64,000 nt of DNA from NCBI GenBank assembly GCA_000182565.2, contig KQ257450.1, one strand, 5' to 3'. This DNA is from Spizellomyces punctatus DAOM BR117 (Eukaryota). A model generated the notes under the pieces. That model was not told the origin of the DNA, did no database searches, and was given only the letters and a program-made list of their open reading frames with translations. A program made the translations under genes and the position numbers. How positions within the stretch are numbered: position 1 is the first letter of the stretch; each line of letters begins with the position of its first letter. Positions 1-64,000 of this stretch are shown here, in pieces.

Positions 1-1091
1 TACCCGATCGCAAAGCATGCCAGTTTTCAAGGTGTGGACGAACAGACAAGGGAGTGAGTGCTTTCGAGCAGGTCCTTGGATTGTGGATCAGGAGTTCATT
101 GTGCGCTAGCACGGCCGGATTAGTGAAGGGGTGGGAAAACACGGAACCAGCAAAGAAGGGTGTGATGAAAGAGTTGGGTTACTGCGATGTGGTGGATGGG
201 GAGATGGATTATGTGGGTATTTTGAACAGGATCTTACCGAAAGACATACGAGTCTTGGGGTGGAGTCCGGTCCCGCCAACCTTTGATGCCAGATTTGACT
301 GCCAATATCGCCGATATAAATACTTCTTTCCTGCCGGAGCATTGGATATTCGCGAAATGAGGACGGCAGCATCACAGTACATTGGTGTACACGATTTCCG
401 AAATTTTTGCAAAGTCGATCCAGCCAAGAACATTTCTTCCTACGAACGCCGAGTTCTGGATGCAGATATAAGACCATTGGGCCTAGAAGATGACCCCAAT
501 TGGGCAGACGGTCCTAATGGAGATGGATTGGATGCGGAGACCGGACAGGCACCTGAAGCGGACAAATGTTATGTCTTTACCGTCACAGGCCACGCCTTTC
601 TCTGGCATCAAGTGCGCTGCATGATGGGTATACTCTTTTTGGTCGGATTACGAAAGGAGCCCTCAAACCTCCCCACAACTCTAATGGATCTGTCAGCGCA
701 TCCCCCAAACAGTGGTCGACCAGCTTACGACATGGCAAGCGAGATACCCCTTGTCCTTGTCGAGTGCGGTTACCCTACGGACATGTTACGATGGCACCAG
801 GATGATGCTGAGAGCATCAAATTGGCCCATGGATTGCGAGAGTTGTGGAGAGATTATGCTGTGAAGAGTACACAGATTGGTCGGTTGATTCAAGGTGTCG
901 TTGGCATGGACGAAAGACGATTGTCATGGGTATCTGGTAAAGAAAAGTACGTACCGGTGATGAAGCTGGGGAGATGCGATTCTGTTGAAGAAAGAATCAG
1001 AAAGAGCGATGACGCAAAGACGAGGAAAAGAGGAGCAGGAACTCCAGACAAGGTCAATGATGCTGGAAAGCGGCCCAAGATGGTCGAATGA
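1..1091 (+). CDS. DEG1: tRNA pseudouridine synthase, TruA family (Deg1/Pus3-like), 5'-truncated by window edge
   Basis: Motifs LNRILPKDIRVLGW, FDARFDC..RRYKY, GVHDFRNFCK and FLWHQVRCMMGILFLVG are typical of Deg1/Pus3. Confidence 0.9.
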   Translation, partial: PDRKACQFSRCGRTDKGVSAFEQVLGLWIRSSLCASTAGLVKGWENTEPAKKGVMKELGYCDVVDGEMDYVGILNRILPKDIRVLGWSPVPPTFDARFDCQYRRYKYFFPAGALDIREMRTAASQYIGVHDFRNFCKVDPAKNISSYERRVLDADIRPLGLEDDPNWADGPNGDGLDAETGQAPEADKCYVFTVTGHAFLWHQVRCMMGILFLVGLRKEPSNLPTTLMDLSAHPPNSGRPAYDMASEIPLVLVECGYPTDMLRWHQDDAESIKLAHGLRELWRDYAVKSTQIGRLIQGVVGMDERRLSWVSGKEKYVPVMKLGRCDSVEERIRKSDDAKTRKRGAGTPDKVNDAGKRPKMVE

Positions 1092-1239
1092 GGGACTTTG
1101 CAATTTGTACATAGATGACGCAAGGCATGGAGCAATTGTAAATGACTGTAACAAGACGCTCAACTTTTATAGATGGCGTAGAATTTTCGAATATATTCAC
1201 AGTAAATATAATAACGATAAACTTGACCAAACTCTGCAA

Positions 1240-1800
1240 TCAAGATCTCCTCCGTCGTTTCTTGCTTCTTTTGTCCCTGTCATCCTCTGACTCTGACTCT
1301 GACTCTGAAGACGACGAATCGCTGTCGCTTGATGACGAATCCGAAGAATCCGACGAAGAATCTGAACTGGAGGAACTACTAGAGCTTGAGCTCGACTCCG
1401 AATCTGAATCACTGTCACTCCCACTCTCACTGCTATCTTCCCCCCTTTCCCTCCTCTTTTTTCGCAAGATTTCATCTGCAAGTCCCTTTTGTGATCGTCT
1501 GAGACCAGTTGGATCTTTTTTGACCATGGCACTTGGGAGGATGGGTTTGGAAAGCTGTTGCGTGCGAGTTGGACGAGATACATACGGACGGGTTGATTTG
1601 CATTCATATGTCCAGTGACCGTAACCTGTTGACAACAGAGGGTGAATAACGGTGAAAAGTTCCAGGCAGCCCCGTGTGCGTTCCTTACCTAGACATTTTT
1701 GGCACTGCCCTGGCTGCTGGCGACCACGCCTAAAGGTGGAGATTTGGGAAAGAGATTCAACCGGGGCTGTTGGAGCACCAAAGATGGGCGGTTGTGTCAT
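1240..1800 (-). CDS. ZCCHC10-like zinc-knuckle protein with Ser/Asp-rich tail
   Basis: Removing a 63-nt GT-AG intron (1626-1688) gives CQKCLGYGHWTYECK..RPYVSRPTRTQQL, followed by a poly-Ser/Asp tract and a basic C-terminus. Confidence 0.85.
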   Translation of the reverse strand: MTQPPIFGAPTAPVESLSQISTFRRGRQQPGQCQKCLGKERTRGCLELFTVIHPLLSTGYGHWTYECKSTRPYVSRPTRTQQLSKPILPSAMVKKDPTGLRRSQKGLADEILRKKRRERGEDSSESGSDSDSDSESSSSSSSSSSSDSSSDSSDSSSSDSDSSSSESESESEDDRDKRSKKRRRRS

Positions 1801-2248
1801 TTCTGTCGATTGGAATTTTGATTTTTCAAGACGATTTGCTAGCTTCTCGTCCCTGCACTTCCCTTCGGACGAATCGCGACTGTGCCACTTGCAAGGCTTT
1901 GAAGATGCAAGTTGCAGCTGAACACTTTGGGCTGTTTTCTTCCTTTGATGTCGGGCGCCTGGGGCTTTCGATCTTTGAATAGCAGATATCTCAGCGTTGG
2001 TTTGCTCATCCGCCAACAGGGAACATGAGAGATGAAAAGGTTTTGAATGATCCAAAAGCCATCTCGCGAGTCATTACAAGATCTTGCAAAAAACAATGCC
2101 GCAAAAGCGACAGCACAACTAGATCTGTAAACAAACTTTATACTTATTTGAGCCTTTTCACTGTATTTTTATTTCTTGTTAATGATATTTCTATTTACTT
2201 GCTGTATAAGTTCTACAAAAATTCTTTATACTTCACTTCAAATAATCT

Positions 2249-3967
2249 CTATGTGCATTGGATGTACTTTCCAGCATTGCTGCATGACGTTCCAGGTGCG
2301 CATGCCATTTCTATCGGGGTAAAATTGGGATATGTAGGGTTGCAAACGAGAAATGAGTCCTGGCCGGAACAGACCATAAAATTATCCCCGCAAAGGTCGT
2401 TGCCCTTGGGGAGCTGCGCGGGGCCGGGGCCGGTGGTTGGATTTGGTGCCGTTTCCGTCGCCTGGGGTCCGGGGCCGTCAGGCGCTGGCGGCAAGGACCC
2501 CGAGTCAGTGGGGAATGGCGGCAACGAAGGGATTGTCACTGGCGGCAATGGCCCCGGGTCAGTGGGCAACGGCAGCGATGGCCCTGCCGCCGTGGTCGTC
2601 GGGGGCAATGGCACCGGGTCACTTGGGATTGACGGCGGCGATCCCGGGCCATCGGGGATTGGCGGTAATTGTCCAGGGTCACCGGGGATTTGTGGTAATG
2701 GTCCTGAACCACCGGGGCCAGGAGGCGATGGCGCACCCTTCGTGGAAACTGACGGCAATGGCGTTGGCACTGGGTCAGCGGGGTTGGGAAGCGGGGGCGT
2801 CGGAACAGCAGTCCCCGCTGGCACGGAAGTCGTGGCATCTCCGTTCTTTTTGCCCTTGTTCTTGCATGGCTTCTTGTTCTTATCATTCGTACGCCGGTTT
2901 ATCACTCGCGAAGGTCGGGGAGGTGCGGCAATAGGTAGCAGATCTGGCGTCGGGGAGAAACCCTTGTCCGTTGCTACTTGACTGAATCCACTTTTTGGCC
3001 CATTTCCTTCAAGTGTCAAGCCGCCACATTCCAAGAAGAATTGGTTTGGATCCGTCGTGTTCATTCTGAATCCAAACACGATGTCCTGCGTAGGGCCGTC
3101 GGTAGGAGTCGGAAACTCAAAGATTTTAGTTCCGTTGGCAAGGCAGTCGTTGCGGGACATAGTATTCATAATACGAAAGTTCTTGCCGTCGTGAGACTGA
3201 AAAAATTCGCAGCCCCCGTCACCGCGACGTCCATCCCCCCTTATTTCTAGGTTAACAGGCCTACCGCTCCTGATCTTCCCCAAAGGCTTCAGAAGTTTTG
3301 CCTCGCAGGGATTAGGGTTCATCGTACGGTCGATGGGCTCTCCAAGGTTCATCGAGACTTGTAGAGGAAAAAGGTCTCTGGGTCGCAGAGATGCGGGAGA
3401 TGGGGGAGGTGGGGCAACAGGTTGCAGATCTGGCGTCGCGAGGAGGGAGAAACCCTTGTCCGTTGCAGGTTGACTGAATCCACCTTTTGTTCCATTTCCT
3501 TGAATTGTAAAGCCGGCACAGGCATAGAAGAGTTGTTGTCGATCATTTGTGTTCGTCACAAATGCATATACGATGTTCTGCGTAGGGGCTTCGGTAGGAG
3601 TCACAAAGTCAAAGGTTTTAGTTCCGTTGGCAAGGCAGTCCTCGGGGGACAAACGGTTCATAACACGAAAGTTCTTGCCGTCGTGAGACTGACCAAATTC
3701 GCAGACCCCGCCGCTGCGAGTCCAATTGCCCCTTATTTCTAGTCGAACAGTGGCACCGCTGGTGATATTCCCCAAAGGCTGACCAAGTTTTGGTTCGCAG
3801 GGAGTAAGTTCCCCCTTAGGCGTGAAGGGCTCTGAAAGGGACATCCCGACGGTTAGAACGGGGGCTTTAGGGTCGGCTCTGGGAAGAGGGTGGGCCAAGT
3901 GCACATTTGTTTTAGCTGCTGCGCTCGAGGCAAGAGCCAAGATCACTGCTGCAAAGAGTTTGTGCAT
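2249..3967 (-). CDS. Secreted protein: signal peptide, two tandem AA11-LPMO-like domains, Pro-rich linker, C-terminal CBM19-like Cys module
   Basis: Intronless 572-aa ORF. Signal peptide MHKLFAAVILALASSAAA; two copies of GGxCEFxQSHDGKNFRxMN...DCLANGTKxFxFxTPT; C-terminal C-x5-C-x7-C...CAPGTSC. Confidence 0.75.
   Translation of the reverse strand: MHKLFAAVILALASSAAAKTNVHLAHPLPRADPKAPVLTVGMSLSEPFTPKGELTPCEPKLGQPLGNITSGATVRLEIRGNWTRSGGVCEFGQSHDGKNFRVMNRLSPEDCLANGTKTFDFVTPTEAPTQNIVYAFVTNTNDRQQLFYACAGFTIQGNGTKGGFSQPATDKGFSLLATPDLQPVAPPPPSPASLRPRDLFPLQVSMNLGEPIDRTMNPNPCEAKLLKPLGKIRSGRPVNLEIRGDGRRGDGGCEFFQSHDGKNFRIMNTMSRNDCLANGTKIFEFPTPTDGPTQDIVFGFRMNTTDPNQFFLECGGLTLEGNGPKSGFSQVATDKGFSPTPDLLPIAAPPRPSRVINRRTNDKNKKPCKNKGKKNGDATTSVPAGTAVPTPPLPNPADPVPTPLPSVSTKGAPSPPGPGGSGPLPQIPGDPGQLPPIPDGPGSPPSIPSDPVPLPPTTTAAGPSLPLPTDPGPLPPVTIPSLPPFPTDSGSLPPAPDGPGPQATETAPNPTTGPGPAQLPKGNDLCGDNFMVCSGQDSFLVCNPTYPNFTPIEMACAPGTSCSNAGKYIQCT
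2940..3760. repeat. Intragenic duplication (two diverged copies of a domain-coding segment, about 480-500 bp apart)
   Basis: Near-identical blocks, e.g. gatctggcgtc...ggagaaacccttgtccgttgc...ttgactgaatccac at about 2940 and about 3427, and gttcttgccgtcgtgagactga at about 3179 and about 3671. Confidence 0.85.
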
Positions 3968-5083
3968 TTTAGTGAGTAATCACACAAGGTCAGATCTGAT
4001 GGTGAAAGGAAGCGTTGAATGCACCCCTTTTTATATTCGGTTTTTTTTTTTCGATCGCCAAGCACAGCTTTGATGACCACAACATAAGTCATCGCAGGGT
4101 CTACAATACATTATTCAGGATCTCTATTTTGTCGTCCGGGTATCTGCCCCGAGTATCAGACGAACGTCCACGTCCTTGTAGGACGTAAGTGGTCCAACAT
4201 TTTGAAGGGGACATTTTCGTGAAGGCTGGGTTGGGCCTATATCTTACTAGTGATATATGTCCCTCAAGTATTCCAACATACAGAGGCTTCTCCATAGGTT
4301 GGCCAATTGTTCCAAAGTTTGTCGACGTTGGATCTGCAATACGAAAACCGCATAGAAGAAAGCAACTGGACCCACAACACTTTAGGTACAAACCTGAGAT
4401 CACTTTAATAACCACAATGGATCAACAGTTCCTGTTGTCTTGGGCCCCGTAACAAAAGATCCCCGAAACTTTAAAAGTTGCATGCTTGGCAAAGTGTTCC
4501 GGTAATCAAGATGATACAAAAGACTACAAGACTATGGTGCTCTAGCGCCATAAATATTCTTTTGGTCGCCTTTTCATTCCTGGTGACATTTTCAACCAGC
4601 CAAATTCAGATTGAGCTTGGAGCTTTTGGAACAGCATAGCCTGCCTGATTGGCGTTCCTGCGATCGCTGGTCTTTGTCTGCACCAACTGCCTACCTGATA
4701 CTGTTCCACACACTTTTAAGAATGAACACCTTCTTTGTACGGGACAATTGGTGAAGGGAAAAGGACATAACTGGAGACTGTCAAAACCCACAAAACTCCT
4801 TCTCCCCAGTCAATGCGAGTGCGGGAGGTACATACTCCAGTCACCAAAACAAAATCCACATGGCAAACGTCTTTGCATCTGCAAGACTCGCAAGCGACGG
4901 AGGAAACCAAACAGCTTGAGTACACGTGATACAAACACGTGATTCCGGTTAAATGCATGACCTCATCTTTTCAAATCCCGATCATTTCCGATTCCTTTTG
5001 CAAACCTTCGCCAGCGAACGTTCCATTCCCAATTTTCAACACGCTCAGGACTCTTTGAACGGGCACGCACGAGTAACCACACA

Positions 5084-5401
5084 ATGGCAACAAAAGCATA
5101 CACTATTGAGCAAGTCGCTTCCCACAAGTCTGCCGACGACGCATGGGTCGTTGTAAACGGCAAAGTTTATGACGTGACAAAATTCTTGGATGATCATCCT
5201 GGAGGCAAAAAAGTGTTGTTGAAGGTGTGTACCTAGTTTCACTCAAAGGTTGGTACTGCAGAATCACTTGAACTGTTGCTTGCATAGAACTGTGGAAAGG
5301 ATGCCTCCAAACAATTTGAACAATTCCACTCGGGCAACGTCCTTGAAAAGTATGGACCAAAGTTGTTGATTGGTGAGGTCTCTCCCTCGTCCAAGCTCTA
5401 A
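5084..5401 (+). CDS. Small soluble cytochrome b5 (84 aa) ending in SKL
   Basis: Exons 5084-5224 and 5288-5401 translate as MATKAYTIEQVASHKSADDAWVVVNGKVYDVTKFLDDHPGGKKVLLK/NCGKDASKQFEQFHSGNVLEKYGPKLLIGEVSPSSKL*. HPGG and the second heme His are present. Not in the ORF track. Confidence 0.93.
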
Positions 5402-5577
5402 AGAGGCGAGCGATGGAGCGACGTATGCGATTGTCTATTTTGGTGGAGACAAGCGCTGTTCTTGGTCCCTGCTTGAAAACCAAGAAAAGGGGACAGTGTA
5501 TATCATAGAGTTTGAGGAAGAAGTCTAATTTGATAATATAGCAAAAAAAAGTATCCAAATCACAGAAACTGTTCAAG

Positions 5578-7779
5578 TCAGACCTTCCTCTCCACTTCTC
5601 GCACTTTTGTCAAGACATCTTCCAGCTGCTTCTTGTTATCGTGGACCTCCTTCCGTCGCGCTTCAATCGCGTCTTCTAGCAACTTGATGACGGACACCAA
5701 AGGCTCAGCGACAACGCGCTTGAATTCTTTGTCATAAGCCGTCTGCCATGTGCAAAAGTGTGTCAAAAATTAACAGAACAAAACCTTATCTATAACCTTG
5801 CTTACTCACCATGAGATTATCCTTCAGCGTCTTGTGCCCTTGACTGACTTTCCCCCAAAACCGTCCTTCGAGCATGCCCCACCGTACCTTCATCCACCCA
5901 AACCCACCCGCACTAGCCCCAAGGGCAGAAGGAACCATGACCGCTATAGGGACACCCAAATGCACACCCAAAAGTCCAGAGACATACACCACCAATTGAT
6001 ATCCAATTTGTCGTCGCACTAGCTTTTCCGCACTTGATTGCAGATCATCGCAATGTCGCGTTTCATCAAACTTGGCAATCTCATTGCGAAGGAAGAATGG
6101 ATCCACTTCGCTTCCGGGTGCGGGAGGGGTTTGTTGTGCAAGGACTTGACCAATGCGTGAAATGTCTTGCTGAAGGGATCGCGCAACACCAGCGGATACA
6201 TCTATAGAGGCTAGGTCGAGCAAACGCTCGAGCGACTCTCCAACCCTCTGGTAAAGACCGTACAACCCTTCGTTCAACTTTCCAATGGCATATACCATTT
6301 GATACTCGGCCTGCAGCAACGAATTTTCTCGCATCTTGGATTTGAGGTCATCGGACACGAAGTCGCTTCTCCAGAAAAGCTTCCAAAACTTGACTTTGTC
6401 GAAATACTCGTGAATAGCGTCCGAGAGCGACGAGACACTGTACTGAACCGCGGCAAGATCACGAGTCTCAAAATCCCGTACCAAACGCTTTTCTGTCTCG
6501 ACAATGCGCGTCGCTAAATGCTTCAGTTCCTCCCGCGCTTGATTGAGCGCCCGTTCGGTTGCATTCTGGCTGTCCGCCAGTCTATTCAATGCCCTTCGCG
6601 CAGTGAAAGCTGCTGCCCGCATTTTATGCGCGCCCCGATCCGCTGGGGTATCTAGTCGTGAAATCACAGTAGACTTCAAGTCTTGCAGGCCAGATGCGCT
6701 CCACTGTTCCGCAAACGTTGCTGGTGGCTTTTTGTCTTTCAATAGTTGCTGTGCGGCTCGCGCTTTCCGAGTCGAGACGGGCACCACGGATGATACTCGG
6801 GGTCCCTCATTGGAGCCTGCCAAAGTTCTCAGCCGTGATCTCACTTCTTCAAGAACCTCCAATTTATCCTTGCTTTCTTGATCTAGCCCATCCACGGCCA
6901 CAACCAACCCTCCTTTGCCATTCGCATAAAAGTTTTCCAGAAACTGAACCTCGGAAGGACTCGTCAACCGCCTATTTACGTCCGTGGCCAGAATGATGAG
7001 ATCGGTGCGGTATATGACATCCTCTATGCGATGCTTATCGATGCAGTCGAGGCCTACACCGTGTTCATGTGTCGGTAATGCATTATAATAGAGTCGTGTA
7101 GCACAGGTTGTACGCACCAGGCAGCTCAAAAACTTCCACATTGTTCCTCAATAGCCAATCAGCCGGACATTTGACATCCACATATCCGCCCGTTGCACCG
7201 GCCACTTGTTCCACCTTTGAACCATAGCTGGGAATCCAAAATCAATTAGATCTTCACATATGATTTCCCAACGTACACAGTCTTGAGGGCACCTGATCCT
7301 TCTAATACCGGCATTCGAGGATTCTATCGATTCTTTGAGTGGGTTCTCAACCAGTGCATTCACCAGCGCCGATGTACCAACATGTCGCTCGCCGACAACT
7401 ACAAAGCAATGCCCATCACGATCATGCTTTCTCAAAGGATAAGTCAACTGAACATACCAGTTATTCTAAAACAGCTGTCGAAATCGACTCCAATTCTTCC
7501 AAGCCAAGCAGCATCCCGTTCTCCAATTGACACCTGAAGTTCCTTTATATGGTTGAGCAAGGTCTGAATTTCGGAACTTGCTTCAGCAGAGAGTTTTCTT
7601 GCTGTGGGTTGGGTCGGTGTTGCTTGCGTTGTCAAATTCCGGGAGTTTACAAGTACAACGCGGCCGGACCACCGTGGTCTTTCCTTCCGGGAAATCAGGC
7701 GCGAAACGGTTGGTGAAGGCGACACCGACAGGCGAGAAGACGCCGAGCGCATGCACTGTCGGCCGAGTGTGGACAGCAT
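5578..7779 (-). CDS. Mmc1-like mitochondrial membrane protein with degenerate dynamin/mitofusin-like GTPase fold
   Basis: Arg/Ser-rich presequence-like N-terminus; VVVGERHVGTSALVNAL P-loop-like motif; FWKLFWRSDFV motif typical of Mmc1 C-domain; two C-terminal hydrophobic segments; multi-exon. Confidence 0.65.
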
Positions 7780-8067
7780 GTTATTTGAGGAATGCCCTTC
7801 ACGGCGGTGAAGCGGTAGGTTGGCCAATTTGTGGTAGATGGCAAGCAAGGTCGGTCCTTCCCGAATATTGTTGTCATGGCAACAGTCATCATGAGTATTA
7901 AACGATGCTCCATGTCAAACTTGGCCAAAAGTCTTGCATGTCAACTAATAATGCACTTCTCTTTGCGATCCAGAGTTCCAAAACGTGCGTGCCAATTTAG
8001 AATGTGAAAGGCTCTGATAAAGACCTGGCCAAAAAGGAAATGATCTAAAACCTACTACAATCCCTCC

Positions 8068-9885
8068 TCAAAACAACGACTCATTTTGTCCTTGCCCAGC
8101 CGCAGGCTGGCTCCCAAAAGCTGCAAAACCAGAATTCGCTCCACTTGCCATAGGTCGCACATTAGGTGTCAAATTTGCAGCACCTCCCATCACTGGCCGA
8201 GGTTGCGAAGACGTCGCAAACTGCCCAAATTGACCGAATCCACCCATTGCACTTGTCGACCCTAATGCATTCAAGCTCGGTCCAGCGGCTTCCTCCCGTT
8301 TACCCCCACCGGAGAGAGAAGTAGCATCCAAGGAGACAAGTTTCGAGAAGGGATCGTTCGATGCAGGCTAATTCAATACAAATTGTTTAATACACACACT
8401 GAGGATAAAGCAGTTACGTATCTAGTACCTTTGTAAATCCGCCAGAGGACGCTGACGATGACGATGGTCCCACCAAGGTTTGTTGTCCAAAGGCCGGAGG
8501 AGCTGCACCTCTCGAGGCGTTCATCGAACCGCTTGAAGGTGCACCGAAGCCCCCAAGCAAATCGATGCCCGCGGAGGTTGGTACAGGCACCTGCGCAGGT
8601 GGCGCAAAGTTGGCAAAGTTGGTAGTCGATGACCCTTGAGGGAACACGCTAGAAGATGGAATAGGAGGGGACGCAAACGACGCAAACGGTTGCACAGGTG
8701 CAGTGACAGGGGCGATAGGAGCACTCTGAAAATCAGCGAAATCGTCAACCTTCTTGACAGGGGCGGTCGCAGTAGATCCCCCTGAAAAATCGCCCCAATC
8801 ATCGTCGCCGGTCCCCACGTCCAACAAGTTAACACTTGGTGTTGTAGTTTGAGGGCCGGCAGATGCGGTGGTGGTGCTGCTTTTCCCTTTGTTTGCAGTC
8901 TCCTCAGTACGAGATGATCCATTTCGAGCAGACGATGGACGATCATAACGATCTTGTCCAGACCGGGAACTCTCATCATCATCTTTGAACCCTCCTCCGT
9001 ACCCTCCTCCGTACCCACCGCTCGAAGAAGAGTATGACTCGGATTCTGGCCCGTAACCGCCATATCTGCTTCCGAATCCGTTAGAAGCCATGCCCGTATA
9101 TTTAGCTCTATTTTCTTTTGCTTTTCTTCTTTCTGCTTTTATTTTGTCGTTATCCGCCAATAACTCCGCAATCTCTTTGGCGCGGTTTCGGACTTTATTC
9201 GTCGAAGCGGTACTTTATATCAATTTCAGAATAAAAGCACTACATTGTTTACTATTGCTCTTACCGTTGATACCCTGGTCTTTGCCCTTGTCATCGATGT
9301 AGTGAAAGTTTTTCAAAGCTTTCAATTCATATATGCGATCCCTAGCAGTGTCGATAACGCGTTCTGATCCATTCTTTATTAAATATTCCAAGAGCTGAAG
9401 AGCCTGGTGACCATCAAAGGCATTAATCAATCGGCACAAAATTGAAAATACATGACACATCAACCAGGTGCTAACCTTGTAGATCTGCCTCCACTGAGAA
9501 CCGCCCTTTTCCTGAAACCGGGTATAAACTGTGTCCATGATTTCGGCAAAGTGCGTACTGGTTTGACAAGCAGGATTTGTAAGTTCAGCGGTCCTTGATA
9601 CTAATGAGCATGGTGAATCCTGCACATACTAATGACTTGTTCCAGCCGCAATGTCTTGCATGAGAGTGGAACTGGCGCCCCCTAGAAGCGAGAAGGGACT
9701 ATGGTGAGAATCCAGAACTGATGTTTACCAACCACCCGTGAATATGACATACATGGCTCATTATTTGTCGCATCGCGGACCTTGATTTCATATTCTGTGT
9801 AATTGTAAACTGCATTTTTCACCTTATTCACCATAGAGGTGATTTTGTACACGTCCACATAGTCCTTCAACTTGTCGAGATCCAT
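8068..9885 (-). CDS. ENT3: ENTH-domain Golgi/endosomal epsin (Ent3/EpsinR type)
   Basis: KVRDATNNEPWGASSTLMQDIA and WRQIYKALQLLEYLIKNGSERV; DDWGDF/DDFADF gamma-ear-binding motifs; spliced. Confidence 0.9.
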
Positions 9886-10352
9886 GCTGTGCACTTTTGG
9901 CCTTGGATAGGTCAACAGATGTCCAGTTACAGAAGGGACGATAGCTCGCCGCTACGAGGGAACCGGCCCAGTCGATGCGCTAACAAGCCCAAATCTGTCA
10001 GCTCGTCTGTCAGCACGTCGTTCAAGGAATCTCAACGCGTTTCGCAGCTGTTTGCGCAATTCGATGTGGCTCTTGACGGGGGCTGATGCCAATTTCCCAG
10101 GTGGTTGCAGGTCCCTTATCCCAAAAGCTCCCATTCAACTACGAGTGCCCGCGTTTACCAACCTGTCGGTCCACGTGCCGCCGCAATTTGCTCTGGTAGC
10201 CATGCCAACCATGAATAAACTCAGTGACTGAAACTTTAGTTGATGGCACAGCTCACTGCTGTTGCCTCTTCTCAGCCCAACCTTCCTTGGGTCATATCGC
10301 CTATAAATTGGCGACGAATTACGCAAGAGTGATGCGAAACAGCATATGTGCT

Positions 10353-12193
10353 ATGGGCAGTGCAGAGAATACAGATCTCACTGCTCCCTTTATGGGTGGA
10401 GTAAGAAAAAGGTCGGCAAGAGACGCGTTCGGTACCGACCCAAGATGGGATGATCCCCGTGGAGGGTAAGCAACTTTCGCTATTACATTGCATGCGGTTT
10501 TGCTCTTGTACCTTATACATGTATTCCAAAAAGGGACAATTTTCGCTCTTACAATCCTTCAGCCCAAGCTTCAGCGGTTCAACCATCGCCATTCGTTCTC
10601 GCCCATGGTGGCGTTCCATTCTCTACTCAACGTCTCGCCCATCGATCCCTTCCCCAGATATCCTATCAGCAACGCCCGGATCACTTTGTTTTTTCATCAT
10701 ACCCAGCACATCAATCCCATGTCTATGTCCCGCAGTATCCGTCTCATGCTCCGTATTCTTCTTTTCGGGCTGCGTCGGTCCCCGGGGAAGGAGGTGTCGC
10801 TGCTGCTGCCGAGGGCGAAGCGGCACCCAATGCAACGTCAAAAGTTATACCCGAAGTAGGCGAGGTTGAAGTCAATAGGAGTGTTAAAGGATTGAGACAT
10901 TTTAGTCGGTGCGTGGCAGATAAAGTTCAATTGAAAGGAACGACAACCTACAATGAGGTAATAGGGGCACACTGGTTCACATCTTTTGAGCATTGGATAA
11001 CCTTGCAGCTTCCCAGGTAGCGGATGAGCTTGTTGAAGAATTTACGGTACAGGCTCGAGATACGAATACCGTATGTACGGCTGTTCTGAGTTATCTGTAT
11101 GTAGCTGAAAATTGACTAGTGCCAACTGCAGAAATTCGACCATAAGAATATTCGGCGTCGAGTATACGATGCCTTAAACGTTCTTATGGCCATGGACATT
11201 ATTGAAAAAGACCGTAAAGAAATTCGCTGGACAGGCTTGCCCGCGGAAGGGTCCTTTCGAAGGGAGCTGGATGTCCTAGAGGTAGGGACTGTCGAGAGGT
11301 TCGAATTGGCGGTTTGTGTAAGCTTAAAGAAATAATTACATAGCGACGCAACGCAGAGCTGCGTGCACTAAACGAAGCGGAAACCCGCAGCGTTAATGAA
11401 CGTATACGAAAGGTACGGCGAATGAGTTGTGCCACCTTCCAGACTTTGTGTCGTCGTCTTCTGATCATGCAGCCTCTAGCAACGTCTCTTAAAAGGACTT
11501 ATCCATCGAAACCTTCAAAGAAAGGATGCGGAAGTGACCTCATCATCTATCGGCTTGACAGGGGCTTCATTCACCACGATACCTCTCCCTGAGCATTGTC
11601 TACCATTACCATTCCTCATATTAAGTTCCTGCCGAGATGCCGAAGTTAAAGTAGAATCGAATGGAGATAAATCGCAGTGCTGCATAAGTTTCTCCAATCC
11701 CTTTGACATGTTGGAAGACATGGAAGTTATAGCCATGGTGGTCGGGCAACAGCAAACGGCAGAAGGGAACGAGGCTATTTTGGACTCTGCATTCACAACC
11801 TTCAAAGAGCAACCTGCATTGACGGAGCATCCCGCCCTTGATAATGGTCTTATGGGCATAGGTCAGCACTCCCAACAGCCTATACATCAAGGGAGATCCT
11901 TTGGAGGTGAGTGAATTTCTTAGATAACTCTGCAAGAGCGTTTGATAATAATCGATCTTTAATATTTAGAGCCTCATCGAACTTTGCTTTCAGCAAATGC
12001 TGCAGCATCGGTAGGCGCCGGTGGCATGGGCCGCGGTGCGTCGCCTTTGACGCTCCCCCTGCCGACCCCATCATCGGCATACGGTACCCCGGTCGGATCT
12101 CGACCGGGATCTCCGAGTTGCTTCCAATACCCAGCTCCCGAAGAGTTGTTGGGAATGGTTGGTTTGACAAAGTCTCGAAAAGTTGGCGAGTGA
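10353..12193 (+). CDS. TFDP: DP (E2F dimerization partner) transcription factor
   Basis: Spliced translation gives [33 protein letters not shown]...[36 protein letters not shown] (DP winged helix/DEF box), then [10 protein letters not shown]...[14 protein letters not shown] (DP dimerization domain). Start codon is approximate. Confidence 0.92.
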
Positions 12194-12285
12194 CAACACA
12201 GCAATTTGACAGTGGGATGGGTGGGTTATTTGACAGATCATGTGTTTATTCCTGTCAGACCGGGAACGTCATAGGTATCTTATCT

Positions 12286-12686
12286 TCATTTTTGACATTC
12301 GCGTGCATACGCGGGGAGGTTAGAACGATGGGGGAGGGAGGGTTTGACATGGACGAACTTTTCGCGGAATTCCTTGTGTGTTTTTTATGTATTTTTCCTT
12401 TCTGATATCCACCGACTGTTGAGTCGCGTATATACCCTACTCGGAAGAAAAAATGCAAATATACCCTTAACTTTGCCCTTTTTGCTGTTGAGGTGCTCGA
12501 TCGCATCGATTTGCAACTTGAAGGATTCTGAAGGAACTTCACCTCCCACGTGACAAAGGATTTGGTCATTGGTGTGAGTCACTCGGCGAATGGGGATAAA
12601 CTGTTCTAAAAGTTGTGGGAAACGCCGATGATCCGACACGCAATCTCTAGAACACATTACACCTGGTTGATAATAGATGCTGCCAT
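12286..12686 (-). CDS. Possible small three-exon hypothetical protein (about 90 aa)
   Basis: Plausible GT-AG splicing joins MAASIINQ / FIPIRRVTHTNDQILCHVGGEVPSESFKLQIDAIEHLNSKKGKVKGIFAFFLPSR / EFREKFVHVKPSLPHRSNLPAYARECQK*. No family recognised. Confidence 0.3.
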
Positions 12687-12929
12687 AGTACGCCAGTGCT
12701 ATATGCTCCTACATTGAGTGCCCTGCCCTGATATCTGTCAAAAGGTGAATGACGCTTATCAGATGGAAGAGTTCCAGAACAAAAAGTGTGACGAAAAAAG
12801 AATGTTGTTTTTTGACAAATGTTGTATCGCCCATTCAGATAGTGTAGACTTTCACGATTGACAGCTGAGAGGCTTTGCGCACGGTTTTTTATTTTTATAT
12901 TGGAAAAAGCATCTTTTCGTCTGCCCATC

Positions 12930-14350
12930 ATGCCTACGAGCCAGAATGAGCGAGTACCAGACGTGACTCGGGCTGCGGAACTTACAGCAGAGTTGAAGAC
13001 ATTAGAGGTACCCTGGGCATTTGACAAAGAGATAAGCAAAATGGCCTTTGATCTGACAAGCGCTATATTAGGCACGGGCAACACACTTTAACGAACTAGC
13101 CCAGCAAGTCAATTCCGAAGAAGCAGCATGTCTCAAAGAACTCGCCAAGCAACGCAAAAAGGTGCGAGAGTTCCTACGAGACAAAACGGTGGTGGCTGCT
13201 GCTTCCCGTGATCAAGTATTTGCGGATCGGTTGGAAGCGATTAGAAGAAAGCTTCAGCATTTGGAGTTTCAATTCCCAAAGCCTGCCCAGTAAGTAGCAA
13301 TCCGAGTTGATCGGATTCGTTAATGCAGCCTAGTAATACCTTTTATAGTATCATTCTCCGGTTAGCCTTGGGTAGTACTGCTCCCGTCTCTCTCAAACCG
13401 CTAGCCCTCCGTCTCCATTACAAACAAGAGTACGAACTCTTCAAGCTCCGATTCACCTTGATTTTCATTTTCCTTTCGATTGCCAGTCTCTTTATCTACG
13501 GCGGTCGTGTCTTGGATGCCATCTATGGATTTGCTATGTTGTACTACTATTGCACCTGTGTGCTACGGGAACATATCTTGTTGGTCAATGGGAGTCGGAT
13601 AAGAACTTGGTGGTTTGGACATCACTATTTGAGTATCATTCTGAGCGGAGTCATGCTGGTAAGTCAAAAAGTGGGTTTGATGGGACCGTTATCTCGCAAT
13701 TTTTGTAACTTGCGCAATTTTTTGGTCAGATCTGGCCAGCAACTACTAGCTACAAATCTATCCGGACCCCCTTTTACGTCTTCTGCCTTTACATCAACAT
13801 TCTCCAGTACTTTCAATATCGATACCAAAGAGCTCGATTGTACGTGCTCGTCGCTCTGGATCGTGCACGGCCTATGGACACTTTGTCAGGAGATGGGTTC
13901 TATTCTGGCTCACTGGAACGGGAATTCCTGTTCCTTTTACCTTTTTTGGTTATTGGGCAGCTTTGGCAACTGTACAATGCATGGGATCTCTATTGGCTGT
14001 GGGAGAAGCACCCCGCCGAGAAGAGGGAATGGCAACCGTTGGTTGCGAGCGGCCTATTTTTGATTCTTGGGATAGGAAACATGCTTGCTACTGTTAGAAC
14101 GTGGGTATCAAAGAAGCGGAGTGGGACGGGGTCTAGAAAACGTGCCAAGGATTACATGCTCAGCAATTTACCGGGTAGTCCACCGGTCAGCCCTGGTATT
14201 ATGACCAGTGGAGTGAACGCATTTCCGTTCCCTCCTTTAGCGGGAAAGGACAGGAACGGAAAGGAGGGGATAGATGGAGTCGGAGAGGGAATGGATAGAG
14301 AGACGGACAAGTTGATTAATGGTGTTCTCAAGGAAAAGGCTGTATCATGA
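12930..14350 (+). CDS. TMEM120: TMEM120/TMPIT family membrane protein
   Basis: N-terminal coiled coil; YKQEYELFKL, YYYCTCVLREHILLVNGSRIRTWWFGHHYLS; downstream QYRYQ..LY and WQLYNA motifs; introns. Confidence 0.9.
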
Positions 14351-14544
14351 TGATCTCTGTCTTGCTATTTTTTTCAAAGTGTCAGGCCACCCCGTTTACT
14401 ACCAGCCCTATGCACCACCCTGTCTAATGCCATATACTCCACACACCATCAATGCAGTCTTTACTAAACCAACTCTTTATCCACCATCCCCATCATCCCC
14501 GCCACACACGATCCCGTCATAAGTCATCAATCGAGCACCCGCTG

Positions 14545-14991
14545 CTACCAACGAGGGCAACGCGACGGAGGAGCGATAATCGGGCTGTACTGCATGCGAG
14601 GGAGGGAGGGACCTGTACAAGATTTACAAATAAAGAAAAAGATTGTTAGAGAAACCGAAAACAAGATAGTTTTTTCTTTTCCGTGCAGTAGGGGTTGCTG
14701 ACACTTTTTCCCGCACTTGTAAAATACGGTATCCATTTTATTGGGCAGTTGTTTACCCATTTCAGCACCCCACATAACAAACAAGGCATTCCTCACCGAA
14801 TCTACAACACACCCTATCCCTCCTAATGAAGATGCATTCAGAAATGTAGGTTGCGATAATGTCGGAGCCGAGGTTTGGCGGTGGGCTGTGGAGGAGAATG
14901 GTGTTGCGGTGGGTGTGCGTGTTGATGCCGACTTCAATGAATGGAGCGGCGAGAGGCGAGTGGGGAGACGAATGTGGATGCGTGGTGGCAT
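14545..14991 (-). CDS. Hypothetical small protein with mitochondrial presequence-like N-terminus
   Basis: Arg/Ser/Thr-rich, acid-free N-terminus (MPPRIHIRLPTRLSPLHSLKSASTR...); probable intron at about 14613-14756; 3' end uncertain. Confidence 0.4.
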   Translation of the reverse strand: MPPRIHIRLPTRLSPLHSLKSASTRTPTATPFSSTAHRQTSAPTLSQPTFLNASSLGGIGCVVDSVRNALFVMWGAEMGKQLPNKMDTVFYKCGKKCQQPLLHGKEKTILFSVSLTIFFFICKSCTGPSLPRMQYSPIIAPPSRCPRW

Positions 14992-15294
14992 GGTCGGGTT
15001 TAACGGGATTTACTGGCAGGCCATGCAAAAGATACTGATGGCAAGTCGGAAATGAGACGAGGGCGTTGTTATGGAAATGGGCGTGGCACAGTCCAAAGCA
15101 GAAACAGATGTGAAAAGAAATAAAAAGGATTATATTGAAATAACAATTTCCATTCAAGAATGGGACCTGATGCATAAGCTAAATAAATCACACATGCGCT
15201 CAAACTAAATACACAAGAAGTAAAAAAAACAAATTGTAAACAACGTGAATAAACTACATATAGTTCAAGGATACCTGTCTACTCCTTTCAAGAC

Positions 15295-16939
15295 TTAGGA
15301 TCCAAACGCAACGCCAAGGGGCACATTATCCTCCTCGGGATCCGCTTTTGGTTTGCGGGACGATGGTTTTCTTTCCACCCCAGTATTCGCCATGTTTTGC
15401 TGTAAAGCTTGCAGGACGACAGAGGCAAGTGGTGTAGAGTCTTCGGCATCGTCCGACTCGGAACCCTTGGCCTTGAGATTCGCATGGCTGGCGGAGCGGG
15501 AACCAAGGTCGGCGTGATTCGATTTGGGCTTCCGCGTGCTAACACTACGACGAGCCGGCCCTCCGGTACTTTGCGAGCGGTGTAGATCTTTTGCCGAGCT
15601 ATCATGTGCAGATTTGCGGGAAACGGCGCGGCTGAGAGGGATGTCAGAGTCGCTGTCGGATGTGCGGGACGATGGGGCTGGGCGATTCGATGAACGAGTG
15701 GACTGAGGGTCTCGGGTTCGAGAGCGGGATGCATGCCGCTTTTTAGCTCGCTCGCGATCTTCGTCTCGTGTATCATCACCGCCCCTTGGTTGCCTAGATC
15801 TCGATCGTGCGCGTGACTTACTAGAGTGGTGTCTATCTGATCTTGAAGCGGACCGACTGAGCGAATCACCAGCGTTGTCTCGTGAGGCAATGTAAGTCGG
15901 TGGAGGTGGAATAAGATCACCTATGGATCCTAACGATCCTAAATCGCTGTTCAAGGGAGGAAGTAGCATAGAGACCGGATGAACCGGCGAAGGAGGCGGG
16001 GAAGTGTCTTCGTCGCGCCGTTGTGATCGCTTGCTGCTCTTTCGTGACAGATTCGAACGAATTGTACCAGATCGACCCAGGGCTTTTGTTGACAGCAACT
16101 TCTCCTCTACATTGCTTGTACCGGTACTGCGGTTAGAACGCGCGCTCTTCATCGTTGGGTACATTGGCTGCGCATCCTCGGTACTCGGGGTTGCCAAATC
16201 TTCCTCGATCTTGATGACAGAGCCAAGGGGCATATTGGCAAAGCCAGAACCAAGACCCAAATCACCATGACCAGCCGCTTTGATAGTCGAGAGGACATCC
16301 TCGTTATCCAACGTCTCAGTCGACGGTCGGAACACTGCGGCAGTATCGTGATCCACATCTGATCTAGCTTTTGAGCGGGATGAGGCTGCTGTAGGTTTTC
16401 GCACAACGTCAGCAAGCATTCCACCCTTCTTGGTCGATCCCGCCCGCTCTAGTCCTCGTTCATTTTCTTCTGACAATCCACGAGTGTATCTCCTGGCTTC
16501 TTGCTCGCTTTTTCTCGTGCTCGGCTTTCGAGTATTTCTCATTCTCACTCAACGTTCCCAAAATGGTTCCAGCTCGAAACGGTACACTTGACTCCTCCTT
16601 TTCCACCCGGCTCNNNNNNNNNNNNNNNNNNNNNNNNNNNNNNNNNNNNNNNNNNNNNNNNNNNNNNNNNNNNNNNNNNNNNNNNNNNNNNNNNNNNNNN
16701 NNNNNNNNNNNNNNNNNNNNNNNNNNNNNNNNNNNNNNNNNNNATTGCGAGGATCACGACGAGCCACACAGGAGAACGCCAATGGGACCTACGAATCGAA
16801 CAAAAGTCAATTTGGGGACCCAAATGAGGTGTGGACACGAAGGCTTACCTAAATCAACCTTTGACGAGTCCGCATCTGCAAAGACCAAGGCCGGGGCAGC
16901 AACCAACAAACACACCCGCAACCAGTGCGCGGAATCCAT
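15295..16939 (-). CDS. Hypothetical single-pass membrane protein with long disordered Ser/Arg-rich cytoplasmic tail, spanning an assembly gap
   Basis: Signal peptide MDSAHWLRVCLLVAAPALVFA, gtaagc intron, hydrophobic PVWLVVILA running into the N-gap, then a 417-aa low-complexity ORF. Apparent frameshifts on both gap flanks. Confidence 0.55.
16614..16743. other. Assembly gap (130 N)
   Basis: Run of n characters. Confidence 1.
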
Positions 16940-18356
16940 TCTCCACACCATGTCCAAAGAACTCTTTTACTCCATGAACAGACCTGGAAATCTGCCTAAT
17001 GGCGGTGTGAAAAACGGGGCCTCCGACAATAAAGTCTCCCAAAAGCCAGGCGACAACTTGCCGCCCACGAGGAAAAAAGTTGGTGGGAAAATTCAGCCCG
17101 TGGCTGCGCGCTTAGTTGCCAGCCTCTCATATTGCCTTATTGATGGTAAATTACATTAGGAATTGAACCAATCAACTCCTGAGGCTTATCTGGCACGCTC
17201 ATTGCGTTTCGTCATGCAGTACGAGGTGTCGCACTGCAAATCGGTTGACCTCGGAAACTGTTGCGTCATGTATTTAAGAAAACAAATTACTTCGACATAA
17301 CGATACAGGATATGATGTCCGTCGATGACATTGGTGTGTGCAAATGAGTTATACGGGACTATGGCAGGGAACACATAGAATGACATGTTATTGTACGCTA
17401 TAGATTCTGTAAAGAATGCAAAGAGTGCCAAGCAGTATCATTTTGTGTAGTTCTTGGATATTTCTTCTGCCAGTTAGGTGCAAAACATCACGAGTATAAA
17501 CGATGTTCCAAACTTTAGTCTATCGGTCGTCAGCCCTCCTGGTTGTAAGGAGCAACCAAGAGTGCCGCATGATAATCAGTAATTCTTTGATGATCAGCCA
17601 GTCAGGTAGCTCATGTAAAATGGACAGTCACAGGAGAGGCACCATGTCAGCCATTCTAGCAAATAATAATAAGTGAATCAAATAATCTCATTAATTTCCT
17701 CGAAAGACAGGAAAAATCAGGGAAGGAAGAAACCGGAAATTAGATGGATTAAACTTTAAAAAACATTGGCGCTCTTGGCACCAAACCTACGACAATATTC
17801 TTATCCATTTTAATGTTCAGGACAATCCCAAAATGAAAATATCAATCAAAAGCCATGGTATTTAATCGCACCTCAACCATGTCGTCGCCTGGAGAGATTT
17901 CCTGAAAGGCTGGCTGCCCGTGGCTGTACAGCCTGCAGACGCATAGAGTAGTTCCGATCCTCTTAAAACGCCTTTCCAATGGTAAATGACACGACCAGTT
18001 GCACCAATCACAACATGATGGCATATGTGGCACATGTCTCCCGATGACAGTTTCGTCTTTCATCTGCGTGCAAGCTTGTAGCCTCCCCGATAGCGTCAAG
18101 AGTTTTGAAGACTCGTCGTACTAGGACTCGGGTTGGACTTCCGATATATGAGATTTGGCTTCGTGTTTGGCTTTGGTTTCAAGGAGTGGACATGGTGCAG
18201 TCCCGTTTCTATGTACTCTACACCGATACGGAGATGCAACAAAAATAGTCAAGACCATGTTGCAGTTTAGTCCACAATGTATGTGCCCTTTCACGAGGTT
18301 AGCCTGTATGGAATACGTCAAGGGTCTGGAGATACAGGAACAAGGTCATTGAATTT

Positions 18357-18456
18357 NNNNNNNNNNNNNNNNNNNNNNNNNNNNNNNNNNNNNNNNNNNN
18401 NNNNNNNNNNNNNNNNNNNNNNNNNNNNNNNNNNNNNNNNNNNNNNNNNNNNNNNN
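18357..18456. other. Assembly gap (100 N)
   Basis: Run of n characters. Confidence 1.
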
Positions 18457-18743
18457 AATTATTGGACCATCATCGACGAGTTCAATCCGTGCAAGCAACT
18501 CATTTTCAAGGGGGACACCCTTTTCTTGTGAATTACACCAGCGGCATTGCTATGCTGGACATCAGCCAAGTACCATATTCGGAGCAAAAAAAAGATGTTG
18601 CAAAAACAGCTCATTTTATTTACAGTTCAAAATGCGATCGAGTATTCCACTCGTCAAGAAAAAATGTATCGGATAAATTAGACTTCTGTCACAGTTGATA
18701 TATGTACATTCACTTCAAACACACAAGAGCCTCTGATCTCGCT

Positions 18744-20722
18744 CTAAAAGGCAAAGCCCGACATTGGCTGGTTAGGCGAAGACCCATTCATTTGTTGAAT
18801 ATGTTGAGGTGTCACGCCAAACAAGTGTCCCTGCATCGCCGCTGCTGCGGCGGGATGGATGTGTTGGATTTCCATTCCTTGCGGGTGCATTGCGTACGGA
18901 TGCGGTAGGTATGCCATCGTCATTTGAGCTTGCGGGAGATTGTAGTGCGTGTGTTGTTGAGGGTGAGGGAGCTGGATGAGTCCTTGTGGGTGTTGATGAT
19001 GGGCCGCCATCGTCGGCATCTGTGCATGGGAGAGGTTGTGGACCATCGGGGAAGCAGGGAGGGAATGCGAACGTTGATGCAGAGACGTGTGACTTTGGTG
19101 CATCATTGGAGATACATTGGCGTGCATCATTGGCGATGCAGGCATAGAATGTGTGTGCATCTCAGGGCCATAGTCCATTCCAGGTAGCGAGGGTGCAGGG
19201 GATCCAGCCTTGCCGCTAAACTGGCCGCCGTGGATCTTCATGTGCTGCGACAGGTTGTCGGAGCGGGAAAATCCTTTGGCACAGTTTTCAATAGGACAGA
19301 CATATGGTTTTTCGCCAGTGTGGCAGCGCATATGACGACGTAGGTGTTCGTAGCGCTTGAATTTTCGGCCGCAAGAGTCAAAGGTGCAGACATAGTTTCG
19401 CTTTTCCTCTCCTTCTTTGCTCCGAAGAGGGGAAGATGTGACAGGCTCCGGAGTAGAGACACGTCCTGAATTGTATCCCTTGCTCAAGCTGAACAGCGAC
19501 TGTGCTCGTCGCCGTTGCTTGTAGTTTGGAGAACCTTCAAAGAGAGAGAACACGCCAAACAAGCCCGGGTTACCAGCCCCAGGTTGCTGTGGAACAATGT
19601 ACTCTCCGTCGGCGGTGTGGAGGGCATGGACTCCGTCTTCCGATGTCACAGAAGACATGGACGGAGAGTTACCAGTCGACATTTGCGGTGATGCATGAGT
19701 AAGGTATGGCGTGCCAGCCGCCGAGTGAGGAGATGAGTTCATTGGGTTGAAGACGTATCCATTTGGACCTTCCTGCGGCGGAGCAGGAGCGGCGCCAATA
19801 GGGGAATCGTTTATCCACTCATCTAGTACCACCGTGCTCTCTCCTGGTCCACTCATAGGATCAGGTTTGAGATGCAAGGTTGGAAGGCATTGTTGTTTAG
19901 CCAACTCGAGTGTGGGAATCAACGGCATTGGATTGATGGCAACTGTGGTCGGCTCAATTCCCAAGGCTTCGCGCTTGAGATCCCGCTCTAGCGCATCCTG
20001 AAAAGAGAGGAATCGTCAGTCGCAAGTACATGGACTTAAAACAAGAGATAGCATACACATACCATAAAGAGACGATCATGAGGAACCGAGAACCAGTAGA
20101 AAACTTTCTGCTTCTTTTGAGTCCGGATGCAGTTGTTTTTATACAGCATCTCGAGAAACTCTGATCTTGGCTCTTCCAGAGTCGCATCAATCCCAGGCTT
20201 TAGATTTCTCAAATCCGAGAAAACGCCCTCTTCAAACTTTTTCACATTCTTGACGGGACGCCCAAATCCTTGGAATCGAAACATCAGAGAGCGAACAATA
20301 TCTGTTCCCGTGATGTGGAACAAGTTGTTCCAGAGGACGCAGGAGATGTGTTCACCATTTGGCAAAGCAAATCGCTTGATGGTTTGTTCAGGATCCCAAT
20401 TTGTCGGGGCGGTCGCCAAAAAAAGTTTTAGCCGATCCAAGAGTTCAGCTGCGGAAGAGTCGGCGGCTGTAGGGTTGGTGGAAGGAGCGTTTGATGGTAC
20501 AGTTGCATGGGACAGAGCGGGAGAGGCAGAGACTACGGATTCCGAGATCGAACCTCGGTGTCCAGCATGTGATTGCTGTTGTTGCTGCTGCTGCATGTGC
20601 TGTGTCGAGGATTGTTGGTCTTGCTGTTCATCGTGTGTATAATTGTGATGCTCGATTTTCTGATGCAAAAGGTCTTGCTGGTCGTCGTGTTGCTGCTGCT
20701 GCTGGTGCTCTTCTGGCGTCAT
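18744..20722 (-). CDS. STE12: Ste12/SteA transcription factor (STE domain plus two C2H2 zinc fingers)
   Basis: [12 protein letters not shown]...[17 protein letters not shown]...[15 protein letters not shown]...[33 protein letters not shown] (intron 19998-20062); [19 protein letters not shown] and [14 protein letters not shown] fingers. Confidence 0.97.
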
Positions 20723-22002
20723 GTTTTGAAGAGCCTTTTTTTTCAATCTTGACACAGTGCAGCTCTTGTCCGGAAGGCGGTTTTGTACTAGTTGTGTTTT
20801 GCAAGAGAATAATAACAAACGAGGAGATGCCTCTTGTTTGAACGATGGCAGGAATGAAGACGGGGGGAGGAAGGAAAGCCCAAAAGGTCTAATAAGCTGA
20901 AATCTGGCGCAGAGTCACAAAACCACAAGGTAAAACGGGGCGGCCACTCCGCTTTGAATTTCCCAAACAGCCGCACAAAACAAAACACCTCCTTGCAAAA
21001 GGGGGGGAGGAGAAGAGAAAAACGATGAGGGGCGGAAAGCGGCCGAGCCTCTTTATATCCACTCCTTCTTTCCTTTGAGCAAGAAATGGCCGCTTTGCGA
21101 CAGCGTTTTAAACGCCACGCGCACAAAATTTGATGGGGGCGCGTCATTGATTGGTGCAACGAGAGGAAAAACAAATTTGAATTATCGGGGACCCCCCGTC
21201 TTGTTTCACGTCTGGGCATCATCCCCCAACGATACATCCCAAAATGGTCAAAGATCTGGGCATCTGGGTAACCATAGGCCTTGTGGGTTTGAATGCAGTG
21301 GGAGGGGCGCTCATGGGCAACATTTCCAGATGCACAAAGCAACGGGAAACCAGCCTTTGGGCACTCTTTATTTGGGGATCTCGGAGGGGACTATCGTCCT
21401 TTTTGTTTGCACACACCCACGCAACACACGCGACACCCAACTGACGATAAACCCACAGGCGTCTTCTGCCAAAAGGCGTCTGCCCCCAAAAGTGCCGTTG
21501 CATTCAATGTGTTGCATTCATGACTCGCGTGTGCAATATCTTTTTCTACTTAACGGATGCCCAATATTGTTTGGGTGCTATAAATAGCTACACGTGACTA
21601 CAAATATACCTTATTTTGGCAAACACAAGAGGGAGCGCCGCCATCTTGGGAAGTTGGGATGCCCCTCCCGACGCCACAGCACCCGCCGGTTATCACAAGA
21701 TATCACATGAGCGAGCGTTACACGTGCTAATGCATTAGAGCCAACCCTTTCGGCGGTGCTGGAATGCGGATGGAACCTGCACATTATGTCAAGATGCGCT
21801 TTTGGGAAAAAAGTAAGGGCGATGCAAAAAACCCAATTAGCGGCATGACGGCTGCCGCTGGTCTGCTCTCGCTGGGTATCTGCGCTTGCAAGTAGAAAGG
21901 AAACCGACGACGATACGGCAAGTCGCTGATATACGAACGCCTGTATTGGACGCTTGTGCGGAACCTTGTTTATTCAAGTAGCTATAAAACTCTTCGTCGA
22001 CC

Positions 22003-24606
22003 ATGGAGAAACCTCTACCTGCACCTCCTCTTATCACTACGACTGCTGCTGTACAAGTAGAGCGACCTGTGATCAAGCAACGTGTGACATCCTTGCCCAG
22101 CGGTGGCCTGGTGGCCATATCTCAGCCGGAAAATGACAACCCTCTCCCTCCGCCTTCTCCAGGGTTAAGTCACAGCTCCCTTCAGTCCCTGAGTGACGAC
22201 GATGCCGTGTCGAGTGAAGAGGACGATATTGCACATATGCCGATTGGGAGTCAGGGGGAACTACAAGATGGATCTTCTCAAGAAGAGCTAAATGGTGTAG
22301 AGGACAAAGAGATATTGAACGAGGAACCTACGAGCGACGCCCATGAATTAATGCCTGCAGGAGAAGTAACTGAAGATCCAAGAAGCGACACTGGTGATTC
22401 AGAAACTGCAAGAGACGTCCTCCCAGGCGTCCCCCCACCCGACCATGTTCCATCACATGCCGCAGATCCCACAGCTCCACGTCCACCTGTCCGGATGTAT
22501 AGACCATTGCCAATTCCACCTGACGCCCGACCCATGAATCCGCATATGCATGCGCCGGGTGCTCATCCTATGACAGTAAGTATACAGAAAGCGAGCATGG
22601 GTCATTTTTCCGATGAAATATACTAATACTGGGACCCTGGAATAGACTTTCCCTCCACATCAACAAGCAATGAATGCTCCGTCACCCGTGGCCCACCCAT
22701 TTTCCCCAGGTCAACATCCTGGCTTCTATCCTTCCGGTCGGCCCTTACCACCACCACCTTTGGGCTGGCATGGCAGTCATCCTCATGCATACTCTCCACG
22801 ACCATATCCACATCAACCACATTTTGGCCGTCCCAGTGGATTTCCGGCTCCGCCTGGTCCTCACATGCACTTTCACCATCCCCATGATTCTGCTCGCCCT
22901 ATCCACCATGGCCAACATACTGGTCGTCCATTCCACCATCATCATGATACAAGTCGCCCTTTGCAGCATCCCCAAGATGCCGCATTTCGTCATCCTCAGG
23001 TTCCGCCTCAAGCACCGTCACTGCGAGCGCCGAGCCCACCATCCGACTCAGTTCCGCGATCCTCTTTTGAGGACAATGAAGACACGAGCACCTTATCAAG
23101 TTCTCTCTCAGGTCTTGACGTGAGCTCAAACGTTTCGGGGACAGATTCTGAAAATGCCCCCAGACCAACGTTTCGAAAATTGACCTTGAAACGACAAAAG
23201 GAAGCAAACAGGGCATCTGTGATGAAAGTATCGTTTGACCAGACGATTGCAATGTATAGAGAAAATGCATTGAAGAGCGGGGATAGCAGACTCAAGTACG
23301 AGTTTGCAAAGTAAGTGACCATCTTCTCCAAATTTGGCGTGCGACTTAGTTTCTGATTTTTGGCTTGTAGATTTTGTATTGAGGAGAGTGCAAAGTTAAC
23401 TGATTCAAAATCAAAAGAGATGGTACGGGCCGCATCTTTCCTCTTCTATGATACGATTCTATTCACTTATACGATCTGATTTTTAGATCATGGATGAAGC
23501 CTTCGCATTACTAAAGGAGCTTTCCAAATCAGGCAATCCGGATGCAATGGTAAGGATCGCAGAGAACGTGGTTATTCTGAGGCGTCGATCTTACTCCAAC
23601 TTATAAAGTACACACTGGGACAAGCCTACCTTGACGACCAAAAGTACGCTCTCGCGCATGCGCAACTAGTGCAAGCAGCAAAACGCTCGCACGCCGGAGC
23701 CTGCTACCTTGTCGCCAAATGCTCAGAAAAAGGCCTCGGCACCAAAAAATCCAATCGTGTGTCACTGGACTTTTACAACAAGGCTGCCCAAGCAGGGTTC
23801 AAACCCGCCTTGTATCGTCTAGGCATGATTGAATTGCGAGGGGAACTAGGGATAAAACGGGACGTGAGGAAGGCGGTCATGTGGCTGAAAAGAGGAGCTG
23901 CCGTCGCTGACAAAGAACATCCACAACCGCTTTTCCAACTCGCCCTCATATTTGAAGCCGGCGTACCACCTCATATTCAACAAGATGAAGGCTATGCCCG
24001 AGGATTACTCATTGAAGCCGCAGGATTGGACTATGCCCCAGCTCAATACAAACTCGGCTGCTGTTACGAGTTTGCTAGAGTCGGATGTCCCCGTGATCTG
24101 GTATGTATCTCATTAGAGCCATTTCCCTTAACCCCCTGTTATTAACTCTTTTCGTATCCAGCGAGAGGCTATCTATTGGTACCGAAAGGCTGCAGAAAAC
24201 GGGGACACGGATGCAGCGTTTGCTTTGGCGGGCTGGTACCTTCAAGGCTGTGAGGTAAGCAGATCGGAATCACTCATTTTCTCTAAACAGGAATAGCAAT
24301 GCTCACACGTTTGTATCCCTCCAGGGCGTTCTAGAGCAAAACGATCACGAAGCTTACTCTTGGACTTATAAAGCTGCCTTGAAGGATCACGCAAAAGCAC
24401 AGTACGCCATTGGGTACTTTTGTGAGACAGGCATTGGCTGCACGCAAAACATGGAAAAGGCTGTACGGTGGTATCGTCTGTCCGCGAGACTGGGCGATGA
24501 ACGGGCGTTGGCGAAAGTTGGACATGAGGCTCCTAGTGCAACGTCATCTGTGTCTTCGGCAACGAAGGAAGGAAAGGGACTTTTTGGGTTTCTGGGCAAG
24601 AAGTAA
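22003..24606 (+). CDS. Sel1-repeat protein, Chs4/Skt5-like chitin synthase activator family
   Basis: Pro/His-rich N-terminus, YRENALKSGD, then several SEL1 repeats (AQYKLGCCYE, AQYAIGYFCETGIG, AVRWYRLSARLG); multi-exon. Confidence 0.8.
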
Positions 24607-24739
24607 TATTATTTCATCATAGACAAATGATTTGTATCATTCCTGCTGTTGAGTTCTTGTCTAAGTGTCAGATAGATGGCCCGAGAGGAAGCTAATCTAA
24701 GGTCAGCTCAAAAACAAAAAAACGAGTCAGGACCATTAA

Positions 24740-24811
24740 TGGAGGTTGCGGGGCTCGATCCCGCGGCCTTCCGCATGCAAAGCGGACGATCTACCACTGA
24801 TCTAAACCCCC
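24740..24811 (-). tRNA. tRNA-Ala(UGC), copy 1
   Basis: 72-nt cloverleaf GGGGGTTTAGATCAGTGGTAGATCGTCCGCTTTGCATGCGGAAGGCCGCGGGATCGAGCCCCGCAACCTCCA; anticodon TGC; G3:U70 Ala identity pair; oligo-T downstream. Confidence 0.96.
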
Positions 24812-24924
24812 GACGCTAATCTCTGCGCTAGCTCTTCCTCAATAAAATATCCGAACGCCCGTCCAGGGCTCCCTTTCTCATTGCACACCTTTTGTAGAGT
24901 TTCAGGAATGCCTCCCCGACCACC

Positions 24925-25832
24925 ATGACCATCGTCTCAAAAAACCGTCTAAAGGTGAGCATCCACAGCCCAGAGATCCTCTTGCAAACCACCCTGCTCA
25001 CTACCCATGTAGAACGTCTCACACTCCCGACCCATCATCTACGGCTCCTACGCCGCCCTCTTAAAAACCGGCGAAAAACGCGCTGACCCCTCCCACACAC
25101 ACAAATGGACCGTGTACGTCAAAGGAATCCAGAACGAAGATCTCGCAGTGTTTATCAAGAAGGTATCATTTAAATTGCACGAGAGTTTTGAGAACCCTTT
25201 ACGAGGTACGCTATGTTATCGTGCGCATCCGTCTGATCACCCACCTATATATTGACTTTGTTAATAGTCATTGAAGCCCCGCCTTTTGAAGTACACGAGA
25301 CGGGATGGGGCGAGTTCGACATTGCCATCAAGATATACATCCACGAAGAACTCGAGTCAGTGAAACACATTCAATTGCATCATACCCTCCAATTATACCC
25401 AAAGGAAGACGCTGCAACCGCATCAAATAAGCCAGTCGTATCTGAGCATTATGAGGAGATTGTATGTTTGCGGTTGAACCATTATTGTGAATGAGGTCTT
25501 ATTTGTTGTCTCGTTGGTAGGTGTTTAATGAACCGACTGAAGAAACGTACAATAAACTATCGGCAAACCCACCGCCGATGCTAACTGGCGCCAAGCGGGA
25601 AAAAGTTACTCATAGTTTCAGTAAGTAACAGAATCCTGTCTTGTTGCTGTTTAGAAAGTGGAATCTTATTGTTCATTCCCTGGCAGCGCCGCACGCCGAG
25701 CAAGAGGAGCTCAAAAGTTTGAGAGAAGCAAATGAAAAAGTCCTGCAACAACTAGAGAATGAGAAGACTCGTTTGCAGGCTGCAGAGGATGAGCTGGAAA
25801 CTTTGAAACGACTGGTGGGGGATGACGTTTGA
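24925..25832 (+). CDS. YAF9: YEATS-domain protein Yaf9/GAS41 (NuA4/SWR1 subunit)
   Basis: [54 protein letters not shown]-terminal coiled coil. Confidence 0.93.
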
Positions 25833-26134
25833 CAAGATGTTCTTGCTACGATCAGTCCTGCGGTATGGGCAAGTGCGGTTTGATTACCAGTGTACATATA
25901 CATAGCATTTTCCGCCTATGCAAACATACATATATAGCAGTCGTCATCACAATGGCGCGCAGGCTATCTGTGAAAGCTTTATCAAACCTCTAATTTCAGG
26001 AGCAACAAACATTTCTCGCTTGCAAAAAAAAAAAAAAAAAAAAAAACAAAATATAACCTGAGACATCAACTGGACGCAGGCGAGTTTGTAAGCCAGCCTC
26101 CTTTTGCCATTCCTCACAAGCAACATCAGCCTAT

Positions 26135-27133
26135 TCACTTCCCAACCTCCAACCCCAACCTTGTTCGCACACCCTCCAGCACCTTCTTGACACGCGCCAG
26201 TGCACTTTCCGCATGGCCCTTCCCCGCTATAACTCTGCAATCACCAGAAGTGTATGGCGGAACAATTTCGATTTCGTCCATAACGATTATGGAGCGTTTA
26301 CGCCACGTTGTTGGCAGCGTTTTAGAAAGGTTGTCAAAGATGTCCTGTGAGAAGGACGTAACGTCAGTACAAAGATGGACAGCCGTGGCAATGGGGTGGA
26401 TACATGACATTACCTGCGCCTCCGCCGGGACTCCCACACCTATCCTCGCAACAGCCGCATGTTCACGGGCAACTAGCTTATCGAGAGGGACCTGACCCAC
26501 CGGTACCAACAATGGAAGGGGCTGCGGAACCTTGCTCTGCTTTCCCTTTCGACCGTTCTCGCCGTCCAGTTCGTCGTCTCCCAAACGTGCAAGAGGCTCC
26601 ACTTCCTTAATGTGGTTCAGCTTCACAACATGGAAATCAAACTTGAGTGCTCCATTCTGGATGCTTGAACCGTTTGCCATCGCAGAAGAGGTATAGGCAG
26701 AAGAAGCGGATGATGATGGTTTCTTTGGCGGCGGTGGGGAAGACGAGGAAGACCGGGAGGCGGCAGCTGCTGCGGCGGCGGCAAAGCTCAAGGGCCTGCC
26801 GTTTGACTTGGGCGCAGCTGCAGGTGTAGGTGACGTCTCACTGGCAGACTGACTTGGCTTTCCAGGTTCAGGTGAGGCACTCGGTTCCGACGACAAGGCT
26901 TGCAAAACCATTACTCCCAGAACAGTATCATATGCATATATTAGCCCTTCATACACATCCTCATTGAGCGTCACAAGCCGAACCCAGATGCCGACTGCAC
27001 CAGAGGGATCCAGACCGACCAAACTGCTTGAGTCGGGAACGGACGTTGCGGCTTCAGAAGATGGTGTAGCGGGCTCATCATCCTGATGAATCATTTCATC
27101 AATGATCGTTGGAGCTGCAGCTCCGCTGGCCAT
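26135..27133 (-). CDS. LSM12: LSM12-like protein (Lsm domain plus AD domain)
   Basis: Lsm-like VRLVTLNEDVYEGLIYAYD; RIGVGVPAEAQ/DIFDNLSKTLPTTW..SIIVMDEIEIVPPYT; in-frame 69-nt intron 26345-26413. Confidence 0.85.
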   Translation of the reverse strand: MASGAAAPTIIDEMIHQDDEPATPSSEAATSVPDSSSLVGLDPSGAVGIWVRLVTLNEDVYEGLIYAYDTVLGVMVLQALSSEPSASPEPGKPSQSASETSPTPAAAPKSNGRPLSFAAAAAAAASRSSSSSPPPPKKPSSSASSAYTSSAMANGSSIQNGALKFDFHVVKLNHIKEVEPLARLGDDELDGENGRKGKQSKVPQPLPLLVPVGQVPLDKLVAREHAAVARIGVGVPAEAQVMSCIHPIATAVHLCTDVTSFSQDIFDNLSKTLPTTWRKRSIIVMDEIEIVPPYTSGDCRVIAGKGHAESALARVKKVLEGVRTRLGLEVGK

Positions 27134-28027
27134 GGTTCAGCGCGAGGTCACCAGGCTCTGAGAGAGAGAGACACAGAGACCGAGGAATACAAAGAACGGA
27201 TGGGCTAGCCAATCCAGACGCGATAAATGAGGGAGATCGTTGCTTGGATAGGGAGAATTCCCAGCTGTTCAAAGATCTTCCGCCAATAGCGTTGTAGTAA
27301 CACACCGAACTGGTCCCAGGGTACACTTGCAGCGGTTACAGTCTACCACAAAATCCTGAACGTGCGCCGTATACAGGAAAAACACACAAGTGATGGGATT
27401 GGACCAAGGCGCCGGCGACGTCAGTCAGTCATCCACCCGATATGTATCTCCTTCTTCCCCACTCCGTCCTAGTCACAGCGTTCTTGACTCGATACGGACG
27501 AGGTCTACTTCTGACCAGAGATGTGCTGTAGATCCCCTCTGTCGTCAAACTCACTGGAACACGCCTACTTAGGGCAGGCTCATATAATCCCCAAACGGCA
27601 GCGGGGAGTCCGCATATTAGGCGCGCCTTGTTGCCATGGCTTGCGGCATTATGTAAGTGGACCTCCACAGCGCTGACCCCATTGATGAAGGAAAGTCCCA
27701 AGTTTACTGAAGGGGACGAACAATAAAGGTGAAGAACATATTCAGGACACAAATAGGATGCGTCGGTGATGTAGAGCTCATGATATAAATTGGTAAAAAT
27801 GCAAGCAGTAGGAATCATCTATGCATATATAGCAGCAGGCTTCAATGCCAAGGAAACCATCCAATACTACTCTATAGATTCTCCATGTTTGACTGCGTCC
27901 ATTCCAGAAACAATGTCTGATGCCCGCCAAGGGTAAACTTGTACCTCACTTTCCCTGGTCAATTTGGTCAGGCATTCTATGTAACTATTAATGATTTCGA
28001 TATTTACATCCGTTCATCCCATGATCA

Positions 28028-29689
28028 CTATGTACTGAGCTTTGCCGCCAAGTCGCATCCGATTCTAAATGACCCCACTAGAGCTCCTAGCTGGATCTTC
28101 TCCGAACAGCTTGTTGATAAGTTGTACCTAAAGATGATAGGTGAGGTGGGTCGAGACTTTTCGTCAGTACACGGCGTACTCACTCTATCTCTGCCATTTT
28201 ATCCAAAAGAACGATTCGAACAGGTGGTGGCAGCTCAGTCACAGCCACAACGTCGTGCAATTCCGTAATAATATCCGCCAATGCCAGACCTTTCGTAATC
28301 CGCAACTGCTGAATGTCTAGGAAGATGACTTAGTGATAGCTCTTGGACACAGTCTCATTTTGCGGACGTACTTTCATAAGCAGTCGCAAAATCAGAATTC
28401 AGTAGCCACTCAGCAATTTGGTTAATGTCGGCGGGAAGAGGAGATCCTGTGCACAAATACACAGCTTGCTCTGTAACTGGTGAAAATGCTGCATGGGTGG
28501 CCTGTCCGAGCCGTAAGGCAGGATCTGTCAGGAGAGGTCGATTGGATCCAAATACAGCTGCGATTTCAATACCTGAAGTATGTTCAGAGCCCGTCGCATG
28601 TCACCCAACGATAGTTTCAGTAGAGCTTGTCGACCATCATCCGTAATATCAATGCTAGAGGAAGCAGCGAGTGCAATGTCAACAAAGACGGAACAGATTG
28701 ACTTCGCAATACACGACCACATACCCTTCTGCTCCAATGACATAATCTAGCCGCGTCTTTATTTGGTCCTCCTTCAGAGGAGAGAAGCGGAATCGAGTAC
28801 ACCGCGATTGGAGAGCAGGTATAATCTTTCCTACGTAGTTGCATATAATGCAGAACCTGACGTTGCGGGTGTACTTCTCAATAACTAGTTTGACACCACT
28901 ATTGTAAGCCCTGACTCGTTCATCAAAGATTAACCAACTTCCTTACTTCGTCGCAAAGCATTCTGCGCCACTTGTGTCATTGCATCCGCCTCATCTAGAA
29001 TAATGAGCTTAAACCCTGAACTGGGTTGGACAGCGTTGTGGTTGGCAATTATTTGAACACTAACTCAACCGCGAGAGAAGCATACCTAAAGATCTTCTTA
29101 GTACTGGCAAAGGTCTTGATTTGCTCCCGCACAACATCAATACCGCGCTCGTCGGAAGCGTTAAGCTGAATATAGGGACATCAGTTTCATGCATTTACGT
29201 ATTGGCCACAATAGGATATTGCGTGGCCTGCGTACCTCCAACATCATGGATTTGTATCGAGGCCCATAAAGCTTCCTAGCGCAAGCAAGAATGGTAGATG
29301 TTTTCCCAGTGCCCGGAGGTCCGTAAAATAGTAGGTGTGGAAGTCGGTTTTCGTCAATGAAACGAGATACTACGTATGAATGGCGATGAATATACGGCAT
29401 TTTTAGAACCATGATTAGATCATATACATACTAGTACTAATTATATCCTTATGAGAAATCAGGTCATCAAGGCTCGCCGGTCGGTACTTTTCTACCCTTT
29501 AGAATACCAAGAATTGGTGATTGAGAACTAGTGGATAAAATACTACTCCTTTTGAAAGTCCGAAGCTCACCAAGGCAGGTTATCTCGTTCTTGACCCAAG
29601 CTCGATATCACAGCCTTCCCTTTGCCTTTCATCCCACCTGGTTTTGATAAAACCGGGGGCGTATCCACGTCCATAGGATCTCCCATCAT
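28028..29689 (-). CDS. RFC3: Replication factor C small subunit (yeast Rfc3 / human RFC5)
   Basis: NLPW/VEKYRP, LPHLLFYGPPGTGKTST, LNASDERGIDVVR, ILDEADAMT, SRCTRFRF, GDMRRALNILQ; C-terminal EKIQLGALVGSF. Confidence 0.93.
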
Positions 29690-29889
29690 TGCTAAAGTCG
29701 CTCTGAGATCACAAACCGTTGGAAATCCCAGCGATGTCCGATCGGGAGTTTCCACGTGATCAACATTAATGCTATTCACATTCTAACCTATCGGCCTCAT
29801 GGGGGTTGCCCGTCAACTACTTTACTTGCATCACTTTTAAAAAAGCTAGTCGAGTAATGTCTGCAGGGAGGTTTTACAGTGCATATTAT

Positions 29890-30413
29890 ATGCGCTCTTC
29901 CTTATCCCCTTTACTCCGTTCTCCAAGATTTGGAAGATGTCGTCCTTTCGCAACGTCTAGCACGACGCCCCGTGGTTGGCGAAAGTATGCCGGCTACTTC
30001 CGTGACCATCCAGGTTCTCATTTGGTCTCCTTTGCCCTCCTCCACGAGCTTACAGCCGTCCTCCCCCTGCCGATCATTTATTTGCTCCTGTCCACTTATG
30101 ATCTCCCCATACCCTTCCCTGAAGCGGTACTAGCAGAGGGAAATAAGAGAATGAGCAGAATGCTGGCAACTTTCGGTTGGGGCCCAATAGAGGAGGGAAG
30201 CCAAGTCATGCTTCATATGGCAACAAGCTATGCACTTGTCAAAGCGGCTATGCCATTGCGCATTGGATTGTGTTTCTTCATGACGCCGTGGTTTGCAAGG
30301 TGTGTACCAATCACTGATAACCACTTCCCGGTCAGGTTGCTTAATGGTAGCATTACTGCAGAGTCGCGGTCGTGCCTGTGCAGAATTTGGTGAAGCGTAT
30401 CAAGACATGGTAA
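29890..30413 (+). CDS. MRX11: Mrx11-like small mitochondrial membrane protein
   Basis: Presequence-like N-terminus; SHLVSFALLHELTAVLPL and ATSYALVKAAMPLRIGLCFFMTPWFAR; one intron near 30300-30361. Confidence 0.75.
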
Positions 30414-30548
30414 AAACCATCTAATCTCTTACTGCCGATATCAACAGTATTATCCCTACCCAAAACAAAATTACAGTTTGTGCTATACACAGACAAATGA
30501 TACTGTACAATCAATCGTAATACCTATATACCAACTAGTACTGATACT

Positions 30549-31725
30549 CTAATACTGCTCATGAGAAGACTCCTTCCAGGGAATTGAGAGCTGGGATGCG
30601 GTCAAGATGACATGTGGATACTGCTTTTGCCATCTATCCGTACACCCGTGCAGATCCGGGCACTGATTTATAACAAGATCTGAAAGGCTGGTGCAGTTTT
30701 CCAATATATCTGCAACGAGGGTAGGACGAAGACGTCTGAATCTAGATGGCCAAAAGAGAGTGGGCGTTAGTGGTACCCTTTGTTGGAAGGTTCGTAAGAC
30801 GAGCTTGAGCTTACCGAAAGATGCCAGAAATGTCCAGCCAACGAAGTCTCTTTTGGCAATGTTGAGCGACTCCTTGTAGTCCCTCCCACTTTACGCTTGA
30901 AAACGAGAGATCTACTTTCGTGAGCTCAGGGAGCTTGGCCAATGCTTCAGCAAAAATAGAGTCGCCAAACTGGCACCCAGAAAGACAAAGATAGGACAAG
31001 TGTGTGCAACGATGCGAGATCATGAGCAGTAAAGGAGAGACAAATCTATGTTCCCATACTCCGTAAGGTAAAGAGCTCTCGAGAAGGCTGGCAGCGATAG
31101 CCACGCTATTTGGGAGCGCTGCAGGCTGTAGAGTCGGGGAGGCAGGTGCGGAACTCGATGGTGTGCCAGGGGCGGATGAGTTTGGGGTTGGAGTAGGGGT
31201 AAATGTGGGTACAGAGGCGGTAGGTGCCGATCGGAAGCCGAAATCAATGCCCTTAACCAAGATAGCCAGGTCAGGCACAAAGTGACCGTTATATGCTTTC
31301 GTCGACGGTAGTGACAGCTCCGGTATCTCAGCAGCCGGTGCAATAGGACTTGTGGAGTGATGATCTTCGTCGATAGCGATTGCTTGCAGCTTCCCAGTTA
31401 TCCAACGCATTTCAACGGCCAGCTCTGCATTTTTGGTCCCACAGAGCTTGGCAGCAAAAGAATTGCGCTGTCGAATCGACGTAAATACAATACACTTGTA
31501 CAGGGCGCGTACAGCAATCGCATGCCATGCTTTGGAAACCGTCAAAAGAGGATAAATGTCACCCGTCTTTTCAAGGTGTGCAACAACGAGTTCCCAGATC
31601 TCTGTAGGAATTGGTCTTGAAGGCGCCCGCCGGCTTGCAGGATGACTGCATGACACAAGTTTGCGTGAGGAAGGAGGTGTAGGAGGAGGAGTCAGAAGAT
31701 GAGCTGCACTGAATCTTCCAGTCAT
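30549..31725 (-). CDS. F-box / leucine-rich repeat protein
   Basis: F-box IPTEIWELVVAHL...LLTVSKAWHAIAVRALY; LRR units RCTHLSYLCLSGC, LTKVDLSFS, LRWLDISG. Confidence 0.8.
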
Positions 31726-32403
31726 TGTGATGGCGAAAAATGTTGAAAATGAGATGGGCAAAAGTTGATGCCCAGAAGCTCTTTGCAAATCCAAAGCGCT
31801 GTCATCGGGCGGTGTGCCGTTTTCATTTATCTATAAATAGATACATGGACGGTTGGCCAATCATTACTGAAGCCACGTGTTCCCGCCTCTCCTCCCACCA
31901 TCGGACTTTCCCCCGATCTCGCAAAAAGGAAACGGACTTTTGAAGCGCATGGACAGTTATCTGGTTGCCTAAAAACCGCACTTGACGTTGACGCACGGCC
32001 TGGTTCTACGCTCCGCACCATCGCCATTTCGACGGGTTAACGTCGCCGTACTGGCTTTGGAATCGTCGCAAAGACGGTGGACTGTTCGAAGCACTGGTAA
32101 GACAGTGATCTGTAGAACGTGAGCGAAACCACGTCCTCAAGCGAGGTCCAGCTCGCTTGCAACGACACTTGTTTGGAGTACTTTTTGGAGAGCTTTTGAT
32201 TGTCCAGAAGCACCTGGACTTGACTTCGACACCAACCCGAGCGATAGTCGAGCAATCTGAAACGTGGGGTGTACCGCTCCATTTGAACCCTTGCGTGTGA
32301 GTGTCCTTTGTGGGACATTCTTTGTTCGGATATTTGCAGACTGCTAAATCTATTCCGAAACGGAACTCAGACGAACGTGCGGTTGTCTTCCGCGAGTGGA
32401 GAC

Positions 32404-33816
32404 ATGTCTGCCATGTTATCGGCAAAGTCTCCCGCACAAGCGGAGCAGGGACCAGCAACCAACGGAGTACATCTAGGCTACAATTTAAGCGACTTTGCTC
32501 TGTTAAAAACTTTGGGTAAGTGAGCCCCGCCTTCCGTAACGTAAGTAATGGACGAGTTGTGACCCATCGGATACTTTGCGCTTGTCCGTGACATATATAG
32601 GCACTGGGACTTTTGGACGAGTATATCTCGCGAGATACAAGAACACGAACCAGTACTACGCCGTGAAGGTTTTGAAAAAGGTGGAGGTTGTCCGCCTAAA
32701 GCAGGTGGAACATATCAATTCCGAAAAGCAGATTTTGGCTCAGATCAAGTTCCCGTTTATCGTAAACATGTAAGTTTGGTCAAAAAAAAGTGGACTGGAA
32801 TATTGTCCAACCTTTCTCCTTTTCAAAGGCTCTGTACCTTCCAAGATGAGACGAATCTTTATATGCTGCTGGAGTACGTAGTTGGGGGAGAACTGTTCTC
32901 GCATCTCCGGAAGGCGGGAAAATTCAGCAACGACATGACACGATTCTATGCGGCGGAGATTGTTTTGGCAATAGAATACCTGCACAGTCTTAATATCATT
33001 TACCGTGACCTCAAACCAGAGAATCTGGTGAGAACCGTCGTGACTGGATTGCGGTATCTTCATTGCTGACCTTCGTTTATCTAGTTATTAGACGATAGAG
33101 GACACATCAAAATCACTGACTTTGGATTCGCGAAGAAGGTGGACGACAGGTTAGTTCTTTTTGCCTGAATCACCTCATGGATTGAAATTGACTCGCTAAT
33201 CGTTGTCCTTAGAACGTGGACTCTGTGTGGCACTCCGGAATATTTGGCTCCAGAAATTATTCATAGTAAAGGCCACGGTAAAGCGGTGGATTGGTGGGCG
33301 CTCGGCATTCTCATCTTTGAAATGCTTGCCGGCTACCCGCCTTTTTTCGATGACAACCCGTTCGGTATCTACGAAAAGATCCTTGCCGGCAGGATTGTCT
33401 TCCCAGCGCATTTTGACGCCAACGCAAAAGATTTAATCAAGCGATTACTCACAGCCGATAGGACAAAACGGCTAGGGAATCTAAAGGTATTGTGGGCTCG
33501 ACAGCAACTCACGTATATAGCACGCTCAAAATGCGTACGCATTACTAGGACGGATCAGAGGACATTAAGCGACACAAATGGTTCCGTGGCGTAGATTGGC
33601 AGGCACTTTTGAATAGGGCCGTTCAGGCGCCCATTGTTCCGGTGATATCGCATCCGGGCGATACGCGCAACTTTGAATCATATCCAGAGTTGATGGAAGA
33701 AGACCAGCAATTGCAGGGAGTGGATCCTTTCCGGAATTTGTTTAAAGTATATCATATCCGATTACTAGTGTTAGGCATTCTCTTTGATACTTACAGTCAT
33801 TTTCTAGGATTTTTAA
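32404..33816 (+). CDS. cAMP-dependent protein kinase catalytic subunit (PKA-C, PRKX/PkaB-like)
   Basis: [50 protein letters not shown]-terminal LFKDF* (FxxF); several short introns. Confidence 0.95.
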
Positions 33817-34926
33817 GAGCCGACAAATCTTGCTCCGTTCTTGCTTCATTTCAAGCCGAATGACGCGACGACTGTTGTCTGTGGGCTCTGTAGGATACTG
33901 AACAAGCGATGGTGCACAAGGGCAAAGGAAACAAGGCTGAACATTGTATTTAGGAGCGGCAAACCTTTTTCTTGAGTTGCCTTTTATCGTTTCTTTTATT
34001 TTATTTGTAGAGGATTGTTGCATATTTAAGAGACTATTGTTGAACAATGCGATCATCTCCCGTTGCAAAATATGAGGCGAGGATGGAATGGAAGAATAGT
34101 TAACTGTTTGGTCGGAAGAGGCCCAAGGAGATATATTAAGGCAGAGTATAAAGTGTAATTTAGATACGACACTGGTGGGAGACGTATATATTCCATGAAT
34201 CCTTTGCAATGCTGCGTCCAAAAAAAGAAAAAGGAATGTTAAATTACAGCTTCTGTTGATTTGGGAGACATTCTCTAGTGATGTGGCAGCGGGTACGAAA
34301 AGGGTTTGTCGTAGCAATTTCATCGCGGTTCAAAACGGCTCAGTTCAATGTCGTGCAGGCATACGGGAGGACGAGGATGGTGGTTGTAGCTCGCGGTAAA
34401 GGCGCCCAGCGGAGAAAAACACAATGTTCGTTAATATCTGCTGACCAGCGTAAGATGATGCAGAACGGCTTGGTCTTGATGACAATCTCCCGTAGAGCTA
34501 TTTGTAAACTCTAGACCACCATACATCTTTTCGATGATGTGGAAGACTTGTGTACAATAAATGGAGCAGGGGAAGCCGGCCCTTGTAGTCACTGCTGATG
34601 AAAAATCGCATGAAACGTCAATTAGTGGTGGAAAGGATCATAGGTTCTATGAGGGGGTTTCCGTTGCACAGTGATATGTAAGGCGGTACTGGGCAATGTC
34701 ATCCTGACGCCGCTGAGCACGAGCATTCATCTACTTCCGTATTATGCTATCTATGAGGCAATCATGTCGAGCAACTAGTTCCAAATGGGGTGATACAGCA
34801 ATCCCAGCGGTAAAAAGGGCACTAGACAAGTCAAAATGAAGGCCACTATTCGACTTTTGATGCGTGATTTGATTCTTGGAAGGGATTCTCACAAACATGC
34901 AGAAAAAATAAACTCATTATGCCACT

Positions 34927-36496
34927 TCAATCATCATCACCATCGTCGTCCAATCCTTCCAAATCTTCTCCCTCGAAGAGGTCTTCTGCCACATCCACCC
35001 CATTCGTCTTGCTACTGAGAGCTTCGCCTTCTTTTGACTCGGTAGAAGGACCCTGAGATCCATTTGGTGCCCCGTTCGTGGGCGGTATTTCCCCTTCATC
35101 CCCACTATCATCTCGGAGGTATTCCTCCATGGCGCCATCCTCATCATCTTGGTCGCCGATAGCCCATTCAGGGTTGAAATCGAATAGCTCTCTTCCAGAA
35201 AAGGTCATTCCGCTCTTCATTCCAGCTTTGTACTTGTCGTACGCATCCTTCTTTTTCTTCGATTGCGCCTCCGCCTCCGCCTTTTCCCTTGCCTTTCTGT
35301 CAGCCTTCCACGCTGCAAACGACTCGGCAGTTACAGGTGTCAAATTGGTTCCCAGTTTGTGTCGCTGGACAGTTGCATGTTAGTACTCCATGTCAAATAC
35401 CCACACTGTAGCCTCACAGTACCTCAGTCTCCAGGAAGTCTTCAATACTGATTTGGTTTTCCCGCTCGGCTTCCTCACGCGCCGCTCGCTCCTCTGGTGT
35501 CTCCTTCTTTTTGAGAACAAAACCAGGTGGCAGAGCGTGCCGATATTTACATTGTTTGCCTCCATTCGGACATTCCCAGAACCATCCGTACTTTCTCGAC
35601 TCGATCGCTTCCAAGAAAAACTTGCATACAATGTCCGTCGGCTTGTTGAGGTTATCGGTTCCGCCGTGTTTCTGATTGACAGCATCCTCCAATTTGGCTT
35701 GATCCCAATTATCCATTGTGTCTGACAGACCAACGTAAGAAAACGGTGTCGTGACAGAGAAGCGGTTTCTGCTACCTACCATCTTCCTTATCACGGGCAT
35801 CTGTGTATATATCCGCTTTCGCTGCTTTCCGTTCTACGTCCAGATCGTGAGAAAACTTGCATCGTGTACCTTTCTGACATTGTCCTGCCTTGAAAAATGC
35901 ACAGACGATCGTCTTCGGGTCCACTCCTATATTGGCAGCTTTCAAAATACCGTTCTTGTTATTTTGCAGAAATTCCTAAAAGCCTACATACCGAAAGGAA
36001 CCTTTTGCTGAATTTGGACCGGTTTGAATAGCTCCGCTAGTTCAGCCTTTTTTGCAGCTTCAGCAGCCTTTTTGTCCGCAACCGTAGCCTTTCTTGCTTC
36101 TGCTTCTTTCTAAATTACCCATTGATATCACCCTTTAGAAATTTTAAAACATTGTCCAGGTTTCGTATGCATCGTACCTTATCCTTTCGGTTTCCGGCCG
36201 AAGAAGCCTGATCAGAACGAATCTGGTTATAAAACCGCTGGCGAGAGATAGTAATATGAAAATGCTAGAGCTTCCGCACATACCTGTTGCTGTACTTGCT
36301 GGACGTATCTATTGACCTTTGCTGATTTGTTCTTGTTTTTAAGACCAAATGTCTTCCAACCCCACAAGTTAGTTTCTTTCATAAAGCTCTGATTCACACA
36401 TTCAGAGTGGGTCAATTAACGACTTATGCTCACCTTATCCTCTACAGATTTCTGCTTGGCTTTTTGCTCTGCCTTGGGGGCCTTCTTTGGAGGCAT
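34927..36496 (-). CDS. TMA46: Tma46 / ZC3H15 (DFRP1) CCCH zinc-finger protein
   Basis: MPPKK...[15 protein letters not shown]; two CCCH fingers ([49 protein letters not shown]); [18 protein letters not shown]. Confidence 0.95.
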
Positions 36497-36766
36497 GTTT
36501 GTGGAGTTCCAGGCAATGTAGGTTCAGAGCTGTGTGAGGTTTCTGCCCAAGATTCCCGAAATTGACTGTGCCTCTTACTCACGTGATTTTGTGCGATAAA
36601 GTGCGGCTCCAGTCACACTCCAATGGACTCAATGCTCGCGTCACACCCTTCGGACATCACCGATTTGCATCACACGCGTCGTCCCCCCCCCCCCCCCCCC
36701 AGCGTGCTGCGCATGGGTTTTTATTCCCCTTACTGAACAAAATCCGGGAGGTTTGTCATCGTTCAG

Positions 36767-38236
36767 ATGGTTCATCATCTAACTCACGACTCCCCAAATG
36801 CTGTTCAAGAACTCTTCCTTGATAACCAGAAAATTCCAACCATTCGTCATTTGCTGTCTCCGGACGCGGCCACGTCTCTTGCCGAGTATGTGAATCTAAC
36901 GCATTTGAGCCTGAACAATTGCGGTCTAGGATCATTAGAGGGGTTTCCAGATTTACCGCATCTTCAAAAGGTGAGTATGTGCTTACGCAGTACGTTTCGT
37001 CAAGTCGATTGGTTTGTTAGCCGAGGAATATGACCTGAATGTGCTTCCTCGTTGCTTGTTTGGATTCATTCGTCGTAGCTGGACCTGGGGGACAACAAAA
37101 TATCGGGTGAACTAGAGGCATTGAGCAACCTTCCCAGCCTTGAATTTTTGGATTTGAGCAACAACCGTCTGGATAGCATAGCTTCCTTGCAACCCTTGGT
37201 AGGCAGCACAATGTCGGGAACTTTCCAGAACCAGTTTTCTGACTAGTGCAATGCTTGCAGCTACATCTACCGTCCCTCCGTCACTTGAATTTGCTTGAAT
37301 GTGATGTTACGAAATCGAGCGGGTATCCCCAATCTGTCTTCACGTTGCTTCCCCACCTCGTCTCATTGGATGACAAAGACCGTAACGGGAACGAAGTAGA
37401 CACATACAGCGAGGAAGATGACGAGGAAGAAGAGGAAGAACCTGATTTGGAAGAAGAAGATATTTTTGAAGAATTTGATGAGGGAGCAGGTCCTGAGGAT
37501 GATTTTGACGAACTTGAGGAGCAAGTTCAGGAACCTACAGAGGCAGACTTTGACGAGGATGAGGATGACGACAATGATGACGAGGGTGAGGCTGAGGGTG
37601 ATGATGATGTTGAAGGTGACGAAGATGAAGATCTTGATGATGAAGACGAAGTAGATGATGATGATGATGGGGACGATGACGATGATGGAGAGCAGGGGGA
37701 GCAAGACGGTGATGACGAGACGGGATACCCAGATAGAGGCGGAAAAGGACTACCAAGCTCGACAATTCACGCGCTTGACACGGACGACGACGATGGTATA
37801 GGCAATGAAGAGACAAACGAAGGAGTTTTTGGGGACGATTTTGGGGATGAGTTTTCAGGCATCGGTCTAGAAGCTGATTTATCATATCTTACCAATCAAA
37901 ATACCACGGAAACAGGGGAAGAAGCGTTAAATCTGAACGATTTTGGGGAAGCGTCGGGGGATGAAAGGGGGGAGTCTGACGAGGACGACAGGATTGCGCA
38001 AACTACTCCAGGGTATGTTCCGCAGGGTCATAAACGAAAGCGGAATATTGGAGAAGAGTTTGGGCTTGGGTTGGATAACTTTATGGATAACAATGGCGAT
38101 CAGGTGAGAGCACTTTTGCGATACGAGAACGAGTTTTCTCTTGATTTTAACCAAAAACAAAATTCGGATACAGCTTGGAGATTTTGTGAATGATTGGGAA
38201 GAAGGAGAAGATCCTGCCTTCAAAAAAATAAAATAA
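36767..38236 (+). CDS. ANP32: ANP32-like acidic leucine-rich nuclear phosphoprotein
   Basis: VQELFLDN, LSLNNCGLGSLEGFPDLPHLQKLDLGDNKI, LRR cap (VFTLLPHLVSLD), long D/E tail and KRKR NLS. Confidence 0.85.
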
Positions 38237-38832
38237 ATTGAATATCTCAGCGTCTGTGGACGCGACAATAAGGGTTGTTACACCCTTTTTGCTTTGGATA
38301 GTGTAAATCCTGCCCCAAAGATTGACAGTCGATAATCTGTTGCACCGTCAGAACGTCGGTTTAGATTTAGGCAGATTACAAAATGCTAGTCATTGTAGGC
38401 GAACAGCTATGGCGATTTTTGACAAGAAAACTAGAAAAGGCTCGATCCCTAATTCACAATGATAGCCATCAAAGGCACATCAACGAGCAATACAGAAATT
38501 TAACGCCAATTTACAAATTAACGAGCAAGTGCAAAAGTATAATACCAATTTACAACCTCAATAGAAGTCGGAAAGTCCTTGTGTATAGCATGGGCAATAT
38601 CTGCATGGTAGTTGCGAATCCGGTTATTAAAGCCAGTATAAAAACAAATGACCGACCCTGATTGAGAAATGAAATCGTGGCAATACGTTGCTTACATAAC
38701 CATCGGAGGTTCGCCCTCAAACAAGGATATCGCCAAGAAAATCCTTTAAAGCTTGGCTGGTCAAACGTCCTAAATACTTGCAAAACTTGGCTGGTCAAAA
38801 GTGCCGACTATCGTTTGGATAGTAACTTTATC

Positions 38833-41800
38833 ATGGAGATTCCGACTTCAAATGCACGAAAAAGAAGCTCTATGGAGAGTCAGATACCTCCTCCCTGGTT
38901 GAAAAGGTTATCATCGGTAGGAGAAGCTGGAGGGAAAGACGACCAAGTAATGATAACAGTCCGAAAAGATGGAAAACGGGAGATTTTAGTTCATTATGAC
39001 CAGGTGTTTGCCAATCATTTTATATTTTGGGAGAGTAGTAAACTAGGAACTAACTTATGAACTGAAACTCTTTATAGGATGCAGCGCTTTTGGACGAGAT
39101 TTTCAGACGGAAGCGGGGTGGAACTGATTATTTAGGTGCTTTGGACTTGTTTTGTAGGTTTACTGTCAAACACAAAGTTTGTAGTAAAAAGTAGGATATT
39201 GACCAGTTTACCTCTGATAAAAAAGGTCCGATGGGTGGAGACGCACTAGTAAAAGTCGCATACGCCGATCCAGAAACACATTGGGATACAATCTTGCTTT
39301 TCAAGACCGGAAATGCCCGGCACGCAAAGCTTCGGACGGCATTTGAACATGCCCTTCTTTTGGATGGTCTTATTCTCGAGCGGGAAGAGGATGCGCATGA
39401 GCCTAGTAGGGCGTATCTGAAAGTCATGGTGCCTTTTGAACGTCTTTGCTGTGAAGCGGAGCGTATGAAGTTAAAAACCCCAATTCAGTCAAGTCAAACA
39501 AGTGCAAAGTTTGCTATCCGTCAAGGCAGTATACGTTCAAATAAATTGAATGCGGACGAAGTTTGGTCGGGTATGATTAATTTCATGCGTACGGCTTCTA
39601 CGAAACGCCAGTCGATTACATTCAAGAAAACGAAATTGGCGGCTTTTATGGGAGGGAATGCTGATGTGTTTGCACCTCAAGATATTCAGTTGGGCTTTTT
39701 TAGCAATGCCCAGCGCAACTTATTGGTAAGTACCACAGTAAAGAAATCATTTATTGGACAACTCCACTAATACGGCGTACTTTAGGCCTATAACATTATC
39801 GTTCGCGCCAGATTGAAATCTCTCGGCAAACAGTATTCACGGAAAGGTTGCAGACATTTACGGACCATACTATGCGACTCTTACTGTTTATTGACGGTTG
39901 TTGTTTGTGTGTTTCTGTAGACTTTCACAAGCTTCTAAACGACGGTGTCTTTACGGTGAGTTTCCGTATAATTGAATTGCATCAGGTAAGTATATCGCAC
40001 TAAAACCAACAATAATAGGATATATTTCCACTGCACGACGGACCAGCGCGGATGGTGCACCCAACAGCGAAACCAAACCGACGTTCAGAAATGTTTAAAT
40101 TGTGGAAAATATCGGTATACAAGATTCCTCTAGACGATTTTAGAGATTATTTTGGGGAGCGTATTGCTTTTTATTTTGCATTTTTAGGTAATTGAAACTT
40201 TATTGTTGAAAACCCATGTGGTAGATATCCTAATCCGGTGTCGGTTGCAGGTCATTTTGGTCGCTGGTTGAGTATTGCGGCCATAGTTGGCTTGGTGACA
40301 TTTCTCTATGGATTATCGATGGCGATAAATGCGGGTGCGCTCGAGTAAGAAAAAGTCATTCTTTGTTGCTGCCATCGTCAATTTTTTGCTAAGGTCTGAT
40401 GGCGAGTTTTCTAGTGCCCACCCAAAAAATATTGCAAGCATCAAAGTCGATAGTGCATTATCCATTATTTTTGATAATCGTTTGACGATGCCGTTTGCTT
40501 TTTTTCTGAGTGTTTGGGTAAGTGACTCTTGTTATTTTCTTTCCTGTATTCTCTAACAGCTAACTGAGCATATCACTGCCAGGGTATGCATATCGTTACT
40601 GCTATCGAGCATAATTGCGAGCACTATTAGTGAACACAATTACTTATGATAGCAACATTATATCTCGAATTCTGGAAACGACGGAATGTGCGATTGGCAT
40701 GGTGGTGGGACGTGCTACATTTCGAAAAGGATGAAAGAACACGTCCTCAATGGTACGAGCTTTTTTTTCGTAGCATTCGTCCAACTCTAAAGTTAACCAA
40801 TAAAGAACGATTACAGGTATGGCACTACTGTCAAACGTAACCCAGTAACCCATCGAAACGAAGCGCATTTTCCAGCGTCACTGCGGCGATTGATACTTTG
40901 TGGAACTATTACCGTCATGCTTTCTGCAGTACGTGGACAATTTGGGCAAAACTTTCATGATATGTCAATGCCGAAACCTATAAATACTTTGTCGTTTAAC
41001 AGATGCTGATTGTTGTGGCCACGATCGCTGGTTTCATCGTAGTCAACGTCTACCTGCGATGGTACTTTGACACGTACCTGCCAGACTATGATCAGTATGC
41101 GGGTGCCTTGAGTGCATTGGTTTCATTGGTGGTGATGACTGCTCTGAGACCATGTCTTGTAAGACTTTCAAAGTAAGTAGCCACAGTGAAATTACAATAC
41201 GTGGGGAATGACCGTATAGATGCTTACTTGTCCAAAGATTTTTGACGGATTTGGAGAATCATAAGACGGAGACAATGTATCAAGACTCTTTAACGGCAAA
41301 GAACCTCTTGTTCGACTTTTTAAACACGTTCGGGTCACTGTTTTACATTGCCCTCATGAAAATTTGGATACAGGTTGAGAATCGTATTTCCGAGAGTCAA
41401 CCCAATTTGGGAATGTCATATCTGAATGGGTCTTTTTTTGCGCTTAACCATATAGGACGGAAAATTGAACATAATGGGTCATACGGAATGGCACGATCAA
41501 TGCTTGTACGAAAACTGCATGCTGGATCTAACAATTCAAATGGCGGTCGTATTCATGGGACAAGGGTTCTTGGAGCAATTACGAAACTTTATCCTCCCGT
41601 ATGTACACACATGTATATCGTTGACTGTTTTGTATTTCGACATATTCATCCTACTACCAGGTTCTGGACAGAGTCATGGCGTAAATCCCGTAAAGCACCT
41701 TTAAACGCCGAATCAACCGATATGGAAATGAATACAGCCGTGTCCTCGCAGTATGAAGAAGATGCAAAGTTGTTGCCTTTTGGAATGTCTGACGGGTTTA

Positions 41801-42621
41801 CTGGTACGTTACATTAGGACACTTGTAGACTGCCAAGCTTACGCTATTTGGACTTGCAGATGGGTACAATGGGACTGTTATACAGTTTGGATTTATCGTT
41901 TTGTTCGCTGTGGCATTCCCTCTTGCGCCATTACTCAGTATCATTCATAACGCATTGCGAATGCGAATAGGTGAGAAGGATGCTGTGATTCATGTTTGTA
42001 GTAACCAATCGCCACGACTCATGTTGAAAATATTTTAGACGCATATAACCTTTTGACGAAATTCCGACGACCCTACGCATTTCAAGCTGAGGACATTGGT
42101 GAGAATAAATAGTGCACTACTTGTTAGGCATTTGAATAACAACATGAATCCACCGTCTCAGGAATGTGGCACAACTGGTTGGAAGCCGTGTCCTACCTTG
42201 CAGTACTCGTCAATGCCTTGACCATCGCCTTTGCATCACCTTATTTTGAGGTTTAGTTCTATTGCACTGTATGATCATTTTTGCTTCATTGCTGACGTCT
42301 TGTTAATAGGCCAACTATCTCAATTTACTTGGAGAGAGCACCGAGCGTCAATGGACCTTGCGAATTGCTTTCATCCTGATATTTGAAGTAAGTGTTTTTT
42401 CCCTCGTGCAGTGTTTTTTCACGCTCTAACACCTTTCACAGCACGTTGTCTTTGGCATCAAAGCACTTGTTGCATGGTGGATACCCGATATTCCTTATGA
42501 TGTCAAACACGCGATACAGCGAGAAGAGTACATAAATAAGGGAGAGTTGGATGAAGCAGATGCTGATGCTGATGATGTGGATCCAGATACACTTCGTCAG
42601 AATATGTGTCGCATTATGTAA
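38833..42621 (+). CDS. Anoctamin/TMEM16 family scramblase or channel
   Basis: FPLHDG, PLDDFRDYFGERIAFYFAFLG, LYLEFWKRR, LTDLENHKT, QFGFIVLFAVAFPLAP, AEDIGMW, IFEHVV; many short introns. Confidence 0.92.
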
Positions 42622-42974
42622 TAGGTAAGGCAGCGCTATGAAGGAGAACTCGAGTTTATACCCATAAAAGTTATTTAGAGTAGTGTAGTTGGGTGAACTT
42701 TGACGTATTGGATATTTGGAAATAATATTGTATAAGGGGGTCTTAAAAGGCACACGATGTGCGAAATAAATTGAATATGAGAAGAACAGAGCTATCTAGC
42801 TGGTGCATGTGCATGTCGTTGAGTAGTGTAACGGTTCTGAGAAGTAACTCCAAATTGCCAGGTAAATACTAGAGTTGCATACTGATGAATCATGGTCGCT
42901 CTGTTGGATTCCCACCTGCCCACCGGTACCAGGAGATAATAATTAGTTATATTAACGCTTCCGCAACCACAGTC

Positions 42975-43046
42975 GGGGGTTTAGATCAGTGGTAGATCGT
43001 CCGCTTTGCATGCGGAAGGCCGCGGGATCGAGCCCCGCAACCTCCA
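42975..43046 (+). tRNA. tRNA-Ala(UGC), copy 2
   Basis: Identical 72-nt sequence to copy 1. Confidence 0.96.
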
Positions 43047-43718
43047 TTTCCTCATTGCAGTGCCCTCTTTTTGCATCAATTGCCGTCATGGTAAACTGCT
43101 GAACACAGGCCCTGTTGTTATCCAGCCATGGCAGAGACCTGGGTGCAATGGATGCTTCAAGCTGCAATTCTCAAGAAAAAAAAAAAAACAATATAATGTA
43201 TTGACCAGCAGTACACCCCATCTATATTCTGTCCTTTTTCCCTACCCGCTAGAACGACCCATCATAGAATTAAAAGAGTTTCCATATAAGCTAAAAGGGG
43301 AAATCGAAAAATGAGGTCCTAGCACAAAAAACAAAGAACTGTAACCTGCACAATCCAAACCCTACCAAATACCTCCCCAAACTCTACGCCAAAAATAAAA
43401 CTCGTATATATATACATGATAAACCAAAAATTCCCCATCCATCATATTCCACTGGGACCTTTTTTCCTTTTTTTTCCCAACGCCATTTCCCTTTTGTTCT
43501 GGGGGTATACAGTTGTGAAATAGGGGGAAAAAACGCTTTGAAAAAAAAAAAGAAAAAGAATAACTAGGACGAATCTATACACTTGAAAACGCTTTTGAGG
43601 TTTTGGTTTGGTTTTTTTCTTATCGGATTGGTTTTTCGTTTTTGTAAACATGTTGCGGGACAACTTTTGTCGGTTGCGGTTCTTTCGAATCCATTCGCGA
43701 AATGTCGATGAGATATAA

Positions 43719-44965
43719 TCAATACGCATTTTCTTCTTCGATCCACCATCGCTTTGCTGCAAGTCGCAGGATCTGCTTGTTTGGGATCGGTGCTGGGCTG
43801 GGCCGTGCAAGGACGGTATCCATTTCGTTACGTATGGCATTCCGCTGTTCAAACAGGGTTTCCTTGGCTGATAAAGTTCAAAGAGATTAGAAAATGACTA
43901 CGCCCAGAAAGGAAATGAAAGATGGTAATACATACCAGCCCATCTCTCCCAAAAGTCCCGTAATCTGCGTTCTTTGAGGTCCCCAGAATGAGCTCCCACA
44001 AGGGTTCTTCTATGGTCATCAGCGGTTCGACTGGTAGCACTGTAGCCAGTAATCGGAGAGAATCTCGCGCTTTTAGGAGAGGTCGGTGTGCGGGCACGAA
44101 GCTTTTTTAAAGAATCACGACGCTGCGTCAGCGCTTCCGAAATCTCTTGTTCTGTTCGAGGGGACACCACCGGTTGCTTGGACAGGCTGCTCAGCTCTGT
44201 TGGTGATGTACGGAGTTTGCTAAGGAGCTGCGCACGTTGCTTTCTACGTTGGACTTCCTCAACGTCTTGACGAGCTTCCTCGTGCATCCAAGGGTGTGTC
44301 CGCAAGTTTGATAGGAATTGTCTGCGGCGCTGCTTTTGCAGCTTGTCTTCCTTTAACAGTTCCATTTGCCTGTCGTGCCAGGCCCACCATCTTCGTAGAC
44401 GTGCCTGGTCCCACACGCGTAGAATCGCTTCTTGACGGAGATCTCGGGGCTTTTTGGGCGTAACTTGGTAAACTTCAGGTATATAGGTATGTTTTGGAAT
44501 GGGAATAGGTGACGATGTGGATGTTGTGCCAGGAAGACGCTGTTCTCTTCTTTGCTGCCGGGCGACTCGAGCAGAGCGCAACTTGTAAACGACCAAGTTA
44601 ATGGGCGACGCTTCGGGTGGGAGAGAGGTTTGGGAGGAAGGGATTTCATTCTGATGTGGAGGTTCACCCAAGCAAGACAAGGAGAGAGTGGCGGATTGGA
44701 AATCGCCGGCTGCGGCATTGTTGTCGATGCTCGCCAAGAATTCTCGCAGCAAGCTTAGAGCGTTTTCTACAAATTCTGCAAATGGACAGTCGTTGTCAAT
44801 GAATATTGCGCTGGTAAATAACATTTTGCATGAGAGAGGGAGCATACCATTTCTGACCGACACTGGTACCGGCACCGACACCTTTTGTGAAAGAGAAGGC
44901 TCTCGCAAGGACGATGTTTGAAGCTTCATGGAAGCCAGTTGAGGTGACTGCAACAGCGCAGACAT
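43719..44965 (-). CDS. Hypothetical Arg/Gln-rich helical protein
   Basis: 355-aa ORF plus a terminal exon (ETLFEQRNAIRNEMD...LRLAAKRWWIEEENAY*) after a gtatgt..ag intron. No family recognised. Confidence 0.65.
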
Positions 44966-46209
44966 GGCTTAAAAACGTCTTTTGTGTGTGTGTGTGCAGA
45001 ATAGCGTCCGCACAATAAAACAATGCGTGTGTTGTTGTTCGTGAGAAAACGGTATCTGTTAAGTCTATGCAAGAGAAATTCCCCGTGTGCCAAGTATAAA
45101 CAACCAAGCCAAAAGGGAAAAAAATGAAGGAGTGATGACGGGCTCTCGCTGGGGGGAGGATCCTATGTTCTTTTAAGGGGGGAAGCGTCGCGGAAATAAA
45201 TATCGATTGTTCTCGTTTTTTGGGTGTTTTTTGTTGATCCAAACGATATTCTTGTTCTTGACCGTTCAGAGCGACCTCAACATGACGTGTGTGTAGTTGG
45301 TGGATAGCGCCAGGGTATTAATAATGATGACGATGCTCGTTGCAGTGCAGCAAGCGAGACCAAAAAGGCTAGGGTTGAAATGACGATGAAATCGAAAGGG
45401 TATGGTTATAAAAAGCCGTTGAACGAGAAGCAAGCAGGAAAGTAGGAAAGCAAAGGTGGCGATGAAAAAAGGGTAGATTTGTTAAACACAAAAATAGAGA
45501 GAAATCCCGGGTCTTGTCTAGTGGAAATACTATAAACCTTTTTTCTTCTTTTTTTACTTTTGGCCGTTTTTTCTCTCTCTCTCTTCTCTCCCTTCCCCTC
45601 ACGCGCGCGCTCTCTAAAAGAAAGATGGGGGCCGAGTAATTCACAACAAAAAGAAGAAGAAGAGAGCGGCAACTTTCTTACAGAGTGTCCAATTGCTAAA
45701 ACAACAATGAATAATTACTAAGTGTTACAACTCTCTCTACTACTAGTCATTTTCTGTTGCTGTGACCCACACACACATCCTTACTACCAATAATAACCAA
45801 TTGAACAAGTGTTTCCAACTCGCTTTTGTTACTCTCCTTCTTCTTTTACACAACAGCTGACGGCCCACTATAGGAACAAACTTTCCCAATAGAAAATTAC
45901 AATTGGAGAAATTTGTATGCATTTTTTGAAACTTTTTTTGGTGAGACGACTTTCCCAGTTGTAGCCCCCATTTCGAGTTCTCCCATTTTGTCCCATCCAT
46001 TTGGATTCCCGGCAATTGGAGTCAGACCGGAGGCTTAGTCGCGAGGATAGGCACGTGTGCATCACGCCACACCGCTTATGCAATCAGAACATTCCCAACA
46101 TTTATTGCAATAGAACAAAAAATCATTTGAAAAACAACCCAACACACACACACAAAAGTAAACTGTACAAAAGGATTTACATGAAACAACCCATAGCCAT
46201 TTTATTCTT

Positions 46210-47649
46210 TCATGCCTGAATTTGACTAGTGCTGGACTCGACCGCTTCCGCCGCTCCCGCCACGAGTGCCTCCCCAATCGTCAGTTTCACCCGCTTTGCC
46301 TTGACTGCTGGTTTCCCGCTCGCGTCTCCCCCGCGTTTCCTCTTGGTCATCTTGGATGCATCTGCTATGGGATCCGGAAGGGGAGTGCGGGGTGTGTAGG
46401 CTGCGGAATGGTGGGGTGGAATGTATGGGCTGTAGTTGACACTAGGATATAGGGCGGGATGGAAGGGAAGGGCCGAGGTGCCAAATGGTGAAAATGACGT
46501 TGTAAAGGGTCCACCGCTGAATGGTGTTGTGGTGCCAAAGTGGTTCGATGTTGGCGGATGAACATACGGGTGCTGGCGCTTGTTACGGACGCGATGGGAT
46601 GGAGGAGAGACGGTGGGGTAAGGCGGAAATGAGCTGGGCATGGGAGGTGGCGGCATTTGAGCCGATGGATGGCGCATTCGGTTGGTGTGAGACGACATTC
46701 TAGGTGTCGATACCGGTGCACTAGAGCTGGATCCGTTGGTTCTATGAACGTCGTCTCCATAGTTACCAACGTCGCGAGCAGCCTCATACCAATTGGTAAT
46801 CATCTGCATGTCCATGACCGTTGGCACTGTGCTGGTGGCGTGACTTTCTTTTTGCGCCTTACGACTCGACGACGCTGCCGGAGCACTGGCATTGGACCCC
46901 GTAGATCCTTCGTCTGGGGATGGGCTAACGGGTTTGGCCGGACAGACAAACTTGATGTAGACGCCCGTGCCCTTGATTCCCTTGCCGCCAGTGTTGAAAT
47001 GAGACGGTAAATGTTGGTATGTTGACGGCAGAGTATCAGCAAAAGGTGAGGCAAACGAGAAAGGAAAGTAGCCGCCGGCAAGTTGAGGACTTTGATACAG
47101 GCCATTGGCCGTTCCATCAGTGTCCAAAGGACTCGGCTCGGCTCGGGCTAAACCCATCTTTTGTATTTCCCGAGTATCCACGGGAATGTTGAACGGATCT
47201 GGTGGTATAATGGATGACAGTGCGGACACGGCTGAAGTTGCTGAAGCAGGATAGTGACGAGAAAATTCATACGTAGGGTCGTATCGTGACCGGCTGCCAG
47301 TGCCTGCACGAGCGCCAACCATCCCTCCAACCAATCCTTTACTCCCTGTAGTCTTTGACTCCAAAATGTTGATCAGGCCAATTTGGCAAATAGCCCCCCA
47401 CGGCGCAATGTACCCGCAGTTGCCAATGTCTTCTCTGGTCCATTTTACATGATTCAGATAGTGATGAAGGGAAGCCACTGCCGGTAAAAAATCTCTCGAT
47501 CCAGCAAGCTCAACAAGGCGCTCAAATGCTTCACAAACGATGGGATCCAGAGGAACCGACAAATCTAGTACCAGGCGAGCAAGATCTTCAATCTCTCGAA
47601 TGTCATGAATGTGACGGGCAGATGAAAAGATTGGTGGCGGCTCAAGCAT
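46210..47649 (-). CDS. Hypothetical protein, probably nuclear (globular N-terminus, Pro/Ser/His-rich middle, C-terminal bipartite NLS)
   Basis: 479-aa intronless ORF with an in-frame stop upstream of the ATG; KRKR-x9-KAKRVK near the C-terminus. Confidence 0.7.
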   Translation of the reverse strand: MLEPPPIFSSARHIHDIREIEDLARLVLDLSVPLDPIVCEAFERLVELAGSRDFLPAVASLHHYLNHVKWTREDIGNCGYIAPWGAICQIGLINILESKTTGSKGLVGGMVGARAGTGSRSRYDPTYEFSRHYPASATSAVSALSSIIPPDPFNIPVDTREIQKMGLARAEPSPLDTDGTANGLYQSPQLAGGYFPFSFASPFADTLPSTYQHLPSHFNTGGKGIKGTGVYIKFVCPAKPVSPSPDEGSTGSNASAPAASSSRKAQKESHATSTVPTVMDMQMITNWYEAARDVGNYGDDVHRTNGSSSSAPVSTPRMSSHTNRMRHPSAQMPPPPMPSSFPPYPTVSPPSHRVRNKRQHPYVHPPTSNHFGTTTPFSGGPFTTSFSPFGTSALPFHPALYPSVNYSPYIPPHHSAAYTPRTPLPDPIADASKMTKRKRGGDASGKPAVKAKRVKLTIGEALVAGAAEAVESSTSQIQA

Positions 47650-48957
47650 TGTTTGGGGGGCGACCTTGTTGTCCGAGAGGGAATGGAATAGAGGTTATGT
47701 CGCGGCTGTTCCGGGTATGTGTTTGCGGGTACCTTGAAAGTTTATACAGGTCTGGTTGGTTAGGACGTTGCTCAATGAGGATCTGAATACGACAGGAAAC
47801 CAATGAATAAGTAAGTTCGACCATAGGCAGAATAATGAGGCGTAAGAGGGCGCCGGTCTGCGGTACCTTTTCAAAAGCTAACAAACAATACTTTCCAAAT
47901 CGTTTCAATGCTGAGGATGGTGGTGCTCTCTGGTCCGAGGAATAGGGGTGTTATATGAAGGGAGCGGTTGCTGTCGAATGTTCTGATTATACTTGGCTCG
48001 TCGAGAAATGTTGAGAAAACACCGTTAAAGGCACAGGTACAAGTTGATAGTTAGGAGAGTTGGGAGCAGTCTCGGAACAATACCCCCAGCGCATGCCACC
48101 CTCGAGTTAAAGAGTGACCCCAAGGAATGAAAAAAGGTGAACAAAACGAGCGCGTAATTATGGGATTCCCAAAATTTCGGCCCATCACTTCCCGTGACAT
48201 TTGGAATAGGGGAGATTGTTTGTATTATCGATATGCTTGTTCAGCTTCCCATGGAATTTTTGCGGGTCTATCGGTATGTACCTTTGAATTGAACAAGGCC
48301 CGCTTCGCGCCGTCATTCAATTTCTGGATTGGGGGTCTGAAGACCTAGACGAGTAGTGAACAGACGCGCGGTTGCTGACATAATCATATTATTGAGTTCG
48401 ATTCCAATGCATTGCATCATGTGATCTTGTTGCTATGACATGTACCCTGAGCTCGTTTGCCAACCCTGATGCGAAATCCCGTTGGGTATCTAAAGCGGCT
48501 CCAACAAGTATTTTGCCGTCATCTTTACTCCAATTTTCCTTACTTCTGAACGAATCCACGTAATTTCTTTACCTGGTTGAATTCGTAAGTCCAGATTTAT
48601 CTAGAGCGAGGGTCAAAAGACGGTCCATCTTGGATTTAATCGCACGCCGCATCTCACCATTTCACTCCGCCTTCAGTTAAACCTTATCGTCCCTCCTTGT
48701 CTAGATTGAGCGAGCATTATTGCAGACGCTGTCTCTTGACTGCTGTCTTTAGGATTATAAGAGGTACGAGTTTGTGTATGACCCGGGTCGTTGTCCATGT
48801 GTGCGAAAACACCTGTTCACCGTTCCCACAAATCTGTGTTTATCAGGCCGTGAAGCTAACATCTGTAACACTGTATCCCTTCTCACAGCATACCACTGAC
48901 CGCCGCATCGTACTCGTATTTCATACACACATACCCATACTACACAATCGTCATACC

Positions 48958-49917
48958 ATGTCCTCAGAAAATCTGAATGGCCGACTGGGACATCTCACTC
49001 CCCAGCAAGAGGAGACGCTAGCGCAATTCAAGAAGGAATTGGAGGCGGAAGGATATTATGATCCAGAAAAGAATGACGATCATAGCCTGCTTCGTTTCCT
49101 TCGCGCTCGGAAGTTTCTGATTCCTGCGGCAAAAAAAATGTGGATTGATTACCAGAATTGGCGCAAGGAATTTGGAACGGACGACATACTGCATAATTTC
49201 GACTTTCCCGAATATCCCGTGGTGAAGAAGTTTTATCCGCGATTCTACCATAAAACGGACAAGCTCGGTCGTCCAATTTATATTGAACAGCTTGGCGGTG
49301 TGGATGTCAAGCAGCTGTTTGCGGTTACAAACATTGACCGGATGTTGAAGAACCATGTGTACGAGTACGAGAAACTTGTTCATTACCGGTTGCCTGCTTG
49401 CTCAAAGAAGGCTGGTCGCTACCTCGAGCAAAGCTGTACAATTCTGGATCTGAAGGGAGTGTACATTACCCAATTCCCCAGCGTTGCAAACTTGGTCAAG
49501 CAAGTATCGACGATTGCTCAAAATTACTATCCGGAAATGTTGGGCAAAATGTACATCATCAATGCCCCCATGCTCTTCACTGGAGTATGGTCGGTCGTCA
49601 AAGGATTCCTTGATGAGGTAACGGTCAGCAAGATCAATATTCTGGGTTCAAGCTACAAGTCAAAATTGCTGGAGACGATCGATGAATCTTCTTTGCCAAA
49701 ATTCTTTGGAGGAACTTGCGAATGTGCTGGTGGATGCCAACATGCAGACCAGGGCCCGTGGAATGATGGGACGGTGGAAGGATATCCACAAGAGGAGTTA
49801 GAGAAGGTAAGCTACTATCTAATGTATGCTCCCTGCAAACATTTTGAAACTAACGGGGGCCTACTATAGTTTAATCGGCTTTACGGACCCAATGTGGGGA
49901 CAGTTGCCAAGAGCTAG
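48958..49917 (+). CDS. SEC14: Sec14 phosphatidylinositol/phosphatidylcholine transfer protein
   Basis: GHLTPQQEETL, LLRFLRARKF, YPRFYHKTDKLGRPIYIEQLG, QNYYPEMLGKMYIINAP, LPKFFGGTC, DQGPW; final intron about 49807-49870. Confidence 0.97.
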
Positions 49918-50051
49918 AGGAGGATACAAGCCCCAAAATTTACAAATGGATATTGTATCAGTTTATCAATACTATACCAGTATTGGCACCCGTGTAGAAA
50001 GCCGCAAGCTCCATCAGAGCACTTCAGTAAACCAATTGTTGACAACAGTAT

Positions 50052-51174
50052 CTAATCGTCATCAGAGTCATTGTCCTCTGCCATTAGACCAGCAGCATAT
50101 CCCGTTCCCGTAAATTGCATCAACACTGAAGCTGTTTCATCCGACTTTGCAATGTCGACGGCTGATTTCCCATCATTGTTTCGAATTCGTGTGTCTATTC
50201 CCTCTTGGTCAAGAAGCTGTTGGACAACTTTTGTGTGGCCGCCTTCAAGTGTAAAGGTATAAGTGTCCCGCAAAGTGCCCATCATGCCAAAACCCTGCCG
50301 CAAATCTTACCCCACGCGGCTAGATGCAAAGGCGTATCGCCCAGCTTGTTCTATGTATACAAAATAGACCATTTAATCTTTCACACTCGAGCGGATGGGC
50401 TAGTCAGGAGAGCTCTACCTGAGGATTCAACGCGGGTCGCCTCTGTAATAATAACGCAACGATCTGCGCATGACCTCCACGACAGGCCCAATGAAGAGGT
50501 GTATTTCCAGCTTTATCCAAGCCATTTACGGATACTCCTGCCGAAAGGAGTTCTTGCGTAAATCCGACATTTCCTTTCAAATCGTCAATTTAGGGAATAT
50601 GTTCTTGTTCAATGGCTCCTTTGCATGACTCTATGCTCACCTCGCTTGGCAGCTTCTACATACGCAGATAAAAGTTGCTTTAGCTCTGAGATCTTCAGAA
50701 AACAGCAAAGAGTCTAACCATGTAAAGGATTGTCTATCTCGGCCGTATTTTCTCCAACTGAGACGAAAAATCGTTTGTAAAAGCATTTTTCAAAACAAAC
50801 CCACATGTCCCGATCCAAACTTTTGTACTGTTTTCGTACCATAGTTTCTAGGAACAAACCCTTCTCGCTCGTTACAACGACATTTCCACCAGTGTTCTTC
50901 GTCCTTGTTTAGTACACTTGAAGCAAGCAGAATGAAAAACAATCGTCTCTGTAGAGAATTCTCATCATGAAACGTACAACAAGACATCTCCTTCATTGAA
51001 ACTCAATTCATCTGAACGTTGAGCAGTATAATCGTACAGCGCACGGACGACTTGAATTTCCTTTTTACCTGGCCTAAACCAAAAACATGCATGTAGTTGA
51101 ATCAATTCTGTACAAAGTTCTTTTCTTGTAAATGTGTTTCGTTACCGTGTGGGACGAGGAGGTGGAGCGGCCAT
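50052..51174 (-). CDS. OSTF1: OSTF1-like SH3 plus ankyrin-repeat adaptor
   Basis: Pro-rich N-terminus MAAPPPRPTRPGK, SH3 (VVRALYDYTAQRSDELSFNEGD...WWKC...GFVPRNY), IDNPLHEAAKRGN, ankyrin repeats (LDKAGNTPLHWACRGGH; NKLGDTPLHLAAWGGH) and acidic tail. Confidence 0.9.
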
Positions 51175-51469
51175 GCTGGTAACGACGTCTATAAATCAAT
51201 TTGACAAAACAATCTTTAGGTGGCAGAGGGAAACGGCAAACGCGAATGCAGCCATGTCCACGATGAGTCAGCACGGGGCGATCAAAGAGCTCTGGTATTT
51301 CTGCGCAGCGGTGAATGACATTAGTATTTGGGAGCAAAACACTCTACTGGTCAGCAACAATATCTGGAAAGCCCACATTGTTAAATATTAAATACAGTAG
51401 GGATGCCACTAATTTCAAAAAGAAAATCGCTGTACTCTGCTCACACTCTACATCCCTCCAACAACACTT

Positions 51470-51931
51470 TCACACCCGAATCTCCACCGCAGGCGACTCA
51501 AGCTTCCTCCGAGAATTAAACCTCGAATCCAAAAAAACCTTTGACAAAACCAACGTAACCCCCAAAACAGACTACCCAAAAAAACCAACCGTTAGTAAAC
51601 CATCCCACTATTTCCTAGATCCACCAAAAACACAACCTCACACAGTATCGTCACAAATCCAGCAGTCGCATCAACCAACTTCATGTATATCGCAGTAATG
51701 ATTAACCCAGTGGTAAACATGACTGACCACGCAAGAGAAATGTCCTATAAAACACAATGGAAACCAAACACTAGGATTCAGGGGCTCTAAAAGTGATGGT
51801 AATGCATGTTGCCTTGCCTTGGCAGACCGGTTTTTCCACATTGTGTAGAGTTGTGGTAAAAGGCATATAGCTAGTATGCTACCACCGAGGTATCCCAGCA
51901 CTGTAGTGGCGACGGACGTAGTCCCGTCCAT
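51470..51931 (-). CDS. SemiSWEET-like single PQ-loop (3-TM) transporter, 107 aa
   Basis: Exons 51931-51818, 51744-51637 and 51571-51470 give MDGTTSVATTVLGYLGGSILAICLLPQLYTMWKNRSAK/DISLAWSVMFTTGLIITAIYMKLVDATAGFVTILCE/SVLGVTLVLSKVFLDSRFNSRRKLESPAVEIRV*. Confidence 0.82.
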
Positions 51932-52072
51932 TTTCTATGAGTGGTCCAGCGGAGAATGAAAACTTATTATGCTTGTTGTGGTCGCTGCTCTAAGAAGTGG
52001 TAAAGTGGTTACCATGTTTACGGAGTTATGATATAAGTATGTAGGTTGCATATTGTCTGTCATTTTCTAAAT

Positions 52073-52144
52073 GGGGGTTTAGATCAGTGGTAGATCGTCC
52101 GCTTTGCATGCGGAAGGCCGCGGGATCGAGCCCCGCAACCTCCA
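52073..52144 (+). tRNA. tRNA-Ala(UGC), copy 3
   Basis: Identical 72-nt sequence to copies 1 and 2. Confidence 0.96.
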
Positions 52145-52370
52145 CTAAGCTTTCGTTTGGATAAACTTTTTGCTTTCCGCTCCTACCAAATTATTCTCGT
52201 TGGTTGTGAGACAGATGCATGATAATATGGTTGCTTCCATTTGTATTGCCGGGACACAGATTTTTCTCTCCTTTCCAATAGTTTTCCCCGTTCTTATGCA
52301 AATAAGCCAATCAACAATACGGGCCCGATTCATAACACATCTTATTTCGTTGTGTATATCGTTGTGAATA

Positions 52371-54992
52371 TCAAATACAATCTTCCCTGCCCTGTTCAGA
52401 TTTGCTAATGTTAGGCAATGATGCCAAAATCCGAAAAAACTCGTGGCATCGCTAGACATCACGCAGTGAGTGTGAGACTTGCTTAGTTACAGGCATCAAC
52501 ATGCGCCCAACATACTTGTTGGATTTCCAGGCTTGGCGACTCCTTCAGCGCCTCCACGGTAGAGATTACAACGGGTGGACAGGTTCCAACCCTTTGTACG
52601 AGTTTGTTGATACATTGGAGGACATAGCTTGTAGTGGACAGATCTGTGCCGCGAAGATGTCAAGTATACACATCGCCGTGGAGATTCTCTAGTTCTCACT
52701 CGCTCACCTTCAACTTTTGGTGCATTGAGTAGCCGGCCCATTCTATCTAGAACATCATGCGCTTCTGATGGGACAGTAATAAACTCTGACAGTACCTGGT
52801 CAACCACCAGTTACTTTTATCCCCAGGTAGAAGCAGATACCACAAGGGTTTATAATGATCTTACCCATACGGCAAATTGCAGTAGCGTCACGTCCATCGC
52901 ATCCTTGACCAATATCTCCAAGCATTCCTTGACACTTAATTGCACAGCACCCGCATCTTCTTGTAACAGAACCGCATTCAAGCGACTGATGACAGAGGGT
53001 CGCGCATCCTGGTGCACCGAATGCAATGCTTGAAATAGAATTCTGCAAGTTTCTTCCGATGTCACCGATAATGTAGATAGATCAGAACAGCAAAAAAGTT
53101 AAGGTAATGCACGCTCAAATATGGGTATTGACGTGCAAGGAAAAAAGGATATCGATTGAGAAGGTTAACAAGGGTCTCGCACATCCGAAGCTGAGTACAC
53201 GCATCCCCTGATTTGCGTAGGTGGTCTAACACATGATCGACTATCGAGTGGTAGTCCTCCTTGGTAGCCACCAAGCAAAGGATTTTCAATCCCTAAGCCA
53301 ATCGGAGCACCAAAGTTGGACAATTATATATATCTGTATGCGACAGAAACGGTACATACCATTTGCTCCAGTGAATCATCGCCAGACCGTAAGGATTCTT
53401 CTACCTCAGCTCTAAACCGTGAGAGTATGTCCCCAACGTTCGCACCTACAAGCAGGTATAGCCCCGCAAGTCCGAGATACCGAAGATTACTATTCGCCGA
53501 TTGAAGCAGCCGGGACAGGATTTCCGGCGCGCATCCGAGATGATCGGTAGAAGCCACTGGAGCGACAATGCTCAAAGCCTTAATCCCTCCATAGATAATC
53601 GCTGCATTTGCAAACTGGTCATGAATAGCACTGACAAACTTTTAGAACTGGCGCCCAAATTACCGTACGATGCATCTCCTCCATCTTGGGCATTTTCCAA
53701 GGTGTCAAGAATGACAGGATGAGCTGTCTGAGCTGCCCTGCGCTGTAATAAGCCATCCGTTGCGCATTCACAGCTCGGACACATGCTCTTACTTCATATC
53801 GCAGGCACCTAACGTTCCGATTATCTCAAGACAATCGAGCTGTATCCACGGAGCGGTAACTCCATGGAAGTCATATTGCGTTGCCAGCCGGCCGTTAATC
53901 GCTTGTCGATGGATGTGAATGAACGCCGACAGAAGTGGGAGGTATGCCTTTGTGTCTGTCTACATAAATGGCATCTATGAGAACACAGTCTTAAGCCACT
54001 TGGAGGGATTTCCCGGAACTGACGTTACGGGATTGACACAGCAGGGTCCGGTACGTGGTCAATGCCACACTCATTACACCAGGATCCTGATCTGCTAGGA
54101 CTCGTTTCAATTTGCTAACTGCAACTGCCATCGCGGTTGGATTTATGGTTGAGAATTTGCGTATCACGGCAGCGGCACGCTTTCGCACAAGTGCATTCTG
54201 TATATAGATGGGGGTCTCAAAATAACCGTGCGTTTCGCAAAAAGAAAAGTTAGAATAGGAATCTGTACATGCCTCATGACGAAGACAGCGCAGGACGGGG
54301 GACAACAAAGGGGAAATCATATCGGCGTTGGCTATCCCACATAGAGCTGCTAAGGCAAGAGCTTGTTCATTGATGTTGTCACTATTGAGATCCTGTGAAA
54401 TGTTGAAGCATTCTCACTTTTACTCAACAGCGAGTGTATTCATGTGAAGGGGTACAAACATACCCGTTGCAAAGTGTTTACCATCAACAGGCTGAGTTCA
54501 TGTCGTTCGTGCAAGAACATGGACACGCAGAGATACCCTTCGTCACCACCACAGAAAAATGGCATTACGGTGCTGTGAATAGCACCCTATATAACAGACA
54601 AATGGCCTCACCAACGTGCTTTTCGTAAAGCGATTTTGCGTCGTGCGTCAGCATAATTGCTTTGACATGGGCAAAATCCGCGGTACTGTAACCCATAGTT
54701 TCGCAGAATAGACATCGCAAGAGATACTCTGCTGTACAGCGTACGGCTGTTTCATCTTGGGATGAGAGATTGATTCGCAAGGTCTCCACCTCGGCTTTTA
54801 GAATTTGGCGCTCCTGTTGTTTAGTTTTTGCAAACGCTACGGAATTTAGCAGCCGTCGAAACTCTGGGGTTAACTGACTATTTTGCCATGTATCTCGCTC
54901 TCTGTTTGAAGAGAGGGTACAGCTTGAGCACACAAGAGAATATATCAGACTGGAACAACGTTTGCTTGTTACCGCTGTGGTGATGGCTCCAT
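52371..54992 (-). CDS. AP4E1: Adaptor complex AP-4 epsilon subunit (trunk domain only)
   Basis: EYLLRCLFCETMGYS..FAHVKAIML....LYEKHVGYLCVSMFLHERHELSLLMVNTLQRDL; LVRKRAA; YDFHGVTAPWIQLDCL; SANSNLRYLGL; terminal SLEIQQRCHEF then stop. Start codon is approximate. Confidence 0.82.
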
Positions 54993-55220
54993 GACGGGCG
55001 AAAGCCATCACCCAACGACATGCAACAAGAGTGACGCGCGCTGATGAGTTCACGTGAAACGTCCAGATGGTCGGACTTCTTCCTTCACTGTCTACTGTCT
55101 CACGTATGTCAGATTAACATACGAAATCGTGTGTGGAGTGATCTCTGTAGGAGTTTAACGGGGACGAAGTGGACGTCTGCTGGGTTGCAATATATTCCAC
55201 GCGAGAGCGTACTTTCTTCA

Positions 55221-57399
55221 ATGGAGGATTCACGCCATAATGTACACACCACACTTGCCGAGGCTCTCTCCCAAGAACTCGGTGAGAACATGCAAGACGG
55301 CCGGCAATCAGACGTGAGCTCGCGTAGTTTATGCAAATCATATGCTATGTGTGTGGGCTCACCTTTTGTTTAGATAATTACTTTAGTTTCCCGTCTACCT
55401 GAATCGGCAGATACTAACAAAAGTTCCTACCGTCCCTCTTCCCCGTCTCCGAGAGCTGTACGATCAGCTTCTTCCCCTTTTACGCCTTTAACAAACATCT
55501 TGTCAAACACATTCTCCAACCGACACGACTCTTCCCCATTTTCTACTGTCGGAAAGTCCTTAAAGTCACGGGTGGAGAGACAATCGCCATTCCAGAAGGA
55601 AAATGACTTATATGTAAAGACTGCTCTTGAGGCCGCCGATAGGAATGTCGTTATCGTGGCATCGTCGCCTGGTACCGCAACCAGGATTCAGTCGTCTTCC
55701 CGAGGAGAGGAGTCTCCTTTACCACAGCACTCGGACAATTCCGGGCGCAACGTTTCCAATGAAAATGCTGATAACTCTTATCCGACATCTCCGCTAATAC
55801 ACACAGACGTACCGGATGGTAGCAATTTGATGGACGATGATGGGAGACGTACTTCTCTCGATGTTTTCTCCAAATCAAATCCCAGCACTATTTCAAGAGA
55901 AGGGAAGGAGTTATCTGGCCAAGGGTCGGACGGACTTATGGGGGACATAACAATAGATTCGAATGGCGACAGTGCCCATAAGCGAGGCGATCCCGAGCAA
56001 TCGCAATCGTCAACACTCCTAAACATCACCGCCCTCCCTCCTTCACAGGAATCTGTTGCTATGCCGGATCTGCACCCCGGTGCTTTAGTAGATACGGCGG
56101 CTGCAATCCCGCAACCAGGAGAAGGACATAACGGTCGTGCCGAACACCGATTTAATCTGCAAGCGGAGTTCTCCAACCTTCAGTACCCACGCAGTATCCA
56201 CTCCAATTTTGAATTCCATCCGAAAATGACTCCAGTCAAGACATCCCTCAACCCAATTGCCATTGCCGAGTTTGATCCTTTGAAGCCGCCTGGTCCGAAC
56301 GACTGGTTTATGAGGTTCGAGAGCCCACAAGCTGCCATACAGGCGGCATCACCAGGCCCTCGCACGCCGGTTGGGCAGAGTCGACATCAACCGCAACTCA
56401 TCAGTCCTCCACCATCGCTGTTGGATTCCATAATCGAGTGCCCCACTCCCTCTAGTATGCCAAAGTATACTGAGAAAGATATGGAGGATGCGAGACGGAC
56501 ATTGCTGGCAAAGGTAAGTTTAATGGTAGACAAAAGAGCAAGCATTTTGACATCATGGAATGCCGACTTTTGTCTCGCTGTCTTCAGTTCCAGCAAGAAT
56601 ATGAAATAGTGAAGTCGGAGATTTGCGATCTGGAACAAAGGCACGCAGCTGGTCAGGAAGAAAATGAAAGTATGAAGATGGCATTGAACGAATGGGATTC
56701 TATCATGCAGAGAATGCTAAGTATGTTCGGTTCGCTGCGTTGATGTATCGTCGTAATTTTACTACAAATCGCTTTGGCTAACTTGCGTTTCAACGTTCCG
56801 TGGTTTCATTAGCGGACAAGCAAAAGAAAGAAGGACAGCTGAATTTGGAAGTTGAGAAACTGGAAACCCAGGTCGAAGCGATGCGAAACGACAAGAAACG
56901 CTTGCAAGAAGACAATGATTATTTAGAGCACAAATGGAAGCAGACCCGCATGAATTATGATGATTTAAAAGAGGTAAGGACACCAGTTTTCATCTCAACG
57001 TCAGTTATGGAGCCTGAATTGCTATTCCTCAGTCCGGAGCAAAGTTGACGGACCAGATTGAGTCACTCAAAAGGGATTTAAGCGCGGCGGACACTCGATT
57101 TGAGGCTCTAAAAGGACATGCCGAACAAAAATTGGAAGAGTAAGTTTACTTTCCGCGATCTATATGGCCATTCGCTCATTTTCAAGTGTTAACCGCGCCA
57201 CCTCAGAGCAAGCAATGAGCTATCACGCGTGCAGTTGGCGTACGAGAAGGAGGTGTCTGCCCTCAAGGCGAAATTATCCAGAGCAGAGATTCAAATAAGC
57301 ACGTTGGAGCGAACAGTGGAAAGCAAGACGCAGGAAAACCAGGAGCTCACGAAAATATGCGACTCTCTGGTCGCACAGCTGGAAGAGAGGGGTAGTTGA
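55221..57399 (+). CDS. TACC: TACC-domain (transforming acidic coiled-coil) protein
   Basis: Disordered Ser/Pro-rich N-terminus; KYTEKDME; C-terminal RFEALKGHAEQKLEEASNEL...LERTVESKTQENQELTKICDSLV (TACC_C signature). Confidence 0.88.
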
Positions 57400-57482
57400 G
57401 CGTCATTTCTATTAAGCATATTTATATTATATTAACAATTGTCCTAAATGTCCCAATTGTCTTTTGTCATCGTGCACGGCTC

Positions 57483-58193
57483 TCATGACTTTCTTTTCCA
57501 CAATGAAAGCTTTTCGCCATATTCCTGACGTGTTCTGCTTTCAAATGTGTCTAGGACTTCCTCTATGAACACCTCTTCAAAGTGTGGGGACAGCAAGGAG
57601 CGATAAATATCGACCGACAAAGCAAATGGTGGTCCGCCCTCATGATTGCTCAATGGATACATGTATGCAACAAGATGGCCACCGGGACGAATGAGTTCCG
57701 CTACTTTGGTTGCCCACTGGGCACGAAGTGTTGGCTGCAGAGCGCAAAGAAACCTTTGGGGCGGTTACTGACATTGTTTGTACATCCTGGTCAACGACAG
57801 ATTGAAAACATACGTGTGATCATATACAACATCAAAGGAACATTCCGGGGTATACTGAAAAAAGTCCGCAGTGACGAAACGGGCTTTATGTGCTGGAATG
57901 GCCTTTTCTTCCCGCAGCTTCTCTGCAACCTCTTTTGCCTTGGGACTAATGTCTATACCTACAACATAGTCTCTGCCGCTCGTATTGGATAACAAGAAGA
58001 CATCCCAACCACTTCCACAGCCAGGTACCAACGCCTTTCCTTCGTTAAGCTGTGGGAATTCGTTTGATTCTATTAATCCTTGAAAGGCCGGTGCTGGTGC
58101 ACCGTGATCCCACAATGTGACAGACTCGGACCAGGCTTTTTGCCACCCATCGGGTTGCGACAGCAGTTCTAGCATTCGACTTCGGTCGGACAT
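57483..58193 (-). CDS. Thiol/halide methyltransferase (TPMT/HOL-like, SAM-dependent)
   Basis: GWQKAW....LWDHG.P.PA, ALVPGCGSGWDV, GIDISP, ADFF, FDVVYDHT/FLCAL.P.LR..WA, YP.....GGPPFAL; one intron. Confidence 0.9.
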
Positions 58194-58361
58194 ATTCGTC
58201 GACAACCCGTTTGCTGATGATTGATCTACCGTCGAGTTGAATGACGTCCGCGTTGGGACTTAAACTCCGCTAGTGAGGGCTTAGTGTATCCAGTGTGGCG
58301 GAGGACAAGAAGCCTTTCCGTGAGCAAGCGCGTCAAACTGTCAACCCAAAACGCGGACGCG

Positions 58362-59440
58362 ATGACCACTGAATTGAGTACGTCAAGAGGTACTGTTGAC
58401 TCTCGTGAGGAACGGCTTAATCCATCAGTCCATCCACTTTCGTTCACCTTGAACCCAGGCGCCGTGGAGTTTGTACCGACACAACAACAAGGGCCAGCTG
58501 AAATTCCTTGGTGGGAAAATGCTGTCGAGAAGCTTAAGAAAGAGCTGGTGGGCTGTGCTCCTTTGTGTAGTGCCAAACACATATGGCAAGAGATATTTAC
58601 TCTTATGTTTCTTATGCTATTCTGACTAGGCACACGGTTGGGAGCAAGAGAAACAGCGACTTATCGAAAGTTTCAAGAACGAAAATGAGACTCGCCAACA
58701 GGCTTGGAATCGCGAGAAGGAGCAGCTGGAGAAAATCAACGCTGATACTGTAGCCATGATGAAGACGGAAAAAGAAAAGTCTAAGCTCGTTTGGGAGGAG
58801 CTGGAGAAAATCAACAATCATACTGTAGCCACTTTGAAGAGGGAAAAAGAACAGCTTGAGCTCGCTTGGGAGGAAGAAAAGAAAAAGACTCGCAAATCTC
58901 ATTTAGAAGAGCTGTCAAAAGTCAAAGGAAAGTTAGCAGAGGTGGAACAGCAATACCAGCAAGAAGTGGCATCGAAGGAGACTCTCCAGCAAGAGATGGT
59001 AAGATTTGCCTTCAATAGCTTTAGAAGACGTGTGTGATCTACTAATCCTGATGGGTCATTTCTATTAGAATGCTTTGAAACAGAACCTAAACAACTATCG
59101 CATGAATGAGGAGAACCTGAAGAAGATGCTTGAAGAACAGAGGTCCGGACTTGCCGCCGCAAAGCATGATATTGAAGAGATTGCACGAACCTCAGAACGG
59201 CAAGTTCAGGAAGAGAGAGAGCGCTCGCTTTCGCAGTATGGATTGCTGATTGAAAGGTGCCTGGATATGACCTTCGGGTGCGCTGCGTTGATGAAACAGC
59301 GGAAGGCGCTTCCAGATGAAGTTAAGAGCCTCATGCAGGGTTTGGTGGGAGAGACAATGTCGGCCGCGTTTCGATACAAGAACACTGTCGCGTCATTAAA
59401 GGAAGGAAGTGTCCCCGTCGAGGGCCTGTGCGTCTGGTAA
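58362..59440 (+). CDS. Coiled-coil protein with N-terminal PAM2 (PABP-interacting) motif
   Basis: FTLNPGAVEFVP fits the PAM2 consensus LNxxAxEFxP; followed by Glu/Lys-rich heptads; two introns. Confidence 0.7.
58726..58875 (+). repeat. 75-bp (25-aa) intragenic tandem duplication
   Basis: ctggagaaaatcaac...tactgtagcca...gaag..ggaaaaagaa...gctcg.ttgggagga starts at both 58726 and 58801. Confidence 0.85.
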
Positions 59441-59605
59441 AAGTTAGATATGTGTTTGGGAGTCGTAATGCCTTTGCTTGTGTGAGCCTACGAGTCGTCC
59501 ACCTGTACTGATTTGCGTCACTTATTAAGCTCGAGAGTGTAAGATATAAATTGCATTATGTGTGAAATTTAATGGCCCTGCCATATTTCGAGTTTACATA
59601 CAATA

Positions 59606-62542
59606 CTACATAGTCATGCTGGAATCTGCCTTCTCCATGACAGTCTTCTGCACTACAATTTCATCATGTCCAGCAGGTGTAGTCCTCGGGCGTCCCGTCA
59701 GATCCGACACCATCCCACTGAAAACTGACACAAGAGAACTCCGTGATTCCCATATCGGAAGGAAGATGACGACCGCCGCCGCGAGGATGGCCCAAATCAA
59801 ACCCACTACAATCCAGCCGTAAAAGAATGGCTTGGAAAAGACGTACTTGGAAAGATACATCTGAGGAAGAAGTCGCACGGAGGTCAGTACTGATATGCAT
59901 GTCGTGTGCCATTGACGAACCAAGACTCACCGGAATGGGCCAGATTATCACCAGTACCACTGTCAAGCCACCAGCCCAGATATACGCAAACCTAGCTGCG
60001 TTATCCAGCCTCTTCGGGTCAGTTTCTTTCTCGTCCAGAATGTGCTCCTCGCTGGGGGTATCCGTCAATTGCTTCAAATTCTTTGTACTTTCCCAGTCAA
60101 AGTCATCAGGATTGTAAAGAGATACCGCTGTTGATACTATGCCCGAGATAATAAGGGAAGCTCTGAAGTATCAAGCGGTCAGTGTCGAGCACCCAGAAGA
60201 ACGACCAAAAGTCGGAGCACACATACAGATTGCCAGCAAGCATTGGGTAGTTGCCTCCAGTAGTGTCAATGTTGATCTCTCCGTAGTATGCTTTTGTAAC
60301 TATAAGCCAAAGAGAGACTCCGCAAACAAATCCGGTAACGGCACCCGCAATGGCTCCTGTTGCCGTCTGTTTTCTCCAGGTCAGCGTAAATGCAATGGGG
60401 AAAACTGGAAGAAAAGGGTGAGCGCGCCATGTCCGAAATAAATCATCCAGTACCTCCACTCACCTGCGGGAGAGAGAAGGACCCCCATCAACAGGTACAA
60501 GTATCCCAGGCTAACACCGATTTCGTTCAAAACGATCGCGAGAATACCCATAAAGCACCCAAACCCGACGGTGGTGATGTGCGCCATCTTGATGATATCT
60601 TTGCTGGTTGCGCTCGGTTTGATGTACGTTTTGTAGATGTCGTAAGTGCTTGTGGCCAAAGAGAGGTTAGATGGCAGAATGAAAGTGTGGAGACTACAAA
60701 TGTGCTGGCTTACCAAATGGAGCTAACAGCGACCAACTCGGCCGAGGCTGCCGAAGTAACGGCCATGAAAATAAGAATGAGAATAGCGGCAGCTCCGGAT
60801 GTACCAAGAAGGGCCACAGCTGTGGGTGAAGGAAAGAACAAGTCTAAGTAAGAAGATACGGAACTGGTGAATTTTTGTAAACCCACCTGCAGCTGGAGCT
60901 ACGAGCCCGGCGTGAACATCAGCGATGAGGAGTCTCTCGGGATACGTCGGAAAGATGGGGTTGGACTCTAGAGCTACCGCGGCCAAACCGAGTGTTGTTG
61001 CAAGGAAGAATGGGATTGCTAAAGTAGATAAAAGCGTGAGCCTCCAGGCACGATATAGAGACGGAACATGAGATGCCTTACCAAACCAGGCCAATCCACC
61101 GACAAGGTATGCCTTGACAGTAGAGCTGGGTCGGGCTGCGATGGCTCGCTGCCAGTAAGCCTATGTGACAAAATCGTGAGCCACGCAGAATTGAACAGGA
61201 ATATTATGAACCCACGATGCAATACCTGGTCAACAAACACAGTGCCGAAATTTCCAACGATGTTGATCAATCTGAAAATGGGCAGCACCAATGTGAGTTC
61301 GCCATTGGGACACACTTTTAACGGTTCAAATCGCTCGCTTACCCAAAGATCAGTCCTTGCAGCGATGTCATGGTCAAGTCTGGTATCAAAGGTCATCAGT
61401 CGAGTCCTTATTTCAAGTTGTTTAAATATTTGTCATCACTCACATTGACCATCTTCGTTATCCGGAACAGGAGCACGAATAGCAGCAGCTTTGAGTAAAT
61501 CGAACATCTTCCCGGGAGATCCAATATACTCGCTTGTTGCATAAACCGTGAAGCCAAACACCAGAATAATTATGTAGATGACTGCGGTGTGCGAATAATC
61601 GGTCAAGAATGTGGCCTGCAAAGAAAGAGATGATCAGAAATGTATGAAGGAGATTTAGACAGTAGATACTACCTTGAGCCCACCGAATGCGACGTACGCA
61701 ATCACACCCAGTGGAATGAGCATACACGCAGCATAGATGTTCATGCCAGTGAGTTGAGTAACAACCGCGGAGCCTATCATCCCAGTATGAAATTAGCTGT
61801 GTGTTGGAGCCATACAGCGCAGAATATAACAGTTACCTCCAAGCAGAAGCATTGCAGTGACAACCAAGTTACAAGCCTGTAGTGTCACCTATTAGTAGGT
61901 CCCCTTAAACTGTAACCAAAAGACCTCGCAACATACCAGCCCAAAGAGGATGAAAACAATATGTGCAGTTTTGCCTTTTGATGATAAGCCTTCGTCAGAG
62001 GAGATCACACAAGTGTTGACAGACATTGCATCAGTCCTACCATAGCGGGCATTCACAATCTCCAAGAAGGTGTGCGCATTCGGTGCTACGCGTTTAACTT
62101 GGATGGCCTGGAGAACAAAAGATGACCAGTTCAGTCGCATGTGGAGTTTTCCCCTCATGTATTGGCACCTACCAGAATTGCGAATAAAAGAACTTGAATA
62201 GTTGCTCCGGCCGCGTACCAGAAGGGTCCGGAAATGCCGTATCTTGACAAGCATGATGAGTATGTTTTCGGTGTATGCATTTGTACGCCTCAAGCGTGCT
62301 ACTTACTGGTATGCAACACTAGAACTTTGCAAAAGGGTAGCAGCCCAGGTCCAGGAACTAACAACCGCACAGGCAACCAGGCCTGTTTTCATGGATCTTC
62401 CGGCGGTCGCAAACATCTCAGATGTCTGCTCTTCTTGCATGTAACGTTTGAGCAAGTACGTAATGAGGGTAATTAAAAGCGAAAAAAAGACGCCGAAGCC
62501 CAGGACAACCGCCCAGCCGGCTCCTTGCGGTAAGACAGCCAT
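59606..62542 (-). CDS. DUR3: Urea active transporter (SSS family)
   Basis: [94 protein letters not shown]; many introns. Confidence 0.95.
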
Positions 62543-62826
62543 GGAGATCTGGGATATGAACAGAGGATGAAGCTAGAAAGGCTAGTCGGAAGCGTGAAGG
62601 TAAGAGTTGGAGGAGCAGAGTGGGGCATCTTGAAAGTCCCGCCGAATTTAAAAGAACTGAGGGCAATAACTCAAAGCAGATTAAGACCCGGGCGGAAACC
62701 GCCGGATCAGCTGCAAAAGCAGGAGTTACTGAGGTTCTTGCTCCCAACAATGCCCGTGTTCGTTGGACAGGTTTCACGGAACCCTTTGCCATTTCCTTTC
62801 AAGGTTTTCTTTGCAGATGAACAGAG

Positions 62827-63120
62827 CTTATCAGAGTCGAGATACGAACCCCGCCTACCTCCTTCCCCACTCACGCGATCAGGTTGACGTTCGACAAGCG
62901 GAGCATTTTCACATGTCTCGTGTGGAGGCAATCTTATCACAAATTCCAAGAGATCGCCATCGCGAACCCGGATATATGTTGGCCAATATTTTGGATTTTC
63001 GATAAGATTATAAAGTTACACAAATGTTGATAGATAAAGCCTTATCCTGCGCGTTTCATTAATTCCTTTGGATCTACAGGGGCTTTTACTTTCTGGTCAT
63101 GGTATTACTTTAGATTATCT
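62827..63120. promoter_or_regulatory. Cluster of GATAA elements upstream of DUR3
   Basis: CTTATC at 62827, 62933 and 63041; GATAAG at 63001; GATAAA at 63033; TTATCT at 63115. Confidence 0.6.
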
Positions 63121-63408
63121 GCCACTTTAACAACCTAAAAAACACGGGAACAACTCATTTGTTGTAGTACGCTAGATTGTCTGGAAAGCTCACCATCGTC
63201 CAACGTACCCGAACGAACCAATGACAAGCCAATGGCTGTTCTGACGTTTGGTTTGGGCTACTGGGGTTGTTCATGCATCATGCATTTCCTGCTTTTGTTC
63301 TACCATTGAAACAGAAGGAGCTAGAGAATTAGAGAGTCTATGCAGAATTTCTTTTTCGCAGGTCGAAATTTATATCAATCCCACCGTAATGCAACTGAAA
63401 TAACTATT

Positions 63409-63488
63409 GCATAAAGGCCAAGTAATATAGATATCCTGTATTGTGAGAGCATAAAGGCCCAGTAACATAGATATCCTGTTCTGTGAGA
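63409..63488. repeat. 40-bp direct tandem repeat, two copies
   Basis: gcataaaggccaagtaatatagatatcctgtattgtgaga / gcataaaggcccagtaacatagatatcctgttctgtgaga (4 mismatches). Confidence 0.9.
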
Positions 63489-63673
63489 TTGTACTGGAAA
63501 TACACTTTGTGGTGGGTTAGGCGGCAGTTAAAGCAGTAGAACCTATGTACTAGTCAGTTAATAGATATTTTAGTCCCCAAGCCACGGGTGGACTATTACC
63601 GATTAAGTAATCAAAAATGCAGCTGCTTTGGTTTGAGTTCAAACACTCAACAACGAGGAAGAACACTAGCACC

Positions 63674-64000
63674 ATGTACACCACAGAGCCTACCTCTCTT
63701 CCGCCCCGAACAACGATACGAACCTTATCCATTGCCCGACATGCTGATATAGTGAATACTCCACATTGGAGGCAAAAAGAAGTTGCAGCCTTGCGGAACG
63801 GAATACGGGCCACCGTATACATGACAAATGGTGATCGTTATGTAGGAGAATGGAAGGATGGTTTAAAAGAGGGTTAGTGAGTGTTATATTTTGGTAGACA
63901 AGGAAGCGGAGATTTATTTACAAAATGCATAGGCAATGGAACGTACTGTTACGCAAGCACGGGGGCCGTATACGAAGGGGAGTGGGCAAGAGATCTTCGC
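63674..64000 (+). CDS. MORN3: MORN-repeat protein, MORN3-like (3'-truncated by window edge)
   Basis: W....AALRNGIRATVYMTNGDRYVGEWKDGLKEG/NGTYCYASTGAVYEGEW matches the MORN3 N-terminal pattern. Confidence 0.75.

What the first reader, a model, noticed from the sequence alone, without database searches (positions are those of the whole stretch)
51470..51931. Spliced nuclear gene encoding a bacterial-style half-size (3-TM) SemiSWEET/PQ-loop transporter
Seen: three exons give a 107-aa protein with one PQ motif (GYLGGSILAICLLPQLYTMWKNRSAKDISL), three hydrophobic helices and then a stop. There is no room for a second repeat: OSTF1 starts about 300 bp downstream and a tRNA lies about 140 bp upstream. 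Known: eukaryotic SWEET and PQ-loop transporters are normally 7-TM fusions of two such units, while single 3-TM units (SemiSWEETs) are typical of prokaryotes and work as homodimers; the PQ...KSAKDIS pattern is the SemiSWEET signature. Inference: this is either an intronised horizontally acquired SemiSWEET or a retained ancestral half-transporter, and possibly a little-described fungal sugar or solute transport system.
Basis: partly seen in the sequence, partly recalled or inferred. Interest (0 to 1): 0.78.

Follow-up and report, generated by a model that had tools for sequence, protein, structure and literature searches.

The report
Chytrid half-size transporter, altered binding pocket
This chytrid fungus has a real, expressed gene for a three-helix 'half' transporter of a type known mainly from bacteria, but it and its relatives in other chytrids, a rotifer and a giant virus lack the two sugar-binding residues and carry an acidic residue in the membrane instead, so its cargo is probably not sugar.

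Summary
Three exons (- strand, 51931-51470) give 107 aa with one PQ-loop unit. RNA reads show intron 2 spliced and a poly(A) site 107 nt after the stop, leaving no room for a second unit downstream. Intron 1 is GC-AG; it rests on homology (best of 120 options), not on reads. The gene is not a one-off import. It has end-to-end single-unit relatives in Batrachochytrium, Entophlyctis, a rotifer and a giant virus. All 20 clade members examined lack the SemiSWEET Trp/Asn sugar pair and carry Glu (18) or Gln (2) in helix 3. The nearest prokaryotic relatives sampled are Glu-bearing proteins of small-genome archaea and one small-genome bacterium. Best reading: a dimeric SemiSWEET-fold carrier, inherited within chytrids, for a non-sugar, probably cationic or proton-coupled solute. 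Dimer, location and substrate are inferred. I found no paper on this subfamily (10 searches), but a 'putative fungal SemiSWEET' was reported in 2016 in a paper I could not read. The scan had no look-alike on other DNA.

The parts
51818..51931 (-). Exon 1 coding part (38 aa): helix 1 with GYxGG, Cys23 and the PQ hinge (Pro26-Gln27)
   Evidence: PF04193 22.6 bits; collinear with homologues
51745..51817 (-). Intron 1, 73 nt, GC-AG, phase 0
   Evidence: best of 120 options against a homologue-only profile; not seen in the reads shown
51637..51744 (-). Exon 2 (36 aa): helix 2 (Thr55 at the SemiSWEET Trp position, Tyr58 kept) and first half of helix 3 up to Glu74
51572..51636 (-). Intron 2, 65 nt, GT-AG, with a TACTAAC branch site
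   Evidence: 12 + 12 RNA reads in run X5; best of 419 options
51470..51571 (-). Exon 3 coding part (33 aa + TGA): end of helix 3 with conserved Lys85, basic cytosolic tail
51363..51469 (-). 3' UTR (107 nt) ending at the poly(A) site at 51363
   Evidence: 10 reads with a non-templated tail; no genomic A-run
52073..52145 (+). tRNA-Ala(TGC), 141 nt upstream on the opposite strand (neighbour)
50052..51174 (-). Downstream neighbour: spliced SH3 + ankyrin gene (OSTF1-like, name recalled), separate transcript
   Evidence: Pfam; own introns and own 3' read pile; ATG at 51174
52300..55113 (-). Upstream neighbour beyond the tRNA: adaptin large-subunit gene (approximate limits)
   Evidence: Adaptin_N; introns at 52451-52516 and 52643-52708, 3' read pile near 52323-52423

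Best explanation
The gene encodes a stand-alone triple-helix-bundle (SemiSWEET-fold, PQ-loop) carrier of a little-noticed subfamily that is shared by chytrids, other microbial eukaryotes, a rotifer and a giant virus, and is inherited vertically within chytrids. Two copies pair to make one six-helix pore that alternates access by kinking at the PQ hinge. The pocket is rebuilt: the Thr/Trp/Asn set that binds sugar in SemiSWEETs has become Leu/Thr/Ile, and a Cys23-Tyr48-Glu74 set lines the cytosolic half. The dimer would hold two Glu near the axis, which fits a small cationic or amine-bearing solute (basic amino acid, polyamine, thiamine- or choline-like) or proton coupling rather than hexose or sucrose uniport. 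Shown: gene structure, expression, single unit, family membership, residue changes. Inferred: dimer, pore-facing Glu, substrate class, location in the secretory, vacuolar or plasma membrane.
For: Gene and transcript end. No other unit-like frame between 48.5 and 55 kb. Homologues of 98-134 aa align end to end with the three exons without a gap at either junction; named ones are Batrachochytrium EGF81318.1, Entophlyctis KAI8925310.1 and KAI8925336.1, and the rotifer Didymodactylos carnosus; P0056 lies on a 624-kb viral contig. Tree of 61 rows: query in a starred 9-row group with the three named chytrid proteins (96/90), inside a starred 21-row clade (98/94). Gap-free profile match to solved SemiSWEETs, which are dimers with a PQ hinge (PMC4309421, passages and the gates section read). 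In 20 clade rows: Trp50-equivalent 0 of 20, Asn66-equivalent 0 of 20, Arg57 0 of 20, Asp59 0 of 20, Glu or Gln at 74 in 20 of 20, Cys23 18, Tyr48 14, PQ 19. In 32 prokaryotic rows: Trp 32, Asn 27, Glu 1. N66A lowers sucrose uptake in EcSemiSWEET. Glu74 is the only acidic residue in the three membrane spans. A model of homologue P0027 has three helices, 6-34, 42-61, 65-89. Gene GC 0.472 equals the window's 0.471.
Against: No transport data. That Glu74 faces the pore is inferred only from its place three residues after the Asn66 position. Two named chytrid members have Gln there (Batrachochytrium, one Entophlyctis copy), and the query has Phe rather than Tyr at 48, so the charge is not universal. 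W50A raised sucrose uptake in EcSemiSWEET, so loss of Trp alone does not exclude sugar. Several Plasmodiophora PQ-loop proteins were reported to rescue hexose-null yeast (PMC9099952, passages). The grouping with named chytrids was starred only; it was 93/87 and unresolved, on 86-88 columns. Most clade members are unnamed, so the taxonomic range is only partly known. Neighbourhoods of 5 archaeal Glu-type loci and 1 bacterial one share no gene that points to a substrate.
Confidence: 0.52

Rival explanations
1. A working sugar uniporter: a eukaryotic SemiSWEET homodimer that binds sugar through a different polar set (Thr55, Tyr58, Thr70, Glu74).
For: Nearest solved relatives are SemiSWEETs; PQ and the Tyr53 equivalent are kept; Trp is dispensable for sucrose in EcSemiSWEET; no MtN3_slv SWEET was found in this genome, though that search can miss intron-split genes (one search missed this very gene).
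Against: Asn66 equivalent absent in 20 of 20 and the Arg/Asp outer gate absent in 20 of 20; Trp and Asn are described as highly conserved across SemiSWEETs and SWEETs.
Confidence: 0.2
2. One subunit of a heterodimer, in the manner of the mitochondrial pyruvate carrier, pairing with a paralogue or another small membrane protein.
For: Entophlyctis has two copies, one with Glu and one with Gln at 74, both recorded on a contig of 122,361 bases. MPC shows that eukaryotes use paired three-helix units (PMC12007569, passages).
Against: Only this locus was found in the genome with exon 1 and with P0027 as queries (weak for intron-split genes). MPC loci lie elsewhere, on C6 and C2. Prokaryotic relatives are single genes without a neighbouring partner.
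Confidence: 0.1
3. A non-transporting membrane protein built on the fold (receptor, cargo adaptor or scramblase), as with the KDEL receptor or MPDU1.
For: The PQ-loop family includes such proteins (PMC7561476, passages); the pocket and outer gate residues are replaced; one member (P0011) carries a 285-aa soluble tail.
Against: Hinge Pro-Gln and the loop Ser are kept in 19-20 of 20; related proteins occur in prokaryotes with no secretory pathway.
Confidence: 0.1
4. A recent bacterial gene taken up by this lineage and then intronised.
For: Single-unit architecture is typical of prokaryotes; intron-rich xenologues are reported in chytrids (PMC11291939, passages).
Against: Eukaryotic relatives score 69-85 bits against at most 53 for any prokaryotic protein examined; shared with two other chytrid genera; host-like GC; no PQ-loop term or the Batrachochytrium accession in that paper's two supplements.
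Confidence: 0.04
5. One half of a split or mis-read seven-helix PQ-loop gene.
For: A TAG three bases before the ATG could act as a splice acceptor, and 5' read depth is low.
Against: Poly(A) 107 nt after the stop; near-zero same-strand depth at 52020-52221 and no bridging joint; no second unit within 48.5-55 kb; homologues start and end at the same places; halves of the genome's two-repeat proteins score at most 15 bits.
Confidence: 0.03

Closest known systems
Prokaryotic SemiSWEETs (TySemiSWEET 4rng, BjSemiSWEET 9kax, LbSemiSWEET 4qnc, EcSemiSWEET 4x5m)
   Same: One three-helix unit, PQ hinge, loop Ser and outer Tyr; gap-free profile alignment, E 3.8e-15 to 3.3e-6.
   Different: Nuclear gene with two introns; Thr15, Trp50, Asn66, Arg57 and Asp59 equivalents replaced; Glu in helix 3; basic C-terminal tail.
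Seven-helix PQ-loop proteins (PQLC2/Ypq, cystinosin, MPDU1, KDEL receptor)
   Same: PF04193 match; cystinosin is a weak profile hit (E 0.025); several carry amino acids or use protons.
   Different: They have two units in one chain. This genome's other PQ-loop loci mostly show paired matches or two PQ exons and score 1.5-15 bits against the query.
Mitochondrial pyruvate carrier MPC1/MPC2
   Same: Eukaryotic three-helix unit that must pair.
   Different: No PF03650 match for any exon; separate MPC loci exist; MPC has N-terminal amphipathic helices and no sequence similarity to SemiSWEETs.
Reported eukaryotic 'SemiSWEETs' (Jia et al. 2017, PMC5742349; Hu et al. 2016 as cited there)
   Same: Short, 3-4-helix SWEET-family entries in fungi and other eukaryotes are mentioned, including one putative fungal SemiSWEET.
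   Different: Jia's data set has no Spizellomyces entry and not BATDEDRAFT_87572; its short fungal entry that I saw (Rozella A0A075B3D7, 139 aa) keeps Trp and Asn and reads like a partial SWEET (by eye). Which protein Hu et al. meant I could not check.
Giant-virus single PQ-loop proteins annotated as semiSWEET
   Same: Single unit with GYxGG; 9 viral loci matched; one Glu-type member on a 624-kb viral contig; such genes are listed in two preprints (passages).
   Different: The six viral rows examined carry Gln23 (5)/Asn48/Ser74 instead of Cys/Tyr/Glu; none is characterised in the passages seen.

Membership tests
PQ-loop family (PF04193) | Score at or above the curated cut-off; Pro-Gln at the end of helix 1 | tested here: met
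   Exon 1: 22.6 bits, cut-off 22; 7 of 7 homologues 22.6-46.2 bits
SemiSWEET sugar transporters | Single three-helix unit of about 85-110 aa | tested here: met
   three helices in the model of homologue P0027
SemiSWEET sugar transporters | PQ hinge (Pro21-Gln22 in E. coli) | tested here: met
   Pro26-Gln27; 19 and 20 of 20 clade rows
SemiSWEET sugar transporters | Trp50/Asn66 substrate pair | tested here: not met
   Thr55 and Ile71; 0 of 20 for each
SemiSWEET sugar transporters | Outer gate Tyr53-Arg57-Asp59 | tested here: not met
   Tyr kept in 18 of 20, Arg 0 of 20, Asp 0 of 20; many prokaryotic rows also lack the Arg, so this feature is weak
SemiSWEET sugar transporters | NCBIfam SemiSWEET_2 (NF037968) cut-off of 80 bits | tested here: inconclusive
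   Only single exons were scanned: exon 1 gave 15.4 bits
SemiSWEET sugar transporters | 1-3-2 triple-helix-bundle fold | tested here: inconclusive
   Model of P0027: 4rng ranks first but at E 0.7, TM 0.32-0.40
SemiSWEET sugar transporters | Parallel homodimer | not testable with these tools
   Needs cross-linking, native MS or a structure
SemiSWEET sugar transporters | Sugar uniport | not testable with these tools
   Needs an uptake assay
SWEET and other seven-helix PQ-loop proteins | Two units joined by helix 4 in one chain | tested here: not met
   Stop at 107 aa, poly(A) at 51363, no second unit nearby
Mitochondrial pyruvate carrier | PF03650 match and N-terminal amphipathic helices | tested here: not met
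   No PF03650 hit for the exons; helix 1 starts at residue 6 in the homologue model; MPC loci elsewhere

The most novel reading that the evidence does not exclude
Eukaryotes have a second family of stand-alone three-helix carriers besides MPC: an undescribed, Glu-type PQ-loop subfamily that links small-genome archaea and bacteria, giant viruses, chytrids, algae-like unnamed eukaryotes and rotifers, works as a homodimer, and moves cationic metabolites or protons. It would be a living model of the unfused ancestor of amino-acid-carrying PQ-loop transporters.
Probability: 0.35. Interest if true: 0.78.

Novelty: new variant of a known kind. Interest (0 to 1): 0.58.

Why it matters
Reviews describe three-helix PQ-loop units as prokaryotic and seven-helix fusions as eukaryotic. 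Short eukaryotic entries have been listed, but without transcript proof in the passages I saw. This locus gives RNA support for a complete single-unit gene, and its relatives define a clade with its own pocket signature. At 107 residues, in a soil fungus, it is a simple test case for what SemiSWEET-fold proteins carry when the sugar pair is missing, and for how PQ-loop proteins moved from sugars to amino acids and protons.

Tried and rejected
Word-based protein search with exon 1 found nothing; the 50%-representative search and a profile found the relatives. None of the three returned this gene's own product, so it may be missing from public annotation; not established. Of 18 hits, 6 were repeat proteins matched by chance and dropped. 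A search of 318-2000-aa proteins for fusions found none (weak, and 236-317 aa was never searched). I suspected from memory that the tail of P0011 is a decayed S-adenosylmethionine decarboxylase, which would have tied the family to polyamines: no Pfam or PDB hit, 2.3 bits against a 5-sequence profile while at least 15 of 2000 shuffles scored higher, model pLDDT under 50, no viral relative. Not used as evidence. Homodimer prediction for P0027 residues 1-95: no answer, score 0.08. Fold searches with the monomer model were uninformative: weak SemiSWEET ranks and generic helical bundles only. Pattern scans: none in prokaryotic genomes or viruses for the closest motif; the metagenome scan gave 6 distant phage-like loci that keep Asn. 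No match among plasmids or phages. Atlas: PQ-loop clusters, Actinomycetota by features at 0.92, a lead only. Runs X1-X3 gave short unspliced contigs only; no RNA holder was listed by the index. Own-genome family searches can miss intron-split genes (one search missed this one), so 'no SWEET' and 'no paralogue' are weak. The test that all Glu-type rows form one clade neither rejected nor showed it (p-AU 0.231). Paper searches found no description of this subfamily; the library lacks most subscription papers, and Hu et al. 2016 was not held. bioRxiv supplements were closed, so the SemiSWEET tree in the ChrysoHV preprint was not seen.

Full report
Setting. The window is C1:434001-498000 of a 24,131,112-base assembly in 38 contigs, GC 0.471. 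Earlier notes of this scan name it as the chytrid Spizellomyces punctatus; that fits my recollection of the assembly size, but I did not test it.

The gene. On the - strand, exons 51931-51818, 51744-51637 and 51571-51470 give 107 aa. Exon 1 alone scores 22.6 bits on PF04193 (cut-off 22). In RNA run X5, 12 reads break off at 51573 and 12 at 51637, each going on with the other exon's letters, so intron 2 is 51636-51572; 10 reads carry a poly(A) tail at 51363, where the DNA has no A-run. Depth near the 3' end is 44.7, against 119.8 and 27.1 for the two neighbours. Intron 1 is a 73-nt GC-AG intron. The reads shown do not cover it (depth 3-5), but it is the best of 120 options against a profile of 18 homologues that excludes the query (123.9 bits; best GT option 93.2; unspliced 52.6), and intron 2 is the best of 419. 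No other unit-like frame lies between 48.5 and 55 kb. A tRNA-Ala sits 141 nt upstream and the SH3/ankyrin gene starts 295 nt after the stop. One loose end: a TAG three bases before the ATG could be an acceptor; same-strand depth at 52020-52221 is 0-0.12 and no joint bridges it.

Relatives. Exon 1 found 18 representatives, 12 of them PQ-loop proteins; a profile found 53 proteins among 2043 candidates. The best align with the three exons end to end, with no gap at either junction. Named ones are Batrachochytrium dendrobatidis EGF81318.1 (117 aa), Entophlyctis helioformis KAI8925310.1 and KAI8925336.1 (120, 112 aa) and the rotifer Didymodactylos carnosus (124-134 aa). P0056 lies on a 624-kb viral contig beside an XPG-type nuclease and a mitochondrial carrier. 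Most others are unnamed; several read out of frame after helix 2 or mid helix 3, as intron-containing genes would (my reading). In a 61-row tree (6 chance hits and 15 fragments or near-duplicates left out) the query falls in a starred 9-row group with the three chytrid proteins (96/90), inside a starred 21-row clade (98/94). Two later trees keep a starred eukaryotic core (96; 97/91) but resolve the chytrid grouping less well. The query scores 69-85 bits against nine clade members, 33-59 against five more distant ones, 17-42 against 18 prokaryotic rows and 1.5-15 against four halves of this genome's own two-repeat proteins, which were cut from unspliced frames. A recent import into this lineage, or a split seven-helix gene, is therefore unlikely.

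Prokaryotic side. I profiled three phylum samples: 33 of 401, 72 of 301 (E <= 1e-8) and 20 of 301 (E <= 1e-13) genomes matched (the first tally includes one genome marked unpublished, whose sequence I did not use). Only top loci were read. Of 32 rows, 32 keep Trp, 27 keep Asn and one (L044, a 0.9-Mb bacterial genome) has Glu at 74. Of the top 12 loci from a phylum of small-genome archaea, 5 have Glu at 74 and no Asn, and score 44-53 bits against the query (one Trp/Asn row scores 49); a sixth Glu-type copy is in L116. In the tree these Glu-type prokaryotic proteins sit between ordinary SemiSWEETs and the eukaryote-plus-virus group, without starred support (84/85, 88/86), and a single Glu-type clade is neither shown nor rejected (p-AU 0.231). 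Their neighbourhoods share nothing. Large bacterial phyla were not profiled, so no donor can be named; ancient transfer and ancient retention remain open.

The pocket. The family profile aligns without gaps to solved SemiSWEETs (4rng, E 3.8e-15), which fixes an offset of 5 to EcSemiSWEET. There, Pro21 is the hinge, Trp50 and Asn66 line the sugar site with Thr15 behind Trp50, Tyr53/Arg57/Asp59 form the outer gate and Phe43 is part of the inner gate; N66A lowers sucrose uptake, W50A raises it (PMC4309421: abstract, passages, gates section). In 20 clade rows: PQ 19 and 20, Tyr53 equivalent 18, Trp 0, Asn 0, Thr15 equivalent 0, Arg 0, Asp 0; position 74 is Glu in 18 and Gln in 2, position 23 Cys in 18, position 48 Tyr in 14. 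Six giant-virus rows have Asn48 and Ser74, five of them Gln23. So positions 23, 48 and 74 change as a set between groups. In the query Glu74 is the only acidic residue in the membrane spans, and loop 1 and the tail are basic, which fits the SemiSWEET topology.

How it most likely works. Shown: an expressed single-unit PQ-loop gene with a clade-wide rebuilt pocket. From known SemiSWEET structures: three helices cannot enclose a pore, so two units pair and switch access at the PQ kink. Inferred: Glu74, one turn from the Asn position towards the cytosol, faces the pore, giving the dimer two carboxylates; this suits a cationic or amine-bearing solute or proton coupling, as in the amino-acid-carrying PQ-loop proteins cystinosin and PQLC2 (PMC7561476, passages). 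I put this at about 0.5. Sugar uniport by another polar set (0.2), a heterodimer (0.1) and a non-transport role (0.1) are live. Against my reading: Gln in two chytrid members, Phe48 in the query, and reports of sugar uptake by Plasmodiophora PQ-loop proteins (PMC9099952, passages).

What is known. Jia et al. 2017 (PMC5742349; passages, a supplement search and one part of the data set) state that 3-4-helix entries occur in fungi and other eukaryotes and cite one putative fungal SemiSWEET from Hu et al. 2016, which I could not read. Their set has no Spizellomyces entry and only two Batrachochytrium entries, neither this orthologue; the short Rozella entry keeps Trp and Asn (by eye). Two algal single-unit candidates are flagged as possibly partial (PMC9520054, passages). 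Giant-virus 'semiSWEET' genes are listed in two preprints (passages). A survey of gene transfer into early-diverging fungi shows no PQ-loop term in text or two supplements (PMC11291939). I also read the first part of PMC5972207 and passages of PMC12007569. Ten paper searches found no description of this subfamily.

Verdict. Real gene; member of the PQ-loop family; built like a SemiSWEET but failing its substrate-pair test, so not filed as a SemiSWEET sugar transporter. New variant of a known kind. Interest 0.58: the database entries exist and short eukaryotic forms have been mentioned, but a transcript-supported single-unit eukaryotic clade with its own pocket signature is surprising and easy to test.

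Noticed in passing
window 24740-24811 (-), 42975-43046 (+), 52073-52145 (+): Three near-identical tRNA-Ala(TGC) genes within 28 kb, with unrelated flanks.
   Followed up: no
window 51817-51745 (-): Intron 1 uses a GC donor; this may be why the product was not retrieved from the protein collections.
   Followed up: partly
P0011 residues about 150-245: A close relative (53% identity over 78 columns) has a 285-aa tail with two short stretches that recall S-adenosylmethionine decarboxylase; not significant.
   Followed up: yes
L029:4001-5394: A 624-kb viral contig carries a Glu-type member tail to tail with a mitochondrial carrier gene.
   Followed up: partly
L031, L033-L037: Giant-virus contigs encode a sister group of single PQ-loop proteins with Gln23/Asn48/Ser74 and no Trp/Asn pair.
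   Followed up: partly
L104-L108, L116, L044: Glu-type SemiSWEET-like proteins of 84-93 aa in small-genome archaea and one small-genome bacterium; G845 has two copies, one between an amino-acid permease and a Na/H exchanger.
   Followed up: partly
P0016, P0022, P0023: The bdelloid rotifer Didymodactylos carnosus has members of this clade, possibly a gene acquired from a fungus or alga.
   Followed up: no
P0014 and P0027: Entophlyctis has two copies, one with Gln and one with Glu at position 74, both on a contig of 122,361 bases.
   Followed up: no
L023-L028: Large phage-like contigs carry a SemiSWEET-like gene just after a deoxycytidylate-deaminase-like gene (name recalled).
   Followed up: no
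window 46213-47694 (-) and 55377-56606 (+): Long open frames (494 and 410 aa) with no Pfam match at E <= 0.1.
   Followed up: no
G000 whole genome: No MtN3_slv SWEET match, although Batrachochytrium has SWEETs; the search can miss intron-split genes.
   Followed up: partly

Follow-up and report, generated by a model that had tools for sequence, protein, structure and literature searches.

Does the adaptin gene found in a 64,000-nucleotide stretch of DNA (the window) from Spizellomyces punctatus encode a whole AP-4 epsilon subunit, or does this soil chytrid keep and express only the epsilon trunk, with neither the flexible hinge nor the ear? AP-4 is an ancient coat complex, the loss of which causes hereditary spastic paraplegia in humans, and the hinge and ear of epsilon recruit accessory proteins in other eukaryotes. 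When they are not part of their own tetramer, large adaptin subunits are otherwise generally considered unstable. Both culture and transformation are feasible in S. punctatus, and a trunk-only epsilon in this organism would be a natural test of what the trunk can do without the appendage and perhaps without the tetramer. Among fungi, loss of AP-4 has occurred many times over (PMC4022609, PMC6057913). An earlier note, made from the letters of the window alone, had suggested a minimal or degenerating AP-4 at this locus, and this agrees with the report of Barlow et al. (2014; PMC4022609), in which epsilon was the only AP-4 subunit found in S. punctatus. The epsilon-4 of that report, SPPG_00195, is the gene analysed here and was classed there as epsilon by phylogeny. 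The presence of the gene has been published since 2014, and the novelty lies in the truncation alone; in the main text of that paper, none of the terms "appendage", "hinge", "ear domain" and "truncat-" appears.

The gene was resolved into 13 exons on the minus strand (Table 1), with the start ATG at 54992-54990, the stop TGA at 52373-52371 and a product of 601 aa. Residues 105-601 were identical to the S. punctatus SPPG_00195 protein (P0002) over 497 residues, which bore out the fungal host named in the earlier note. The public model has 507 aa, lacks exons 1 and 2 and ends at the same stop; 104 N-terminal residues were recovered here. This added N-terminus was supported by the homologues, whose own residues 3-10 align from about residue 14 of the model; the beginning of exon 1, MEPSPQRERDT..., was also present in the S. 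palustris prediction (P0001), and the minus-strand RNA depth of exon 2 was 1-3.5. All three motifs on which the first reading had relied were found in the spliced translation, CETMGY in exon 2, EKHVG/YLCVSMFLHERHEL across intron 2 and YDFHGVTAPWIQL in exon 6. The C-terminus had also been read correctly, though it is split by an intron: SLEIQQ closes exon 12, and exon 13 encodes RCHEFFRILASLPNISKSEQGREDCI followed by the stop.

Table 1. Features of the AP-4 epsilon locus (positions in the window)
Feature	Positions	Strand	Evidence
AP4E1 orthologue gene, trunk-only 601-aa product	52371..54992	-	spliced model, SPPG_00195 identity, PDB and Pfam matches
Exon 1, start ATG, absent from public 507-aa model	54973..54992	-	spliced model
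Exon 2, helix alpha3 and CETMGY motif, absent from public model	54612..54901	-	human epsilon match, RNA depth
Exon 3, YLCVSMFLHERHELSLLMVNTLQR, helix alpha5 with L120 and L121	54464..54537	-	spliced model, alignment to human
Exon 4	54273..54392	-	spliced model
Intron 4, GC-AG type, 75 nt, open in frame	54198..54272	-	donor GCATGT, acceptor ATACAG
Exon 5	54024..54197	-	spliced model; junction agrees with P0002
Exon 6, YDFHGVTAPWIQL motif	53793..53959	-	spliced model
Exon 7	53664..53737	-	spliced model
Exon 8	53360..53601	-	spliced model
Exon 9	53153..53292	-	spliced model
Intron 9, U12-type AT-AC, 80 nt	53073..53152	-	donor ATATCCTT, branch-site-like ACCTTAAC, ends CTAC
Exon 10	52865..53072	-	spliced model
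Exon 11	52708..52795	-	spliced model; joint 52643>52708 in 4 RNA reads
Exon 12, ends ...SPSLEIQQ	52516..52643	-	spliced model; RNA joints on both sides
Exon 13, RCHEFFRILASLP... then TGA; last trunk helix and about 15 disordered residues	52371..52451	-	joint 52451>52516 in 5 RNA reads
3' untranslated region; transcript end within 52208-52351	52208..52370	-	minus-strand RNA depth
tRNA-Ala(TGC) gene, bounds locus 225 nt beyond stop	52073..52145	+	ARAGORN; plus-strand read depth 8.3

When the product was compared with PDB chains by phmmer, human AP-4 epsilon gave 155.9 bits, AP-1 gamma 86.5, AP-3 delta 61.3 and AP-2 alpha 47.4, the margin of epsilon over AP-1 gamma being 69 bits. The best match was the human AP4E1 trunk (residues 1-612) of the AP-4 core structures 9u9i, 9u9j, 9u9r and 9u9s (PMC12923877); the alignment spanned the trunk (chain residues 38-113 and 116-567) at an identity of only about 25-30%. 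Exon 2 alone matched human epsilon residues 38-113 with an E value of 6.9e-5 (26.6 bits), compared with 0.086 (16.7 bits) for gamma. An exhaustive search of 1.84 billion representatives yielded 145 matches with E ≤ 1e-30, whereas word-index protein searches gave 1, 3 and 3 hits, little more than the nearest relatives. Pfam analysis of 20 relatives showed the epsilon-specific appendage PF14807 in 11 of them and a gamma/alpha ear at the cut-off in none.

In a quick IQ-TREE tree of 37 rows, the S. punctatus protein grouped with the epsilon proteins of other fungi (SH-aLRT 99); inside this clade, a chytrid clade (98) mirrored the species relationships, and a FastTree tree of 134 rows agreed with this placement. 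Clustering with AP-1 gamma or AP-2 alpha, the outcome set beforehand against the epsilon assignment, did not occur in these trees, both of which were without gamma or delta rows and had one AP-2 alpha (P0003) as the sole outgroup. Paraglomus brasilianum CAG8612959.1 (940 aa), Calcarisporiella thermophila (839 aa) and Radiomyces spectabilis (827 aa) fell in the same fungal epsilon clade; these three proteins have the PF14807 platform and 241-362 residues past the trunk, whereas the Spizellomyces protein has neither. Judged from its sequence, the product is an AP-4 epsilon orthologue that appears to have been inherited vertically, the identification made in the earlier note being supported by the 69-bit margin and by the PF14807 borne by the nearest relatives.

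Adaptin_N (PF01602) was matched by the public model far above chance (E = 1.6e-44, profile positions 62-520 of 524); the domain reached to residue 490 of 507, which leaves 17 residues up to the stop. No match to PF14807 was obtained in a Pfam scan of the same model. The AlphaFold2 model was all-helical with 25 helices (pLDDT 93.0, pTM 0.86). Its last helix covered P0002 residues 477-492 and residues 499-507 had pLDDT below 50; as modelled, the protein would stop with the last trunk helix. In human AP4E1 the trunk is followed by a long hinge and an ear, which were removed for structural work (PMC12923877), and the natural S. punctatus epsilon stops where that laboratory construct stops.

Tails of at least 330 residues were observed in 71 of the 113 relatives reaching the trunk end, compared with 17 residues in S. 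punctatus; the count leaves out the Mortierella protein P0114, which had a tail of 6 residues in the first alignment and for which a second phmmer run reported only one of two aligned stretches. A hinge consensus (K...A..LF.G) derived from the alignment of the relatives and scored as a regular expression was present in 41 of the 86 relatives of at least 850 aa, as well as in Synchytrium microbalum, Paraglomus, Diversispora and Gigaspora rosea, and was absent from the 601-aa Spizellomyces model. One match to this expression at 38736 on the minus strand, 14 kb from the gene, was taken as chance. The tails of 72 epsilon sequences were used to make a custom ear HMM, which gave no matches in the 601-aa model, P0001, P0002, P0004 and P0161, and P0006 was matched only at E = 9.8. 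When the 64-kb window was scored with this HMM as 1642 ORF pieces, the best value was E = 0.42, at a place distant from the gene.

RNA evidence was taken from one run of the same species, of which about 6 in 100 was read and joints were listed from 3 reads. DNA contigs X1-X3, of low depth, still have the introns; their source may be the sample used for the assembly itself, and they were not counted as independent. The last two introns were confirmed by RNA reads (Table 1). Minus-strand depth was 18.6 at 52352-52495, 5.96 at 52208-52351 and 0 at 52064-52207, and was low over the gene except at this 3' end. The transcript ends before the tRNA gene, which had been noticed about 230 bp past the stop and was measured here at the distance given in Table 1. 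At the listing threshold of 3 reads, the portion of the run that was read contained no joint from the epsilon transcript to further downstream exons; splicing on to ear-coding exons, which had been named as the other outcome adverse to a trunk-only protein, did not occur in it. The next minus-strand gene encodes an unrelated PQ-loop protein. The S. palustris gene prediction runs directly from exon 12 into the same neighbour and therefore has no ear exons between them in that species either. With a stop 17 residues past the trunk domain, no ear signal and no RNA joint onward, the lack of hinge and ear is real, and the S. punctatus gene is an ear-less form of a known protein, AP-4 epsilon.

The ear is missing, as annotated, from all five chytrid orthologues (five genomes, three genera), of which the four besides S. 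punctatus are automatic gene predictions, with P0001 and P0004 visibly wrong elsewhere. It is kept in Paraglomus, Diversispora, Radiomyces and Calcarisporiella. Identity of the S. punctatus protein to that of S. palustris was 85% (414 of 486 aligned columns), with the aligned parts unbroken; identity to the Fimicolochytrium protein was 42%, and to two Synchytrium sequences 29-31%. A trunk-only epsilon is retained in several chytrids where partner subunits are not reported. Epsilon-4 of Cryptococcus neoformans is likewise the lone AP-4 subunit found in a fungus by Barlow et al. (2014; PMC4022609), the likeness lying in subunit retention.

Human epsilon mutants at I99, I102, L132 and L133 are impaired in ARF1 binding (PMC12923877). 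These residues align to V86, I89, L120 and L121 of the model, in helices alpha3 and alpha5, and the four positions were hydrophobic in 14 of the 14 aligned sequences covering them. The hydrophobic residues of the predicted ARF1 site appear to be kept in S. punctatus epsilon; as they are hydrophobic helix residues, folding alone could explain their conservation.

The explanation that we favour, and consider rather probable, is that S. punctatus has an ear-less epsilon trunk which is maintained by selection and continues to work as a trunk, as the remnant of an AP-4 complex under dismantling. Hinge and ear would have been lost, leaving a gene that ends directly past the last trunk helix, and purifying selection would keep what remains. 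At Golgi or endosomal membranes the trunk may use helices alpha3 and alpha5 to bind ARF1 in its GTP-bound form, and it may be the scaffold on which a small and a second large subunit assemble, with the recruitment of accessory proteins through the ear presumably given up. Its partners could be divergent AP-4 subunits that have escaped detection, or other AP complexes could supply them. The locus would then be a snapshot of the evolutionary dismantling of a coat complex, with the ear as the first part to disappear and the trunk as the last.

A large adaptin that has lost its C-terminal interaction domain and is still in use is known from AP-2 beta2 of higher fungi, which is without the clathrin-binding domain; it differs from the case of S. 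punctatus in subunit and complex, and AP-2 is otherwise complete there and essential for polar growth (PMC5338921). As a tentative and rather doubtful extension, selection may maintain in chytrids an ear-less epsilon trunk that stands alone, without beta4, mu4 and sigma4, and acts as an ARF1 effector by itself or in a hybrid coat with AP-1 or AP-3 subunits. A working lone trunk would be unexpected, because epsilon is the only subunit reported in S. punctatus (PMC4022609) and human epsilon expressed alone is poorly soluble and unstable (PMC12923877).

The same two reports bear on the main alternative, which we regard as unlikely, namely that the trunk is a transcribed but functionless relic, its frame being open only because the loss of the partners is too recent. 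Repeated loss of AP-4 in fungi with only epsilon found in S. punctatus (PMC4022609, PMC6057913), the instability of human epsilon alone (PMC12923877) and the low RNA depth outside the 3' end are as expected of a relic. So is the chytrid branch of the IQ-TREE tree, about twice that of the ear-bearing Glomeromycotina (approximately 2.0 versus 1.0 from the fungal node, summed by hand), a length compatible both with relaxed constraint and with a new role. However, open frames are annotated in the five chytrid genomes at 29-42% identity between the genera, and their persistence across three genera therefore indicates long survival since the loss of the ear. Usable splice signals are present in 12 of the 12 introns, including the U12-type and GC-AG introns, and the AlphaFold2 model is a very confident one (pLDDT 93). 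Neutral amino-acid divergence of 15% from S. palustris would be expected to leave several stops or frameshifts in 1.8 kb, and none was seen.

A selected, ear-less trunk would also be the wrong description if the ear were encoded elsewhere, by a split gene, by alternative 3' exons outside the window or in a rare isoform, with the epsilon appendage still present. The scope of the ear search, 64 kb of DNA and about 6 in 100 of one RNA run with joints from 3 reads, leaves some room for this, and Synchytrium microbalum, in which a tail of approximately 129 residues past the trunk bears the conserved hinge motif LSLALFGD, indicates that tail remnants exist in chytrids. This possibility nevertheless appears quite improbable given that minus-strand RNA depth falls to 0 between the 3' untranslated region and the next gene with no alternative joints listed, that the ear HMM found no match in the ORF pieces of the window, and that the next gene is the PQ-loop protein, reached straight from exon 12 in the S. 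palustris prediction as well.

AP-1 gamma (PDB 1w63, 4p6z, 6cri) is the closest paralogue, with the same trunk fold, the same Pfam family and a gamma-type ear of its own. In Foldseek, where AP large-subunit trunks were matched at TMq up to 0.80, AP-1 gamma chains were at the top with TMq 0.78-0.80, and those of AP-4 epsilon took ranks 16, 21 and 23 with TMq 0.51-0.52; in the Atlas feature search, a cluster named AP-1 gamma came first (0.94) and one named epsilon ranked fifth (0.93). Both searches confirm a large-adaptin trunk and do not separate epsilon from gamma. That the protein is a fast-evolving paralogue of AP-1 gamma or of another large adaptin, merely epsilon-like, is very improbable in spite of these rankings and of trees without gamma and delta rows, since the bit scores favour epsilon, in the same order for exon 2 alone, the protein is nested in a fungal clade with several members bearing the epsilon-specific ear, published phylogeny classed it as epsilon (PMC4022609), and the Foldseek ranking reflects solenoid conformation, not ancestry.

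The public annotation of SPPG_00195 needs two corrections: the product is 601 aa and not 507, and non-canonical splice sites occur in two introns, GC-AG in one and U12-type AT-AC in the other. The junction at the GC-AG intron (intron 4), LRHE/NALVRK, is the same as in P0002, and the homologue alignments are without a 25-aa insert at this place. The junction at intron 9, NR/LSVTSEE, is that of the public model and was covered by 0 RNA reads. Minor introns have been reported in S. punctatus (PMC10639083), and the epsilon gene provides a clean example of a fungal U12-type intron.

The epsilon gene runs from 54992 to 52371 on the minus strand and, in the final splice model, has 13 exons with 1806 coding bases encoding 601 residues. 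All three N-terminal motifs quoted in the earlier note were found in the spliced translation, and its C-terminal reading was recovered across exons 12 and 13. Ten of the introns are GT-AG; the others are intron 4 (GC-AG), retention of which would add 25 residues within a HEAT helix, and intron 9 (AT-AC). In intron 9, the branch-site-like ACCTTAAC sits 25 nt upstream of the 3′ end, and the intron looks like a U12-type minor intron, a class reported in S. punctatus (PMC10639083). Its junction is also used by the public model; no read crossed it in the approximately 6 in 100 of the same-species RNA run X4 that were read. Because coverage in these RNA data is 3′-biased and thin over exons 1–10, support for the start codon and for the GC-AG and AT-AC junctions comes from homology and the public model.

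Features of the epsilon gene (final splice model) and its surroundings
Feature	Coordinates	Strand	Remarks
Exon 1	54992-54973	-	
Exon 2	54901-54612	-	
Exon 3	54537-54464	-	
Exon 4	54392-54273	-	
Intron 4	54272-54198	-	GC-AG (GCATGT...ATACAG), 75 nt, in-frame open
Exon 5	54197-54024	-	
Exon 6	53959-53793	-	
Exon 7	53737-53664	-	
Exon 8	53601-53360	-	
Exon 9	53292-53153	-	
Intron 9	53152-53073	-	AT-AC, donor ATATCCTT, branch-site-like ACCTTAAC, 3′ end CTAC
Exon 10	53072-52865	-	
Exon 11	52795-52708	-	
Exon 12	52643-52516	-	includes SLEIQQ
Exon 13	52451-52371	-	RCHEFF...EDCI*
Stop codon	52373-52371	-	TGA
tRNA-Ala(TGC)	52073-52145	+	past epsilon stop
PQ-loop gene region	51470-51744	-	downstream; matched by P0001 exons
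tRNA-Ala(TGC)	24740-24811	-	
tRNA-Ala(TGC)	42975-43046	+	

A word-index protein search with exon 2 returned one match, P0001 of Spizellomyces sp. 'palustris' (g04927, 529 aa), and a second search returned SPPG_00195 of S. punctatus DAOM BR117 (P0002, 507 aa), a protein already in NCBI. Residues 105–601 of the present model are identical to residues 11–507 of P0002; therefore, the window is from S. punctatus or a near-identical strain. The start methionine of P0002 falls inside intron 2, and exons 1–2 (54612-54992, minus strand), encoding 104 residues that include helix alpha3 of the putative ARF1 site, are absent from it. P0001 has exons 1–2 yet omits approximately 100 N-terminal residues; past SLEIQQ it enters an exon of the next downstream gene (DISLAWSVMF..., window 51592-51744). 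Because this gene encodes a PQ-loop protein, the C-terminal part of P0001 is a prediction artefact. The chimera also shows that the epsilon/PQ-loop gene order is common to S. palustris and S. punctatus. When the full 601-residue model was used as the query, the relatives' own residues 3–10 aligned at model residue 14 or so, and the score of one relative, P0005, increased from 212.7 to 262.8 bits, indicating that the N-terminal extension is real.

Pfam places the end of the P0002 trunk domain at residue 490 of 507. The AlphaFold2 model (pLDDT 93.0, pTM 0.86) was all helical, with the last helix at 477–492 and residues 499–507 disordered. The terminal helix EIQQRCHEFFRILASL aligns with the D.QQR..E...L trunk end of full-length epsilons; these continue with a conserved LSFL..V....GA.PY segment, hinge and ear, whereas the Spizellomyces protein stops. 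Reads of X4 supported the joints 52451>52516 (5 reads) and 52643>52708 (4 reads), with no further joint listed, and minus-strand depth fell from 17–19 in exons 12 and 13 to 5.96 at 52208-52351 and then to 0 at 52064-52207. These results indicate that the transcript ends before the tRNA gene, which lies 225 nt past the stop (about 230 bp in the earlier note), without running into the PQ-loop gene. The gene is an intact, expressed epsilon trunk that folds confidently.

An HMM for the ear, trained on the C-terminal 270 residues of 72 relatives with long tails, matched 97 proteins at E<1e-3, the 72 training rows among them. No match was found in the present model, P0001, P0002 or two further relatives (P0004 and P0161), and P0006 of Synchytrium microbalum gave E 9.8; P0002 also has no PF14807 (AP-4 epsilon appendage platform), bearing out the earlier claim that the ear is missing. 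The trunk end was reached by 113 of 149 matches, whose tails were at least 330 residues in 71, 151–329 in 26, 41–150 in 9 and at most 40 in 7, a count that omits Mortierella P0114 (tail of 6 in an earlier alignment). Among the seven, two are fragments (2–5 kb contigs, with longer cluster-mates) and one is a transcriptome ORF.

The ear was absent in all five chytrid proteins, each from a genome assembly: S. punctatus (601 aa) and, as annotated by automatic prediction with 3′ ends predicted only, S. palustris, Fimicolochytrium jonesii (548 aa), Synchytrium endobioticum (585 aa) and S. microbalum (636 aa). Past its trunk, the last of these retains about 129 low-complexity residues (508–636), in which the conserved hinge motif is present (LSLALFGD at 576) but no ear could be detected, and its sister S. 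endobioticum stops approximately 20 residues past the trunk; the hinge motif occurs in 41 of 86 relatives of at least 850 aa. Judged from these sequences, the chytrid tails look like graded decay within the group. The PF14807 ear is kept in Paraglomus, Calcarisporiella and Radiomyces (Pfam), and Diversispora and Gigaspora rosea match the ear HMM.

Identity to the model is 85% in S. palustris (414/486 columns), 42% in Fimicolochytrium and 29–31% in Synchytrium, and each of these relatives keeps an open reading frame. Since neutral divergence of 15% in amino acids should, by estimate rather than computation, have left several stop codons or frameshifts across the 1.8 kb, we infer that the trunk is under purifying selection. 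The human epsilon trunk (1-612) binds ARF1 via helices alpha3 and alpha5, beta4 not being required; L132E and L133E severely impair binding, and I99D/I102E keeps some (PMC12923877). The aligned positions here, V86, I89, L120 and L121, are hydrophobic in 14 of 14 covering sequences. For this reason, we favor, as the probable reading, a trunk that ARF1-GTP would still recruit and that would still scaffold other subunits, recruitment of accessory proteins through the ear having been abandoned; it may be all that is left of an AP-4 undergoing dismantling in fungi (PMC4022609; PMC6057913). A selected trunk acting free-standing or in a hybrid complex is conceivable but doubtful; human epsilon is poorly soluble when expressed alone (PMC12923877). 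Two points speak against a comfortable function: no partner subunits were reported in S. punctatus (PMC4022609), and, by a manual sum of IQ-TREE branch lengths starting at the fungal node, the chytrid branch is about twice as long as that of Glomeromycotina (approximately 2.0 vs 1.0 changes per column). A functionless relic is nevertheless unlikely. That the ear is encoded elsewhere is improbable; among 1642 ORF pieces from the six frames of the 64-kb window, the best ear-HMM match had E 0.42 (22627-22884).

Pfam assigned P0002 to Adaptin_N (E 1.6e-44, profile positions 62–520 of 524), with no domain past it. In a search of all PDB chains, human AP-4 epsilon scored 155.9 bits, AP-1 gamma 86.5, AP-3 delta 61.3 and AP-2 alpha 47.4; exon 2 by itself ranked likewise (epsilon E 6.9e-5 vs gamma E 0.086). 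When 1.84 billion representatives were searched exhaustively, 1657 matches reached E<=0.001 and 145 of them E<=1e-30; of 20 relatives scanned with Pfam, 11 carried PF14807 and none a gamma/alpha-type ear above cut-off. FastTree (134 rows) placed the protein within a fungal clade, and a quick IQ-TREE tree (37 hand-picked rows, 599 columns) agreed, the rows of both including no gamma or delta outgroups and the sole IQ-TREE outgroup being one AP-2 alpha. In the latter, Paraglomus, Diversispora, Gigaspora, Mortierella, Calcarisporiella, Radiomyces, Pilobolus and the chytrids formed a fungal epsilon clade (SH-aLRT 99), with a chytrid clade (98) of two Synchytrium species, Fimicolochytrium and two Spizellomyces nested in it. 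This order matches that of the organisms, indicating vertical inheritance. Foldseek placed AP-1 gamma chains on top (TMq 0.78–0.80; AP-4 epsilon chains at ranks 16, 21 and 23), and an Atlas feature search placed a gamma-named cluster first (0.94) and an epsilon-named one fifth (0.93), which we read as agreement at fold and family level only, paralogues not being separated; with Barlow et al. 2014 (PMC4022609) also assigning the protein to epsilon, a misassigned paralogue is hardly credible.

Epsilon as the sole AP-4 subunit retained in S. punctatus has been published (PMC4022609); "appendage", "hinge", "ear domain" and "truncat-" do not occur in the main text of that paper, whose supplements might give lengths. 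A trunk-only epsilon was not found in the papers retrieved on AP-4 in chytrids and fungi (PMC4022609, an exomer paper and an AP-2 paper). The trunk-only architecture, the ear loss common to other chytrids and the corrected 601-residue model therefore appear to be new, as none was found in print. Epsilon orthologues P0091, P0144, P0114 and P0147 come from Radiomyces, Pilobolus, Calcarisporiella and a Mortierella species, two with the PF14807 ear. In the Mucoromycotina genomes sampled at that time, Barlow et al. 2014 detected none of the AP-4 subunits (PMC4022609); given these orthologues, the distribution of AP-4 in fungi is wider than described there.

In X4, first mates from both minus-strand genes fall on the minus strand, and the PQ-loop gene has a polyadenylation site at 51363 (minus strand; 10 reads with a poly(A) tail, seen as a T run on the plus strand). 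First mates were also found on the plus strand at 54224-54799 (depth <=7.3), antisense to epsilon exons 2–4; this region has no notable plus-strand ORF, and the reads may come from an antisense transcript or be an artefact of the library. The three tRNA-Ala(TGC) genes in the 64 kb have identical 72-nt bodies and unrelated flanks (approximately 26–30% identity), and contigs from the low-depth DNA runs X1–X3 are interrupted where the tRNA genes begin and end, in keeping with a multi-copy gene.
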